Positions 1 to 64,000 of a stretch of DNA of 64,000 bases are shown here, one piece after another; positions within the stretch are counted from its first letter, which is position 1, and the number at the start of each line of letters is the position of its first letter. The notes below the pieces were generated by a model that worked only from the letters and a program-made list of their open reading frames with translations, searched no databases and was not told the origin of the DNA. The translations under genes were made by a program, and so were the position numbers. Origin of the DNA: Alphaproteobacteria bacterium (GTDB lineage: Bacteria > Pseudomonadota > Alphaproteobacteria > SP197); the NCBI GenBank assembly GCA_965228895.1, contig OZ245842.1, forward strand, positions 4,320,001-4,384,000, written 5' to 3'.

Positions 1-1292
1 TCGGCGAACTTGACCACCATGTCGTCGAAGCCGAAGTCGCGGTAGATCGACGCGAGAAGCTCGCAAAAGCGAATCGTCTCCGCGGTGATTTGCTCTTCGG
101 TACAAAAGATATGGGCATCGTCTTGGGTAAATGCACGCACCCGCATCAGACCGTGCAGCGCGCCTGAGGGTTCATAGCGCAGGCACGAACCGAACTCCGC
201 CATCCTGAGCGGCAGATCGCGATAGCTCTTGACGCCCTGGCGGAAGATCTGCACGTGACATGGACAGTTCATGGGCTTCATAGCCCAAACACGATCGTCC
301 TCGGTCTGCGCCGTGAACATGTGGTCACGGAACTTTTCCCAATGGCCGGACGCTTCCCACAGGCTGCGGTCGACCATCTGGGGCGTGTTGACCTCTTCGT
401 AACCTTCGGCGTCAAGACGACGCTGCACATAGTCACGGGCGTTGCGGTAGAGCCGCCAGCCCTTGGCATGCCAGAACACCGAGCCGACCGCTTCGTCCTG
501 GATGTGGAACAGGTCCATCTCGCGCCCGAGCCGGCGGTGGTCGCGCTTCTCGGCTTCTTCCAGGCGATGCAGATAGGCCTTCAGCTCGTCCTTGTTGCGC
601 CAAGCCGTGCCATAGACACGCTGCAGCATCTCGTTGCGGCTATCGCCGCGCCAATAGGCGCCGGCCAGTTTCATCAGCTTGAACGCCTTGGGCAACTTGC
701 CGGTCGACGGCAGATGCGGTCCGCGGCACAGATCGGTGAACCCGCCCTGGGTGTAAATCGAAATCACCTCGTCGTCGGGCAGGTCGCGGATGATCTCGGC
801 CTTGTACGCTTCGCCGATCGACTCGAAGTAGGCGATCGCCTTGTCGCGGTCCCAGACCTCGCGCTCGATCGGCTCGTCGCGCCCGACGATCTCGGCCATG
901 CGCTTCTCCATGGCCTCAAGGTCTTCCGGCGTGAACGGTTTCTCCCGTGCAAAGTCGTAATAGAAACCGTCTTCGATGACAGGGCCGATGGTGACCTGGC
1001 AATCGGGGAACAGTTCCTTGGCCGCTTCGGCCAAAACATGGGCGGCGTCGTGACGGATCAGTTCCAACCCGTCGTCGTCCTTGGCGGTGATCAAGGCGAC
1101 CTCGGCGTCGTGGTCGATCGGCGTTTTCAGGTCGATCAAGTTGCCGTCGACGCGAATGGCGAGCGCGGCCTTGGCGAGGCCCGGCCCGATGGATTCGGCG
1201 ATCTCCAGACCGGTGGTCGGCGCGCCATAACGGCGCTCGGAACCATCGGGCAATGTGATCGCGACTTCCGCCGCCTGGGCCTCAGCACTCAT
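1..1292 (-). CDS. thrS: Threonine--tRNA ligase (partial, runs off the window start)
   Basis: Manual minus-strand translation from ATG 1292: [18 protein letters not shown] (TGS domain), [55 protein letters not shown]. Missing from the ORF track because there is no stop in the window. Confidence 0.97.
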
Positions 1293-1369
1293 CGTCGGTG
1301 CGACTCCGTGATTTCATTAGGTTTTTGTTGTCGGGAACTTGCCGCAACGTAGTGCGAATCGCCCGCCTG

Positions 1370-2293
1370 TCAAGCCACAGCGGGCGTGACGGCGATTACC
1401 TCTTCAACCGTTAAGTCGCCCAATCGGTCACGTTGCAGGATCGTGACGTCCGGGCCGCGCGGTGCCGTCAACGCCGGATCGGATGCCGCAGAGAAGAGAA
1501 CGACCGAAGGTGCGCCGGCCGTCGCCAGAAGATGCATCGGACCGGTGTCGTTGCCGATGACGCAGCGCGCCCGTCGCCCAATGGCGGCAATCTGCTCGAA
1601 CGTTGTGCGCCCACAAAGGTTGATCGCTTGCGGACAGGCCGTCGCGATCTCGTGCAAGACATCCGCTTCCGCGTTTGACCCCAGCAAAACGGGCACATCG
1701 CCGCGCTCGGCCAGATGCCGGGCAAGCTCGCCATAGGATGTCGCCGGCCAACGTTTATCGGGTCGGTGCGGCGCGCTGCCGGGCACCAGAACGGCGAACC
1801 TGTCCGGCAGACCGAGGTCGCCGAGATCCGCGTCAATCATCGAAAGATCGGGTGCCGGTATGGACTCGATGCCGGCAACGGCGAGTTGATCGGCCTGACG
1901 TTCGACCGTGTGCATGGCGTCGCGGTCTGGACGGTTCTGGCGGTGAGACGCGCCGATCGCAATGCCCGACCATTCCGGCTTCGGGTCGTTGAACAGGCGA
2001 AAATAGGAGCTGGAACGATCGGATGTCTGGAGGTCGTAGACGCGCCGGAACCGTCCGCCGCGCAAGCGCCGCTTCAGCGCGGCAATGCGGCCGAGCTGCC
2101 ATAGGCGCGGGCGCTGATCGAGCCAGACCTCGTCGAACCAGCCGCCCGCTTTCGCCAGACCTTTGTAAGGTGCGGTGGTCAACAGCACGATGTGGGCGTC
2201 CTTGTGCGCCTCGCGGATCGCCTGAAACGGGCCGGTCGACAAGACAAAATCGCCGAGCGCGCCAAGGCGGATGACGAGGATGGTCTCGCTCAA
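1370..2293 (-). CDS. Glycosyltransferase family 9 (heptosyltransferase-like)
   Basis: ILVIRLGALGDFV, VYDLQTSDRS, KRWP and IGNDTGPMHL are GT9 motifs. Start taken as TTG at 2293, overlapping the upstream stop (TTGA). Confidence 0.88.
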   Translation of the reverse strand: MSETILVIRLGALGDFVLSTGPFQAIREAHKDAHIVLLTTAPYKGLAKAGGWFDEVWLDQRPRLWQLGRIAALKRRLRGGRFRRVYDLQTSDRSSSYFRLFNDPKPEWSGIAIGASHRQNRPDRDAMHTVERQADQLAVAGIESIPAPDLSMIDADLGDLGLPDRFAVLVPGSAPHRPDKRWPATSYGELARHLAERGDVPVLLGSNAEADVLHEIATACPQAINLCGRTTFEQIAAIGRRARCVIGNDTGPMHLLATAGAPSVVLFSAASDPALTAPRGPDVTILQRDRLGDLTVEEVIAVTPAVA

Positions 2294-3471
2294 GGCCAAT
2301 CGATCAGCTCGCGATACACCGCGAGCGTGTCCGCGCACATGCGCGGCTTGGTGAAGTGCTCGGCGACCCGGGCGCGCGCCAGGGCCGACAGCCGCGCGCG
2401 GGCGTCGACACCCAGTTCCAGGGCGCTCATGATGCCGTCGGCCAGCGCCGTCGCATCATCCGGCGGCACAAGCCAGCCTGTCACACCGGGGTCGACGGTT
2501 TCGACGGCGCCGCCATGGCCGGTCGCCACAACAGGAACGCCCATCGCCTGACCTTCGACCGCGACGCGGCCAAAACCTTCCGGTTCGATCGAGGCCGATA
2601 CCACGACATCGGCCAGGCGATAGGCCGCCGCCATGTCCGTGCAGACGTCGATCAGAACAACCGTCGACGCCAGCCCGAGGGACTGGATCTTCTGCTCCAG
2701 CTCGCGATAGAGGCCCTCGCGGCCCGATCCGACGCCGACCATCAGGCAAATGACATCGTGCTCGGCCAACTGCGCCATGGCATCGACCATCACCATCTGG
2801 CCTTTCCAGCGGGCCAGGCGCCCGGGCAGCATGACGACGGGCTTGCCGTCGGGCAGGTTCCAGCGCGCCGCCAGGTTGGCGACACGGTCGGGCGACACGG
2901 CGGCCGGATCGAAATCGACGATATCGATGCCGCGCGGCACCACCCGCAGGCGATCATCGCCGATGCCATAGTTGTCGCGCACGTGTTGGCCGATGAACTC
3001 GGATATCGCGATGACCCTGTCGCCTTTGGTCATCACCGCGTTGTAGCGTTTCTTCAAGCCGTTCGAATAGTTGTAGGGCGCGTGGAAGGTGGTCACAAAC
3101 GGGCAGCCGACACGCTGCGTCGCGTGATAGGCGGACCAGGCCGGCGCGCGCGATCGCGCGTGAACCAGATCAACGCCCTCGGTGCGGATCAACTGGGCCA
3201 GCTTGCGCGCGTTGCGGCGGATGACCAGCGGGTTCTTGCTGGCGACCGGCAGGGTGATGAGCTCGGCCTTGGTGCGCAACAGGTTGGGCGCCAACTCGCC
3301 GCCGGCCGAGGCGACAAGAGCCCGGCCACCGACCTCGATCACCGCGCGCGCCATATCGATCGTCGCCCGCTCGGCGCCGCCGATCGCAAGCTCCGGCACG
3401 ACCTGAAGGATCACCGGACGGCGCTGTTCGGCGGATGCCTCGTCGGTGTTAGGATCGGCTTCATCGTTCAT
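2290..3471 (-). CDS. Glycosyltransferase family 4
   Basis: ILQVVPELAIGGAER, VHARSRAPAWS, LPGRLARWKGQ, PEGFGRVAVEGQAMG. Start ATG 3471; the longer N-terminus in the ORF track is the antisense shadow of the next gene. Confidence 0.92.
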   Translation of the reverse strand: MNDEADPNTDEASAEQRRPVILQVVPELAIGGAERATIDMARAVIEVGGRALVASAGGELAPNLLRTKAELITLPVASKNPLVIRRNARKLAQLIRTEGVDLVHARSRAPAWSAYHATQRVGCPFVTTFHAPYNYSNGLKKRYNAVMTKGDRVIAISEFIGQHVRDNYGIGDDRLRVVPRGIDIVDFDPAAVSPDRVANLAARWNLPDGKPVVMLPGRLARWKGQMVMVDAMAQLAEHDVICLMVGVGSGREGLYRELEQKIQSLGLASTVVLIDVCTDMAAAYRLADVVVSASIEPEGFGRVAVEGQAMGVPVVATGHGGAVETVDPGVTGWLVPPDDATALADGIMSALELGVDARARLSALARARVAEHFTKPRMCADTLAVYRELIDWP

Positions 3472-3489
3472 GGCGGCGGAACCTAGCGC

Positions 3490-4239
3490 ATGTATGACGG
3501 GGAAACGACACCACAATGGCTCGACCGGGCCGACGGCGCGCGAATTGCGTATCACAAGCGCGACGGCGACGGTCCGGGGATCGTTTTCCTGGGCGGATAC
3601 GCCTCCGACATGACGGGAACCAAGGCCAGTTTCCTGGATGACTGGTGCCGCGCCAGAGACCGCGCCTTCCTGCGGTTTGATTACCAAGGACACGGCCAAT
3701 CCAGCGGCGCCTTTGCCGACGGCACCATCGGCCTGTGGGCCGACGACGCGCTGGCCGCTTTCGACAACCTGACCGAAGGCCCGCAGATCGTCATCGGCTC
3801 CAGCATGGGCGGGTGGATCATGCTGATTCTGGCCCTGGCGCGTCCCAAACGGATCGCCGGGCTGATCGGTATCGCGGCGGCCCCCGACTTCAGCCAGGAC
3901 CTTTGGTTGGGCCTGAGCGAGGAACAGCGCGAGACGGTTCACCGCGACGGCGCCATCGAACTCAGCGACGACGGTCAGCCTTATCAGGTCACCCGCGCCT
4001 TCTTCGACGACGGCCGGCAGCACCTGATGCTGCGCGCACCGCTTGCCATCACCTGCCCGGTGCGCCTGTTGCAGGGTATGCAGGACACCGCCGTGCCCTG
4101 GTCGACGGCGGTGACACTTGCCGATCGGCTCGAGGGCACCGACATTGCCCTGACGATGATCAAGGATGGCGATCACCGTCTGTCGCGTGATCAGGACCTC
4201 GCCCGGCTCGGCGCGGCGATCGATGAACTCACGCTCTAG
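3490..4239 (+). CDS. Alpha/beta hydrolase
   Basis: RFDYQGHGQS, nucleophile elbow GSSMGG, LLQGMQDTAVP and DGDHRLSR give a Ser-Asp-His triad pattern. Confidence 0.9.
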   Translation: MYDGETTPQWLDRADGARIAYHKRDGDGPGIVFLGGYASDMTGTKASFLDDWCRARDRAFLRFDYQGHGQSSGAFADGTIGLWADDALAAFDNLTEGPQIVIGSSMGGWIMLILALARPKRIAGLIGIAAAPDFSQDLWLGLSEEQRETVHRDGAIELSDDGQPYQVTRAFFDDGRQHLMLRAPLAITCPVRLLQGMQDTAVPWSTAVTLADRLEGTDIALTMIKDGDHRLSRDQDLARLGAAIDELTL

Positions 4240-6714
4240 ATGACCGTGCTCGTGCTGCCATTGCTCCGGAGACGCGGCCAGACCCTCGCGGCGATTCTTG
4301 CCGTGGTGCTGTTTATCGCGTTCGGCAGCCGCATGGCGTTGGCAGAGGACAGCGTCAGCCAACGTGCGACTTTCGACCTAAGCGCCTCCTGGAGCCTCAC
4401 GCTGAACGCCGCGGAAGCTTACATCAATCAGAGCGGCACCACGCCCGAAGAAACGACCTACTTTCTAGAGCAGGCACGACGCGTCGATAAGGAAGTCGAC
4501 ATCGTCACGGCGAACGCCCAAGCGAGGATCGAGCAGATTGACGAGCTCTTGGCGACGATCAACGACGAGCGCCGGGGATCTGCCGGTGACCAGAGCCTGA
4601 TTGACCAGGCGCGCGCCGACCTGGAGCTTGAGCGTTCAGACCGTCTCAACCGGTTGGCGATCGCAGCCATCATGAACGACCGCACGGAAGGCATCATTCA
4701 TGAGCTGGCAAGCGATGAATGGCTGGCATCCGGACTTTGGACACGGTCGACGTTCTCGCCGTCATTGACGACATTCACACAAGCCGTCCCGTCCGCCGGC
4801 TCCATCGTTGCCAGCATCTTGCGCTCGCCGTTGATCTGGATTGCCGAGGTAGACGAGCAACCAGTGGCGGGAGAACAGACGATTTTGGGCCTGCTCGGCC
4901 TGATCGTCACACTGGGGCTGGGATGGGTCGCGCGATACTACATTCTTAAGCGGTTCGGCCGCGATCCCGCGATCAGCGAGCCCAGCTATTCGCGCCGCTT
5001 CATCGCAGCACTGGCGGTCGGCTTTGCCGGCGGCATCATACCGGCGTTCGTTGTCGGCCTGTTTCTCTATGATCTCTCCAGAACCCAGGCGTTTCTGACC
5101 GGCGACTTTGCCGCCGCGCTGCAAGGCGCCGGTTATGCCGTGACGTTTCTGTTCCTGGCCTTCGCCCTGATCAGGGGCGCTCTTTCGCCTGAACTGACGA
5201 CGTGGAAGATCACCGCGCTGACACCCGATTCCGCACGCCGGTTGAGTTGGCGGTGCAAATTGCTGGCGGTCGTCATCGCGATCGACATCTTTTTTACCAT
5301 TGCCGGCAACGCAAGCAGTGTCAGCCCCGCGCTGCGCGCCGTGGAAACGTTCATCACGACGGTCGTCGAGGGCCTGATCCTGCTGTCGCTTGCCTCGCCA
5401 AGTGTTTGGCAGCGCGAGGCATCGGAGGGCCAGACCGGCGCCATCGAAGGCGATCGCGGTGTCATCTCCCACCGCATGTGGGTCTGGATACGCCGCGCGA
5501 CGGCGCTGATCGTCATCCTGGGGCTTGCGAGTTCCATTCTCGGCTACATCGAGCTTGGCGCCTTCCTGGTCAAGAACATGCTGTCGACGGCTATCGTCAT
5601 CGCGATCATGTTCCTGTTGCGCGAAGTCCTGCGTGAAACGATCGGTCTTATCACCCGTTCCTACCTGATGCGCGAGAGACTGCGCGCCAGCCATCGCGCC
5701 CGACGCACGCTCAAGTTCTGGCTACGGTTGATCCTGGATCCGCTGATGGTTGTCCTGGTCCTGCTTATCCTGGCCAACGTTTGGGGCGTGCCGTTCAACC
5801 GGCTCGCCGCCTGGACCGGGGAAGCGCTGGAAGGTTTCAATGTCGGCAACGTACAGATCTCGTTGATCGACGTTGCGCTGGGCATAGCCACTTTCGTCGT
5901 GATCATCGTCGTCGTGCGCCTGATCCAGACCGTACTGCAGGACCACATCCTGCCCGAAAGCGGCTGGGACGAAGGCACGCAACACTCGGTCCTGTCGGTC
6001 CTCAGCTATGTCGGCTTCACCCTGGCGACGGTACTGGGCATTGCCGTCATCGGCGTCGACATGACGACCATCGGTCTGATCGCAGGTGGCCTATCCATCG
6101 GTATCGGGCTGGGTCTGCAAGGCATCGTCAACAACTTCATCTCCGGCATCATTCTCTTGATCGAACGGCCGGTAAAGGTCGGCGATTGGGTCATCGTCGG
6201 CCTGCACGAAGGTTTCGTGAAGCGGGTCAACATCCGTGCCACCGAGATCGAAACCTGGCAGCGGGCCAGCGTTATCGTGCCGAACGCCGAGCTGCTGAAC
6301 ACATCGGTCACCAACTGGACCCACCATGACCGCATGGGCCGCTTGGAGATCAGGCTTCGTGTGCCGCGTGGCACCGATGTCGATCTGGTGCAGGAAATCA
6401 TGCTGGACTGCGCCCAGAAACATGCCAGCGTCTCGTCGTGGCCGGAACCGTCGGCACTGTTCATGGATTTCGGCGAGAACGGTCTGGATTTCGAGCTGCG
6501 CTGTTTCACATCCGACAACGTGTGGGTCTACTTCATCGGCAGCGATCTGCGCTTCGCCATCAACCGTCGTCTGCGCGAGGAAGGTATCGAGATGGCCTTG
6601 CCGCAGCGTGTCATCCATATGGCCGAGGACGAACCGTCACCAAGGCCGCCGCGCGACAAGACCGATGACGACGCAGAGGCAGGTCAACCTGACAAGACTA
6701 GCCCCGCAACGTAG
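4240..6714 (+). CDS. Large MscS-family mechanosensitive channel (MscK/MscM-like)
   Basis: Signal-like N-terminus, helical periplasmic region, many TM helices, and C-terminal MscS core GLSIGIGLGLQGIVNNFISGIILLIERPVKVGDW...VPNAELLNTSVTNWT. Confidence 0.9.
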   Translation: MTVLVLPLLRRRGQTLAAILAVVLFIAFGSRMALAEDSVSQRATFDLSASWSLTLNAAEAYINQSGTTPEETTYFLEQARRVDKEVDIVTANAQARIEQIDELLATINDERRGSAGDQSLIDQARADLELERSDRLNRLAIAAIMNDRTEGIIHELASDEWLASGLWTRSTFSPSLTTFTQAVPSAGSIVASILRSPLIWIAEVDEQPVAGEQTILGLLGLIVTLGLGWVARYYILKRFGRDPAISEPSYSRRFIAALAVGFAGGIIPAFVVGLFLYDLSRTQAFLTGDFAAALQGAGYAVTFLFLAFALIRGALSPELTTWKITALTPDSARRLSWRCKLLAVVIAIDIFFTIAGNASSVSPALRAVETFITTVVEGLILLSLASPSVWQREASEGQTGAIEGDRGVISHRMWVWIRRATALIVILGLASSILGYIELGAFLVKNMLSTAIVIAIMFLLREVLRETIGLITRSYLMRERLRASHRARRTLKFWLRLILDPLMVVLVLLILANVWGVPFNRLAAWTGEALEGFNVGNVQISLIDVALGIATFVVIIVVVRLIQTVLQDHILPESGWDEGTQHSVLSVLSYVGFTLATVLGIAVIGVDMTTIGLIAGGLSIGIGLGLQGIVNNFISGIILLIERPVKVGDWVIVGLHEGFVKRVNIRATEIETWQRASVIVPNAELLNTSVTNWTHHDRMGRLEIRLRVPRGTDVDLVQEIMLDCAQKHASVSSWPEPSALFMDFGENGLDFELRCFTSDNVWVYFIGSDLRFAINRRLREEGIEMALPQRVIHMAEDEPSPRPPRDKTDDDAEAGQPDKTSPAT

Positions 6715-7602
6715 TTAATTGGTCTCGCTGCCCGACGCCATCGCAGCGGCGTCCGCCGCAATGCCCTCGCGATAGCTTGGATAGTGAAGCCGGACGCCGA
6801 GCTCGTCCTTGATTCGGCGGTTATCGACCCGCTTGTTGTCGCGATAGAAGCTCTTCGCCATATCCGAAAGCTCGGACTCGTCGAACGGGATCTCAGGCGG
6901 CGGTTCGATGCCGAGCAGATTGCAGACAAAAGCGACAACCTTGTCGGGCGCTTCCGCCTCGTCATCGCAGACATTGTAGATTCGTCCCGGGTGAACCTGC
7001 GCCATCGACGCGCGCAGCACCTGAACGATGTCGTCGACATGAATGCGCGAGAAGACCTGACCCGGTTTGACGACACGCTTGGCTCGGCCCGATTGCACCT
7101 GGCGCAAAACGCCGCGGTCCGGCCCGTAGATTCCGGCGAGTCGGAAGATGTGGACGGGCATGCCGTAGCGTTCGGCCATCATCAGCCACATCTCTTCGGC
7201 CTCCGCACGGCGGCGGCTTCGGTCCATGGTCGGCGCGGCCGGTGTCTCCTCATCCACCCAGCCGCCGTCATGGTCACCATAAACACCGGTCGTCGACAGA
7301 TAACCCGCCCAAACGAGGTCCTCGAGCACGGCAAGGTCGCCACCGTGCCAGAAAACCGGTGGCGCCGGCATGTCCGGTTGGGGCGGGATCGAATCCAGCA
7401 GATGGGTGGTGCCTGCCAATGCCTTCTGCGCGTTCTCCATGGCCGCTGTCGCGTCGAAGACGTGGGTCTCGATACCCTCGCCCTTCAGCGCCGCCTGTTT
7501 GTCCGCAGAACGCACCGTACCGGCAACCGTCCAGCCTTCCGCTTTGAGCGCTCGGGCGAGTGCAAGAGCGCTAAAGCCCAGACCAAAACAGAAAAGCTTC
7601 AT
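6715..7602 (-). CDS. Atypical SDR / NAD-dependent epimerase-dehydratase family
   Basis: [12 protein letters not shown] Rossmann start, [31 protein letters not shown] at 7602. Confidence 0.88.
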
Positions 7603-8732
7603 AAAGCAGCGTCCTTCCAATCGGGGTTTTGCCATTCGCTTCGAACATCGGCGTCGTCTTCGTCCGGCAAGTGCCGTGTACGCATGGCGTCGAACCGATC
7701 GGCCGGCACCAGCCGGGCCAGTGCCCAAACCGCCATCGCGCGCACCAAGGCGGACGCATCGTCGAGACGCGCAGCCGCGACATCGGCCAGCGCCACATCA
7801 CCGCTGTTGCCGATCGCGATTAGCACGTTGCGCACAAAGCGGTCCCGCCCCGTCCGCTTGATAGGCGAGCCACTGAACAACGCGCGAAAGGTTGTGTCAT
7901 CGAGGTCGGCCAAATCGGCCAAGCGTGGCGCGGTCAGTTCGACGCGCGGCAGGAACGCCGGTTCGCGTGTGGCGGCGGCAAACTTGTTCCATGGGCAGAC
8001 CGCCAGACAATCGTCGCAGCCGTAGATCCGGTTGCCCATGGGCGCGCGAAACTCACGCGCGATGTGGCCCTTGTGCTCGATCGTCAGGTAGGAAAGGCAG
8101 CGCCGCGCGTCCAGGCGGTAAGGCGCCGGGAATGCGTTGGTCGGGCAGACATCCAGGCAGGCGCGACAGGAACCGCAGTGATCGGCCTCTGGTTCGTCGG
8201 GATCGAGTTCCAGCGTCGTGAAGATCTCGCCCAGAAACAACCAGGAGCCGAACGCTCGCGACACAAGGTTGGTGTGCTTGCCCTGCCAGCCAACCGGCGT
8301 ACGCGCGGCCAGCGGCTTTTCCATCACCGGCGCGGTATCGACGAATACCTTGACCTCGCAGCCCGTCTCGTCGACCACGCGGCGCGCCACCGCCTTCAGG
8401 CGTTTCTTCATGACATCGTGATAGTCGCGGCCCTGGGCATAGACCGAGATCACGGCGCGGTCGCGACGGTCGAGCCGCGCCATCGGGTCGATGTCTGGCC
8501 CGTAGTTGGCGCCAACGACCAATACGCTGCGGACCGACGGCCATAGAGTCGTCGGCGCGGCGCGCTCGTCTATACGACGTTCCAGCCAATCCATATCGCC
8601 GGCATAACCGGCCGAAAGGAAAGCATCCAGATGGGCGCGGCCGACCGCTTTCGGTGTGGTGATGCCGGCCGTGTCGAACCCGGCCTCGCGGGCATAGTGA
8701 AGAAGGCTGTTCCGGCGCGCCTCGGCGTCCAT
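7599..8732 (-). CDS. queG: tRNA epoxyqueuosine(34) reductase
   Basis: [57 protein letters not shown], and a C-terminal HEAT-like repeat. Confidence 0.96.
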
Positions 8733-9400
8733 CAAAAGTCGAGGTCGTCGTAGTGCGACGATGGCCTGAGGCCCGGGATGCGGTCCTCCAGCAGCGGTTG
8801 GAACGAAGGCCTCGACTTGACCCGGGCATACCAGTCGCGCGCGGCGTCCTGATGGGACCACGGCACGTCACCAATGTAGTCGATCGACGAAAGCTGGGCT
8901 GCCGCCGCCACGTCGGCCATGGAGAAGCGTTCGCCGGCCAGCCATGCCCGGCGCTCGGTCAGATAGGCGATGTAGTCCAGGTGAACGCGGATGTTGGCGA
9001 GCCCGGCGCGCACGATGGCGGAGTCCGGCTCGCCGCGGCCCAGAAAGCGTTTCATAACCTTCTCGCCGAACACGTTCCGGGTTGCTTCCTGATAGAACTT
9101 GTCGTCGAACCAGGCGATCAACCGGCGGGTCTCCGCCCGCTCGGCCGGCGTCGCGCCCAAGAGGTCGGGCTGCGGCTGAACCTCCTGGAGGTACTCGGCA
9201 ATCGCACCGCTGTCGACAATAGCCGTGTCGTCAGCCTCGACCAGGACGGGCACACAGCCGGCAGGGTTCAGGCTCAAGAATTCGTCACGCCGCTCCCAGA
9301 CGTTTTCGCCGCGCAGTTCGAACGGCAGCCCTTTTTCTTTCAGGGTGATGCGGACCTTGCGGCAAAATGGCGAGAGCGGCATGTGATAGAGAATGCGCAT
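8732..9400 (-). CDS. fzlA: GST-family protein, probable FtsZ-binding protein FzlA
   Basis: GST fold ([25 protein letters not shown]) with C-terminal HYDDLDF tail; adjacent to queG as recalled for alphaproteobacterial fzlA. Confidence 0.78.
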
Positions 9401-9530
9401 GCCGCGAAGCTACTTGATGGCGCCGGTGGCGCAAAGGGAGAGATTGGACGCAGGCGATCAAACGTCGTTTGACCGGTCGTCTTGAGGCGTCGGCGGAGTT
9501 TGCGTCCACCCTCGTGGCGGATCGGAAGGG

Positions 9531-10232
9531 CTAAGCCAGGAAATCCGATTCCGGCGTGTTGACGGACAGATCGATGTATTCGACGTACTGGCCGGGCGGC
9601 ACGCGCTTCAGACTGTCATGGGTGACGCACGCCTCGACCAAGGCCTGGACCGGCCCCCGGCTGCCTTTCTTTCGCTCGATGTGGATGGCGGAAGCGCCAC
9701 CGGCGGCAAGCGGGAAAACATCCGCGCAACCGCTCGGTCGCACGGCGAGGTCGTAACCCAGGGCGATCTGATCTTCTGAGAGCAGTTCGAAACGATCGTG
9801 CGCATGGCGACCACGCGCCGACACGATCCAGTTGCTGGTCTCGTCAGGCAGAATGAGGTTCATGGTCGCGAAACACGTTGCCGACGGCCCACTGCCCCAG
9901 TCGACGCCCTCGGGCACGGTAAGGGACAGGCACATCGCGATGGCGCCGGGCAACGAAACACAATCGACCGGCACCGGCGCCAAGGTCAGATGTACATTGT
10001 GCGTCAACGGTTCGGTGTCCTTGCGGGACGTCGCGACCTCGGCGAGTTCCATGTCGGAGAGGCAACCGCGCCGGACCAGAATGGAGGCCAGGCGTCCGCC
10101 ATTGGCGGCCTGGGTTTGTAGCGCGTCAAACAGCTGATGATCGTTGATCAGACCGTATTCCTGCAGCATCCGGCCCAACCGAATATCGGTAGCCTGGATG
10201 GTTGCGCCCGCGCCAGCTGTGCTAATCGCCAT
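9531..10232 (-). CDS. Hypothetical protein with N-terminal MshEN (c-di-GMP-binding) tandem motif
   Basis: aa18-41 RLGRMLQEYGLINDHQLFDALQTQ, 5-aa linker, then RLASILVRRGCLSDMELAEVATSR. Strong SD (GAGGTGAGGGG) upstream. Confidence 0.75.
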   Translation of the reverse strand: MAISTAGAGATIQATDIRLGRMLQEYGLINDHQLFDALQTQAANGGRLASILVRRGCLSDMELAEVATSRKDTEPLTHNVHLTLAPVPVDCVSLPGAIAMCLSLTVPEGVDWGSGPSATCFATMNLILPDETSNWIVSARGRHAHDRFELLSEDQIALGYDLAVRPSGCADVFPLAAGGASAIHIERKKGSRGPVQALVEACVTHDSLKRVPPGQYVEYIDLSVNTPESDFLA

Positions 10233-10392
10233 GTCAGCCCCTCACCTCACGACATCCACGAACGATCAAAAGGATCACCCGTACTACCCATTTTAGTTAG
10301 GACAAATGGATATTCCTGTGACGCCGCGCACAGATCAGCGGCCTGGCAGGGCTGTGGCGGTGGATAACCGGTGGGCGTGTGACGGCCGCGGG

Positions 10393-10528
10393 CTAGAGCA
10401 GATCCTGTTTTGATGGATTCGCTTCGCGATGACATCAAGACAGGTGAATCTGCTCTACTCATCGACAAAGAGCGGATTCACATGGTTGGATGGAACCGTT
10501 AAGCGGTTCCATCCAACCATGATCCGCT

Positions 10529-10532
<4 letters not shown>
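10393..10532. repeat. 140-bp double-hairpin palindromic element (RIME/CIR/MITE-like)
   Basis: Ends CTAGAGCAGATC...GATCCGCTCTAG form an inverted repeat with 1 mismatch. Hairpin 1 spans 10394-10457; hairpin 2 spans 10469-10530 and contains a perfect 18-bp stem. Confidence 0.85.
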
Positions 10533-15061
<4,529 letters not shown>

Positions 15062-15071
15062 GGCATCCCCC

Positions 15072-16520
15072 TTAGCCGGCAGCGCGCAGAGACGTCTGGT
15101 CCGCGCCGGCCTTGGCTTGCAGATAGTGGTGAATTCCCTCGGCGGCATCCCGCCCGTCGCGCACCGCCCACACGACAAGCGACGCGCCACGCACGATGTC
15201 GCCCGCCGCGAACACGCCATCCAGGTTCGTTGCGCCTGTCGTCAGCTTCGACTTGACCGTGCCCCATTTGGTCGTCACGAGATCGGGCACGTCGAACTGC
15301 GCAGGGATGTCGTCGGGATCGAACCCAAGCGCCTTCAGAACAAGCTGGGCATCTTGCCGGAACTCCGATCCCGGTACCGGCTGCGGCGTCAGGCGACCAC
15401 TTGAGTCAGGCTCGCCGAGCCGCATCTTGACCGCGCGAACGGCATCGACATGGCCGTCGCCCTGGAAGGCTTCGGGCAATGCCAGGAACTCGAAGACAAC
15501 GCCTTCTTCCATGGCATAGGCGACCTCGCGCTGGCTGCCCGGCATATTGCCGCGGTCGCGACGGTAAAGGCAGGTGACGGCGTTGGCGCCTTGGCGCACG
15601 GCGGTGCGCACGCAGTCCATGGCGGTGTCGCCGCCGCCGATCACAACGACGTCCTTGCCGGCCGCGTTCAAGACACCGCTGTCGAACGCCGGCACCACGT
15701 CGCCCAATCCTTTACGGTTGCTCGCGATCAGATAGTCGAGCGCCGGCACGATACCGTCCAGGCCGACGCCAGGCGCCTTGATGTCACGCGCCGTGTAGAC
15801 GCCGGTCGCAATCAGGATGGCATCATGACGCCCGCGGAGTTCCGCGAACGAGACGTCGCGGCCGACATCCGTGTTGGGATAGAGGCTGACACCGCCCTCG
15901 GCCAAGAGGTCGACGCGGCGCGAGACCACATGCTTCTCCAGCTTGAAGTTGGGGATGCCATAGACCATCAAGCCGCCCAGGCGATCGTGCCGGTCATAGA
16001 TCGCAACCTGATAGCCGCGTCGGCGCAGCATTTCGGCCGCCGCCATGCCGGCGGGGCCGGCACCGATAATGCCGACCGACTGCTCGCGTTCGCGCCGCGG
16101 GCGCGGCGGCTTGACCCAGCCGTTCGCGAAGGCAGTCTCGGTGATGTACTTCTCGACCGAACCGATGGTGACGGAGTCGAAACCCTTTTCGATCACGCAA
16201 TTGCCTTCGCAAAGGCGGTCTTGAGGGCAGATGCGGCCGCAGATTTCTGGGAAGTTGTTGGTCGCCGAAGCGACCTCATAGGCCTCCTCGAGCCGATCTT
16301 CGGCGGTCAACATCAGCCAGTCGGGAATGTTGTTATGCAGCGGGCAGTGCACCTGGCAGAACGGAATGCCGCATTGCGAGCAGCGCGACGCCTGTTCGGC
16401 CGCGAACTCACTTTGGAATTCGTCGAATATCTCCGCGAAATCTTCGCGCCGCACGCTGGCGTCGCGCTTGGGTGGCCGGCGCTGCGCCGTATCCACGAAT
16501 TTCAGCAGTTTCGCTGACAT
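15072..16520 (-). CDS. gltD: Glutamate synthase small subunit
   Basis: RCSQCGIPFCQVHCP, CGRICPQDRLCEGNC, GAGPAG, GGGDTAMDC, FAAGDIVRGASLVVWA. ATG 16520. Confidence 0.96.
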   Translation of the reverse strand: MSAKLLKFVDTAQRRPPKRDASVRREDFAEIFDEFQSEFAAEQASRCSQCGIPFCQVHCPLHNNIPDWLMLTAEDRLEEAYEVASATNNFPEICGRICPQDRLCEGNCVIEKGFDSVTIGSVEKYITETAFANGWVKPPRPRREREQSVGIIGAGPAGMAAAEMLRRRGYQVAIYDRHDRLGGLMVYGIPNFKLEKHVVSRRVDLLAEGGVSLYPNTDVGRDVSFAELRGRHDAILIATGVYTARDIKAPGVGLDGIVPALDYLIASNRKGLGDVVPAFDSGVLNAAGKDVVVIGGGDTAMDCVRTAVRQGANAVTCLYRRDRGNMPGSQREVAYAMEEGVVFEFLALPEAFQGDGHVDAVRAVKMRLGEPDSSGRLTPQPVPGSEFRQDAQLVLKALGFDPDDIPAQFDVPDLVTTKWGTVKSKLTTGATNLDGVFAAGDIVRGASLVVWAVRDGRDAAEGIHHYLQAKAGADQTSLRAAG

Positions 16521-16605
16521 CTCATTCCCCTGGGACCGCCCCGCCATGGGGCTGGACTGGGTCTATAGGAGAAAAACGCAGGCGGTGCGAGGGAAATCGA
16601 CAATA

Positions 16606-16711
16606 TAGGTCAATATAGGTGACACAAGTGAATCTGACTTTTTACGGTTCCCTGACAGCCGTCGACTTTTGCGCCTCACTCAGGAATCTTTAGGTCTGGT
16701 ATACTTACCTA
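16606..16711. promoter_or_regulatory. Two imperfect palindromic sites, consensus TAGGTCA-N7-TGACCTA, in the gltD/uppP divergent region
   Basis: TAGGTCA-ATATAGG-TGACACA at 16606-16626 and TAGGTCT-GGTATAC-TTACCTA at 16691-16711. Confidence 0.55.
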
Positions 16712-16777
16712 TTTATTCCCAACCTATCCACCGCAGGTGGGTGTTAGGATGCCGGCGCAGCCGGTCGGAGGGCGCGT

Positions 16778-17566
16778 TTGACACTATTCCAGCTTGCGGT
16801 GCTGGCGGTTATCCAGGGTATCACCGAGTTTCTGCCCATCAGTTCCTCAGGCCATCTGATTCTGGTTCCCGAACTGACCAGCTGGCCCGATCAAGGGCTG
16901 CTGATCGACGTTGCCGTCCATACGGGTTCCCTGCTGGCGGTGGTGCTCTACTTCATCCGTGATCTCTGGCAGCTGACACGCGGGCTTATCGCGCGCGGCA
17001 GCGCCAGCACGCGGCCCCAGGTCGGGATGCTGATCGCCGCGACCATCCCGGTCGGCATCGCCGGGTTCGCGGTGCACGAGATTGGCCAGGAAAACCTGCG
17101 CGATCCCCAGATCATCGCCTGGGCGACGATCGTCTTCGGCATCCTGCTCTATGTCGCCGACCGCGTCGGCATGACGCTTCGCCGCATGGAACACATGACA
17201 TGGGGCGCAGCGCTCACCATCGGCTTTGCCCAGGTTCTGGCGCTGATCCCGGGCACCAGCCGTTCGGGTATCACCATGACCGCCGCGCGGATGCTGGGTT
17301 TCGAACGGGCCGACGCCGCGCGTTTTTCGATGTTGCTGTCGATCCCGGTCATCCTGGCGGCTGGCCTGCTGGCCGGGATCGACCTCTACCAAGCCGGTGA
17401 CGCCAGACTGACGTCCGCCGCCCTGGTCGCCGGCGGCCTCGCCTTTGTCGCGGCCTACATCGCGATCTGGGGCCTGATGGCGTGGCTGCGCCGCGCTAGC
17501 TTCACGCCGTTCGTCATCTACCGCCTCATCCTGGGCGTCGGCTTGCTGATCTGGCTCTATACCTGA
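16778..17566 (+). CDS. uppP: Undecaprenyl-diphosphate phosphatase
   Basis: IQGITEFLPISSSGHL and ALIPGTSRSGIT motifs; multi-TM. Confidence 0.97.
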   Translation: MTLFQLAVLAVIQGITEFLPISSSGHLILVPELTSWPDQGLLIDVAVHTGSLLAVVLYFIRDLWQLTRGLIARGSASTRPQVGMLIAATIPVGIAGFAVHEIGQENLRDPQIIAWATIVFGILLYVADRVGMTLRRMEHMTWGAALTIGFAQVLALIPGTSRSGITMTAARMLGFERADAARFSMLLSIPVILAAGLLAGIDLYQAGDARLTSAALVAGGLAFVAAYIAIWGLMAWLRRASFTPFVIYRLILGVGLLIWLYT

Positions 17567-17567
17567 A

Positions 17568-17589
17568 CCGTCAGCCGGCCAGCTGACGG
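17568..17589. terminator. Hairpin between convergent genes (possible terminator)
   Basis: CCGTCAGC-CGGCCA-GCTGACGG perfect 8-bp stem; no U-tract. Confidence 0.45.
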
Positions 17590-18540
17590 CTATCCGAACT
17601 TCGGCCGGCCCTTCAGACCGCCACGCCGGTATTGGGCCAGATATGTCGGAACAATGACTTCGACCGTCGTCGGGTTGATGCCCAGCTCAGCCAGTCCCGG
17701 TTTGTCGCCGGACGCCACGTTATCGATCTGCATCAAACGCACCTGATCCGGCGTGACCAGGGGCACCGGCATGAATTGCAGAAACAGCGCCTGCAGGTGT
17801 GCGACCGCATAGGGCAGTGGCAGCAGCTCGCAACGGCGCTGGGTCTCGCGCACGACGATCTTCATGAGGTCGCGGAACGTGTAGACGGTGGGCCCGCCCA
17901 GCTCGAAGACCTGTCCCTGCGTCGCCGGATCGTCCAGGCAGGCGACGATGGCCGAGGCGACGTCACAGACATATACCGGCTGGAACCGCGTCTTGCCGCC
18001 GCCAAACAGCGGCAGCACCGGCGACACCACGGCGAGCTTGGCGAACAGATTGAAAAACCCGTCCTCGGGCCCGAAGACAATGCTGGGCCGGATGATGGTG
18101 GCGCCGGGGAAGGTCTCGGTCACGATCTTCTCGGCGGATGCCTTGGATTTCGCATAAGACGAGGGCGAACTCTCAGAGGCGCCGATCGCCGAAATCTGGA
18201 TCAGACGCTCGACCCCGTGGGCCTTGGCCGCGTTAGCGATATGGCGGGCGGCCTCGACATGGGTGCGCGCGAAGTTCTGGCGGCCGCGCTCATACAAGAT
18301 GCCAACCAGGTTGATAACCGCGTCGGAGCCGCGAATGGCCGCGTCGACCGAAGCCTGGTCACCGACGTTGGCGGCAACCGGGACGATCTGGCCGACATCG
18401 CCCAGCGGCTTCAAGAACAGCGCCGCTTCCGGGTCACGGCCGGCAACAACGATGCGCCAGCCGTCATCGGCCAGCCGCTCGACGAGATAGCGGCCGATAA
18501 AGCCGGAACCGCCGAAGATCGTGATCTGACGTGGTTTCAT
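17590..18540 (-). CDS. Complex I NDUFA9-family atypical SDR
   Basis: ITIFGGSGFIGRY, VINLVGILYE, IRPSIVFGPEDGFFN, FQPVYVCDVA. ATG 18540. Confidence 0.92.
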   Translation of the reverse strand: MKPRQITIFGGSGFIGRYLVERLADDGWRIVVAGRDPEAALFLKPLGDVGQIVPVAANVGDQASVDAAIRGSDAVINLVGILYERGRQNFARTHVEAARHIANAAKAHGVERLIQISAIGASESSPSSYAKSKASAEKIVTETFPGATIIRPSIVFGPEDGFFNLFAKLAVVSPVLPLFGGGKTRFQPVYVCDVASAIVACLDDPATQGQVFELGGPTVYTFRDLMKIVVRETQRRCELLPLPYAVAHLQALFLQFMPVPLVTPDQVRLMQIDNVASGDKPGLAELGINPTTVEVIVPTYLAQYRRGGLKGRPKFG

Positions 18541-18620
18541 GGGTTTCTCCAGGCACGGTCGCTGCCGTGTGGCGCGCATCTTATCGCCGGAATTGGGCCA
18601 GGCAAGCGGGCACGAAGCCG

Positions 18621-18649
18621 TTGACAGCGCGGGGCCGTGCGCATAGTGA
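18621..18649 (+). promoter_or_regulatory. Putative sigma70 promoter of tRNA-Leu
   Basis: TTGACA-N17-TAGTGA, 10 nt before the tRNA. Confidence 0.6.
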
Positions 18650-18659
18650 CACAGCCCGG

Positions 18660-18746
18660 GCCCAGGTGGCGGAATTGGTAGACGCGCAGGTTTCAGGTAC
18701 CTGTGGGGGAAACCCCGTGGAAGTTCGAGTCTTCTCCTGGGCACCA
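18660..18746 (+). tRNA. tRNA-Leu(CAG)
   Basis: GCCCAGG/CCTGGGC acceptor stem, anticodon arm CAGGT-TTCAGGT-ACCTG, long variable arm GGGG-GAAA-CCCC, TTCGAGT T-loop, encoded CCA. Confidence 0.97.
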
Positions 18747-18813
18747 AGTTCTCGGATCGCACGCCAAATCAGTGCGGTCACAGGCAGGCTTCCTGCGACA
18801 GAACGGTTCCTTT

Positions 18814-19425
18814 ATGGCGCATATTCTTTATCAAGGTGACCTCCCGGACGATCTCGACCTCGGCCCGGTCGTCGCCATCGATACCGAGACCATGGGTCTC
18901 GACCTGAGCCGTGATCGGTTGTGCCTGGTCCAGTTGTCGTCGGGCGACGGCAACGCCCATCTGGTCCAGTTCGCCAAAGGCGCGTATGACGCGCCCAACC
19001 TGAGCGCGCTGTGCGCCAACCCGGATGTTCTGAAGCTCTTTCATTTCGCGCGTTTCGACCTGGCAGCGCTCTATCGCTATCTGGGCATTGTCTGCAGCCC
19101 CGTCTACTGCACCAAAATCGCGTCGAAATTCGTACGCACCTTCACCGACCGCCACGGCCTGAAGGATCTGTGCAAGGAGCTGCTGGACGTCGATATCTCC
19201 AAACAGCAGCAAAGCTCCGATTGGGGCGCGGCGGAACTGACCAACGACCAGCTCAAGTATGCGGCGTCGGATGTGCTGCACCTCCACCGTTTAAGGGAAC
19301 GGTTGGACGAGATGTTGGTCAGGGAGGGCCGTGACGGCTTGGCGAAAGCGTGTTTTGACTTCCTACCGTACCGCGCCCAACTCGACCTTTTGAACTGGGA
19401 CGAGCCGGACATCTTTTCTCACTGA
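18814..19425 (+). CDS. rnd: Ribonuclease D (short alphaproteobacterial DEDD exonuclease)
   Basis: AIDTETMGL, RLCLVQL, KLFHFARFD, QQSSDWG, YAASDV. ATG 18814. Confidence 0.92.
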   Translation: MAHILYQGDLPDDLDLGPVVAIDTETMGLDLSRDRLCLVQLSSGDGNAHLVQFAKGAYDAPNLSALCANPDVLKLFHFARFDLAALYRYLGIVCSPVYCTKIASKFVRTFTDRHGLKDLCKELLDVDISKQQQSSDWGAAELTNDQLKYAASDVLHLHRLRERLDEMLVREGRDGLAKACFDFLPYRAQLDLLNWDEPDIFSH

Positions 19426-19535
19426 TCGCAGGGCAGGGCTTGCGCCGGTTAACGGCGGCCCCACCTATGTGGTAAGTTATTGAAACAAAAAGACGCGCTG
19501 CGCATTAGGGTGGCCGCCACGACGCCCGATTCGGA

Positions 19536-20213
19536 GTGACTGTGACGACAGAGCAGATTGATAGCCGCCAGGCTGGATCGCACGGCTGGGTGGTGACGCC
19601 CAACGTCCGCCGTGCCCGCCTGACGGGCGGCTACAGCCGTTTTGTCGCCTTTATGCGCTGGCTGCTGCCGATTGGCGCTGTGGCGCTGGCGGCCGCGTTG
19701 ATCGCATGGCCGTACATCGAATCGCGCGACGAGGGCTTCACCCTGATGATGTCGGATCTCGAGGTCGATGACGCCGGCCGCCTGGTGATGGATAACGCTC
19801 GTTTTCTGGGCACCGACGACAAGGGCCAACCCTATACGGTCACCGCGATCGCGGCCTGGCAGGACCCTAACGAGGACGAAATCATCAACCTGGAGACGCT
19901 GCAGGGCGATATCACCCTTCAATCCGGCGCCTGGATTGCCATCAGTGCGGCGACAGGACGCTACGACCGGCCGGCCGAACGACTGATCCTGGAGCACGAT
20001 GTCAGTGTCTTCACCGACGAAGGGTATGAACTTCATACCGACGTCGCCGAGTTTGACCTGAGCCAGGGCACCGGCTGGGGCGACAAGCCGGTCTCCGGTC
20101 AAGGTCCAGCCGGTTTGCTGGAAGCCCAGGGTTTTCGTCTTTCTGAAGGAGACGGCAAAATTCATTTCGTCGGCCCCGTCCACATGACGCTGTTTCCGGG
20201 ATCCGCCGAATGA
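19536..20213 (+). CDS. lptC: LPS export periplasmic protein LptC
   Basis: YSRFVAFMRWLLP plus a single TM and beta-rich remainder; directly upstream of lptA-lptB. Confidence 0.85.
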   Translation: MTVTTEQIDSRQAGSHGWVVTPNVRRARLTGGYSRFVAFMRWLLPIGAVALAAALIAWPYIESRDEGFTLMMSDLEVDDAGRLVMDNARFLGTDDKGQPYTVTAIAAWQDPNEDEIINLETLQGDITLQSGAWIAISAATGRYDRPAERLILEHDVSVFTDEGYELHTDVAEFDLSQGTGWGDKPVSGQGPAGLLEAQGFRLSEGDGKIHFVGPVHMTLFPGSAE

Positions 20214-20734
20214 AGCGGGTGATAGCGGGCCTGACACTGAGCGCGCTGCTAGCGGCCGCCCCGGTTTATGCACAGGTCGTCGACTCCGGCTCCCACGATA
20301 CGTCGCTGCCGATCGCCATCACGGCCGACGCCATGGAGGTCGAGCAGGAGTCCCAGCGGGCGATTTTCCTGGGCGCGGTCGACGTTGAGCAAGGCGATCT
20401 GCGGCTCAAAGCCGACGAGCTGATTGTCTACTACCGCGATAAAGAGGCCCAGGACGACAACGCGATCTACCGAATCGAGGTCACCGGCAACGTGACGTTC
20501 GCCGCGCCGAACGAGACTGCAAAAGGCGACTTAGGAGTCTATGATGTCGATGTCGGTACCATCACACTGTCGGGCAATGTCGTGCTGACCAGCGGCGAAA
20601 ACGTCATTCGTGGCAACGAAGCCATCATGAACCTGGAAACGGGCAAGAGCGAGGTGCGCGGCGGCGCCGGTGACGATGGCCGCGTCGAAGGTCTGTTCGT
20701 CCCCGACAAATCGGGTGACGAGGAAACGCCATGA
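20210..20734 (+). CDS. lptA: LPS transport periplasmic protein LptA
   Basis: Signal peptide, PIAITADAMEV, FLGAVDVEQG, GRVEGLFVP (OstA-like). Confidence 0.9.
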   Translation: MKRVIAGLTLSALLAAAPVYAQVVDSGSHDTSLPIAITADAMEVEQESQRAIFLGAVDVEQGDLRLKADELIVYYRDKEAQDDNAIYRIEVTGNVTFAAPNETAKGDLGVYDVDVGTITLSGNVVLTSGENVIRGNEAIMNLETGKSEVRGGAGDDGRVEGLFVPDKSGDEETP

Positions 20735-21519
20735 CGGAGTCCACGTTGACCTCTTTGACCAAAGCCGCCAATGCCGGACCGAAGCTCGTCACCGACAATG
20801 TCGGACTGGTGGCCGAGAACCTGGGCAAGAGCTACCACAAGCGCCCGGTTCTGCGTGACGTCAGCCTGGGCGTCGAACGTGGCGAGGCGGTTGGCTTGCT
20901 GGGTCCCAACGGCGCCGGCAAGACGACGTGCTTTTATCTGATCACCGGCCTGATCACCGCGGACGCAGGCACCATCTCACTCGACGGCGATAACATCACC
21001 GAACTGCCGATGTACAGGCGCGCCCGACTTGGGATCGGCTATCTGCCCCAGGAAGCATCGATCTTTCGCGGCATGACCGTCGAAGCCAACATCCGCGCCG
21101 TACTCGAAGTTGTCGAAAAGAACCGCGAAGTCCGCGAGCAGATGCTGGACGAACTGCTGGCCGAGTTCTCCATTTCGCATCTTCGGCGCGCGCCGGCCCT
21201 GGCGCTGTCAGGTGGTGAGCGGCGGCGTGTCGAAATCGCCCGCGCGCTGGCCTCGCGGCCCAGCTTCATGCTGCTGGACGAGCCGCTCGCTGGCATTGAT
21301 CCCATCGCGGTCGGCGAAATTCGCGAACTCGTTTCGCACCTCAAGGATCGGGGAATCGGTGTTTTGATCACCGACCACAACGTTCGCGAGACATTGGATA
21401 TCATTGATCGCGCTTACATCCTCCATGAGGGTACACTGATGATGGAGGGCGCTCCCTCCGAGATTGTCGCCCATGAGGGCGTCCGTCGAGTCTATCTGGG
21501 CGACCGCTTCCAGCTTTAG
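20731..21519 (+). CDS. lptB: LPS export ABC transporter ATPase
   Basis: GPNGAGKTT, YLPQEASIFR, LSGGERRRVEIAR, ITDHNVRETL, VYLG. Confidence 0.97.
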   Translation: MTESTLTSLTKAANAGPKLVTDNVGLVAENLGKSYHKRPVLRDVSLGVERGEAVGLLGPNGAGKTTCFYLITGLITADAGTISLDGDNITELPMYRRARLGIGYLPQEASIFRGMTVEANIRAVLEVVEKNREVREQMLDELLAEFSISHLRRAPALALSGGERRRVEIARALASRPSFMLLDEPLAGIDPIAVGEIRELVSHLKDRGIGVLITDHNVRETLDIIDRAYILHEGTLMMEGAPSEIVAHEGVRRVYLGDRFQL

Positions 21520-21528
21520 GCATTCATC

Positions 21529-23019
21529 ATGGCAATGTCCGCCAAACTCGATCTTCGGCAGTCACAGACGCTTGTCATGACGCCGCAGCTGCAGCAGGCG
21601 ATCAAGCTGCTGCAGCTGTCGAATATCGAGTTGGCCGCGTTCGTCGAACAGGAACTGGAACGCAATCCCCTGCTGGAGCGGGCACAGTCCGACGCCGATA
21701 CCGGCGAAACACAATCTGACCAGCCGACGGACACGCCGGCGAACAGTGACACCGCGGAATCCGACTTTGGCCGTGCCGATCAGCCTACCGGCGAACCCGC
21801 CGAAGGTGGCGACGATGTTGCCGTGGGTTCCTACGATTCCAGCCCCTTGTGGCAGGGATCGATGTCGGGCGGCCGTTTCGACGGCGACGATCTGGCTGGC
21901 GTCGAGCAAACCGTCGCCACAACCGCATCGCTCTATGATCACCTGGCGCGTCAGATCTATTTGGAAATCTCGGAACCGGCAGAGCGGATCGCCGCGACCT
22001 ACCTGCTCGATCTGCTCGACGAAGCCGGTTATCTGGCCGGTGACCTGGACGAAGCCTCACGCCACCTTGGCTGTACGCGTGCCTTCCTGGACCGGGTGGT
22101 CGACAAGGTCCAACACTTCGACCCGCCGGGTATCTTCGCGCGCGACCTCAAAGAATGCCTGGCGCTGCAACTGACCGATCTAAACCGGCTCGACCCGGCC
22201 ATGCAGGCGCTGCTCGATAACCTCGAACTGGTCGCGCGGCGCGACATGGCCGAGCTCAAGAAATGCTGCGGCTGCTCCGACGACGACATCGCCGACATGC
22301 TGGGCGAACTCAAGGCGCTCGACCCCAAACCCGGTCTCAGGTTCGATGCCGAGCCCTCCCAGACCGTCATCCCGGACGTCAACGTCCGGCCCAAGCAGGG
22401 CGGCGGCTGGCAGGTGGAGTTGAACAGCGACACCCTGCCGAAGGTGCTGACCAACCAGCGCTACTATGCGGAGATCAGCAGCGGTGCGCGCAACAAGGAA
22501 GACAAGGAGTTCCTTGCCGAAAAGTGGAATTCCGCCAACTGGCTGGTCAAGGCCTTGGATCAGCGGGCCCGCACCATCCTGCGTGTCGCGCGCGAAATCG
22601 TCCGTCAGCAGGATCTGTTCTTGATTAAGGGCGTCGAGCATCTGCGCCCGCTCGTCCTGCGCGACATCGCCGAGGTGCTGGAACTGCACGAAAGCACCGT
22701 CAGCCGCGTCACCAGCAACAAATACATGGCGACGCCGCGCGGCATCTTTGAGTTGAAGTACTTTTTCACCGCGTCGATAGGCAGCACAGGCGACGGACCC
22801 GCGCATTCGGCCGAGGCGGTCCGCCACCGTATCAAGGCGCTGATTGATGCCGAACCACCAGATAAGGTGCTATCTGACGACGGTCTGGTGGAAATCCTGA
22901 AGGCCGACGGCATCGACATCGCCCGGCGCACGGTCGCGAAATACCGTGAATCCATGCGGATTCCATCCTCTGTGCAGCGTCGGCGAGACAAGAAAGTTCG
23001 CGCAACGTCAAAGACTTAG
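21529..23019 (+). CDS. rpoN: RNA polymerase sigma-54 factor
   Basis: LVMTPQLQQAIKLLQL, HESTVSRVT, RpoN box ARRTVAKYRE. Confidence 0.98.
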   Translation: MAMSAKLDLRQSQTLVMTPQLQQAIKLLQLSNIELAAFVEQELERNPLLERAQSDADTGETQSDQPTDTPANSDTAESDFGRADQPTGEPAEGGDDVAVGSYDSSPLWQGSMSGGRFDGDDLAGVEQTVATTASLYDHLARQIYLEISEPAERIAATYLLDLLDEAGYLAGDLDEASRHLGCTRAFLDRVVDKVQHFDPPGIFARDLKECLALQLTDLNRLDPAMQALLDNLELVARRDMAELKKCCGCSDDDIADMLGELKALDPKPGLRFDAEPSQTVIPDVNVRPKQGGGWQVELNSDTLPKVLTNQRYYAEISSGARNKEDKEFLAEKWNSANWLVKALDQRARTILRVAREIVRQQDLFLIKGVEHLRPLVLRDIAEVLELHESTVSRVTSNKYMATPRGIFELKYFFTASIGSTGDGPAHSAEAVRHRIKALIDAEPPDKVLSDDGLVEILKADGIDIARRTVAKYRESMRIPSSVQRRRDKKVRATSKT

Positions 23020-23050
23020 CCTCAAAATTCGATCTAAGTTGCGACCGCGC

Positions 23051-23079
23051 TTGAGTCGGGCCACATCCAGCGCTATATG
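23051..23079 (+). promoter_or_regulatory. Putative sigma70 promoter upstream of hpf
   Basis: TTGAGT-N17-TATATG. Confidence 0.55.
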
Positions 23080-23208
23080 TGCGCTCCCCAAATTGGGGCC
23101 GGGGTACCGGGCGGGCGCGCTGGTATTCTGAGAAGACCGAGGACAAACGGTCGCCCGATGCAATCGCATCGACCTTATGACGCTGCGTTTTACGATACAG
23201 GAACCAAC

Positions 23209-23505
23209 ATGAAGATCGCCGTAACCGGGCATCAGATTGATATTGGCGATGCCCTGAGACAGCACGTGGCCGAGCGGCTAGAGCATGGCGTCAGCAAGTA
23301 TTTCGACGATGCGATCGAGGCGCACATTCGGTTTTCGCGCGAGGGTAACCTTTATCGCGCGCATGTCTCGGCCCATGTCGGCAAGGACATCTCCGCCGAA
23401 GGCCAAGCCGATGACGCGGATATCTACGCGAGCTTCAACGCCGCGGCCGAACACGTGGAAAAGCAACTGCGGCGCGTTAAGCGCAAACTGCGGGACCATC
23501 ATTGA
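23209..23505 (+). CDS. hpf: Ribosome hibernation promoting factor / RaiA, short form (98 aa)
   Basis: MKIAVTGHQIDIGDALR, KYFD, EKQLRRVKRKLRDHH; SD ACAGGAA before ATG 23209. Confidence 0.93.
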   Translation: MKIAVTGHQIDIGDALRQHVAERLEHGVSKYFDDAIEAHIRFSREGNLYRAHVSAHVGKDISAEGQADDADIYASFNAAAEHVEKQLRRVKRKLRDHH

Positions 23506-23556
23506 GGTGATGCCCGCCGCCCGTGCAAGGCCGGCGGACACGCCCAAAGGAAGACC

Positions 23557-24021
23557 ATGGAGATAACCGATATTCTGAAGCAAGAGGCTGTCATCGCCCA
23601 TCTGAAGGCCGGCAGCAAAAAACAAGCGCTTCAGGATTTGGCCCATCGCGCCGCCGGAATTGTCGGCCTCGATGAGCGCACCATCTTTGATGCCCTCTTG
23701 GAACGCGAGCGGCTCGGCACCACCGGCGTCGGCTTAGGCATCGCCATTCCGCACGCCAAGATGCCCAATCTGGACCGGTTGCACGCGGTGTTCGCGCGGC
23801 TCGATACGCCGGTCGACTTCGAGGCGATCGACGAACAGCCGGTCGATCTCATGTTCCTGCTCCTGGCGCCCGAATCTGCCGGTGCTGACCATTTAAAGGC
23901 ACTGGCCCGCGTCTCGCGCTTGCTGCGCAATCAGGTCGTCTGCGAGAAACTGCGCGGCGCCGACAGTGCCGAGGCGATCTTCGCCCTGCTCTCCGATACC
24001 GAGGCCAGCCAGGCCGCCTGA
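23557..24021 (+). CDS. ptsN: PTS EIIA-Ntr
   Basis: ERERLGTTGVGLGIAIPH, GADHLKALARVSR. Confidence 0.96.
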   Translation: MEITDILKQEAVIAHLKAGSKKQALQDLAHRAAGIVGLDERTIFDALLERERLGTTGVGLGIAIPHAKMPNLDRLHAVFARLDTPVDFEAIDEQPVDLMFLLLAPESAGADHLKALARVSRLLRNQVVCEKLRGADSAEAIFALLSDTEASQAA

Positions 24022-24027
24022 TCCCAG

Positions 24028-24477
24028 ATGACCCTGATCCATGGCACCTCGATCCTTGTGGCGGGTGCCGGTGTTTTGCTCCGGGGCCCATCGGGCAGCG
24101 GCAAGTCGGATCTGGCGTTCCGCATGATCGAAGCCGGCCAGGCCATCCTCATCGCCGACGATCAAACCGATCTGCGGCCCGTTGACGGCCAGCTCAACGC
24201 GACATGCCCGTCCCGGTTGGCCGGCCTGATCGAGGTGCGCGGCATCGGCATCTTGCGGCGCCCCCACAGGACGGAAGCGGCCATCGGCCTGGTCATCGAC
24301 CTTGTCGCTCACAACGAGGTGCCGCGCCTGCCCGATGCCCTGACGACCTCGCTGGAGGGGGTCACGGTGCCGCAATTGAGCCTGTGCGCGTTCGAGGCAT
24401 CAGCCCCAGCCAAGGTCGTTGCCGCCGCTGAGGGTGTTGCCACTGCCCGCAACAAATCCCGCATCACCCATGTCTGA
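24028..24477 (+). CDS. hprK: HPr kinase/phosphorylase, short alphaproteobacterial form
   Basis: IHGT, GVLLRGPSGSGKSDLA, IADD, GLIEVRGIGI. Confidence 0.9.
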   Translation: MTLIHGTSILVAGAGVLLRGPSGSGKSDLAFRMIEAGQAILIADDQTDLRPVDGQLNATCPSRLAGLIEVRGIGILRRPHRTEAAIGLVIDLVAHNEVPRLPDALTTSLEGVTVPQLSLCAFEASAPAKVVAAAEGVATARNKSRITHV

Positions 24478-25384
24478 CAGCAACAACGGCGTGTTGCCGC
24501 TGGTGCTGGTCAGCGGCCTTTCCGGCGCCGGGCGCAGCACGTCGTTGCGCGCGCTGGAAGATGAGGGTTATGAGGCCGTCGACAACCTGCCGATGTCGTT
24601 GCTGGAGACCTTGATTACGGCAGAAACCCAACCGCCCCACGGTCTTGCCATGGCGGTCGACGTCCGCTCGCGTAACTTCGACGCGGCGGCCTTTGTCGCG
24701 ATCGTCGAGCGGTTGCGTAAACGCCCGGGCCTGGCGCTAAAGCTGATCTTCCTCGACAGCGATACCGACGTCCTGCAACGCCGCTATACGGAAACCCGCC
24801 GCACCCATCCACTCGCCGGCGAACGGTCGGTCACCGCCAGCATTGAGCTGGAACGGGGCCTGATGGCCGTCGTTCGCGACGCCGCTGATCTTGTAATCGA
24901 CACCAGCGACCTGAGCGGGGCGGACCTGAAGCGGATCATCGTCGGCCAACTCGCCTTGCAGGAGAGCGGCCGCCTGGGACTGTTCGTCACGTCGTTTTCC
25001 TACCGCCTGGGCCTGCCGCGCAACGCCGACCTGGTGTTCGATGTCCGTTTCCTGGCCAATCCCCACTATGTCGACGATCTCAGCCCCCTGACCGGCCGGG
25101 ATTCGCCCGTCGGCGCGTTCATCGAGCAAGACCCCTCATTCCAGCCGTTTTTTGACCGTTTGAGCGGACTTTTGGCCGATTTGCTGCCGGCCTACGAGCG
25201 CGAAGGCAAGTATTATCTGACCATCGCGGTCGGCTGCACCGGCGGCCAGCACCGCTCGGTTTTTGTTGCCGAGCGCCTTGCCGCTCTGTTAAGCGAAGAC
25301 CACCGCGTCCACCTGGAGCACCGCGACCTGGCTTCGGCGCTGGCGCGCAACAGGGACGCCAACAAAAACAGCGGCGCATCATGA
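24470..25384 (+). CDS. rapZ: RNase adapter / P-loop protein RapZ (YvcJ family)
   Basis: VSGLSGAGRS, VDNLP, RRYTETRRTHPL, FDVRFLANPHY, GCTGGQHRSV. Confidence 0.95.
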   Translation: MSDSNNGVLPLVLVSGLSGAGRSTSLRALEDEGYEAVDNLPMSLLETLITAETQPPHGLAMAVDVRSRNFDAAAFVAIVERLRKRPGLALKLIFLDSDTDVLQRRYTETRRTHPLAGERSVTASIELERGLMAVVRDAADLVIDTSDLSGADLKRIIVGQLALQESGRLGLFVTSFSYRLGLPRNADLVFDVRFLANPHYVDDLSPLTGRDSPVGAFIEQDPSFQPFFDRLSGLLADLLPAYEREGKYYLTIAVGCTGGQHRSVFVAERLAALLSEDHRVHLEHRDLASALARNRDANKNSGAS

Positions 25385-25785
25385 TTGGTTTGGTTCTGGT
25401 GACTCACGGGCGATTGGCCGAGGAGTTTGTCGCCGCCACGGAGCACGTGGTCGGCGAACAGCGCAATGTCAAAACCGTCTGTATCGGCCCGGATGACGAT
25501 ATGGAACAGCGGCGTAAGGATATCCTGGCGGCGATCGCCAAGGTCGATGATGGCGATGGCGTCATCCTGCTGACCGACATGTTCGGCGGCACGCCGTCGA
25601 ACCTGGCGATTTCGGTCATGGACACCGGCAACGTCGAAGTCATTGCCGGCATCAACTTGCCGATGCTGATCAAACTGGCCAGCGCGCGCGAGACCGAGAC
25701 CTTGGCCAGTGCCGTCGCCCAGGCGCAGGAGTCAGGGCGCAAGTACATCAATGTTGCGAGCAGCTTGCTGAACGCACGAGGCTAA
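25381..25785 (+). CDS. manX: PTS EIIA mannose-type component
   Basis: MIGLVLVTHG, LTDMFGGTPSN, AGINLPMLI. Confidence 0.92.
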   Translation: MIGLVLVTHGRLAEEFVAATEHVVGEQRNVKTVCIGPDDDMEQRRKDILAAIAKVDDGDGVILLTDMFGGTPSNLAISVMDTGNVEVIAGINLPMLIKLASARETETLASAVAQAQESGRKYINVASSLLNARG

Positions 25786-25791
25786 GCGGCC

Positions 25792-26082
25792 ATGTCCGGC
25801 CGGGAGACAGGGGCCGGGGGAATGGGCCTTCAACTATTGATTATCAACGAGCGCGGCCTTCACGCACGCGCCGCCGCCAAGTTCGTTGCGACGGTGCAGG
25901 AGTTCGAGGCCGAGGTCGAGGTCAGCAAGGACGGCATGTCGGTCTCCGGGCGATCGATTATGGGATTGATGATGTTGGCAGCAGCACCCGGCACCACGAT
26001 TGATGTCACCGCGCAAGGACCGGACGCGCCGGCGGTGCTGGCGGCTTTGCAGTTCCTGGTCGACAGCCGGTTCGATGAGTAG
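25792..26082 (+). CDS. ptsH: HPr-family phosphocarrier (HPr/NPr)
   Basis: NERGLHARAAAKFV (phospho-His) and SIMGLMML (regulatory Ser). Confidence 0.92.
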   Translation: MSGRETGAGGMGLQLLIINERGLHARAAAKFVATVQEFEAEVEVSKDGMSVSGRSIMGLMMLAAAPGTTIDVTAQGPDAPAVLAALQFLVDSRFDE

Positions 26083-27847
26083 ACAACGCAAGACATCACG
26101 CTCGAACGTCATCCTGCGAGGATTGGGCGTTGCGCGCGGCATCGCCATCGGTCCGGCGCACATCGCCGAAAGCGGCACGCTTGACGTGCCGACCCACGAA
26201 CTCGCGAAGTCGGCGATCGACGATGAGATCGAACGCTTCCACGCCGCCATCGCGGAAGCGGGCACGCAGATCGACAAGCTCAGACGCAAAGCCTCGTCCT
26301 TGCCCGAAAGCGCGGCCGAAGAGCTCGGCTATCTGCTCGACGCCCACAACCATATGCTGGAGGGCTCGCGTCTGGTGCGCGGCGTCGACAAGCGCATTCG
26401 CGACGAACGCCTGAATGCGGAAGCCGCCGTCTCCCAGGAAGTGTCGGAGATCGCGCAGGTCTTCTCGCAGATGGAAGACAGCTACCTCGCCGCGCGTGCA
26501 CGCGATGTCCGTGATGTCGGCCAGCGTCTGTTGCGCTGCTTGATGAAGACACCGTATCAGGCTTTCACGGACCTGCCCGAGGGTTCGGTGATCGTTGCCG
26601 ACGAACTGACCCCGGCCGATACCGCACTGCTCGACCCGCACAAGATCGCCGGCTTCGTGACGGCCACCGGCGGCGCCCAGGATCACACCGGCATCATGGC
26701 GCGTTCCTTGGGCCTGCCCGCGGTCGTCGGCATGGCCGAACTGCTGCAGCAGGTGCGCCCGGGCGACATGGTGATCGTCGATGGCGGCGCGGGACAGATC
26801 ATTTTGAACCCCGACGCCCAGACCATGTCGCGCTACCAGACGCGCCGTGCCGAACTGGTGCGCCAGGCACGCAAGCTCGATCGGTTGCGCGACGTTCCCG
26901 CTGTGACCCGCGATCAGGAACTGGTCAGGCTGCAGGCCAATATCGATCTGCCCAACGAGATCGACGCCGCGCTGTCGTCCGGCGCCGAAGGCATTGGCCT
27001 TTTCCGGACCGAGTATGTCTTCATGAACCGCGATGACCTGCCCGACGAGGACGAGCAATACGTCCAGCTACGCAGCATCGTGGAGGGCATGGAAGGCAGG
27101 CCGATCACGATCCGCACGCTGGATGTCGGCAACGACAAGCTGCCCTATTCGCTGGACGAGCACATGACCACAAGCCCCAATCCAGCCATGGGCCTGCGCG
27201 CCATCCGTCTGTCGCTGAAGTTCCAGAAGCTGTTGGAGGCCCAGCTCGCCGCAATCCTGCGCGCCGGCGCCCACGGCCCCGTCCGTATCCTGCTGCCCAT
27301 GATCAGCAGTCCCCAGGAGGTGCGCGAGGTGCGCGACGCCATGCGCAAGGTTGTGCGACGCCTGAAGCGGCGCAAGGTCGCGATCGCCGACCCGCTGCCG
27401 CCGATCGGCGCCATGATCGAGATTCCCGGTGCCGCGCTCGCCGCCGACAGCCTGGCGCGCGACTGCGAGTTCTTCTCGATCGGCACCAACGATCTCACCA
27501 TGTACACGCTGGCCATCGACCGCGGCGACGATCAGGTGGCCCATCTCTATAGCCCGCTGCACCCGGCGGTCCTGCGCCTGATCCAGTTCACCACGGCTGC
27601 GGCGCTGAGAGCGCGCATTCCGATCAATGTCTGCGGCGAAATGGCCGGCGACGAGCGCATGACGGCGCTGCTGCTGGGGCTTGGCATCCGCGACCTCTCG
27701 ATGACCGCGACGGCGCTGCCCCGGGTCAAGCAGCGCATCCGCGCCCTCGACCTCAACGAGGCGACAAAACGCACCCAGACCATCATGGATCAGTCCGATC
27801 CCGGCATGGTCGCGGTACTCCTGGATGACTTCAACGCCCTGCCGTAA
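26075..27847 (+). CDS. ptsI: PEP-protein phosphotransferase, enzyme I without GAF domain
   Basis: GIAIG, YLAARARDVRD, GGAQDHTGIMARSLG, GIGLFRTE, NPAMGLRAIR, FFSIGTNDL, CGEMAG. ATG 26075 overlaps the ptsH end. Confidence 0.93.
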   Translation: MSRQRKTSRSNVILRGLGVARGIAIGPAHIAESGTLDVPTHELAKSAIDDEIERFHAAIAEAGTQIDKLRRKASSLPESAAEELGYLLDAHNHMLEGSRLVRGVDKRIRDERLNAEAAVSQEVSEIAQVFSQMEDSYLAARARDVRDVGQRLLRCLMKTPYQAFTDLPEGSVIVADELTPADTALLDPHKIAGFVTATGGAQDHTGIMARSLGLPAVVGMAELLQQVRPGDMVIVDGGAGQIILNPDAQTMSRYQTRRAELVRQARKLDRLRDVPAVTRDQELVRLQANIDLPNEIDAALSSGAEGIGLFRTEYVFMNRDDLPDEDEQYVQLRSIVEGMEGRPITIRTLDVGNDKLPYSLDEHMTTSPNPAMGLRAIRLSLKFQKLLEAQLAAILRAGAHGPVRILLPMISSPQEVREVRDAMRKVVRRLKRRKVAIADPLPPIGAMIEIPGAALAADSLARDCEFFSIGTNDLTMYTLAIDRGDDQVAHLYSPLHPAVLRLIQFTTAAALRARIPINVCGEMAGDERMTALLLGLGIRDLSMTATALPRVKQRIRALDLNEATKRTQTIMDQSDPGMVAVLLDDFNALP

Positions 27848-27951
27848 GGCATCATCTTGCCTGGACGGCCGGGGTCCCCATTTGTTAAGCCGTGCCCGGC
27901 GCCCGTCCGATGGCATCCGCCATGGATTTTCTAGAGAGAATGGATCGAAGA

Positions 27952-29247
27952 ATGAGTGACTTCAGCGACTACAAGGTTGCCGATATCAGCCTGGCCGATT
28001 GGGGCCGCAAGGAGATCGAACTGGCCCAGGTCGAGATGCCGGGCCTGATGGCAATCCGCGACGAGTATGGCGCGAAGAAGCCGCTGAAGGGCGCCCGCAT
28101 CACCGGCTGCCTGCACATGACGATCCAGACTGCCGTTTTGATCGAAACCTTGGTCGATCTGGGCGCCGAGATCCGCTGGAGCTCGTGCAACATTTTCTCA
28201 ACCCAGGATCAGGCGGCCGCCGCCATCGCGGCTGCCGGCATCCCGGTCTTTGCCTGGAAGGGCGAGTCGGAGGAAGAGTATTGGTGGTGCATCGACCAGA
28301 CCATCGAAGGTCCGGACGGTTGGCGCCCCAACATGCTGCTGGATGACGGCGGCGATCTGACCCAGGTCATGCACGAAAAGCACGCCGATCTGATGAAAGA
28401 CGTGAAGGGTGTCAGCGAGGAAACCACGACGGGCGTCGCGCGCCTTTATCAGATGGCGCAGCACGGCGAACTCCTGGTGCCCGCCTTCAACGTCAACGAT
28501 TCCGTTACCAAGTCGAAGTTCGACAACGTCTATGGCTGCCGCGAAAGCCTGGTCGACGGCATCCGCCGCGCCACCGACGTCATGATGGCCGGCAAGGTCG
28601 CCGTCGTCGCAGGTTACGGCGGCGTCGGCAAGGGATCGGCTCAGTCGCTGCGCGGCGCCGGCGCCCGGGTCAAGGTAACCGAGATCGACCCGATCTGTGC
28701 GCTCCAGGCGGCGATGGACGGTTATGAGGTCGTCACCATGGATGACGCCGCCTCCCAGGCCGACATCTTCGTCACCGCGACCGGCAACCGCGATGTCATT
28801 ACCGTCGACCACATGCGCGCCATGAAGGACCGCGCCATCGTCTGCAATATCGGCCACTTCGATAACGAGATTCAGGTCGATGCGCTCAGGAACCAGAAGT
28901 GGCACAACGTCAAGCCGCAGGTCGACGAGATCGAGTTCGCCGACGGCAAACGCATCGTCTTGCTGGCCGAAGGCCGCCTGGTGAACCTTGGCTGCGCCAC
29001 CGGTCATCCCAGCTTCGTCATGAGCGCCAGCTTCACCAACCAGGTGCTCGCCCAGATCGAGCTGTGGACCCATCCCGACAAGTACGAGCGTCAGGTCTAC
29101 GTGCTGCCCAAGCACCTGGACGAGAAGGTCGCCCGGCTGCATCTGGAAAAGGTCGGTGCCAAGCTGACCGAACTGACCGACGATCAGGCGAGCTATCTCG
29201 CCATCGATCAGGCTGGCCCGTACAAACCCGAGGAATACCGGTACTGA
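27952..29247 (+). CDS. ahcY: Adenosylhomocysteinase
   Basis: [59 protein letters not shown]. Confidence 0.98.
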
Positions 29248-29585
29248 TCGACGCCGTAGAAGACCGGAAGCAGGCGGCCCGGCTCTCGCCAGCCGGCATC
29301 TGACCAGCTTCCGGCTTCGTGCGCGGTGCCTCGTGGACACCACATATAGACGGCGGCTGACACAGGCCACAACCGTGTGTGGTGACACCCCCTTGCCCGC
29401 AGCCTAGACTCGGCATCGACGATCGGCAGGTTGGGGGGCACGAATGTCGGGGGTTCGTTTCGCGGCCGTTATGGGGACGGTTGGCGGCCATGCGTCAAGG
29501 CGCACTGTCAAAACGACAGAGCCGTCAACCAGACATGGCCAAGACAGTGGCAGTTTGATCACCGCAGCCAGCCACCGGCCGCGCC

Positions 29586-31052
29586 ATGTCCTGGTTTGAC
29601 AAGCACACCGTGCCCGAGACGAAACACCGGAACGGTGAGGACGACCAGTCTGGCAGTCGTCTATCCAGACGCCGCCTTGTTCAGGCACTCGCACGACGGA
29701 ATGCCGAAGAGGTCCTGAACACCGGCCCGTGGTCAATTGCCATGGGCGTTTTGATTATCGTTGTCTACTCCGTCCAGATCTTCGACGGCAGCGAGACGTC
29801 CTATGACTGGGGCAGCTTCTGGGCCCTGCTTGCCACACTCCTCGCCCTGGCCTTGGCCTGTCTGGCGACGGGCGGGTTGCTCGGCTTTCTGTTTAGCATT
29901 CCGCGCACCGCATCCACCCCGCCGCCGCAACCGGAACCACAAGCCGAACCGCAAGGCGGCGAGGCGGCCGGCAACGGTCAGCCTGCTGCGCGCCGCAGCA
30001 ACCCTGTCGCCAGCCATAACGTCAACACGAACCTGGAAGAGATCTCCGACTGGCTGACGAAAATCGTCGTTGGCGTGACGCTGGTACAGCTCACCGAAAT
30101 CATCGGGTTTATCGACCAGATTACGGCGAACATCCAGGCTGGCTTTCCCAACGCATGTGAGGCGAACCAGACCGGATGCATCATCGGTCTGGGCACATTC
30201 TCTGCTGCGGTCATCATTCTCTTCTTCGCGATTGGGCTGCTGTTCGGCTACCTCTGGACACGCCTTATGGTGCAGGGCGCGATCAAGGACGCCGACCTCT
30301 CCTTGGTCGGAAAACTGAAGGACGAGGTCGAAGAAAAACGCGAAGCACTCGACCGCCAAAAGCACAAGGCTGACAGCGATGCCTCGGCGATCAGCTTGTC
30401 GACCAAAATTCTAACGGCGCCGCCTGACGCCGAACTGCCCAGCCAGGAGGCGATCAATGAGGCTCTGGTGGATGCCAGCAAGGACATCCGGTCGATCATT
30501 TTCTACCGCGCGCGCATTCAACGGTCCGAGAACAAATCGCCGCCGGACACCTCAAAGATGGAACGAACCATCCCAATCTTCTGCGCCCTTATCAACGCCG
30601 ACGTGAAACTGCATAGCGGCAAGCCAATCTATCACCAGAACTTCGCGCAACTCGCCTATGCGCTCAAAGATCGTCTGCCAAAATCGGGCTCCGACAAGAA
30701 TCCAGACGATTATCAGCAGGCCATCGGCTTCCTGGACAAGGCCATTCTCATTCGCCCCGATGACGAAGCTCAGAAATGGCCGCTCTACGAGTATAACCTG
30801 GCGCTATGCCAGATAAGGCTGGATCAGTCCTTTAACGCGGGTCAGGCCAATCCGGATGCGGAAGCCGTTAAGGTGGTCGTCGACAACCTGAAAGCCGCAT
30901 GCGCGGCACCGTGGATCAAGGACCATGTGGTGCCGGATGACCAATTGGTCGGCGCCTGGCTTGAGACGAACGGCCTGGAGGTGGCGGACTTGTTGGCGGG
31001 CAAAGAACAACAAACGCCACCACCAACGACGGACCCGCAAACCGCGAGCTAG
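29586..31052 (+). CDS. Hypothetical multi-pass membrane protein with helical/TPR-like C-terminus
   Basis: About 4 hydrophobic segments, GGLLGFLFSIPR, NTNLEEISDWLTKIVVGVTLVQL, FGYLWTRL, a coiled coil, then TPR-like helices. Start codon uncertain. Confidence 0.75.
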   Translation: MSWFDKHTVPETKHRNGEDDQSGSRLSRRRLVQALARRNAEEVLNTGPWSIAMGVLIIVVYSVQIFDGSETSYDWGSFWALLATLLALALACLATGGLLGFLFSIPRTASTPPPQPEPQAEPQGGEAAGNGQPAARRSNPVASHNVNTNLEEISDWLTKIVVGVTLVQLTEIIGFIDQITANIQAGFPNACEANQTGCIIGLGTFSAAVIILFFAIGLLFGYLWTRLMVQGAIKDADLSLVGKLKDEVEEKREALDRQKHKADSDASAISLSTKILTAPPDAELPSQEAINEALVDASKDIRSIIFYRARIQRSENKSPPDTSKMERTIPIFCALINADVKLHSGKPIYHQNFAQLAYALKDRLPKSGSDKNPDDYQQAIGFLDKAILIRPDDEAQKWPLYEYNLALCQIRLDQSFNAGQANPDAEAVKVVVDNLKAACAAPWIKDHVVPDDQLVGAWLETNGLEVADLLAGKEQQTPPPTTDPQTAS

Positions 31053-32572
31053 CCCTCCTCGATCCGAAGCCGCTCGGCGTCAAGGCAGAGGGCGAGGATA
31101 AAGCCCAGGGCTGCAAAGGCGAATGGGAGCCAGAATGACTGCTGCATGCCTGCGGCAAAGGCATCGCCCAGGGCTGTGTGGATTTTGTCGGCGGCGTCGG
31201 CGCCGTACTTGGCGATGATGCCGCTTGCCGCCTCACCATGGGCGCTGGCGGTGTTGAGAGCCGCCTGATCGGCGGCCGTCACGTTGAGGCCGACGGCTTC
31301 GAAGGCACGCGCCAGCCCATCGCGGCTGGTCACAAACAGGATCGCGGTTGCGCCGGCGACGCCAATGGCGCCCAGGCCCAAATGGAACATGTAGGAAAGC
31401 CCGCCCGCCAATCCGGCGCGTGACGGATCGGCGGCGCTGACCGCCGCGGTCCCGGCCGGACCGAAGACAAGCGCGCCGCCGACGCCCATGACCAACATGG
31501 GCGCTATGGTGCCGACGTAACCCCACGACGTCGGCATGAAAACGATACCGAGTGACGCCAGCGCGGCAAGGGCGTAACCCGACGCTAGCAGGCGCTTGGG
31601 ACCAATGGTGTTGTAGAACCGTCCGATCGTCGTGTTGCCGATGGCGATCACGATCAGAATGGGCAGAATACCGATCGCCGACCACATCGCCGACCAGCCG
31701 AACACCTTGTGGTAGTACTGCGGCAGATAAAGGAACAGCAGCATGACCGGCGGCGTCATGAAGCCGTTCATCAGAAGCGCCAGTAGCACCTGATGGTTCT
31801 TCATCATGGGCGGCGGCACCATGGGATCGCGCACCCAGCGTTCGACAATGGGAAACGCGACAAACATCACGACGCTGAAGACGAAGAGGCCGACGACCGC
31901 CACCGACGTCCAGCCCCAGTCAGCGCCGATATCGAGGCCGTAGAGCAAACCGAAGACCGCCAGCGACAGGACGGCCATGCCGAGCACATCGATGCGTTCG
32001 TCGGGCTTCTCGTCGGCATCCCTCGGAATGACGCGCCAGATGAACACGACGGAGATCCCGGCCAACACGACGTTCGCCACGAAAAACATACGCCATTCGC
32101 CGAGACCGCCGAGAATGCCGGCAATGAAGGGGGCGACAGAGTTACCCGTCGCGATCGACCCCAGCATCAGCCCCATCACCACGCCGAGCTTGTCTTTGTC
32201 GACCGACCATGCGGCGACGGCCAGCATGCAGGGCCAGGCGATGGCCGAGCCGATACCCTGAACGACACGCGCGCCGATCAGGAAACCCATCGACGGCGCG
32301 ATCGTGCAGGCAAGCGAGGCCAGGAAAAAGATGAGCAGCCCTATTTGCAGGAACCGCTTGCGCCCGAACATGTCGCCCAGACGACCGCCGGCTACCAGCA
32401 TCATGGCGAGCGACAGCGCATAGGCGTTCAGCACCCACTGGCTGGTCGTGATGTCGACGGCGAAGTCTTGCTCGATCGGAATGACCAGCAACAACGCGCC
32501 GGTGAAATCCGTCCCGATCATGAAGGACGGAATGCAGAGCGTGGCGATGATCGCCTTTGTATGCCTGTCCAC
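31049..32572 (-). CDS. MFS transporter, DHA2 (EmrB/QacA-like)
   Basis: WVLNAYAL, GGRLGDMFGRKR (motif A), ARVVQGIG, WRMFFVANV; about 14 TM. Confidence 0.92.
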   Translation of the reverse strand: MDRHTKAIIATLCIPSFMIGTDFTGALLLVIPIEQDFAVDITTSQWVLNAYALSLAMMLVAGGRLGDMFGRKRFLQIGLLIFFLASLACTIAPSMGFLIGARVVQGIGSAIAWPCMLAVAAWSVDKDKLGVVMGLMLGSIATGNSVAPFIAGILGGLGEWRMFFVANVVLAGISVVFIWRVIPRDADEKPDERIDVLGMAVLSLAVFGLLYGLDIGADWGWTSVAVVGLFVFSVVMFVAFPIVERWVRDPMVPPPMMKNHQVLLALLMNGFMTPPVMLLFLYLPQYYHKVFGWSAMWSAIGILPILIVIAIGNTTIGRFYNTIGPKRLLASGYALAALASLGIVFMPTSWGYVGTIAPMLVMGVGGALVFGPAGTAAVSAADPSRAGLAGGLSYMFHLGLGAIGVAGATAILFVTSRDGLARAFEAVGLNVTAADQAALNTASAHGEAASGIIAKYGADAADKIHTALGDAFAAGMQQSFWLPFAFAALGFILALCLDAERLRIEEG

Positions 32573-32634
32573 GATGCCCCCGCTGGACCAACCGCGACCT
32601 TAGCCCAGACAGGTCAAGCGCCAAACAGCGCTGT

Positions 32635-33654
32635 TCAGGTCGTACCCGGCAATCCCTTGGTCGTCGAGTACTCAAAGTGGAGTTCTTCGTCGGGGTAGAC
32701 CAGCGGGCGGATGGCGTGCGCCGCCATGGCGGCTTCGGAAAAGCCCGACAGGATCAGCTTCAGCTTGCCCGGATAAGTGACGATATCGCCGATGGCATAG
32801 ATACCGGCCTCGCTGGTGGCCGAGGTCGCGGGGTCGGTGGTAATGAGGTTGCGGTCGAGATTGAGGCCCCAATCCGCGATCGGGCCGAGCTCCATCCTGA
32901 GACCATAGAACGGCAGCAAGACATCGGCGTCGAGCCGGCGCTCGTTGCCGTCAAGATCGGCGACGATCACCGCATCGAGCTTGCCGTCCGATCCGTCGAG
33001 GCCGTGAAGCTGGTAGGGCACGACCATCTCGATCGCGCCGTCCTCGGCCAACTTGTTCATGCGGTTGACGCTGTCGGGCGCGGCGCGGAACTTGGCGCGG
33101 CGGTGGACCACCATCAGCTTGTCGGCGACCTCGGCCAGCGACAGCACCCAGTCGACGGCGGAATCGCCGCCGCCGGCGATCACGATCTTCTTGCCGCGAT
33201 AGGCCTCGCGCCGGGTGACGTAATAGGCGACGGCGCCGGAGTCTTCATAGGCCTCGATGCCTTCCATGGGCGGCCGGTTGGGACCGAACGAGCCGCAGCC
33301 CGCGGCGATGACCACCGCGCGGCAGATGATGATTGCGCCCTTGGAGGTCTCGACCCGCCAATCATCGCCGTCGCGGACCAGCGACACGACCTGTTGGCCG
33401 AGGTGGTACACCGGATCGAACGGGGCGGCCTGTTCGGCGAGCTTGTCGACGAGGTCCTGCGCCATGATCTCCGGATAACCGGGAATGTCATAGATCGGCT
33501 TTTCCGGATAAAGCGCCGTGCACTGGCCGCCGACCGCCTCCAGCGTGTCGACGACATGGCAGCGCATATCCAGCATGCCCGCCTCGAACACCTGGAACAG
33601 CCCGACCGGGCCGGCGCCGACCACCACGATGTCGGTCTTGACCATCTCGCTCAT
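32635..33654 (-). CDS. Thioredoxin-reductase-like ferredoxin--NADP reductase
   Basis: GAGPVGLF, GGQCTALYPEKPIYDIPG, GGGDSAVDW, YPGKLKLILSGFSEA; no CxxC. Confidence 0.9.
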   Translation of the reverse strand: MSEMVKTDIVVVGAGPVGLFQVFEAGMLDMRCHVVDTLEAVGGQCTALYPEKPIYDIPGYPEIMAQDLVDKLAEQAAPFDPVYHLGQQVVSLVRDGDDWRVETSKGAIIICRAVVIAAGCGSFGPNRPPMEGIEAYEDSGAVAYYVTRREAYRGKKIVIAGGGDSAVDWVLSLAEVADKLMVVHRRAKFRAAPDSVNRMNKLAEDGAIEMVVPYQLHGLDGSDGKLDAVIVADLDGNERRLDADVLLPFYGLRMELGPIADWGLNLDRNLITTDPATSATSEAGIYAIGDIVTYPGKLKLILSGFSEAAMAAHAIRPLVYPDEELHFEYSTTKGLPGTT

Positions 33655-33712
33655 AGGGAAACCCTGCCTGTTCGGCCCTGACATAACGAAGCGCCTGCCG
33701 GCTTGGCAAACC

Positions 33713-33756
33713 CTTTCCATCGGGCTTTCCATCGGGCTTTCCACCGGGCCCTTTCC
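33713..33756. repeat. 12-bp tandem repeat (CTTTCCAYCGGG) x3 plus partial copy
   Basis: CTTTCCATCGGG CTTTCCATCGGG CTTTCCACCGGG CC CTTTCC. Confidence 0.9.
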
Positions 33757-33780
33757 TATGGGGGGCGGTGGGGCTACAAA
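33752..33780 (+). promoter_or_regulatory. Putative sigma70 promoter of tsaE, probably leaderless
   Basis: TTTCCT-N17-TACAAA with the ATG 6 nt downstream and no SD. Confidence 0.5.
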
Positions 33781-33786
33781 CGCGCC

Positions 33787-34266
33787 ATGAGTGCCTCGCC
33801 AAGCCCGACAGCCGCCCGCGACATGATGCTGGCCGCCGAATCGGTGACCCGGACACTGGCAGACCAGATTGCCGGCCTTGCCAAACCGGGCGATCTGATT
33901 GCGCTATGGGGCGACCTGGGCAGCGGCAAGACGACCTTCGCGCGCGGCTTCATCAACGCGCTGACCGGCGAGACCGAGGTGCCCAGCCCGACCTTCAGCC
34001 TGGTTCAGACCTATGACGCGCCGGACTTCGTCATCTGGCATTTCGACCTCTACCGGCTCGACCGGCCGCGCGACGTCCTGGAACTCGGCTTCGACGACGC
34101 GCTCAACGATGACGTCGTCCTGGTGGAGTGGCCGGAACGGCTTGGCGAGTACCTGCCGGAAGACCGACTTGATCTGCGTTTCCGCCTGGTCGCGGCGGGC
34201 GGGCGTTTTGTGCGCCTGGAAGCCTGTGGCAGTTGGGCCGAGCGGTTGAATGCTATGGCGTCATGA
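33787..34266 (+). CDS. tsaE: tRNA t6A biosynthesis ATPase TsaE
   Basis: LWGDLGSGKTTFAR, VPSPTFSLVQTY, HFDLYRL, LVEWPERL. Confidence 0.96.
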   Translation: MSASPSPTAARDMMLAAESVTRTLADQIAGLAKPGDLIALWGDLGSGKTTFARGFINALTGETEVPSPTFSLVQTYDAPDFVIWHFDLYRLDRPRDVLELGFDDALNDDVVLVEWPERLGEYLPEDRLDLRFRLVAAGGRFVRLEACGSWAERLNAMAS

Positions 34267-35249
34267 ACGATCGGGAGGCGCTGATCACCGCCTTTCTGGA
34301 ACGGCACGGCTGGGCCGATGCCGAACGGCGCGTGCTCGCCGGCGACGCCTCGTTTCGCCGTTATGACCGGCTCAGCCGCCACGGTCAGACCGTGGTGCTG
34401 ATGGATGCGCCGCCGCCGCACGAAGACGTGCGGCCGTTCGACCAGATCGCCCGGCACCTGCGCCATCTGGGGCTGGGCGCGCCCGACATCATTGCGGCCG
34501 ATCCTGAGACAGGCCTGCTGCTGATCGAGGACTTGGGCGACGACCTTTTCAGCCGTGTGCTGCGCGACGGCGGTGCCGACGAGACGGTGCTTTACGAAGC
34601 CGCCATCGATGTCCTGGTCGCGCTGCACCGGGCCGGCGCGAAAGCCGCTCTGCCGGCCTACGACAATGCGGTCATGCTGGACCGTGCCCTGTTGCTGGTC
34701 GACTGGTTCATGCCGCTGGCCGGCCTGGAGGTGACCGACGCGGCACGCGCCGATTATGTCGAGGCTTGGCGGTCCGTCCTGCCGCTTGCCCATGACGGAC
34801 CCGATACCGTCATCTTGCGCGACTTTCACGCCGACAACCTGATCTGGCTGCCGCGGCGCGACGACATCGGCAAGGTCGGCCTGCTCGACTTCCAGGACGC
34901 CATGATCGGCCCAGCCGCCTACGACATCGTTTCGCTGCTGGAGGATGCCCGGCGCGACGTCGCGCAACAGACCATCGAGGCCGCCAAAGCACGTTACCTC
35001 GCCGCCTTTCCCAAGCTCTCGCCGGCGACGTTCGACACGACCTATGCGGTGTGCGGTGCCCAACGCAACTGCCGCATTATCGGTGTCTTCTGCCGCCTGC
35101 TGACGCGCGACGGCAAGCCCGGATACCAGAATCTGATGGACCGGGTCTGGGGCCACCTGACGCACGATCTGGCCCACCCGGCCAACGCGCCGCTCGCGGC
35201 ATGGTTCGACCGCTGGGTGCCGCCGGATAAACGGACGCGGGCCGCATGA
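34263..35249 (+). CDS. amgK: Anomeric MurNAc/GlcNAc kinase (APH-like phosphotransferase)
   Basis: LAGDASFRRYDRL, LMDAPP, LRDFHADNL, LLDFQDA, AYDIVSLLEDAR; tsaE-amgK-murU synteny. Confidence 0.85.
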   Translation: MNDREALITAFLERHGWADAERRVLAGDASFRRYDRLSRHGQTVVLMDAPPPHEDVRPFDQIARHLRHLGLGAPDIIAADPETGLLLIEDLGDDLFSRVLRDGGADETVLYEAAIDVLVALHRAGAKAALPAYDNAVMLDRALLLVDWFMPLAGLEVTDAARADYVEAWRSVLPLAHDGPDTVILRDFHADNLIWLPRRDDIGKVGLLDFQDAMIGPAAYDIVSLLEDARRDVAQQTIEAAKARYLAAFPKLSPATFDTTYAVCGAQRNCRIIGVFCRLLTRDGKPGYQNLMDRVWGHLTHDLAHPANAPLAAWFDRWVPPDKRTRAA

Positions 35250-35959
35250 CACAGGTGACGCGCGCCATGGTCCTGGCGGCAGGGCGCGGTGTGCGCCTGA
35301 AACCGCTGACCGAAACGACACCCAAACCGCTGGTCGCGGTCGCCGGACGCACGCTGCTCGACCGCGCGCTCGACCGTTTCGCCGCCATGGAGCTGGTCGT
35401 CGTCAACGCCCATCATCTGGCTGACCAGGTGGCGGATCACCTTCACGGCCGTACGCAACCACCGACGATGTTGTCCCGCGAAACCGACCTCCTGGACACC
35501 GGCCTGGGCGTCAAGAACGCGCTGGGCGATCTCGGGGCATCGCCATTCTTCATTTCGAGTGCGGACATCCTGATAACGACGGGCGCTGCGGGCGACCCGC
35601 TCGATCGACTGGCTGCGGCCTGGGATGACGGCGCCATGGACGCGCTGTTGCTGTTGCAGCCGCGTGACGAGGCGGGCGGTTTCAGGGCGGCCGGCGACTT
35701 CGACCTGGATCGCCATGGCCGGCCGACACGCCGCGGCGACGCACCGGCCGCCGACTACGTCTACGCCAGCACGCAATTGGTTCACCCGCGTCTGTTTGCC
35801 GGCAGCCCCGACGAACCGTTCTCGTTCAATCTCTTGTGGGACAAGGCGATCTCGGCAGGCCGGCTCTTCGCCGTCGTTCATGACGGCGGCTGGTTTACCG
35901 TCGATACGCCGGAGAACCTGGCCGCCGCGCCGGGCTGGCTCGCCATCCATGGCGGCTAA
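35246..35959 (+). CDS. murU: MurNAc-1-phosphate uridylyltransferase-like nucleotidyltransferase
   Basis: AMVLAAGRGVRLKPLTETTPKPL, VVNAHHLA; follows amgK. Confidence 0.8.
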   Translation: MTQVTRAMVLAAGRGVRLKPLTETTPKPLVAVAGRTLLDRALDRFAAMELVVVNAHHLADQVADHLHGRTQPPTMLSRETDLLDTGLGVKNALGDLGASPFFISSADILITTGAAGDPLDRLAAAWDDGAMDALLLLQPRDEAGGFRAAGDFDLDRHGRPTRRGDAPAADYVYASTQLVHPRLFAGSPDEPFSFNLLWDKAISAGRLFAVVHDGGWFTVDTPENLAAAPGWLAIHGG

Positions 35960-38900
35960 GCTTTTTACCATTGCGCCCGGCACGTCCTTTGTCGACGCGC
36001 TCGCCGCCGGTCTTCTTGAACGCCACCGCGATGCGCCGGAGCGCCTCGGCGAGACACTTATATTGGTGCCGACACGGCGCGCCACCCGCGCCCTGCAGGA
36101 AGCTTTCGTGCGCCAAAGTGACGGCGCCGCACTCATCCTGCCCAGCATGCAGCCGCTCGGCGATGTCGATGAAGACGACCTCATCGCCGATCTCCTGGAG
36201 ATGGGTGACGACGCCATCGACCTGCCGCCGGCGATCCCGGTCCTGCAGCGCCAACTGCTCCTGACATCCTTGGTTCGTCGGGCCGGCGCACAGGTCGGCG
36301 CCGGCAATGACGAACAAGCCGCGCGGCTTGCCCGCGACCTCGCCCACCTGCTCGATGAAGTCGAAACGGCGGAGCTCGATTTCGACGCGCTCGAAGGGCT
36401 GGTCGAGGGTGATCTCGCCCGCCATTGGCAGACCACGCTTGCCTTTCTGCGCATCATCACCGAGCAGTGGCCACAGATCCTGAACGAGCGCGGCCTTGTC
36501 GACCCGGCGCAACGCCGCAGCGCCTTGATCGATGCGTTAGCCAAGCGCTGGTCCCAGAACCCGCCGACAACGCCGGTGATCGCGGCGGGCTCGACCGGCA
36601 CGATACCGGCGACGGCGCGCCTGATGGCAACGATCCTCAGTCTGCCCGAAGGCGCCGTGGTCGTTCCCGGCCTTGACCGGCATCTCTCGGCGGAAGCTTG
36701 GGCAGCCGTCGACGACACCCATCCGCAGGCTGCGATTAAGACGCTGCTTGATCACTTCGACAAGGCGCCGGCGGACGTCGCCGATTGGCCGTACCCTGAA
36801 ACGGCCCAAGTACCGCGCGGCGATGCGGGACGGGCGGCGTTGCTGTCCGATGCCATGCAGCCAGCAACGGCGACGACGGCGTGGCAACGCCTTGACCCCG
36901 CCGCGGACAACGTCTTTGACGGCCTGAGCCTGATCGTCTGCGCCCATCAGCGCGAGGAGGCCCAAATCGCCGCGCTCACCATGCGCCACGTCCTGCTGAC
37001 GCCTGGCAAGACCGCCGCTCTGGTCACGCGCGATCGCGATTTGGCGCGGCGCACCGCCGCCGAACTCAAGCGCTGGGGTATCGAGGTCGACGATTCCGCC
37101 GGTACGCCGCTCGCCGAGAGTGTGCCCGGCACCTTTCTGCGGCTGATCGCCGAGGTCGCTGTCGAGCGCGCGGCGCCGATCCCGCTCTTGGCGTTGCTTA
37201 AGCATCCCCTCGCCGCGCTCGGACGCGAGCCCGCGCAACTGCGCGCGCAGACCCGCCACATCGAACGGCTGGCGCTACGCGGTCCACGGCCCGGTTCGGG
37301 TCTGTCCGGCCTGCGCGCCGCGCTGACCCGGCAACCGGTTGACGCCGAACTCGTCGCCCTGGTCGACGACCTGGCAGAGGCTTTCGCGCCGCTTGAAGCG
37401 GCGCTCGCCAACCGCAGGGGTTCGCTCGCCGCCATGGTCGAAGCCCACATCGCCTGTGCCGAGCGCCTGGCGGCACGCGACAACGCGGCGGGCGCCGATG
37501 TGCTGTGGGCGGGCGATGCCGGCGAGGCAGCCCACCGGTTCGTTCAGGAATTGCTGGACCAGGCCGGCATCCTGGCCGGCGCCGAGGGCAACACCTATGC
37601 CGGTCTCTTCACCACGTTGATGCAGGGCCATGTGGTCAGGCCGCGTTTCGGGCGTCATCCCCGGCTCTTCATCTGGGGGCCGCTTGAAGCGCGCATGCAG
37701 CACGCCGACCTCGTCTTGATCGGCGGATTGAGCGAGGGCAGCTGGCCGCCCGAGATCCCGGCCGATCCCTGGATGAGCCGTCCGATGCGCACGGCCTTCG
37801 GTCTGCCGCCCCAGGAACGGCGGATTGGCCAGGCGGCCCACGACTTTGCCCAGGCCGCCGCTGGCGGCGAGGTCGTCATGCTGCGATCCGACAAGATTGC
37901 CGGCTCGCCCGCGGTTCCCGCGCGCTGGCTGATGCGCCTGGAAACCCTGTTGGACGCCTGGGGCAAGCGGCACCTGCTGGATCAAAACGCCGGCCTGTGG
38001 CGCGCCCGCGCCGCGCTGATCGACCGCCCGGCGCTGATCGAGCCCGCAAGACCGCCGGAACCAGCACCGCCGGTCGCCGACCGGCCGCGCCGCCTGTCGG
38101 TCACCCAGGTCGATACCTGGCTGCGCGACCCCTATGCCATCTACGCCCGTTTCGTGCTGGGGCTGAAGGCGCTCGATGCGCTGGACGAGGACCCGGCCGC
38201 CGCCGAGCGCGGCACGTTCGTTCACGAAGCCCTCGATCGCTTTGTCAAAGCTTGGCCGGATGCCCTGCCCGACGACGCCCTGGATCAGCTTCTGGCGATC
38301 GGGCGCGACGTGCTTGGCCCGACGCTCAGCCAGCCGGCGGTCGCCGGGTTCTGGTGGCCGCGCTTCGAGCGGGCGGCCGCCTGGTTTATCGAACAGGAAA
38401 AGGCGCGGCGGCACGAACTCACCGCCATCGTGACGGAGTCAAAGGCGGAACTGAGCCTGGCCGCGCCGGCCGGCCCGTTCACGCTCTCCGCCAAGGCCGA
38501 CCGCCTGGAGCGGCGCGCCGACGGCACGGTCGGCGTCATCGATTACAAGACCGGTACCGCGCCCAGCACCAAGGTCCTGAAGGCCGGCGGCGCACCCCAG
38601 TTGCCTCTCGAGGCGGCGATGATTCGCGAAGGCGCTTTCGTCGACCTACCGGAACGCACAATCGCCGCGCTCGAACACTGGCAACTGCAGGGCGGCGAAC
38701 CGCCGGGCCAGATCAAGCGGCTGGCCGGATCCGAGGCCGATGACCTGGCGGCAGAGTCGCTGGATAACCTTAGCGACCTCGTGGCGCGCTTCGATGAGGC
38801 CGAGACCGCCTATCTCGATCACCCCGACGGCGCCGACGCCAGAGCCTATGACGACTATCTGCTGGTCGCGCGAACCGACGAGCATCGGTTGGGCGCTGAA

Positions 38901-41900
38901 TCGGCCTTGCCCGACCTGAAAGTCGCGCCGCCGTCGCGTGAGACCGTCACGCTGATGCCGGCCGATAGCGTCCAGAGGCTGTTGTCGGATCCCGAGACAT
39001 CGGTCTGGGTCGCAGCGTCCGCGGGCACCGGCAAAACCAAGGTGCTGACCGACCGTGTGCTGCGCCTGCTGCTGAAGGGTGTCGCGGCCGACCGGATCCT
39101 CTGCCTGACCTTTACGCGCGCGGCGGCGGCGGAAATGGCGGTGCGCATACAGCGCTCCCTGGGTGCCTGGGCGACCCTCAACGAACCCGATCTTGCCACG
39201 GCGCTTGAAGGCCTGACCGGCCAGCCGCCGGACGAGGAAACCCTGATACGCGCACGGACGCTGTTTGCCGCGACGCTCGACACGCCGGGCGGCCTCCAGA
39301 TCGCCACCATCCATGCGTTCTGCCAGTCGCTGTTGGGCCGCTTTCCGCTCGAGGCCCGCGTCGCCCCCCATTTTGACCTGGCCGACGAGCGCACGGCGGC
39401 GGAACTGTTGCGCGACGCCCGCGACCGCGTCCTCTCGGCGATCGCGAGAGGCGGCGACGATGCCCTTTCACAAGCGCTTGCTGTCGTCGCGGCCAACGCT
39501 GCCGAGGGCACGTTCGATTCGATCATTCAGGAGATCTGCAGCGGCGCCGGGCGTTTCGATGCTTGCCTGGCGCGCCATGGCGGTCTTGACGGTACGCTCA
39601 ACGCCGTCGCCGATGCTCTTGGTGTCGCACGCGACACCGATGCCGAACAGGTTCTGCGGCAGGCTGCGACGACTGGTGCCCTCGACGAACCCGGATTGCG
39701 CCAGGCGGTCACGGCGATGGAAGCCGGCAAGACAACGGACAAGAAGGCGGCGTCACTGATCGGAGAATGGCTGACAGGTGACGACGACGCGCGCGTTGCC
39801 GGTTTCGCCGATTACTGTCTTGCCTTCCTGACAAAGGAAGGCACACCCCGCGCCAACCTGCCGACCAAGGACGTCGCCGCCGCGTCGCCGGCGGCCGCCA
39901 AAGCATTCGCGACCGAGCAGGCGCGGTTGATCGGCATTGCTGATACGCTCAAGGCCGTTCATGTTTTGCAGCGCACCGCAGCGGTTTTGCGGCTGGGTCA
40001 CGCCGTGCTCGAACGTTTCCGCGACAACAAGACACGACGCGCGCTGCTCGACTACGACGACCTGATCAACCAGACCAACGCGCTCTTGGGCCAGCCGGAC
40101 ATCACGCCTTGGGTGCTCTACAAGCTGGACGGCGGTATCGATCACGTGATGGTCGACGAGGCGCAGGACACCAGTCCCGCACAGTGGCAGATCGTCATTG
40201 AACTGGTGCGTGAGTTCTTCGAAGGCGAAACCTGGGACGACGATGTCCGCACCCTGTTTGTCGTCGGTGACGAGAAACAATCGATTTTCAGTTTCCAGGG
40301 CGCTGATCTCGACGCCTTGCGCAGTGTCCACGATCGTTTGGAGGCATTGGCCCGAGGCGAACAAGGCCGCTGGCGCGAAGACGATCTGAACCGCTCCTTC
40401 CGTTCGGTGTCTGCCGTTTTGACGGTCGTCGACAAGGTCTTCGAAAACGCTGGTGCCCGCGCCGGCGTCGTCGATGACGGCGCGATGCTGGAGCATCTGG
40501 TGCAACGCGCAGGCCAGGGCGGCCTGGTCGAGCTGTGGCCGGTGGTCGGCGACCTCGACGATGATGTGCCCGATCCCTGGCAGGCACCGCTTGGCTATCA
40601 TGAACCGGAAGATCGCAGCACGCGGCTCGCGCGCGAAATTGCCGCGACGATCTATAGCTGGATCGAACGCGACGAGATGCTGGCCTCCAAAGGCAGGCCG
40701 ATTACCGCCGGCGACATCATGGTCCTGGTGCCCCGCCGCACCCGCTTCGTCCACGCCCTCGTGCGTGAACTCAAACACAAGAACGTCGCCGTCGCCGGTG
40801 TCGACCGTATGGACCTTACCGGGCAGATCGCCGTGCGCGATCTGATGATGCTGGGCTACGCCTGCCTGATGCCTGAGGACGACCTGGCCCTGGCCGCCGT
40901 ACTGAAGGGACCGTTGGCGGACTTCGACGACGACCTCCTCTATGTCCTCGCCCGCAACCGTCAGGGCTGGACGCGCGACGGGCGCGGTGACGAACCGCTC
41001 GAGAGCCTGTGGGCGGCCTTGCGTCGGCGCGCCAACGATGACGCCGTCTTTCGGACTGCCCATGACTGGTTCGCCAATCAATTGGCTCATGCGGATTTCG
41101 AGCGGCCGTTCGAGTTCTATAGCCGCATTCTCTCGCAGAGCTGCCCGGCGCCGCGCGGCGACATGGTCGGCCGGCGGTTGAGCGGGCGCGAGGCCATGCT
41201 GCGCCGCCTCGGCATCGAAGCGGAAGACCCGCTCGATGAGTTTCTTGCCGCCAGCCTGGAATATGAACGCGAACACACAGCATCGTTGCAAGGTTTCCTC
41301 GCCTGGCTCGAGGCCGGCAGCGCCGAGATCAAGCGCGAGATGGAAGCCCGCCACGACATGGTGCGCATCATGACCGTGCATGGCGCCAAGGGTCTGCAGG
41401 CGCCGATCGTCTTTCTGGTAGACGACATGGCGACCCGCCCGCCGCGAACCGACAATCTCGTCTGGCTCGACGGCGGCAGCCTGCCGCTCTGGCCCGGCAG
41501 CGCCGGCAAGCGGGACCGCGTATCCGATGACGCCATCGACGAACGCAACGCACGCCAGGATGAGGAGCGCCGCCGGCTGTTGTATGTCGCCCTGACCCGC
41601 GCCGAAGACCGGCTCTATGTCACCGCCGCCTCCAGCACAGGCGAAAGCAAGGCCGACAGTTGGCATGGCATGGTCGCGGCGGGCATGGCCGAGATCGCCG
41701 AACCCTTCGACTTTGAAGCCTCCGGCGATCCCGCCTGGACCGGTCAGGCATGGCGGTATCAGACCTCGCAAGCCGCACCGACTGCAGCGCGACCCGGCAG
41801 ACCGGATGACGGTGACATTGCGGCCAACCTGGAAGCGGAGCTTCTCGCCGCGCCGACCGTCGAACGCGATACGGAACGACCGATCAATCCATCGCGCCTG

Positions 41901-42443
41901 GGCGGTGCGGAACGTGCGCCGGATTCGCCCCTTGGCCCGTCCGGCGGCAAAGCCGCGGCGCGTGGCCGAATCATTCACCGACTCTTGGAACGCCTGCCCG
42001 ATATCCCGCCGGACCGGCGCGCGGATGCCGGCAAGCGCCTGCTGGATTATCTCGCGCGTGACTGGCCAACGGCAGACAAAGCAGACGCGCTTGCCTCGGT
42101 CATCGAGATCCTGGACGATCCGGCCTTCGGCGCCCTGTTTGGCCCCGGAAGTCGGGCCGAGGTCCCGATCATCGGACGGGTTGGCGATCTGGTGATCGCG
42201 GGCCAGGTGGACCGCCTGATCGTTGGTGACGGCATGGTTGATATTGTCGACTACAAAACCAACCGGAAGCCGCCCAAGAATGTACAGACGGTGCCGGAAG
42301 CCTATTTGCGACAAATGGCCGCTTATCGGGCTGTTTTGCACCGAATTTACCCGGGTTTTGTGGTGAATTGCCTGCTTTTGTGGACTGCCGAACCGGTTAT
42401 GCAGGTGCTTCCACAAGACCTTCTGGATGCATACGCGCCATGA
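35949..42443 (+). CDS. addB-addA: Fused AddB-AddA double-strand-break repair helicase/nuclease (2164 aa)
   Basis: N-half is AddB (VPTRRA, IAAGSTG, RWGIEVDDSAG, DPWMSRPMR, KADRLE..IDYKTG). C-half is AddA (AASAGTGKT, LTFTRAAAAEM, VDEAQD, VGDEKQSIFSFQGA, MTVHGAKGLQ, LLYVALTRAEDRL, GQVDRL..VDYKTN). No in-frame stop between them. Confidence 0.92.
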   Translation: MAAKLFTIAPGTSFVDALAAGLLERHRDAPERLGETLILVPTRRATRALQEAFVRQSDGAALILPSMQPLGDVDEDDLIADLLEMGDDAIDLPPAIPVLQRQLLLTSLVRRAGAQVGAGNDEQAARLARDLAHLLDEVETAELDFDALEGLVEGDLARHWQTTLAFLRIITEQWPQILNERGLVDPAQRRSALIDALAKRWSQNPPTTPVIAAGSTGTIPATARLMATILSLPEGAVVVPGLDRHLSAEAWAAVDDTHPQAAIKTLLDHFDKAPADVADWPYPETAQVPRGDAGRAALLSDAMQPATATTAWQRLDPAADNVFDGLSLIVCAHQREEAQIAALTMRHVLLTPGKTAALVTRDRDLARRTAAELKRWGIEVDDSAGTPLAESVPGTFLRLIAEVAVERAAPIPLLALLKHPLAALGREPAQLRAQTRHIERLALRGPRPGSGLSGLRAALTRQPVDAELVALVDDLAEAFAPLEAALANRRGSLAAMVEAHIACAERLAARDNAAGADVLWAGDAGEAAHRFVQELLDQAGILAGAEGNTYAGLFTTLMQGHVVRPRFGRHPRLFIWGPLEARMQHADLVLIGGLSEGSWPPEIPADPWMSRPMRTAFGLPPQERRIGQAAHDFAQAAAGGEVVMLRSDKIAGSPAVPARWLMRLETLLDAWGKRHLLDQNAGLWRARAALIDRPALIEPARPPEPAPPVADRPRRLSVTQVDTWLRDPYAIYARFVLGLKALDALDEDPAAAERGTFVHEALDRFVKAWPDALPDDALDQLLAIGRDVLGPTLSQPAVAGFWWPRFERAAAWFIEQEKARRHELTAIVTESKAELSLAAPAGPFTLSAKADRLERRADGTVGVIDYKTGTAPSTKVLKAGGAPQLPLEAAMIREGAFVDLPERTIAALEHWQLQGGEPPGQIKRLAGSEADDLAAESLDNLSDLVARFDEAETAYLDHPDGADARAYDDYLLVARTDEHRLGAESALPDLKVAPPSRETVTLMPADSVQRLLSDPETSVWVAASAGTGKTKVLTDRVLRLLLKGVAADRILCLTFTRAAAAEMAVRIQRSLGAWATLNEPDLATALEGLTGQPPDEETLIRARTLFAATLDTPGGLQIATIHAFCQSLLGRFPLEARVAPHFDLADERTAAELLRDARDRVLSAIARGGDDALSQALAVVAANAAEGTFDSIIQEICSGAGRFDACLARHGGLDGTLNAVADALGVARDTDAEQVLRQAATTGALDEPGLRQAVTAMEAGKTTDKKAASLIGEWLTGDDDARVAGFADYCLAFLTKEGTPRANLPTKDVAAASPAAAKAFATEQARLIGIADTLKAVHVLQRTAAVLRLGHAVLERFRDNKTRRALLDYDDLINQTNALLGQPDITPWVLYKLDGGIDHVMVDEAQDTSPAQWQIVIELVREFFEGETWDDDVRTLFVVGDEKQSIFSFQGADLDALRSVHDRLEALARGEQGRWREDDLNRSFRSVSAVLTVVDKVFENAGARAGVVDDGAMLEHLVQRAGQGGLVELWPVVGDLDDDVPDPWQAPLGYHEPEDRSTRLAREIAATIYSWIERDEMLASKGRPITAGDIMVLVPRRTRFVHALVRELKHKNVAVAGVDRMDLTGQIAVRDLMMLGYACLMPEDDLALAAVLKGPLADFDDDLLYVLARNRQGWTRDGRGDEPLESLWAALRRRANDDAVFRTAHDWFANQLAHADFERPFEFYSRILSQSCPAPRGDMVGRRLSGREAMLRRLGIEAEDPLDEFLAASLEYEREHTASLQGFLAWLEAGSAEIKREMEARHDMVRIMTVHGAKGLQAPIVFLVDDMATRPPRTDNLVWLDGGSLPLWPGSAGKRDRVSDDAIDERNARQDEERRRLLYVALTRAEDRLYVTAASSTGESKADSWHGMVAAGMAEIAEPFDFEASGDPAWTGQAWRYQTSQAAPTAARPGRPDDGDIAANLEAELLAAPTVERDTERPINPSRLGGAERAPDSPLGPSGGKAAARGRIIHRLLERLPDIPPDRRADAGKRLLDYLARDWPTADKADALASVIEILDDPAFGALFGPGSRAEVPIIGRVGDLVIAGQVDRLIVGDGMVDIVDYKTNRKPPKNVQTVPEAYLRQMAAYRAVLHRIYPGFVVNCLLLWTAEPVMQVLPQDLLDAYAP

Positions 42444-42465
42444 CCGCGACGCGGGGACGTGCCGG

Positions 42466-42494
42466 TTGACGCACCCCCATCCGGTTCCTAGATT
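42466..42494 (+). promoter_or_regulatory. Putative sigma70 promoter of trxA
   Basis: TTGACG-N17-TAGATT. Confidence 0.65.
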
Positions 42495-42555
42495 CTGGGG
42501 TCAGCGAGCGCCCTCAGAAGGCGAACCGCCGCATTGAACAGGAGATTTGCCGAAT

Positions 42556-42873
42556 ATGACCCAACATGTCACCGACGACTCCTTCGAGACCGATGTCTTG
42601 AAGTCCGAAGGGCCGGTCTTGGTCGATTTCTGGGCCGAATGGTGTGGACCGTGCAAGCAGATCGCCCCGGCGTTGGAGGATCTCTCCAGCGAGATGGGCG
42701 ACCGCGTTCGCGTGGTCAAAGTGAACATTGACGAAAATCCGATGACCCCCTCGAAGTACGGCGTCCGCGGCATCCCGACGATGATGCTGTTCAAGGACGG
42801 CGAGGTCAGCGCCATGAAGGTCGGCGCCATGCCGAAGAGCAAGATCTTCGAATGGGTCGAACAATCGATCTAA
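42556..42873 (+). CDS. trxA: Thioredoxin
   Basis: VDFWAEWCGPCK, YGVRGIPT; SD AGGAGA. Confidence 0.97.
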   Translation: MTQHVTDDSFETDVLKSEGPVLVDFWAEWCGPCKQIAPALEDLSSEMGDRVRVVKVNIDENPMTPSKYGVRGIPTMMLFKDGEVSAMKVGAMPKSKIFEWVEQSI

Positions 42874-42967
42874 ACGATCTCGTAGAGATCGCGACAACCG
42901 CAACCAAGGACGGCCCCGTCATGACACACAATCGGCGGGGCTGTTTCGTTGTGCGTTTGGTGTCGAC

Positions 42968-44347
42968 ATGACAGGGCGCGTTCACACGGGCGGCGCCGAC
43001 GAGGTCGCGGCGTTTCTGGAGCGTTATCCGGAGACCCGCTGGGTCGATGCGATCATTCCCGACCTCTGCGCCATCCCGCGTGGCAAGCGGCTCGACGTTT
43101 CCGGTCTGACGAAGGTCTTTGAATCAGGCATGGGTCTGCCCGGTTCGACGTACGTCATGAACATTCTGGGCGAGAACGTCGACAGCACCGGGCTCGGACC
43201 ACCGGACGGCGATCCAGATTACCCGTGTTTCGGCGTGCCCGGCACGCTGGCACCGGTGCCGTGGGTCGGGCCGGAGCAGGCCCAGGTGCTGATGACCATG
43301 CACAATGACGCCGGTGAACCCTATTGGCTCGACCCGCGCGTCATCGCCGGGCGCATGGTCGATCAGGTTGCCGCGCTCGGCTACAACCCCGTCGTCGCGA
43401 TCGAATTGGAATTCTACCTGATCGACCCGGAGACCGACGAGCTCGGCCGTCCCAAGCTTGCCCGCTCGCCCTTGACCGGCAAGCGTCCGCGCGAAACCCA
43501 GGTCTATCTGATGGACGAGCTCGACGCCTACGCGCCGGTCTTGAACGACATCATCGATACCTGCCGCCAGCAGAACGTGCCGGCCGATGTCGCGACCATC
43601 GAATACGCGCCCGGCCAATTCGAGATCAACCTGAACCACGTCGCCGACCCGGTCGCCGCGTGCGACCACGCTTTCTTGATGAAACGCGCAGTCAAGGGCG
43701 TCGCCGCGCGCCATGGCCTGGTCGCGACCTTCATGGCGCGGCCGTTCCGCAAGACCTCGACCAGCGGCACGCACATTCATTTGAGCCTGTTGGACGACGA
43801 CGGCAAGAACGTGTTCGACGACGGTGGCAAGGATGGCACCGATCTGTTGCGCCACGCCATCGGCGGGCTGGCCGAAACCATGGCCGAAGCCATGCCGATC
43901 TGGGCGCCCAACGCCAACTCCTACCGGCGTATCAGCCCGGTCGGCTGGGTGCCGCTGGCGCCGACCTGGGGCTACAACAACCGTTCCGTGGCGATCCGCG
44001 TGCCCAGCGGCGAGCCGAAGTCACGCCGCCTGGAACACCGTCCCGCCGGTGCCGACGCCAATCCCTACCTCGTCATGGCGGCCACCCTCGCCGGTGTGCA
44101 CCACGGTCTGACCAACAAGGTCGATCCCGGCGAGGCGATCGTTGGCGACGCCGCCCAGCAGGTGCCGCCCAGCCTGCCCGCAATCTGGGTCGACGCGCTG
44201 CGCCGCTTCGACGAGGCCAAGATCCTGCCCGGCTACTTCGGCGCGGAGTACTGGGACATCTACAGCAAGATCCGTTGGTCGGAGTTCCACGAGTTCAACG
44301 ACCACATCTCCGCGCTCGAATACGACCGCTTCCTGCGTCTGGTTTGA
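42968..44347 (+). CDS. Glutamine synthetase-family protein (gamma-glutamylpolyamine synthetase, PuuA-like)
   Basis: PRGKRL, IELEFYL, EYAPGQFEINL, SGTHIHLSL, WGYNNRSVAIRVP, RLEHRPAGADANPYL. Confidence 0.88.
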   Translation: MTGRVHTGGADEVAAFLERYPETRWVDAIIPDLCAIPRGKRLDVSGLTKVFESGMGLPGSTYVMNILGENVDSTGLGPPDGDPDYPCFGVPGTLAPVPWVGPEQAQVLMTMHNDAGEPYWLDPRVIAGRMVDQVAALGYNPVVAIELEFYLIDPETDELGRPKLARSPLTGKRPRETQVYLMDELDAYAPVLNDIIDTCRQQNVPADVATIEYAPGQFEINLNHVADPVAACDHAFLMKRAVKGVAARHGLVATFMARPFRKTSTSGTHIHLSLLDDDGKNVFDDGGKDGTDLLRHAIGGLAETMAEAMPIWAPNANSYRRISPVGWVPLAPTWGYNNRSVAIRVPSGEPKSRRLEHRPAGADANPYLVMAATLAGVHHGLTNKVDPGEAIVGDAAQQVPPSLPAIWVDALRRFDEAKILPGYFGAEYWDIYSKIRWSEFHEFNDHISALEYDRFLRLV

Positions 44348-44401
44348 GGCGCTGCCCCGCTGTCAGATCGCACAAGCGATCCGACAGCCCCAATCAAGAC
44401 A

Positions 44402-44728
44402 TCAGCCTTTTTCGAGGTAGGGAATGGTACCCGCCACATCGGTATTGTCGATGATGCGGAAGCGGCTCTCCGTCCCCTCTTGCCGGGCTTTGGCGTAGGG
44501 CGCGTATTCGGGATCATTCACGAAAGCATCGGCCGCTTCGCGTGTCGGAAACTCAAGAATGGCGATCAGCGTAGTCTCAAGCGGCTCGCCTTCCACGGGC
44601 GTGATGTTGGCGCTTCGGGCCAGGTACTTGCCGCCATGTTTATGCACGATGTCATGCACGTTGGCTGCGTAGTCGGGAATCCAGGCATCGTCGGTTACCA
44701 GAACGTCGGCGATCAGATATGCGGTCAT
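44402..44728 (-). CDS. DUF1330-family protein
   Basis: MTAYLIADV, HKHGGKYLAR, ILEFPT, YAPYAKARQ; SD AGGGAG. Confidence 0.85.
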   Translation of the reverse strand: MTAYLIADVLVTDDAWIPDYAANVHDIVHKHGGKYLARSANITPVEGEPLETTLIAILEFPTREAADAFVNDPEYAPYAKARQEGTESRFRIIDNTDVAGTIPYLEKG

Positions 44729-44833
44729 TCTCTTTACTCCCTTTATGTCTGTACCTTCGGGCATCGAGGCCCACGGCGACGTCGAGCATGGCGCCTCGGG
44801 CTCCATGTCATCCAGTCTAGAAGGTGAGACCGA

Positions 44834-44854
44834 CCGGTACAGCATCTGTACTGG
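44834..44854. promoter_or_regulatory. Palindromic operator between DUF1330 and the divergent HxlR regulator
   Basis: CCGGTACAG-CAT-CTGTACTGG (9-bp arms, 1 mismatch). Confidence 0.6.
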
Positions 44855-44912
44855 ATGCCGGCAACCGTTCCACCTATCTTTTCCCTCACTCATCGAACGT
44901 AGGGGGTAAGTC

Positions 44913-45605
44913 GTGGCACAGCCCGGTTACAAACAATTCTGCCCTGTCGCCATGGCTGCCGAGGTGCTTTGCACCAGGTGGACCATGGTGCTGGTGCGCG
45001 AACTGATTGCCGGATCGACCAGGTTCAACGATCTGCGCCGCGGCGTGCCGAAAATGTCACCGTCTTTGCTGTCGCAGCGTCTGAAGGAACTCGAAAGCGC
45101 CGGGATCGTCGAGCGCAGGCCTATGATCGGCGACAGGTCCGTCATGGCGTACCACCTGACGGAGGCCGGCAAGGATCTGCGGGCGGTCGTCGAATCGATG
45201 GGCATGTGGGGCCAGCGGTGGGTGGAATCCCAACTTACCCTGAAGAACCTCGACCCCTCCCTCCTGATGTGGGATATGCGCCGCAACCTGGATCCCACGC
45301 CCCTTCCGAGCCGGCGTTCGGTGGTTCAGTTTCTGTATCCCGAACTTCCCGCTTCGAAACGCGACTGGTGGCTGGTCATCGAGCCGACCGGCGAGGTCGA
45401 CCTGTGCTGGGCCGATCCCGGCTTTGATATCGATCTCTTCGTCACCACGGACCTTAGAACGATGACGGCGATCTGGATGGGTCTAACCACCGTTCGCGAC
45501 GAAGGCGACCGCATCGACGTTCACGGCGACAAGCAACTCGCGTCGACCATGCAGACATGGCTTGGGCTCAGCCCCTTCGCCATCGAGGCAAAGCGTGTCG
45601 CCTAG
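44913..45605 (+). CDS. HxlR-family winged-helix transcriptional regulator with C-terminal extension
   Basis: YKQFCPVAMAAEVL, RWTMVLVREL, RFNDLRRGVP, LSQRLKELE, YHLTEAG. Confidence 0.92.
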   Translation: MAQPGYKQFCPVAMAAEVLCTRWTMVLVRELIAGSTRFNDLRRGVPKMSPSLLSQRLKELESAGIVERRPMIGDRSVMAYHLTEAGKDLRAVVESMGMWGQRWVESQLTLKNLDPSLLMWDMRRNLDPTPLPSRRSVVQFLYPELPASKRDWWLVIEPTGEVDLCWADPGFDIDLFVTTDLRTMTAIWMGLTTVRDEGDRIDVHGDKQLASTMQTWLGLSPFAIEAKRVA

Positions 45606-46213
45606 CGTGTCGCGATCGCAACGCCTGAGCCGATCAGGATTGTACCCGTAACCTGCTGCAGGCGCCGCATGGCTTTGGCCGACGCCAGGAGACGGCGCGC
45701 CCGGTCGACCAGAAGGACCGCGGTGCCGTAGATCAGAAAGGACACGCCAGCAACAATAGCCGCAAGCAAAAGGAAGTCACCCACGCCGACCTTTGCCATG
45801 TTGATCAATGTCGGCAACAAGGCGCCAAAGAACAGGATCGCCTTGGGGTTACCCAGCGTGGCCAGCAGACCAAGCGCGATGTCGCGCCACAGTGCGCTGG
45901 ACCCACGGGCCTGGACCGCAACCGTGCCCTCCTTACCGGTGATGGCGCGGTAGCCGCGCCAGATCAGATAGGCGGCACCGGCGTACTTCACGATTTCGAA
46001 CAGCGGCCCCATGGTTGTCGCAATCGCCAGCAGGCCAACAAACGCGACACTTAGGAAGATGGCATCAGCCAACGCAAGTCCGGTGATAACCGCAAAGCCC
46101 GCCCTGGCACCGCCGCCAAGCGTGCGCGACACGACGATCGCGAGGCCCGGACCGGGCAGCAGTGTCCATAAGAACATGCTCACAGCAAAGACGATCAGAT
46201 CTGCAAACAGCAT
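45602..46213 (-). CDS. LysE-family translocator
   Basis: LLPGPG, KYAGAAYLIWRG, LGNPKAILFF. Confidence 0.92.
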   Translation of the reverse strand: MLFADLIVFAVSMFLWTLLPGPGLAIVVSRTLGGGARAGFAVITGLALADAIFLSVAFVGLLAIATTMGPLFEIVKYAGAAYLIWRGYRAITGKEGTVAVQARGSSALWRDIALGLLATLGNPKAILFFGALLPTLINMAKVGVGDFLLLAAIVAGVSFLIYGTAVLLVDRARRLLASAKAMRRLQQVTGTILIGSGVAIATR

Positions 46214-46378
46214 GGCATCGCGTTTCCTTTCGGGATGTCATGACAGGCCGCGGGTCAGCTTGTCCATGACAAAGGGTCTGTTGCGTTTTATCGGGTAGTC
46301 GCGGCGGCCGGGGCATCAATTGGGATCGACCGCGAGATTGGCAGGCGTTGGGAGGCCGCCAGGTGGAGGCGTAGGGCG

Positions 46379-46651
46379 ATGGAGGCAGATCCGAACATCC
46401 AGGTGGCGTGGATTATGGCGCTTTTCGCCGCCATCCCGGTCGTGACGGCCGTCGCGTTGCATTGGCTGAGCCAGCATTCGCCGCTCACCCCGGCGCTGGC
46501 GTCCTATTCGGGCGTGGTCCCACCGTTCTTTGTCTCGGTCGCTCTTATGTTTGGCCTGCTCGCCCCGTTCCTGGCGGCCGAAACATGGGAGCGAGTCAAC
46601 GACAGCAGCCACAGTCTGGAGCACGAGGGTGTAACGAGCCAGGCACCATGA
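46379..46651 (+). pseudogene. Truncated membrane protein, DUF4239/bestrophin-like N-terminal fragment
   Basis: Two TM segments and GVVPPFFVSVALMFGLLAPFLAAETWER, which I recall as resembling DUF4239 N-termini; ends after 90 aa. Confidence 0.5.
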
Positions 46652-46669
46652 GGTCTGTAGGGGACAGGA

Positions 46670-47365
46670 TTAGATGCCCCAGGGATTGTAAAAAGCTCTG
46701 TCATTCGGCACTGCGACGCGCGGGTCGACTTTCGCGCCGTCGCAAGCAATGCCAAAGACATAGGGCCTGCTGTCGGATGTCAGATACGCGTTGACCGGCG
46801 GGATCGATTCGACGCGCGCACGCAAGTTCGACAGGTCACGAAAAGAACGGAGCACGTCGGGAAAGAAGGCATCGACTTCATCCAGATAACTGAATGCAAG
46901 GAAGTCGACATGAGTCGGCGTGTCGCCAACGCAATAGTCCGGCTGGCGACCATCGCGACGCAGCCATTTCTGGAGGTTCTCGAGCGTTGGCTGCAACGTC
47001 TCCGCAGCGTAGTCACGCGTCGTGTTCCGCCAACCATCGACCCACGCGAAGCGCCAGAGGTCTTCCTGCGCCTCGGCCAGAACTTCCTGGGTGATATCCA
47101 ACAGGGTGTTCCGCGTCTCGTCACGGCCGAGCCAGCCGGCGGCGCGTGCGAGGTGTCGCAGAATGGCGTGGCATTGGGAAAGCTTTACGGTCGCGCTCTC
47201 GAAGATCGGCAGCCCGCCAAAATCGGTTTGCGGCCTCAACGCATCCCACGCATCCGCGGTCATGATGCGCCGGTCTTCGAAGTCGACCTTCATGGCATGG
47301 AGCGTCAGGCGGATGGCCTCGGCACGGCCTCGCATGTCGAAATAGATGAGGCGTTCCCGCGCCAT
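46670..47365 (-). CDS. Glutathione S-transferase, Tyr-type (sigma/pi-like)
   Basis: LIYFDMRGRAEAIRL, FGGLP, LSQCHAILRHLAR, VGDTPTHVDF. Confidence 0.85.
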   Translation of the reverse strand: MARERLIYFDMRGRAEAIRLTLHAMKVDFEDRRIMTADAWDALRPQTDFGGLPIFESATVKLSQCHAILRHLARAAGWLGRDETRNTLLDITQEVLAEAQEDLWRFAWVDGWRNTTRDYAAETLQPTLENLQKWLRRDGRQPDYCVGDTPTHVDFLAFSYLDEVDAFFPDVLRSFRDLSNLRARVESIPPVNAYLTSDSRPYVFGIACDGAKVDPRVAVPNDRAFYNPWGI

Positions 47366-47407
47366 CGCGTGATCATACAATGGAGCCGGCGTCCCGGTAC
47401 AACAGCG

Positions 47408-48718
47408 TCAGGACGAAAGCGCCGGGGCCTGCCTTGCCGCGTCGGCCGTCAAAACTCTGCCAGCGAGATAAAGCGAGCCGCAGAGCAGAACGCGCGAGGG
47501 ACCGTCCTTGGCGAGTTCCCTGATGGCATCTTCAATTCCGGCGCCGACGCGGGCATCGATGCCGACATAGTTCAGGATATCGGCTGCCTCTTCGCCCGGC
47601 AGCGTGTTCTTTTCGCCCGGAATCGAGAGACAGACGGCGTGGCGCACGTATGGCGCCAGAGGCCGTGCAAAGCCGGCAGGGTCCTTGGTGATCATCATGC
47701 CGACCACAAGATCCAGCGGGCGGTCGTCCCAGTGCTGGCAGACATCCGCCAACGCCTGGCCCGCAGACGGGTTGTGGCCACCGTCGAGCCATAGCTCGAC
47801 ATCGGGTCCAGCAAGCTTTGTCAGGCTGCCGTCGGCAAGTCGTTGCAGGCGGGCCGGCCACACGACGTCGCGCAGGCCCACCGCCACATCGTCCCGGCTG
47901 ATGGTGAAACCCTTCAGGTGCCGCAGGCAGGCGATGGCCGTTGCCGCATTGTCGGCCTGATGGGCGCCGACCAGTCCCGGCAGCGGCAGCCTCCATGTGT
48001 CCGTCGCATCACGGTAGACAAGCTGGCCGGCCCCAACCGTTACATAAAAATCTCGGTCGCGGACGATCGTGGCAGCCCCGATATCGCCTGCCCGCTCCTC
48101 CATGACTGCGAGGGCCGCCGGCGGCTGGGGGCCGATGACCACGGGCACGCCAGGCTTGATGATACCCGCCTTCTCGCCGGCGATCGCTTCGATGGTATCG
48201 CCCAGGAAGTGCTGGTGATCCAACGCAATTGGCGTGATCGCGGTCAGCAGTGGCTGATCGACGACGTTGGTCGCGTCAAGGCGTCCGCCCAGACCGGTTT
48301 CCATCAGCAGGATATCGGCGGGCTCACGCGAAAACGCGAGGAAGGCAGCGGCGGTCGTGATCTCGAAGAACGTGATGGGCTCGCCACCATTGGCCTGTTC
48401 GCACTCGTCCAACAGGTCGGCCAGATCAGGCTCGGCAATGGCCTTACCGTTGATCTCGATACGTTCGTGGAACCGCATGAGATGGGGCGAGGTATAGACA
48501 TGCACCCGGTAGCCGGCAGCAAGCAGGGCGCGCCGCATGTAAGCAATCAGCGATCCCTTGCCGTTGGTGCCGGCAACGTGGATCACCGGCGGCAGATCGA
48601 GATGCGGGTTACCGAGCGCGTCGAGCACCCGGTAGAGGCGGTCCAGCGAAAGATCGATCAGCTTGGGATGCAGTTCCAGCAGCCGATCGAGCAGGACGTC
48701 ACTGGTCGGCTTGGACAC
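47408..48718 (-). CDS. folC: Dihydrofolate/folylpolyglutamate synthase
   Basis: HVAGTNGKGS, YTSPHL, ETGLGGRLDATN, WLDGGHNP, CGSLYLAG. Confidence 0.97.
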   Translation of the reverse strand: MSKPTSDVLLDRLLELHPKLIDLSLDRLYRVLDALGNPHLDLPPVIHVAGTNGKGSLIAYMRRALLAAGYRVHVYTSPHLMRFHERIEINGKAIAEPDLADLLDECEQANGGEPITFFEITTAAAFLAFSREPADILLMETGLGGRLDATNVVDQPLLTAITPIALDHQHFLGDTIEAIAGEKAGIIKPGVPVVIGPQPPAALAVMEERAGDIGAATIVRDRDFYVTVGAGQLVYRDATDTWRLPLPGLVGAHQADNAATAIACLRHLKGFTISRDDVAVGLRDVVWPARLQRLADGSLTKLAGPDVELWLDGGHNPSAGQALADVCQHWDDRPLDLVVGMMITKDPAGFARPLAPYVRHAVCLSIPGEKNTLPGEEAADILNYVGIDARVGAGIEDAIRELAKDGPSRVLLCGSLYLAGRVLTADAARQAPALSS

Positions 48719-49628
48719 GCGTGCCTGACCCTTCTTCGGGATCGTTGGCGGGACTGGGCAAAGCCGGCGCCGGTTCGCCGCGCCCGGCCATCAAGAGCCG
48801 CAGCAAGGTCGCCAGCCGCTCTCGCATCTCCGCGCGCGGCACGACCATGTCGAGCATGCCATGCTCCAGAAGGTATTCGGCGCGCTGGAAACCTTCCGGC
48901 AGGGTTTCGCGAATGGTCTCCTCGATCACCCGCTGCCCGGCGAAACCGATAATGGCGCCGGGTTCAGAAATCGCGATGTCGCCGATCATGGCGAAGGATG
49001 CGGTGACGCCGCCCGTCGTCGGGTTGGTCAAAACGGCGATATAGGGCAGCCGCGCCTCCTTCAGTTCGGAGATGGCAGCCGTCGTGCGCGCCATCTGCAT
49101 CAACGACAAGATACCTTCCTGCATGCGCGCGCCGCCGGACGCGGTAAAGATGATATAGGGGCTTTCCTGCAGGACAGCCAGGCGCGCGCCGGCGACAACC
49201 GCCTCGCCGACAGCGGCGCCCATGGAACCGCCCATGAAGTCGAAGTTGAAGACGGCGCTGACCGCGTGAACGCCGTCGATTTCGCCGTGGGCGACAATGA
49301 TCGCGTCTTTCTCGCCGGTCTTCGATTGCGCATCGCGCAGGCGTTCGGAATAGCGTTTGCGGTCGCGAAAGCGCAGGGGATCGGCTTCGACCTCTGGCAG
49401 CTCGATGCGGGTGTATTCGCCGTTGTCGTATAGGTTCGCAAGGCGCGCCTGGGGATCGATGCGCATGTGGAACCCACAATGGGGACAGACATGCATCGCC
49501 GCTTCGAGATCGCGGTGAAACACCATCTGCTCACACTGCGGGCACTTGTCCCACAGGTTCTCCGGCGTGTCCGCCTTGCGAACGAGATCGCGGATCTTCG
49601 GCAGCGACAGGTTTGAAAGCCAGCTCAT
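48699..49628 (-). CDS. accD: Acetyl-CoA carboxylase carboxyltransferase beta subunit
   Basis: Zn ribbon [35 protein letters not shown]. Confidence 0.97.
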
Positions 49629-50464
49629 GTCCGTGCCTCCCTGACCCCCTTGGCAAGTGCGCGTGTCAGGTCGAGGACGCCATCGACGCAAGCCTGGGAC
49701 GGCGACCCGTCCGCCGAAAAGCCGTCGGCCACCTTCTGGCAAAATGCGCTGCCGACAACGGCAGCATCGGCGACCCGCGCGACATCAGCGGCATCATCAG
49801 GCGTCTTGATGCCAAAGCCGACGGCAACCGGCAGTTTGGTGTGACGTTTCAGGCGATCGACAGCGGCCTGGGTATCGGCGGTCGCCGCGCCGGCTGCGCC
49901 CGTGATACCGGCAATCGCGACGTAGTAGACGAAGCCTGAGGTGTTCATCAGCACCTGCGGCAGACGTTTGTCATCGGTCGTCGGCGTCGCCAAGCGGATC
50001 CAGTTGAGGCCGGCATCGAGGGCGGGCAAACACAGTTCCTCGTCTTCTTCCGGCGGCAGATCGACAATGATCAGCGCATCGATACCGGCGTCGCGGGCGT
50101 CGTTCAGAAACGCTTCGTTTCCGTAGCTGTAAATGGGGTTGTAGTAGCCCATCAACACGACCGGCGTGGTGTCGTCGCGCTCGCGGAGCTCACGCACCAG
50201 AGCAAGTGTCTTCTTCAGCGTCGTCCCGGCTTTCAAAGAGCGTTGTCCGGCGGTCTGGATCGTCGGGCCATCGGCCATGGGGTCGGTGAACGGCATGCCA
50301 AACTCGATCACATCGGCGCCGGCCTCGGGCAGTCCAAGCAAGATATCCCGCGACATGTCGTAGTTGGGATCACCGGCCATGACATACGCCACCAGGCCGG
50401 CACGGCCCTCTTCGGCCAGCGCGGCAAAACGGGCGTCGATGCGACCTGCACCATTGGCGCTCAT
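49625..50464 (-). CDS. trpA: Tryptophan synthase alpha chain
   Basis: [36 protein letters not shown]. Confidence 0.97.
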
Positions 50465-51675
50465 AGCTTCACCCCCAACACATCGGCGACGGCAAACACG
50501 TCCTTATCGCCGCGGCCGCACATGTTCATGACCAGCAGGTGGTCTTGGGGCAAGTCCGGCGCGATCTTCATGACATGGGCCAGCGCATGCGCCGGCTCCA
50601 GCGCCGGGATGATCCCTTCCAGGCTGCAACAGAGCTGAAACGCCTCCAACGCTTCGTCGTCGGTCGCCGAGACATAGTTGACACGGCCGGTATCGGCGAG
50701 CCAGGCATGTTCCGGTCCGATACCCGGATAATCCAGACCAGCCGAAATAGAGTGCGGCTCGATGATCTGACCGTCGTCGTCCTGCAGCAGGTAAGTCCGG
50801 TTGCCGTGCAAGACACCAGGCCTGCCACCGGTGATCGACGCGGCGTGTTCGCCTGTCTCAATACCGTGACCCGCCGCCTCGACGCCATAGATCGCGACGT
50901 CGGTGTCATCGAGGAACGGATGAAACAGGCCCATCGCGTTCGAGCCACCACCGATACAGGCGACCAGGCTATCGGGCGGCCGGCCTTCGGCCTCGATCAT
51001 CTGCTCGCGCGTCTCCCGGCCGATCACCGACTGAAAGTCGCGCACCAGTTCCGGGTAGGGATGCGGCCCGGCAACCGTGCCGATGATGTAGAAGGTCGTC
51101 TCCACATTGGTGACCCAGTCGCGCAGCGCCTCGTTCAGAGCGTCCTTCAAGGTGTGCGAGCCCGAGGTCACCGGGATGACTTCGGCACCAAGCAGCTTCA
51201 TGCGAAAGACGTTGGGCGCCTGACGTTCGATATCCTTGGCGCCCATATAGACAACGCACGGCAGGCCGACCTTGGCGCAGACCGTCGCCGTGGCGACGCC
51301 ATGCTGCCCGGCGCCGGTCTCGGCGATGATGCGCTGTTTGCCCATGCGCTGGGCGAGCAGGATCTGACCGACCGTGTTGTTGATCTTGTGCGAGCCCGTG
51401 TGATTGAGCTCATCGCGCTTGAAGTAGATCTTGGCGCCGCCCAGGTGCTCGGTCAGCCGCTCGGCGAAATAGAGCGGGCTCGGACGCCCGACATAGTGCT
51501 TGGCCCAGTGATCGAGCTCGGCCTGAAAGCTGGGGTCGTTCTTGGCCTCGGTCCAGGCCTTTTCCAGGTCCAGAATCAGAGGCATCAGCGTTTCGGCCAC
51601 ATAGCGTCCGCCGAACATGCCGAAATGGCCCTGCTCGTCCGGTCCGCTACGGTACGTGTTCACCGGTTCCATCAT
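50461..51675 (-). CDS. trpB: Tryptophan synthase beta chain
   Basis: [45 protein letters not shown]. Confidence 0.98.
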
Positions 51676-51801
51676 GTGTCCTTTTTGTTCAGGAGCCGGG
51701 AACATGCCGTTTTCCGACCGGCTCTGCAACGTCTGAACAATGCCCCAGCAGTCTGCTGCAACTGGCGGCGATACCCGCCTAAAATCGCCAAAATTGCCAC
51801 A

Positions 51802-52629
51802 TTAATCGCGTTTTCGCGCGAGGATCTCGACTGGAATCGTGCGTCCCTCGGCGACCGCGCGCGAGGAGTTCGCCATCATGACGGCCGCCACATCACCATG
51901 AACCAAGGGAACCGAGCGGTGCGGCGGTTTCCCGCCGCGCTCGACAACCGCCTTGGCGCGCGCGCCGAAGTCTTTGGACTCGGCGGCCCTGTCGCCTGCC
52001 TGGACAATGACGAAACCGGCGGTCTCCAGACCGGACCGGGTCGCCGCCAGAGTCGTTAGAAAACTTGCCTCGGCGGTGCTGGCCCAGGGCAGCGGGTAAT
52101 CGGGCTCCGGCCCCACACCGCGCGCGAACTCGGACAAGACCAGCCGCGCACCCGGCTTCAGGACCCGGGAGAGTTCGGCGTAGAGGGCATCCTTATCGGC
52201 GATGTTCATGGACACGTTCATGGAGTAAGCGGCATCGAACGTGCCATCGTCGAACGGCATGGCGAGCGCATTGCCGGTCTCGAAACGCACCCTGTCGTCT
52301 AGCCCCAGCAACGCCGTCAGTTGCCGCGCGACGTCGCAGAACTCTGCTGTCAAATCGACGCCGGTGACCTGGCAGCCGAACGTGTCAGCCATAAAACGCG
52401 CTGGTCCACCGATGCCGCTGCCAACGTCGAGCACATGGTCGGCCGCCAGCAGCGAAAGCAGGTTGGCGACATCCTCGGTCGCCTCCAGACCGCGCCCGTG
52501 AAACTGGTCATAAGGCGCAAGCGTCGCGATGGTCGGCCGGTTCGGATCGACGCCATCGTCCCGCAACGCCGCAGCAAGGCGGTCGAACAGGTCACCGCTG
52601 GTGTAGTGGTTTGTGACGTCTTGGCTCAT
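51802..52629 (-). CDS. Class I SAM-dependent methyltransferase
   Basis: YDQFHGRG, VLDVGSGIGGPARF, GVDLT, MPFDDGTFD, RVLKPG. Confidence 0.9.
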   Translation of the reverse strand: MSQDVTNHYTSGDLFDRLAAALRDDGVDPNRPTIATLAPYDQFHGRGLEATEDVANLLSLLAADHVLDVGSGIGGPARFMADTFGCQVTGVDLTAEFCDVARQLTALLGLDDRVRFETGNALAMPFDDGTFDAAYSMNVSMNIADKDALYAELSRVLKPGARLVLSEFARGVGPEPDYPLPWASTAEASFLTTLAATRSGLETAGFVIVQAGDRAAESKDFGARAKAVVERGGKPPHRSVPLVHGDVAAVMMANSSRAVAEGRTIPVEILARKRD

Positions 52630-52646
52630 GGCCTGCCGGCGACGGC

Positions 52647-53288
52647 CTAAAGGCCCCGAACGGTTTGTAGAAACGCCTTGATCATGCCGGGGTCCTTGAC
52701 GCCGGGCGCAGACTCGACGCCACTCGATACGTCGACGCAACGCGCACCCGTAAGGTTCACCGCTTCACCCACGTTGTCGTGGTCCAGGCCACCCGCCAAC
52801 ATCCACGGTCTCTGCCAGCTGCGCCCAGCCAAAAGCCGCCAATCGAACGCGACCGCGTTACCGCCCGGAAGGGTCGCGCCCTTGGGCGGCTTGGTATCGA
52901 ACATCAGCCAGTCCGCGACCGGCTCGAAGCTCGATGCGGAGTCCAAATCTTCGGCCTCGGCGACCCTGACGACTTTCATCATGTCGACGCCGAAGCGGGT
53001 GCGAACGTCGGCGACGCGCTTGGGGTCTTCAAGGCCATGCAGTTGCACCATCGAAAGACCGCCGGCCGCGATGGCGCCTGCGAGCAACGTATCGTCAGGG
53101 TCGACAAAAACGCCGACCTTGCCGACACCTTCGGGCACACGGGTGCCGAGCGCTTGAACAGCTTCCAAGTTCACGTAGCGCGGGCTCTTCTCGAAGAAGT
53201 TGAAGCCGACAAATCGCGCGCCGTGCGTGATTGCCGCGTCAAGGGCTTCGACACTTCCGATGCCGCAGATTTTTGCGTCGACCGCCAT
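52647..53288 (-). CDS. trpF: Phosphoribosylanthranilate isomerase
   Basis: KICGI, KSPRYV, VQLHG, WMLAGGL, VDVSSGVE. Confidence 0.96.
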   Translation of the reverse strand: MAVDAKICGIGSVEALDAAITHGARFVGFNFFEKSPRYVNLEAVQALGTRVPEGVGKVGVFVDPDDTLLAGAIAAGGLSMVQLHGLEDPKRVADVRTRFGVDMMKVVRVAEAEDLDSASSFEPVADWLMFDTKPPKGATLPGGNAVAFDWRLLAGRSWQRPWMLAGGLDHDNVGEAVNLTGARCVDVSSGVESAPGVKDPGMIKAFLQTVRGL

Positions 53289-53342
53289 GGTAACGCCCTA
53301 TGTGGTTGGCTGGAGGTCCCGATCCAAGGGACCTGGCGGCCT

Positions 53343-54065
53343 TTAAGCCGCCATCTCCTCGATGATACGGCCGGTGGCCTCGACCGGGTTGCGGGCCTGG
53401 GTGATCGGGCGTCCGACAACCAGATAATCGGCGCCCTCGTTCATGGCCTCCGACGGCGTGATAATCCGCTTCTGGTCATGCGCGGTCGACCAAGCCGGCC
53501 GGATACCGGGGACCACCAGCAGAAAGTCATCGCCGCAGCGCCGGCGCAGCTCGCGAATTTCATGGGCCGAGCAGACGACGCCGTCGACGCCGCATTCCTG
53601 GGCCAGGTCAGCGAGCCGCAGAACCTGCTCGGTCACCGTGCCCTGGCCGCCAATCATGGCGAGATCGCTGTCATCGAAACTGGTCAGGACGGTCACGGCA
53701 ATCACTTTGGGCCGGCGCCCGCCATGCTGCTCGCCCGACCTGACGGCCGCTGCCATGGCGCCGCGCATCATGGCCGATCCACCGGTCGCATGAATGGTCG
53801 TCATGAACGGCATGATATCCGCCATGCCGCGGATGCCGCCGGCGACCGTGTTGGGAATATCGTGCAGCTTGAGATCGAGAAACAGCGGATGCCGGTCCGC
53901 GACAACCTGACGGACGCCGTCCGGTCCGTGCGAACTGAAAAACTCCAGGCCCAGCTTCACGCCGCCGACCTTGCCCGAGAGGCTCTTCGACAACGCAATC
54001 GCGAGGTCCAGATCAATCGTGTCGATCGCGCACAACAGGCGAGACACGGCGTTGGGCTGCGCCAT
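53343..54065 (-). CDS. pyrF: Orotidine-5'-phosphate decarboxylase
   Basis: KLGLEFF, FLDLKLHDIPNTV, VTVLTS, PGIRP, VVGRPIT. Confidence 0.96.
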   Translation of the reverse strand: MAQPNAVSRLLCAIDTIDLDLAIALSKSLSGKVGGVKLGLEFFSSHGPDGVRQVVADRHPLFLDLKLHDIPNTVAGGIRGMADIMPFMTTIHATGGSAMMRGAMAAAVRSGEQHGGRRPKVIAVTVLTSFDDSDLAMIGGQGTVTEQVLRLADLAQECGVDGVVCSAHEIRELRRRCGDDFLLVVPGIRPAWSTAHDQKRIITPSEAMNEGADYLVVGRPITQARNPVEATGRIIEEMAA

Positions 54066-54177
54066 GGCATCTTCCCCCATTTCCACATGACAACGGCGCT
54101 TCTCAGTGGGCGCCACTCTTGGCGGATCTTATACCAGATTGATGGGGTGACGGCAGCCCCATCGATGTTAGGCGCGT

Positions 54178-55134
54178 TCAGGCCTTGGCGGTGGCAAGCT
54201 CCAACAGCAGCCGGGCGACACCCAGATCCAGGTGGCCGCCGCCGCCATTCTTGAAGAACGTGATCTCTTCGCCACTCTGGCGGCCGGAAACGGCGCCACG
54301 GGAGAGCTCAAACAGATCGCCGACAATGTCGTCTTCGGTCATCACACCGTTGTCGACGGGCGTCTTGATGTCGCCGACCTTGCCGACCGTGAACCAGCGG
54401 GAATCGACATAAACCCGGGCGCGGCGCACGCATTCGTCGTCGGATTCGCGCATGTCAGGCTGGTAACCGCCGACCAGGTCCAGATGGCCGCCCGGCTTGA
54501 GCCATGCGCCCTTGATCAGCGGCTCTTCGGCCATGGTCGCACAGGAGATGACGTCGGCCTCGCGCGCTGCCGCCTCCAGATCGGTCGTCGCGCGAATTGT
54601 GATTCCGTCGAGTCTGAGTGTTTGCGCCAGTTTCTCCGCACGCGCGCCCGTTCTATTCCACACCCAGACCTCGCGGATCGACGGCCTGATCGCGCTATGC
54701 GCCATGATCAGATGGGGCGCCATGGCACCGGCGCCGGCCATCAGCATGATACGTGCGTCCTCGCGCGCCAGGAAACTGGCGCCGGTCGCCGAATCGCCGG
54801 CGGTTTTGCGCAAGGTGAGCGCGGTGCCGTCGATGATCGCGGCCGGCTCGCCCGTGGCGCCGTCGAACAACACGTAGACGCCCTGAACGGTCGGCAGACC
54901 GGTATCCGTTCGCTCGTTCTCCGGAAAGACGGTCACCAGCTTGACCCCGATCGCCTGACCGCGCTGCCACGCCGGCAGCAGCAAGAAACCGTCCGTGCTG
55001 GCTGCCGGGTTGGGTTGGGTCAGGTAGACGTCGCTAATCTCGTCGATATCCTGGCGGTGGAATGCCTTCAGGCCTTCGACCACGGTGGGATAGTCGAGCA
55101 GATCGTGCACCGCCTCTGCGGCGATGTGTTTCAT
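54178..55134 (-). CDS. Ornithine cyclodeaminase / mu-crystallin family protein
   Basis: LLLPAW, GVKLVTVFP, IDGTALTLRKTA, GAGAMA, ITFFKNGG. Confidence 0.88.
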   Translation of the reverse strand: MKHIAAEAVHDLLDYPTVVEGLKAFHRQDIDEISDVYLTQPNPAASTDGFLLLPAWQRGQAIGVKLVTVFPENERTDTGLPTVQGVYVLFDGATGEPAAIIDGTALTLRKTAGDSATGASFLAREDARIMLMAGAGAMAPHLIMAHSAIRPSIREVWVWNRTGARAEKLAQTLRLDGITIRATTDLEAAAREADVISCATMAEEPLIKGAWLKPGGHLDLVGGYQPDMRESDDECVRRARVYVDSRWFTVGKVGDIKTPVDNGVMTEDDIVGDLFELSRGAVSGRQSGEEITFFKNGGGGHLDLGVARLLLELATAKA

Positions 55135-55146
55135 GGGAGAATGGTG

Positions 55147-55518
55147 TCAGGCCGCCGGCAACTGGTCGACGGACGTGTTCGCTTGTCCCGACGCCGGTGC
55201 GGCAAGGGCGGTGCTCTCGGCCTTTTTCACACGGCCCTCGACATCTTTCAGCGTCGATTCAAGCTCGGCAATCCGGCGGCGGCGTTCACGGGCACGCCGA
55301 CGTGTCCCGTGGCCGGCCATCCAGCCCAGCAGGCCGCCGACCCCGACGCCAATGACAAAGATGGCGAAGACCAGCAGAAAGAGTGGAATAGACATCTCGA
55401 ACGGCAGCGGCGAGAACGAGACCAGCACGCCTTCCCGGTTCGAAATGGAAAAGACGATAAGAATCAACCCGATAGGAAGTGCGATCAGCCAGTAGAGCAG
55501 TTTGGAAGCTGGCTGCAC
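55147..55518 (-). CDS. LapA-family (DUF1049) membrane protein
   Basis: Two TM segments, FSISNR, basic coiled-coil tail; downstream of ihfB. Confidence 0.78.
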   Translation of the reverse strand: MQPASKLLYWLIALPIGLILIVFSISNREGVLVSFSPLPFEMSIPLFLLVFAIFVIGVGVGGLLGWMAGHGTRRRARERRRRIAELESTLKDVEGRVKKAESTALAAPASGQANTSVDQLPAA

Positions 55519-55524
55519 GACGGG

Positions 55525-55818
55525 TTAGGCCTCCGACGAAGCCTTGTTCAGGCGCTCCCGCAACTCCTTACCGGTCTTGAAGAACGGCAGGAACTTCTCG
55601 GCCACGCTAACCGTCTCGCCGGTGCGCGGATTACGGCCGATGCGGGCATTGCGCTTGCGGACCGAAAACGAGCCGAAGCCGCGTAACTCGACCCTGTCGC
55701 CACGCGACAGGGCGCCCGAAATCTCATCGAAAACGGTGTTCACGATACGCTCGACATCGCGCTGATATAGATGCGGATAGCGTTCCGACAACCGCGCGAT
55801 CAGTTCTGATTTGGTCAT
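55525..55818 (-). CDS. ihfB: Integration host factor beta subunit
   Basis: [36 protein letters not shown]. Confidence 0.96.
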
Positions 55819-55895
55819 CCGGCACCCTAATCTCTGACCCAACCCTGTGAGAAACGGCGCGATCAGTTGCTCACGCAACCGCCGCCATCACCTCA

Positions 55896-56810
55896 TCAGT
55901 GCAGGTCAGGTTGCCAGACGGCAACCAGACCGTCAAGTGTAAGTGGTTCTGGCAGCAGGCTTTTTCCAGTTTCCTTGAACATCGCGACAAGCCAGCTTTC
56001 GTCCTCGCCATAGCTCACATCGACCACCGGCAGGTTGCCGTTGATACCGTGAGCATCGCTGAGCCAGGCAAGAGCCGCCGGCTCGCCGCCGATCCCATCA
56101 ATCAGACCGTTATCGACCGCCTGGCTGCCGGTAAACACCCGGCCATCGGCCAGAACCGCGAGCGACTCGGCATCCAGATTGGGCCGGCCGGTCTGCACCA
56201 TGCCGACGAAGATCGACTGCATCTCATCGACGATGACCTGGGACCACGCCATGGCCGCCGGCGAGGTTTCCTCGAACGGCGACGGCTGGCCCTTGAGTGG
56301 GCCGCTCTTGATCGATTCCGGCTCAATACCGATGCTTTGGAGCAGACCGACGACGTTGGCCGACTGCATGATGACGCCGATCGAGCCGGTCAACGTGCCT
56401 TCACGGGCGACGATGTGGTCCCCGGCCACCGCGATCATGTAGCCGGCGCTGGTCGCCAGACCTTCCATGACCGCGACCACCGGCTTCTGTTCGGCGACAT
56501 CGGCGATCGCGTGATAGAGCGCCTCGCCGCCGACAAAGGTGCCACCGGGGCTGTCGATACGGATAATCAGCGCCTTGACCCCGCCGTCGCTGGCGAGGTC
56601 ACGGACCGCGTTATCGCGATCGACGTCGTTGGCGATCACGCCGGTCACCGACAACCGCGCAATGCGGTCGCCGGTCTCGTCATTGACCAGCTTCTCGGCG
56701 AAAACCAGGTAGACCGCCACGGCAACGGCAACCACGAACAGGGCCTGCCAGAAGCGGACGCGGCGTTTAAGCCGCTGGCGCGAGATCAGGCGTTGTGTGT
56801 CCATCACCAT
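55896..56810 (-). CDS. sppA: Signal peptide peptidase SppA (S49)
   Basis: IDSPGG, ATSAGYMIA, TGSIGV, DGRVFTG. Confidence 0.93.
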   Translation of the reverse strand: MVMDTQRLISRQRLKRRVRFWQALFVVAVAVAVYLVFAEKLVNDETGDRIARLSVTGVIANDVDRDNAVRDLASDGGVKALIIRIDSPGGTFVGGEALYHAIADVAEQKPVVAVMEGLATSAGYMIAVAGDHIVAREGTLTGSIGVIMQSANVVGLLQSIGIEPESIKSGPLKGQPSPFEETSPAAMAWSQVIVDEMQSIFVGMVQTGRPNLDAESLAVLADGRVFTGSQAVDNGLIDGIGGEPAALAWLSDAHGINGNLPVVDVSYGEDESWLVAMFKETGKSLLPEPLTLDGLVAVWQPDLH

Positions 56811-56832
56811 GGCGGGTTCTACCTATCTTGCC

Positions 56833-58707
56833 TCAGGCGTCTTTCTTGGCCTCGTCATCGCTGCCAGCATCGCCTTCCGCGGCTTCTTCCGCAGCGGGCT
56901 CCGCTGCGGCCTCGGCGTCACCTTCGGTCTCGACCTCGGATTCAACCTCGACCTCAGGCTCGGCATCGCTGGCTTCCTGCTCGGGCTTGTCCCCGGACGC
57001 TTCCTTGGCGGACAGGGCCGCACCCAGAATATCGCCCAGGGTGGCACCGCTATCGGCGGAGCCATACTCCTTCATCGCCTTCTTTTCCTCGTCGATTTCG
57101 AGACCCTTGATGGTCAGGCTCAGCTTGCGCGTCGCCTTGTCCACCGAGGTGATCTTGGCATCGACGCGGTCGCCGGCGGCGAAGCGGTCGGGCCGCTGCT
57201 CGCTGCGTTCGCGTGACAGATCGCCCTTGCGGATGAAGCCCTGAACGGCGTCGTTGACCTGAACCTCGATACCGTTCTCCATGATCCGCGTCACCTTGCA
57301 GGTGACGATCGAACCACGCTTCAGGCCGCTCATGGCCTCCGACATCGGATCGGAGCCCAGCTGCTTGATACCCAGGCTGATGCGCTCTTTCTCGGTGTCG
57401 ATATCGAGCACCTTGGCCCGGACCTGGTCGCCCTTCTTGAAGTCCTGAATGGCTTCCTCGCCGGACTTGTCCCAGGAGATGTCGGACATGTGGACCATGC
57501 CGTCGAGGTCGTCGCCAAGATCGACGAACAAACCGAACTCGGTGATGTTCTTGACCTCGCCCTCGACATCGCTGTCGACCGGATGGCTCTCGGCAAAGTG
57601 CTCCCACGGGTTTTCCATGGTCTGCTTGATGCCAAGGCTGATCCGCCGTTTGTCCTCGTCGACATCCAGGATTTCGACTTCGACTTCCTGGCTGGTCGAG
57701 ATGATCTTGCCGGGATGGACGTTCTTCTTGGTCCAGCTCATCTCCGAGACATGAACCAGGCCTTCGATGCCCGGCTCCAGCTCCACAAAGGCGCCGTAGT
57801 CGGTGATGTTGGTGACCCGGCCCGTGTAACGCGCACCGACCGGATACTTGGCCGCCACGCCTTCCCACGGATCGGCCTCAAGCTGCTTCATGCCGAGGCT
57901 GATGCGCTGGGTCTCCGGGTTGAAGCGGATGACCTGCACGTTGACCGTCTGGCCGATGCTGAGCGCCTCGGTCGGATGGTTGATACGCCGCCACGAAATG
58001 TCGGTGACGTGCAGCAGACCGTCGACACCGCCCAGATCGACGAAGGCGCCATAATCGGTGATGTTCTTGACAACGCCTTCCAGCACCTGGCCTTCGGTCA
58101 GGCCGGCGATCAGCTCGGCGCGCTGGCCGGCACGCTGATCCTCCAGCACCGAGCGGCGCGAGACCACGATGTTGCCGCGCCGGCGGTCCATCTTCAGGAT
58201 CCGGAACTCATGCTCGTCGCCCATCAACGGCGCGATGTCGCGCACGGGGCGGATATCGACCTGGCTGCCCGGCAGGAAAGCCAGGGCGCCGCCCAGGTCG
58301 ACGGTGAAACCACCCTTGACGCGGCTGACGATGTAACCCTTGACCCGGTCGCTCTCGTTGAACGCGATTTCCAGCTGGTTCCACGATTCTTCCCGGCGCG
58401 CCTTCTCGCGCGACAGGACGGCTTCACCGTTGCGGTTTTCCATCCGCTCGATAAAGACCTCGACCTCGTCGCCGACATTGATGTCCGGCTTGCCGCCCGG
58501 CGGCGTGAACTCGCGTAAGGGGATACGGCCCTCGGCCTTCAATCCCACATCGATCAGGGCGGCGTCGTTGGTGATGTCGACCACCTTACCCTTGACCACC
58601 GAGCCTTCCATGATGTCGACCCGGTCGAGGAACTCGTTGAACAGCTCCTCAAAATTCTCTTCGATTGCGGGCGCGCTTGCGCCCTCAACGACGTCGGTAT
58701 TCGCCAT
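56833..58707 (-). CDS. rpsA: 30S ribosomal protein S1
   Basis: Six S1 repeats (DVGLKAEG, AFLPGSQVD, NITDYGAFVDLGG, RISLGMKQ); acidic tail; SD AGGAGA. Confidence 0.98.
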   Translation of the reverse strand: MANTDVVEGASAPAIEENFEELFNEFLDRVDIMEGSVVKGKVVDITNDAALIDVGLKAEGRIPLREFTPPGGKPDINVGDEVEVFIERMENRNGEAVLSREKARREESWNQLEIAFNESDRVKGYIVSRVKGGFTVDLGGALAFLPGSQVDIRPVRDIAPLMGDEHEFRILKMDRRRGNIVVSRRSVLEDQRAGQRAELIAGLTEGQVLEGVVKNITDYGAFVDLGGVDGLLHVTDISWRRINHPTEALSIGQTVNVQVIRFNPETQRISLGMKQLEADPWEGVAAKYPVGARYTGRVTNITDYGAFVELEPGIEGLVHVSEMSWTKKNVHPGKIISTSQEVEVEILDVDEDKRRISLGIKQTMENPWEHFAESHPVDSDVEGEVKNITEFGLFVDLGDDLDGMVHMSDISWDKSGEEAIQDFKKGDQVRAKVLDIDTEKERISLGIKQLGSDPMSEAMSGLKRGSIVTCKVTRIMENGIEVQVNDAVQGFIRKGDLSRERSEQRPDRFAAGDRVDAKITSVDKATRKLSLTIKGLEIDEEKKAMKEYGSADSGATLGDILGAALSAKEASGDKPEQEASDAEPEVEVESEVETEGDAEAAAEPAAEEAAEGDAGSDDEAKKDA

Positions 58708-58835
58708 GATGTCTCCTGTTGATTTTGGAAGCCTTCGGCCTCCTGGTGTCGGTTTTGGATTTCACCCTTTTTGGGGCGAGGCCGACACCTCACCGGCCTT
58801 TTGGGGCCGGGGCTGTCACCAGCTCGTGATTGCGG
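58708..58835 (-). promoter_or_regulatory. Structured rpsA 5' leader with four CCAAAA motifs
   Basis: mRNA-sense stems CCGGCC/GGCCGG, GGUGUCGG/CCGACACC, UCGCCC/GGGUGA and GGAGGCC/GGCUUCC. Confidence 0.6.
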
Positions 58836-58839
58836 CGCC

Positions 58840-58868
58840 TGTATATAGATGAGCGGCTACCTGTTCAA
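58840..58868 (-). promoter_or_regulatory. Putative sigma70 promoter of rpsA
   Basis: Minus strand TTGAAC-N17-TATACA. Confidence 0.6.
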
Positions 58869-59495
58869 CTGTTGATCGACAAGGGTTAACGCGGCCTTCA
58901 GCGCCTCGTCGGCGTCCATTTGGGAGGTATCGAGCAGGATCGCGTCTTCGGCCTGGCGCAGGGGCGCCGTCGTGCGCTCGGTATCCTGGCGGTCGCGCGC
59001 GGCAAGATCGGCCGCCACCCGGTCGCGGTCGACGGCCGAGTCGCGGTCCTTCAGTTCGAGATAGCGCCGTTCGACCCGGGATTGCTGGTCAGCGGTAACA
59101 AAGAACTTCACCGTGGCGTCGGGACAAACGACCGTACCGATATCGCGCCCGTCAATCACCGCACCAGGCGGTTCGGCGGCAAAGGCCCGCTGAAACGCCA
59201 GCAGGGCCTGCCGGACATCGGGATAGGCCGCGACCTCAGACGCCGCTTTGCCGACCGCCTCCTGGCGCAGGTTGTCGCGGTCTAGGTCGCCGGCATCGAG
59301 TTGGCGGGCGCAGGCCGCCGCGGCATCGGCATCGCCGGGATCGCCGCCCTCAGCCAGGAGCCGCGCTGCTGTGGCGCGGTAGAGCATGCCGCTATCCAGG
59401 TGCCTGAGGCCCAATTGCGCGGCCAGGCCGCGCGCCAGCGTCCCCTTGCCGGCGGCGGTCGGACCGTCGATCGCGATGACAAGAACCGCCGTCAC
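58857..59495 (-). CDS. cmk: Cytidylate kinase
   Basis: [35 protein letters not shown]. Confidence 0.96.
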
Positions 59496-60844
59496 GGTTC
59501 GAACCGCGCGCCCAGCCCGGTCATCAGGTTCAGGAAATCAGGAAAGCTGGTCGCGATCGGCGCGGCGTCATCAATCGTGACCGGCCGTTCGGCGGCAAGT
59601 CCCAGGACCAGGAAACTCATGGCAATGCGATGGTCAAGATGGGTCTCGACCGGCGTGTTGTTGCCGCCGGGCACGCGCCCGGCGCAGCCGTCGATGACCA
59701 GACCGTCCTCGAGCTCCTCGACGGCGATACCGGCGGCCTTCAACCCAGTGGCCATGGCCGACAGGCGGTCGCTTTCCTTGACGCGCAGCTCCTGGAGGCC
59801 GCGCATGACCGTGCGCCCTTTAGCAACCGACGCGGCGACCGCCAGGATCGGATATTCGTCGATCATGGTCGGCGCGCGTTCCGCCGGCACCGCGACGCCC
59901 GCAAGGTCGCCGCCCCGGATGCGGATATCGGCGACAGGTTCGCCGCCTTCTTCGCGCTCGTTTTCCAGCACAAGATCGGCACCCATCTCCTGCAAGGTCG
60001 TCACCAATCCCGCCCGAAGCGGGTTGATACCGACCCCGGTCACCGTGACGTCCGCGCCTGGCAGAAGAGCTGCGGCCACAAGCGGAAAGGCCGCCGACGA
60101 TGGATCGCCCGGCACCTGGATCGACGCCGGCGTCAGTTCCGGTTGCCCGGTGACGATGACGGCAAGTGCCCCGCCGTCGCGCGGCTCGACCCTGACCTCG
60201 CCACCGAAGGCACGGACCATGCGTTCGGTGTGATCGCGGCTGGCGGCTGCCTCGATCACGCCGGTTTCGCCCGGCGCGTGAAGGCCGGCCAGCAGCACCG
60301 CCGACTTGATCTGCGCGGATGCAACGGGCGTTTCGTAGGTAATCGGCAGCAAACAGTCCCTGCCCTTCACCGTCATCGGCAGGCGGTCGCCCTCCCTGCC
60401 GTCAAAGGTCGCGCCCATCGCCTCAAGCGGGCGGGCGATGCGGCCCATGGGCCGTTTGCGCAGCGAAGCATCGCCGGTGAACACCGTGGTGAACGGATGG
60501 CCGGCGGCCAGCCCCATCAGCAAGCGCACGCCGGTCCCGGAGTTGCCCAGGTCGATCACGTCATCGGGCTGCTTCAGGCCGCCGATCCCACGACCCCAGA
60601 TGTGCCAGATGCCGTCGTCGCCACGTTCGACCTCGGCACCAAAGGCCCGCATCGCCGAGGCGGTTGCCAGCACGTCTTCGCCTTCCAGGAGGCCACGCAC
60701 CACCGTCTCGCCGACGGTGAGGCCACCCAGCATGAGGGCACGGTGAGAAATCGACTTGTCACCGGGCACCGCGACAATGCCCGACAGACCATCGGTGGGG
60801 TGACCGGCAATGGCAGTTTGGGGCGATGGCGGCGACTTGTTCAT
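59492..60844 (-). CDS. aroA: EPSP synthase
   Basis: [47 protein letters not shown]. Confidence 0.98.
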
Positions 60845-60908
60845 GGCGGCCTTCTAGCACGGGCGGCCATGTTCGTGTAATCGCTTCGGCGCTGGCGCGA
60901 TTTTGATT

Positions 60909-60937
60909 TTGACAGGCGTCCCGCAAATGGATATTGG
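60909..60937 (+). promoter_or_regulatory. Putative sigma70 promoter
   Basis: TTGACA-N17-TATTGG. Confidence 0.6.
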
Positions 60938-60980
60938 GCCGCTCCAATCATTCGATGAGGCCGGTTCGGGAGCTACCGCA

Positions 60981-61340
60981 GTGGCGAAACCTGAGTGGGG
61001 AACCAAACGTCTGTGCCAGAGTTGTGGCGCAAAGTTCTACGACATGACGCGCGAGCCGATTGTCTGCCCGAAATGCGAGACCGTGTTTGAGCCGGAGGTT
61101 AAGCAGCGTAAGACCCGCACGCCTCGCGCCGAGGCCGCCGTCGCGGCGGCACCTGCCGTGGCCAAAAAGCCGGAGGTCGCCGAACAGACCGACGAACTCG
61201 CCGTCGAGGCGGTCGACGACATCGAGGACGACGACGACGATACCGATGCCGGCCTGCTGAGCGACGATGATGACGACGAGGACAGCCTCGACGATGTCGG
61301 CATCGGCAGCGCTGCCAAAGAGGAGGATGACGACACCTAA
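60981..61340 (+). CDS. TIGR02300 / FYDLN-acid family Zn-ribbon protein
   Basis: GTG start, (M)AKPEWGTKRLCQSCGAKFYDM...CPKC, acidic tail; typical position between aroA and tRNA-Ala. Confidence 0.9.
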   Translation: MAKPEWGTKRLCQSCGAKFYDMTREPIVCPKCETVFEPEVKQRKTRTPRAEAAVAAAPAVAKKPEVAEQTDELAVEAVDDIEDDDDDTDAGLLSDDDDDEDSLDDVGIGSAAKEEDDDT

Positions 61341-61364
61341 CGAAAGAGGTGTGACAGTTGCACC

Positions 61365-61393
61365 TTGAACCCGCTCTTTTGCGGGCCTAGGTT
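61365..61393 (+). promoter_or_regulatory. Putative sigma70 promoter of tRNA-Ala
   Basis: TTGAAC-N17-TAGGTT. Confidence 0.55.
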
Positions 61394-61438
61394 CGCCCAG
61401 CCGCGCCCAACGCGGCCGGAAGACGTTCAAACAAAGAT

Positions 61439-61514
<76 letters not shown>

Positions 61515-61697
61515 TTTTCCCATTCATCGACACCTGATGGTCAAAGCACCGGTGCTGTCATGAGCGTGGTTTGACCTACCACGGAACGACGGCGCCTGGT
61601 TCTGCTCGCTTAGCCGCAAAATGCGGCTACCCTGTCTTGTGATGACCATATGATCGCTGGCAACCGAGTCTGCGCCAGCAACCCGGGAGCCCAAACA

Positions 61698-62069
61698 ATG
61701 AACGACACGTCAGACGATACCGCCGCCGTGCTCGCGGTGGCCCAGCTCTATTACGATGGCATGCATGGCAACGACGAAGCCAAGCTCCGTCAAGCCTTCG
61801 ATGCCCGCGCCTGCATCATCGGAAACTTCGACGGCGCCGTGTCGTGGATGAGCCTGGATGATTTCGTTCAGGAGTGCGATTCGGTGCATGATCGGGTCGG
61901 CAAGTACGGCTGCCGGCTGGAAAGCCTCGACATGGTCGGCGACACCGCCGTCGCGCGTTTCGGCGGTTGGTTCATCGATATCTGGTTCAGCGATTATCTG
62001 AGCATGCTGAAGACGGAGAACGGCTGGTCGATCGTCAACAAAACGTTCTACGCTCACCCGTCAACATGA
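61698..62069 (+). CDS. NTF2-like (SnoaL / putative lumazine-binding) protein
   Basis: YYDGM..D...LRQAFD, GDTAVAR, FSDYLSMLK...WSIVNKTFY; SD GGGAG. Confidence 0.85.
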   Translation: MNDTSDDTAAVLAVAQLYYDGMHGNDEAKLRQAFDARACIIGNFDGAVSWMSLDDFVQECDSVHDRVGKYGCRLESLDMVGDTAVARFGGWFIDIWFSDYLSMLKTENGWSIVNKTFYAHPST

Positions 62070-62088
62070 TGGTTTAGCACCGGCGGCA

Positions 62089-62616
62089 CTAGCTCTGGCA
62101 GGAAGGGGCGCCGTCCAAATAAGCCAGGGCGTCATCGATACCGTCCAGGTCCAGATCGACTTCAAGGATCTTGGAATAGGTCAGGATTTCGACCTTGATC
62201 CGCTCACTCGACGCCAGGCTTGTCAGCAGCGAGCCTTCAAGTTTGACGGTCGCGTTTTCCTGCTCGGTCTGCGACGCCAAATGGAGCTTCGAAGCCGCAT
62301 CGGAATCAATCTGATACTGATAGCCGCGCGGCGTTTCGGGCACGACGATCACGAGCTGGTCGTTATAGAGCCTGATCGCGGCATAGCGCTGGTGAACCGC
62401 AAGACACCGGGTCTCTGACGAGGCCGGCGCGTGACTGCGCATGACGGTCCAGTTGCCGAAGGTCGCCACTTCCGCCCACGTATCGGCCCGGGCACCGACG
62501 GCGCCGCCCAAGCTGATCAACATGGCAGCCAGTCCAAAGATAACAGCCGGCAATGGTCGACGAAGCGCAGAGCGCCGATTGAACGGTCGCGAACAGGTGC
62601 TGCTGGACCTCACCAT
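62089..62616 (-). CDS. Hypothetical exported protein
   Basis: Hydrophobic signal-like stretch ending ARA-D, then FGNWTV...C and C-terminal LDGIDDALAYL..C. Start uncertain. Confidence 0.65.
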   Translation of the reverse strand: MVRSSSTCSRPFNRRSALRRPLPAVIFGLAAMLISLGGAVGARADTWAEVATFGNWTVMRSHAPASSETRCLAVHQRYAAIRLYNDQLVIVVPETPRGYQYQIDSDAASKLHLASQTEQENATVKLEGSLLTSLASSERIKVEILTYSKILEVDLDLDGIDDALAYLDGAPSCQS

Positions 62617-62917
62617 GCGGAAACCCGATCGATGTCACACCGGCAGACGTCGCAAGGTCTCGCGCGACATCTGCTTCCGCACTCTTAATAACCCAAACGA
62701 TCGATAGAATGAATACGCACGCTACGGAATAGCAGTACAGCACCCACTTATGGATACATAGCCAATAGTGCTACTATTACCAATCATGCCACACCCACAA
62801 CATGCAGTGCAGCGACATGGCCGCCACACTACATGTTTGGTATTTGGTCGTGGTGTTGCGTGACCTAATCGTTACGCAAGACTGGCCTGTCGGCCATTTC
62901 GGTCGTTCTGAGCGGGT

Positions 62918-63088
62918 TCAGCTCAAGAGATGACGCATCACTTCCGTGACCGACGTCACGCGGTCTTTGCCGGCGCGATGGCGCTCGGACGGATTGACCG
63001 GCCTGGGGACGTCTATGCCGGCGTGTCCCGATACGGGCATCGTGGCATAGGGTTTGCCGGCCGTCTGGCGCGAGGGCGTGCGATCCAT
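62918..63088 (-). CDS. Putative small protein (56 aa)
   Basis: SD AGGAGA 5 nt before the ATG; MDRTPSRQTAGKPYATMPVSGHAGIDVPRPVNPSERHRAGKDRVTSVTEVMRHLLS-stop. Shorter than any ORF in the track. Confidence 0.45.
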   Translation of the reverse strand: MDRTPSRQTAGKPYATMPVSGHAGIDVPRPVNPSERHRAGKDRVTSVTEVMRHLLS

Positions 63089-63239
63089 GATGTTCTCCTG
63101 CGATGCGGTCCATGCCCGGCGTCATGCCAGGGTCGAGGGAATCTGGGGTCGCAACGTTTCAGGTCCGTTGTGGCGGCATGGTTCGCCGGTTTCAGTTCGG
63201 TAACAACCTGTCGGTATGGCCAGAACCGGACCCGCACCG

Positions 63240-64000
63240 CTAGCGGTCGTGGCGCGCCACGTCGCCGCCTTTCATCACCAGGCGGACATCACGGGTCACG
63301 TTGATGTCGGCGAGCGGATCGTCGGCAAAGCCGATGACGTCGGCGAATTTGCCCTCGTCGATCGACCCCAGGTCGGCCTCGCGGCGCAGCATCGTGGCCG
63401 CGCCCAGCGTCGCCGCGTAAACGGCCTCGTGGGGCGTGAAGCCGGCGCCTTCGACCATCCGGACGAGTTCCTGCGTGTTGTCGCCGTGGTGATTGCCGGG
63501 CGTTCCGGCATCGGTCCCCATGGCGACGGACACCCCAAGGCGTTTGGCGAGATCCATGTTCTTCAGGTGGATATCGTCGGTCGCCAGGTAGCGCTCCTTT
63601 ATATGGGGCGTGAGCGAGGCGCTGACCGCGTTATCGGCCAGCATCGCGGAGGTGGTGCAGGTGGTCGGCACCAGATAGGTGCCCTTTTCGGCCATCACGC
63701 CATAGACCTCTTCGTTACCGAAGGTGCCGTGCTCGACGCTGCGGCAGCCGGCAAGCGCGGCGTTCTTGATGCCGTCGGTGGCATGGGCGTGGGCGGCGCA
63801 GTGTTTGAAGTTTTCTTCTGCGACCGCAACCGCCGCCTTGAGCTCCTCGAGCGTGTACTGGATGGCGCGCGCATCCTCGTATTCCGACGACGTCATCGCG
63901 CCGGTCGCCATCACCTTGATCAGATCGGCGCCGTTGGCGAGCTGTTTTCTGGCCGCCGCACGCACCTGTTCGGGTCCGTCGGCGACCTCGTACATGCCCG
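63240..64000 (-). CDS. Amidohydrolase family (prolidase-like), partial
   Basis: GADLIKVMATG, AAHAH, SVEHG, MGTDAGTP, GKFADVI, VMKGG. The N-terminus lies beyond the window. Confidence 0.92.
   Translation of the reverse strand, partial: GMYEVADGPEQVRAAARKQLANGADLIKVMATGAMTSSEYEDARAIQYTLEELKAAVAVAEENFKHCAAHAHATDGIKNAALAGCRSVEHGTFGNEEVYGVMAEKGTYLVPTTCTTSAMLADNAVSASLTPHIKERYLATDDIHLKNMDLAKRLGVSVAMGTDAGTPGNHHGDNTQELVRMVEGAGFTPHEAVYAATLGAATMLRREADLGSIDEGKFADVIGFADDPLADINVTRDVRLVMKGGDVARHDR

Follow-up and report, generated by a model that had tools for sequence, protein, structure and literature searches.

One reading frame for AddB and AddA: a conserved architectural variant of AddAB in an order of Alphaproteobacteria

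Introduction

AddAB is the textbook heterodimer with one motor and two nucleases. In the window, the stretch of 64,000 nucleotides of alphaproteobacterial DNA analysed here, AddB and AddA are read in a single frame. This locus raises the question of whether it encodes a genuine single-chain enzyme, one frame that still gives two proteins, a gene in decay, or two separate genes joined by a sequence error. Our analysis shows that the chain is a real, conserved architectural variant of the known enzyme AddAB. It is very probably a genuine, vertically inherited fusion, in which AddB and AddA are made as one polypeptide of ~235 kDa with the order AddB-linker-AddA.

Results

One frame matches both families over their full length

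The fused gene and its neighbours are arranged as follows.

33703..35959, + strand: upstream tsaE, amgK-like and murU-like genes; the end of the murU-like gene, with its stop, overlaps the first 11 nt of addBA
35949..42443, + strand: fused addB-addA open reading frame, 2164 codons plus stop; both equivalog HMMs above cut-off in a single frame
35961..38882, + strand: AddB part, residues 5-978 (TIGR02786); inactive helicase-like N-terminal region and C-terminal RecB-family nuclease domain
38973..42401, + strand: AddA part, residues 1009-2151 (TIGR02784, Pfam UvrD-helicase, UvrD_C and PDDEXK_1); SF1A helicase motor and C-terminal RecB-family nuclease
42547..42873, + strand: downstream trxA; NF006898, 142.3 bits against a cut-off of 138

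The list of open reading frames gives a single open frame at 35625..42443 (+ strand), and its translation from ATG 35949 yields 2164 residues free of stops. ATG 35949 is the likely start, since initiation at ATG 35625 would overlap murU and the AddB profile begins at residue 5 counted from 35949. The NCBIfam model TIGR02786 (addB_alphas) aligns with residues 5-978 over profile positions 2-1022 of 1024, scoring 1000.7 bits against a cut-off of 486.5. TIGR02784 (addA_alphas) aligns with residues 1009-2151 over profile positions 3-1135 of 1138, scoring 1161.5 bits against a cut-off of 860.75. Pfam matches in the chain are PDDEXK_1 in two stretches (residues 715-947 in the AddB part), UvrD-helicase and UvrD_C.

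A first-pass annotation had proposed a single-frame AddB-AddA fusion with a short flexible linker and suggested running AddB and AddA HMMs on the frame. The stop-free frame of 2164 codons and the two full-length matches, both far above the curated cut-offs, confirm the proposal. The motifs quoted in that annotation (KADRLE..IDYKTG, AYDDYLLVARTDEH, AASAGTGKT, DEAQD, LLYVALTRA and GQVDRL..VDYKTN) are all present in the translation, and its coordinates are correct for the linker RLGAES...TLMP (38886-38960), the ATG at 38955-38957 and the CTGATG at 38952-38957. The gene block tsaE-amgK-murU-addB-addA-trxA that it described stands in part. TsaE (102.6 bits against a cut-off of 60.1) and TrxA exceed their cut-offs, but AmgK and MurU, the best matches for the other two upstream genes, both score below theirs.

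All holders of the gene in the order have the fused form

A stop-free match across the whole junction was found in 15 of 41 related genomes, spread over five genera. These 15 aligned genomes, with junction identities of 47-100%, all keep one frame. Their open frames are 1182-2491 aa long (contig ends disregarded for the short ones), and 12 of them run for more than 2100 aa across the junction, the length at which the first-pass annotation had suggested looking for two-hit proteins in related genomes.

The window's order consists of a single family, of which we surveyed 33 species. The fused gene is present in 19 species and absent from the other 14, and no split addB/addA pair was found among the 33. 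AddAB is defined as a two-gene heterodimer; the gene is instead one stop-free frame in 19/19 holders of the order. Among 301 genomes sampled from the class, fused addBA occurs in three, all in the window's order. Fused forms make up 7 of the best 150 representatives at 50% identity and 49 of the best 120 clusters at 90% identity (length band 1190-3787 aa), and both SAR116/Puniceispirillaceae and a third lineage, known from metagenomes, also have fused AddB-AddA. The fused form is rare, not unique. The literature that we searched, at the level of listings and the openings of abstracts, yielded no description of a natural AddB-AddA fusion.

The junction has a variable linker and no conserved internal start

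Three features define the junction.

38859..38885, + strand: AddB C-terminal motif YDDYLLVARTDEH; ...ARTxEW in most relatives, with His for Trp only in the window's genus
38886..38984, + strand: linker, residues 980-1012; variable, with much Pro, Ala and Arg; it joins what were once the tail of AddB and the N-terminal leader of AddA
38955..38957, + strand: internal ATG (Met1003); present in 3/15 aligned genomes, all of the window's genus, with no SD-like site upstream in the window

In the alignment of 15 genomes the linker is ~30-33 residues long and variable in sequence, and its length differences are all in frame. It is modelled as disordered: in an AlphaFold2 (AF2) model of residues 700-1500, built from only 16 sequences (pTM 0.65), pLDDT is below 50 for residues 954-999, so that the model is uncertain for the last 26 AddB residues too. 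The in-frame preference for G/C-ending linker codons that had been reported holds for 21 of 25 codons, and the codon-position GC pattern (high, low, high) continues unbroken through the junction. The AddB terminal motif had been described as drifted. It is indeed altered in the window, but the change from Trp to His (ARTDEH) is confined to the window's genus, where it occurs in all three aligned genomes. The E-W pair (ARTxEW or ERxEEW) is retained in 11/12 other aligned fused relatives; the exception, L015, has E-G.

A continuous frame could still give two proteins, either through initiation inside the linker, which would produce free AddA beside the long chain, or through proteolysis of the linker. 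We consider this unlikely. The modelled disorder suggests that the linker would be open to proteases. A Met directly precedes the conserved SDP of AddA in 10/15 aligned fused genomes, and NCBI records of another fused lineage (lineage B) contain a 1152-aa AddA called from an internal GTG in the linker, making a second, shorter product possible. However, the order has no start position in common: the window has Leu at this site, and other genomes have Cys, Phe or Leu. SD-like sites upstream of in-frame start codons in the linker are also rarer than background, with 1/41 in the 15 genomes against 114/989 (11.5%) elsewhere in the same pieces, and no conserved internal start or ribosome-binding site was found in the linkers of these genomes. 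Internal initiation would also yield an excess of AddA over AddB, with no free AddB. In the window itself, the internal ATG at 38955 lacks an upstream SD-like site, as noted previously. The CTGATG at 38952-38957, earlier named as a possible old coupled stop/start junction, is unlikely to be such a relic because its Met is found only in the window's genus (3/15 aligned genomes) while the fusion is common to the whole order.

Catalytic residues are retained in the motor and both nucleases

The active-site motifs of the fused chain lie at three positions, with conservation scored over 39 full-length fused proteins.

38499..38549, + strand: AddB nuclease active-site motifs D851 ... D865-Y-K867; D851, D865 and K867 invariant in 39/39
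39024..39038, + strand: AddA Walker A, G1026-T-G-K-T1030; invariant in 39/39
42210..42257, + strand: AddA nuclease active-site motifs D2088 ... D2101-Y-K2103; D2088 in 39/39, D2101 in 38/39 and K2103 in 39/39

The catalytic residues of the motor and of both nucleases are thus invariant or nearly so. The SF1 helicase residues K1029, D1403, E1404, Q1444 and R1884 of AddA, which we take to be the Walker A Lys, DEAQD, motif III and the motif VI Arg, are invariant in 39/39 fused proteins. The RecB-family (PD-(D/E)XK) nuclease motif is C-terminal in both the AddB and AddA parts.

The loss of the gene from 14/33 species of the order and the replacement of an invariant Trp by His in the AddB C-terminal motif of the window's genus could be read as signs of a decaying pseudogene or a changed function. 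This reading is very improbable, given that both family models match in full length with scores far above cut-off and that the catalytic residues are so well kept. In addition, 32 of the 39 listed differences from a related strain (contig X2) fall on codon position 3 of the frame. A search of three fused holders (G000, G009 and G012) gave no RecB, and two species of the order without AddBA (G016 and G017) have RecB over cut-off, 2/2 tested, suggesting that the fused gene is the sole enzyme of its kind found in its holders. The fused enzyme looks functional, and we infer from these sequence comparisons that it is active and that its product stays uncleaved.

The junction is not an assembly artefact

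There is next to no chance that two separate genes have been falsely joined by an erroneous indel or stop call near 38880-38960, even though CTGATG looks like a coupled stop/start, the genome is one 5.53-Mb contig and single-contig assemblies of this kind can carry indel errors. Contigs of four public runs have no inserted or missing letters over 38400-39500; the 22-kb contig X2, which comes from an independent study, covers 38405-39500 without a gap and differs there by 44 substitutions; and 14 other genomes, whose junctions are 47-94% identical, carry the uninterrupted frame, as do all 19 holders of the order. The codon-position GC pattern is also unbroken. The assembly indel left open by the first-pass annotation is excluded by the gap-free contigs and the shared frame.

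Comparison with known systems

The closest systems are split alphaproteobacterial AddABs, for which we used examples labelled Thalassospira, Azospirillum, Nisaea, Pelagibius and Terasakiella. They belong to the same TIGR02786 and TIGR02784 families over the full length, with addB followed by addA and the same catalytic motifs. Their terminal sequences, Y-x-D-Y-x-H-L-A-R-x-x-E-W and ...Q-R-x-A-x-D-P, flank the linker of the fused chain in recognisable form. The split loci differ by a stop codon between the genes, which overlaps the addA start (4/5 outgroups) or lies in frame just before it. The window's chain has no such stop, and the two tails form the 30-33-residue linker.

B. subtilis AddAB (3U44, 3U4Q, 4CEH, 4CEI and 4CEJ) likewise combines one motor with two RecB-family nucleases, but as a heterodimer of two chains. 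The AddA part has B. subtilis AddA (3u44_A, E 9.6e-22) as its best PDB match by sequence, and the top Foldseek matches are the B. subtilis AddA chains 4ceh_A, 4cej_A and 3u44_A (E ~1e-11). A sequence search at E 1e-10 or better retrieved no PDB AddB chain. The nuclease domain of B. subtilis AddB holds a 4-Cys iron-sulfur (4Fe-4S) cluster, the 'iron staple'. In contrast to Bacillus-type AddB, the window's AddB part lacks the four cluster Cys: its only Cys residues are Cys331 and Cys503, neither in the nuclease domain, with none in residues 715-985.

RecBCD and AdnAB do the same job at DNA ends, and the AddA part is close in structure to RecB and AdnB, but both of these complexes have two motors in separate subunits. 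The recB model TIGR00609 gives 168.7-171 bits on the fused chain, below its cut-off of 696. RecB itself occurs in the window's order in the tested species that lack the fused gene.

Public fused AddB-AddA proteins come from SAR116/Puniceispirillaceae MAGs (2123-2246 aa) and from a third alphaproteobacterial MAG lineage (2125-2146 aa). They share the architecture, the order of the parts and the catalytic residues. They differ in the distance from E-W to Walker A (51-62 residues, against 41-44 here) and in linker sequence, and their junctions are ~40% identical to that of the window. The third MAG lineage retains the canonical HLARVREWSGGG tail. In IMG, some of these public proteins carry the name 'AddA/AddB'.

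Discussion

Homology with the AddAB heterodimer suggests how the single chain may work. It would bind a double-stranded DNA end, and the single SF1A motor of the AddA part would pull the 3' strand. Each of the two RecB-family nuclease domains would cut one strand, and the helicase-like AddB part would read along the 3' strand in search of a Chi-like sequence. Fusion would fix a 1:1 stoichiometry and tether the two halves while leaving the chemistry unchanged. The linker brings together what used to be the C-terminal tail of AddB and the N-terminal leader of AddA, and the chain gained no further domain.

The fusion may have begun at a junction where addB and addA abut or overlap, as they do in split relatives, through loss of the addB stop codon or through a small indel. 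Among five split outgroups, four have an addB stop that overlaps the addA start. In 16/80 other loci this stop is in the same frame as addA, with an ATG directly after it in six of those. These overlapping or in-frame arrangements make such an origin plausible.

Whether the fusion goes back to a single event, in an ancestor shared by the window's order and SAR116/Puniceispirillaceae, can be answered only tentatively; a single origin is possible, though less likely than not. AU tests (38 and 44 rows, LG+G4, quick search), in a setting that somewhat over-rejects true clades, did not reject a tree uniting the window's lineage with SAR116 for either half (p-AU 0.51 for AddA, 0.675 for AddB), and under the constraint the likelihood was the same or better. 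In many members of both lineages the AddB motif is followed immediately by E-W-R-L/I. Together, these observations are consistent with a single origin. Grouping the third MAG lineage with the window's lineage was rejected by the AU test for the AddA half (p 0.007), but not for the AddB half (p 0.46).

A single chain that is stable over an entire order suggests that the two subunits never need to part during the reaction cycle. The tether limits the separation between the AddB C-terminus and the AddA N-terminus to at most ~33-43 residues. At ~3.5 Å per residue, a 33-residue linker would reach no further than ~115 Å when fully stretched. It is the packaging of the enzyme that has changed, not its chemistry, and no new pathway is indicated. 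The gene offers a one-gene version of the enzyme for heterologous expression, single-molecule work and cryo-EM. If the single origin is true, an abundant ocean group and a whole further order have long been using a covalently tethered, single-gene helicase/dual nuclease. The fused form would then not be a one-off but a major class of end-resection architecture that has been overlooked, and it would supply expression and structural studies with a natural AddAB encoded by one gene.

The fused proteins also pose a problem for annotation. Not every fusion that databases seem to show is real: some result from errors in gene calling. We rejected P0064, P0042, P0250, P0065, P0044, P0034 and P0123 as further fusions, their upstream parts being Arg-rich out-of-frame read-throughs, and P0026 (EukProt), in which the AddB C-terminal motif is missing and which probably stems from an erroneous intron model. 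Public records give the same architecture the names 'AddA', 'AddB', 'AddA/AddB' or 'hypothetical protein'.

Reading frame and family matches

In the window, AddB and AddA lie in one open frame on the + strand, and translation from its likely start, the ATG at 35949, gives 2164 residues without a stop. The NCBIfam full-length equivalog models for alphaproteobacterial AddB and AddA both match this translation over their full length and above their cut-offs:

35625-42443, + strand: open frame in the ORF listing
35949-42443, + strand: addBA, in the order AddB, linker, AddA
Residues 5-978: addB_alphas, TIGR02786 (profile 2-1022 of 1024; 1000.7 bits, cut-off 486.5)
Residues 1009-2151: addA_alphas, TIGR02784 (profile 3-1135 of 1138; 1161.5 bits, cut-off 860.75)

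These results confirm the first-pass annotation, which had placed AddB and AddA in one frame and whose quoted motifs and coordinates are all correct against the window sequence and translation. Pfam finds two PD-(D/E)XK nuclease stretches, UvrD-helicase and UvrD_C. As had also been proposed, the linker codons are G- or C-ending in frame (21 of 25), and the codon-position GC pattern has no break across the junction. The gene is preceded by tsaE, an amgK-like gene and a murU-like gene, and followed by trxA. The 324 nt 5' of the likely start (35625-35948) are also open and overlap murU, and long minus-strand ORFs, one of 887 aa, lie inside addBA (39753-42416). These are expected by-products of 66-70% GC, not genes.

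The fusion is not an assembly artefact

An assembly indel at the junction was the main caveat of the first-pass annotation. We compared contigs of four public runs with window positions 38400-39500, and none had inserted or missing letters there. The contig from one run (X1), which may be the window's own source, is identical over the stretch. Run X2 has a different study and organism label; in it, a 22-kb contig extends over 38405-39500 and differs by 44 substitutions, without gaps. Of the listed differences, 32/39 are at codon position 3 of the addBA frame, the pattern expected for translated sequence under purifying selection. Related genomes provide stronger evidence than the run contigs. 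Of 41 genomes searched with 400 residues that have the junction at their centre, 15 gave end-to-end, stop-free matches, with the frames confirmed by separate translation: the window's genome, two more of its genus (93-94% identity) and 12 from four other genera (49-55%). Their open frames span 1182-2491 aa, 12 of them exceeding 2100 aa. No continuous match came from the 16 genomes of other families in the class; most of these matched the two halves separately, each at half length. The caveat is thus removed, and the fusion is real and conserved.

It is also apparently undescribed. Public databases do contain fused proteins, which automatic annotation names inconsistently ('AddA', 'AddB', 'AddA/AddB', 'hypothetical protein'), and no account of a naturally occurring AddB-AddA fusion came up in a full-text literature search, with coverage that excludes the 2009 Cromie survey.

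Junction and linker

In 15 aligned junctions, AddB has a conserved end (Y-x-D-Y-x-D-V-A-R-T-x-E-W-R-L-G) and AddA a conserved beginning (S-D-P-x-x-S-V-W-V-A-A-S-A-G-T-G-K-T). The 28-40 residues between them are variable and Pro/Ala/Arg-rich, and differ in length by whole codons only. The suggested drift of the AddB terminal motif is correct for the window, where His replaces the near-invariant Trp (ARTDEH), but is limited to its genus. The CTGATG at 38952-38957 had been considered a possible relic of a coupled stop and start; this is rejected because the Met at 38955 occurs in that genus only (3/15). The AddB of five split outgroups extends 7-12 residues past E-W and their AddA starts 7-24 residues ahead of the conserved D-P; in four of the five the addB stop overlaps the addA start (ATGA, GTGA or TGATG). 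By these tail lengths, the fused linker is the two tails joined, and no domain has been inserted. Residues 700-1500 were modelled with AF2 from 16 sequences (mean pLDDT 74, pTM 0.65); the model has confident domains on either side of the linker and pLDDT below 50 at residues 954-999, which cover the AddB C-terminal segment and most of the linker. Its nearest Foldseek matches are the B. subtilis AddA chains 4ceh_A, 4cej_A and 3u44_A, followed by RecB.

Catalytic residues

Alignment of 39 full-length fused proteins showed that the residues of both nucleases and the motor are invariant or nearly so: D851, D865 and K867 in the AddB nuclease; Walker A G-T-G-K-T, D-E-A-Q-D, Q1444 and R1884 in the AddA motor; and D2088 (39/39), D2101 (38/39), K2103 (39/39), Q2122 and Y2126 in the AddA nuclease. 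There is no sign of a new mechanism; the architecture differs, and the enzyme is known. The Bacillus AddB nuclease domain holds a four-cysteine iron-sulfur cluster. In contrast, cysteine occurs in the window's AddB part (35949-38885) at residues 331 and 503 only, both outside the nuclease domain. Therefore, a Bacillus-type cluster is absent. We speculate that stapling may instead fall to the conserved Y-x-D-Y...A-R-x-x-E-W segment at the C-terminus.

Distribution and frequency

The 33 species sampled for the window's order are the same as those sampled for its family. Junction matches were found in 19, all stop-free across the junction; five of these are in open frames of 806-1881 aa, a short length that contig ends may account for. 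No AddAB-type match at E <= 1e-25 was obtained for the other 14 (G013, G016-G024, G043, G044, G047 and G048), which all belong to one genus, and no split AddAB was found among the 33. Each species examined therefore either carries the fusion or lacks any AddAB-type match. RecB exceeds its curated cut-off in both AddAB-lacking species tested (G016 and G017; 753 and 747 bits) and in none of the fused-gene holders G000, G009 and G012, where the AddA part cross-matches the recB model weakly. With RecB present in place of AddBA, it looks as though one genus has exchanged its end-resection system.

We also sampled 301 genomes evenly across the class (E-value limit 1e-66, chosen to list mainly junction-spanning matches); stop-free junction matches were found in three, all of the window's family. 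In five of the 298 genomes outside that family (L101-L105), addB and addA share a frame and are separated by one stop. Among the best 80 loci listed from 185,579 species genomes, three, all MAGs, are truly fused, 16 have an addB stop in frame with addA (directly followed by ATG in six), and 61 have the genes in different frames or the addA part only. The in-frame-stop loci (L023-L025, L027-L039 and L101-L105) carry the labels Nisaea, BAL199, Rhodovibrio, Micavibrio and Roseomonas-like. Such split systems, a minority, are one point mutation short of fusion and show that losing a single stop suffices to make one.

Among proteins, the junction is spanned by 49 of the best 120 90%-identity clusters (length band 1190-3787 aa; 42 at >=1900 aa) and by 7 of the best 150 50%-identity representatives. 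Eight other candidates (P0064, P0042, P0250, P0065, P0044, P0034, P0123 and P0026) are artefacts. Most are AddA proteins with an Arg-rich N-terminal extension, the addA frame read upstream through GC-rich addB; a EukProt model among them lacks the C-terminal motif of AddB, a false intron being the probable cause.

Lineages and origins

Fused proteins sort into three lineages by junction sequence, each forming one side of a branch in the AddA-half tree:

Window's order: support 93
Alphaproteobacterial MAGs: 2125-2146 aa; keeps HLARVREWSGGG; Gly-rich and Thr-Pro-rich linkers; support 100
SAR116/Puniceispirillaceae (named from its sources): longer linkers; clusters of 200-600 member sequences; support 100

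We ran AU tests on each half separately (LG+G4, quick search). Grouping the window's order with SAR116 was not rejected by the AddA half (p 0.51) or the AddB half (p 0.675), the constrained trees having equal or higher likelihood. Grouping it with the MAG lineage was rejected by the AddA half (p 0.007) and not by the AddB half (p 0.46). By these results the fusion arose between one and three times, with two or more origins the better supported.

One protein or two

The sequence supports the reading of AddB-AddA as a single chain. Two proteins could still arise from the one frame, through internal initiation or proteolysis in the linker. The linkers of the 15 genomes contain 41 in-frame ATG, GTG or TTG codons. 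An SD-like motif precedes just one of them at a distance of 5-16 nt, compared with 114/989 (11.5%) elsewhere in the same pieces, and no start position is conserved, which argues against programmed internal initiation. Pipelines annotate the fused architecture inconsistently. In the MAG lineage (P0277-P0286, compared with P0025 and P0284), NCBI records call a 1152-aa AddA from an internal GTG in the linker, and a further record in that 90% cluster reads AddB straight into AddA.
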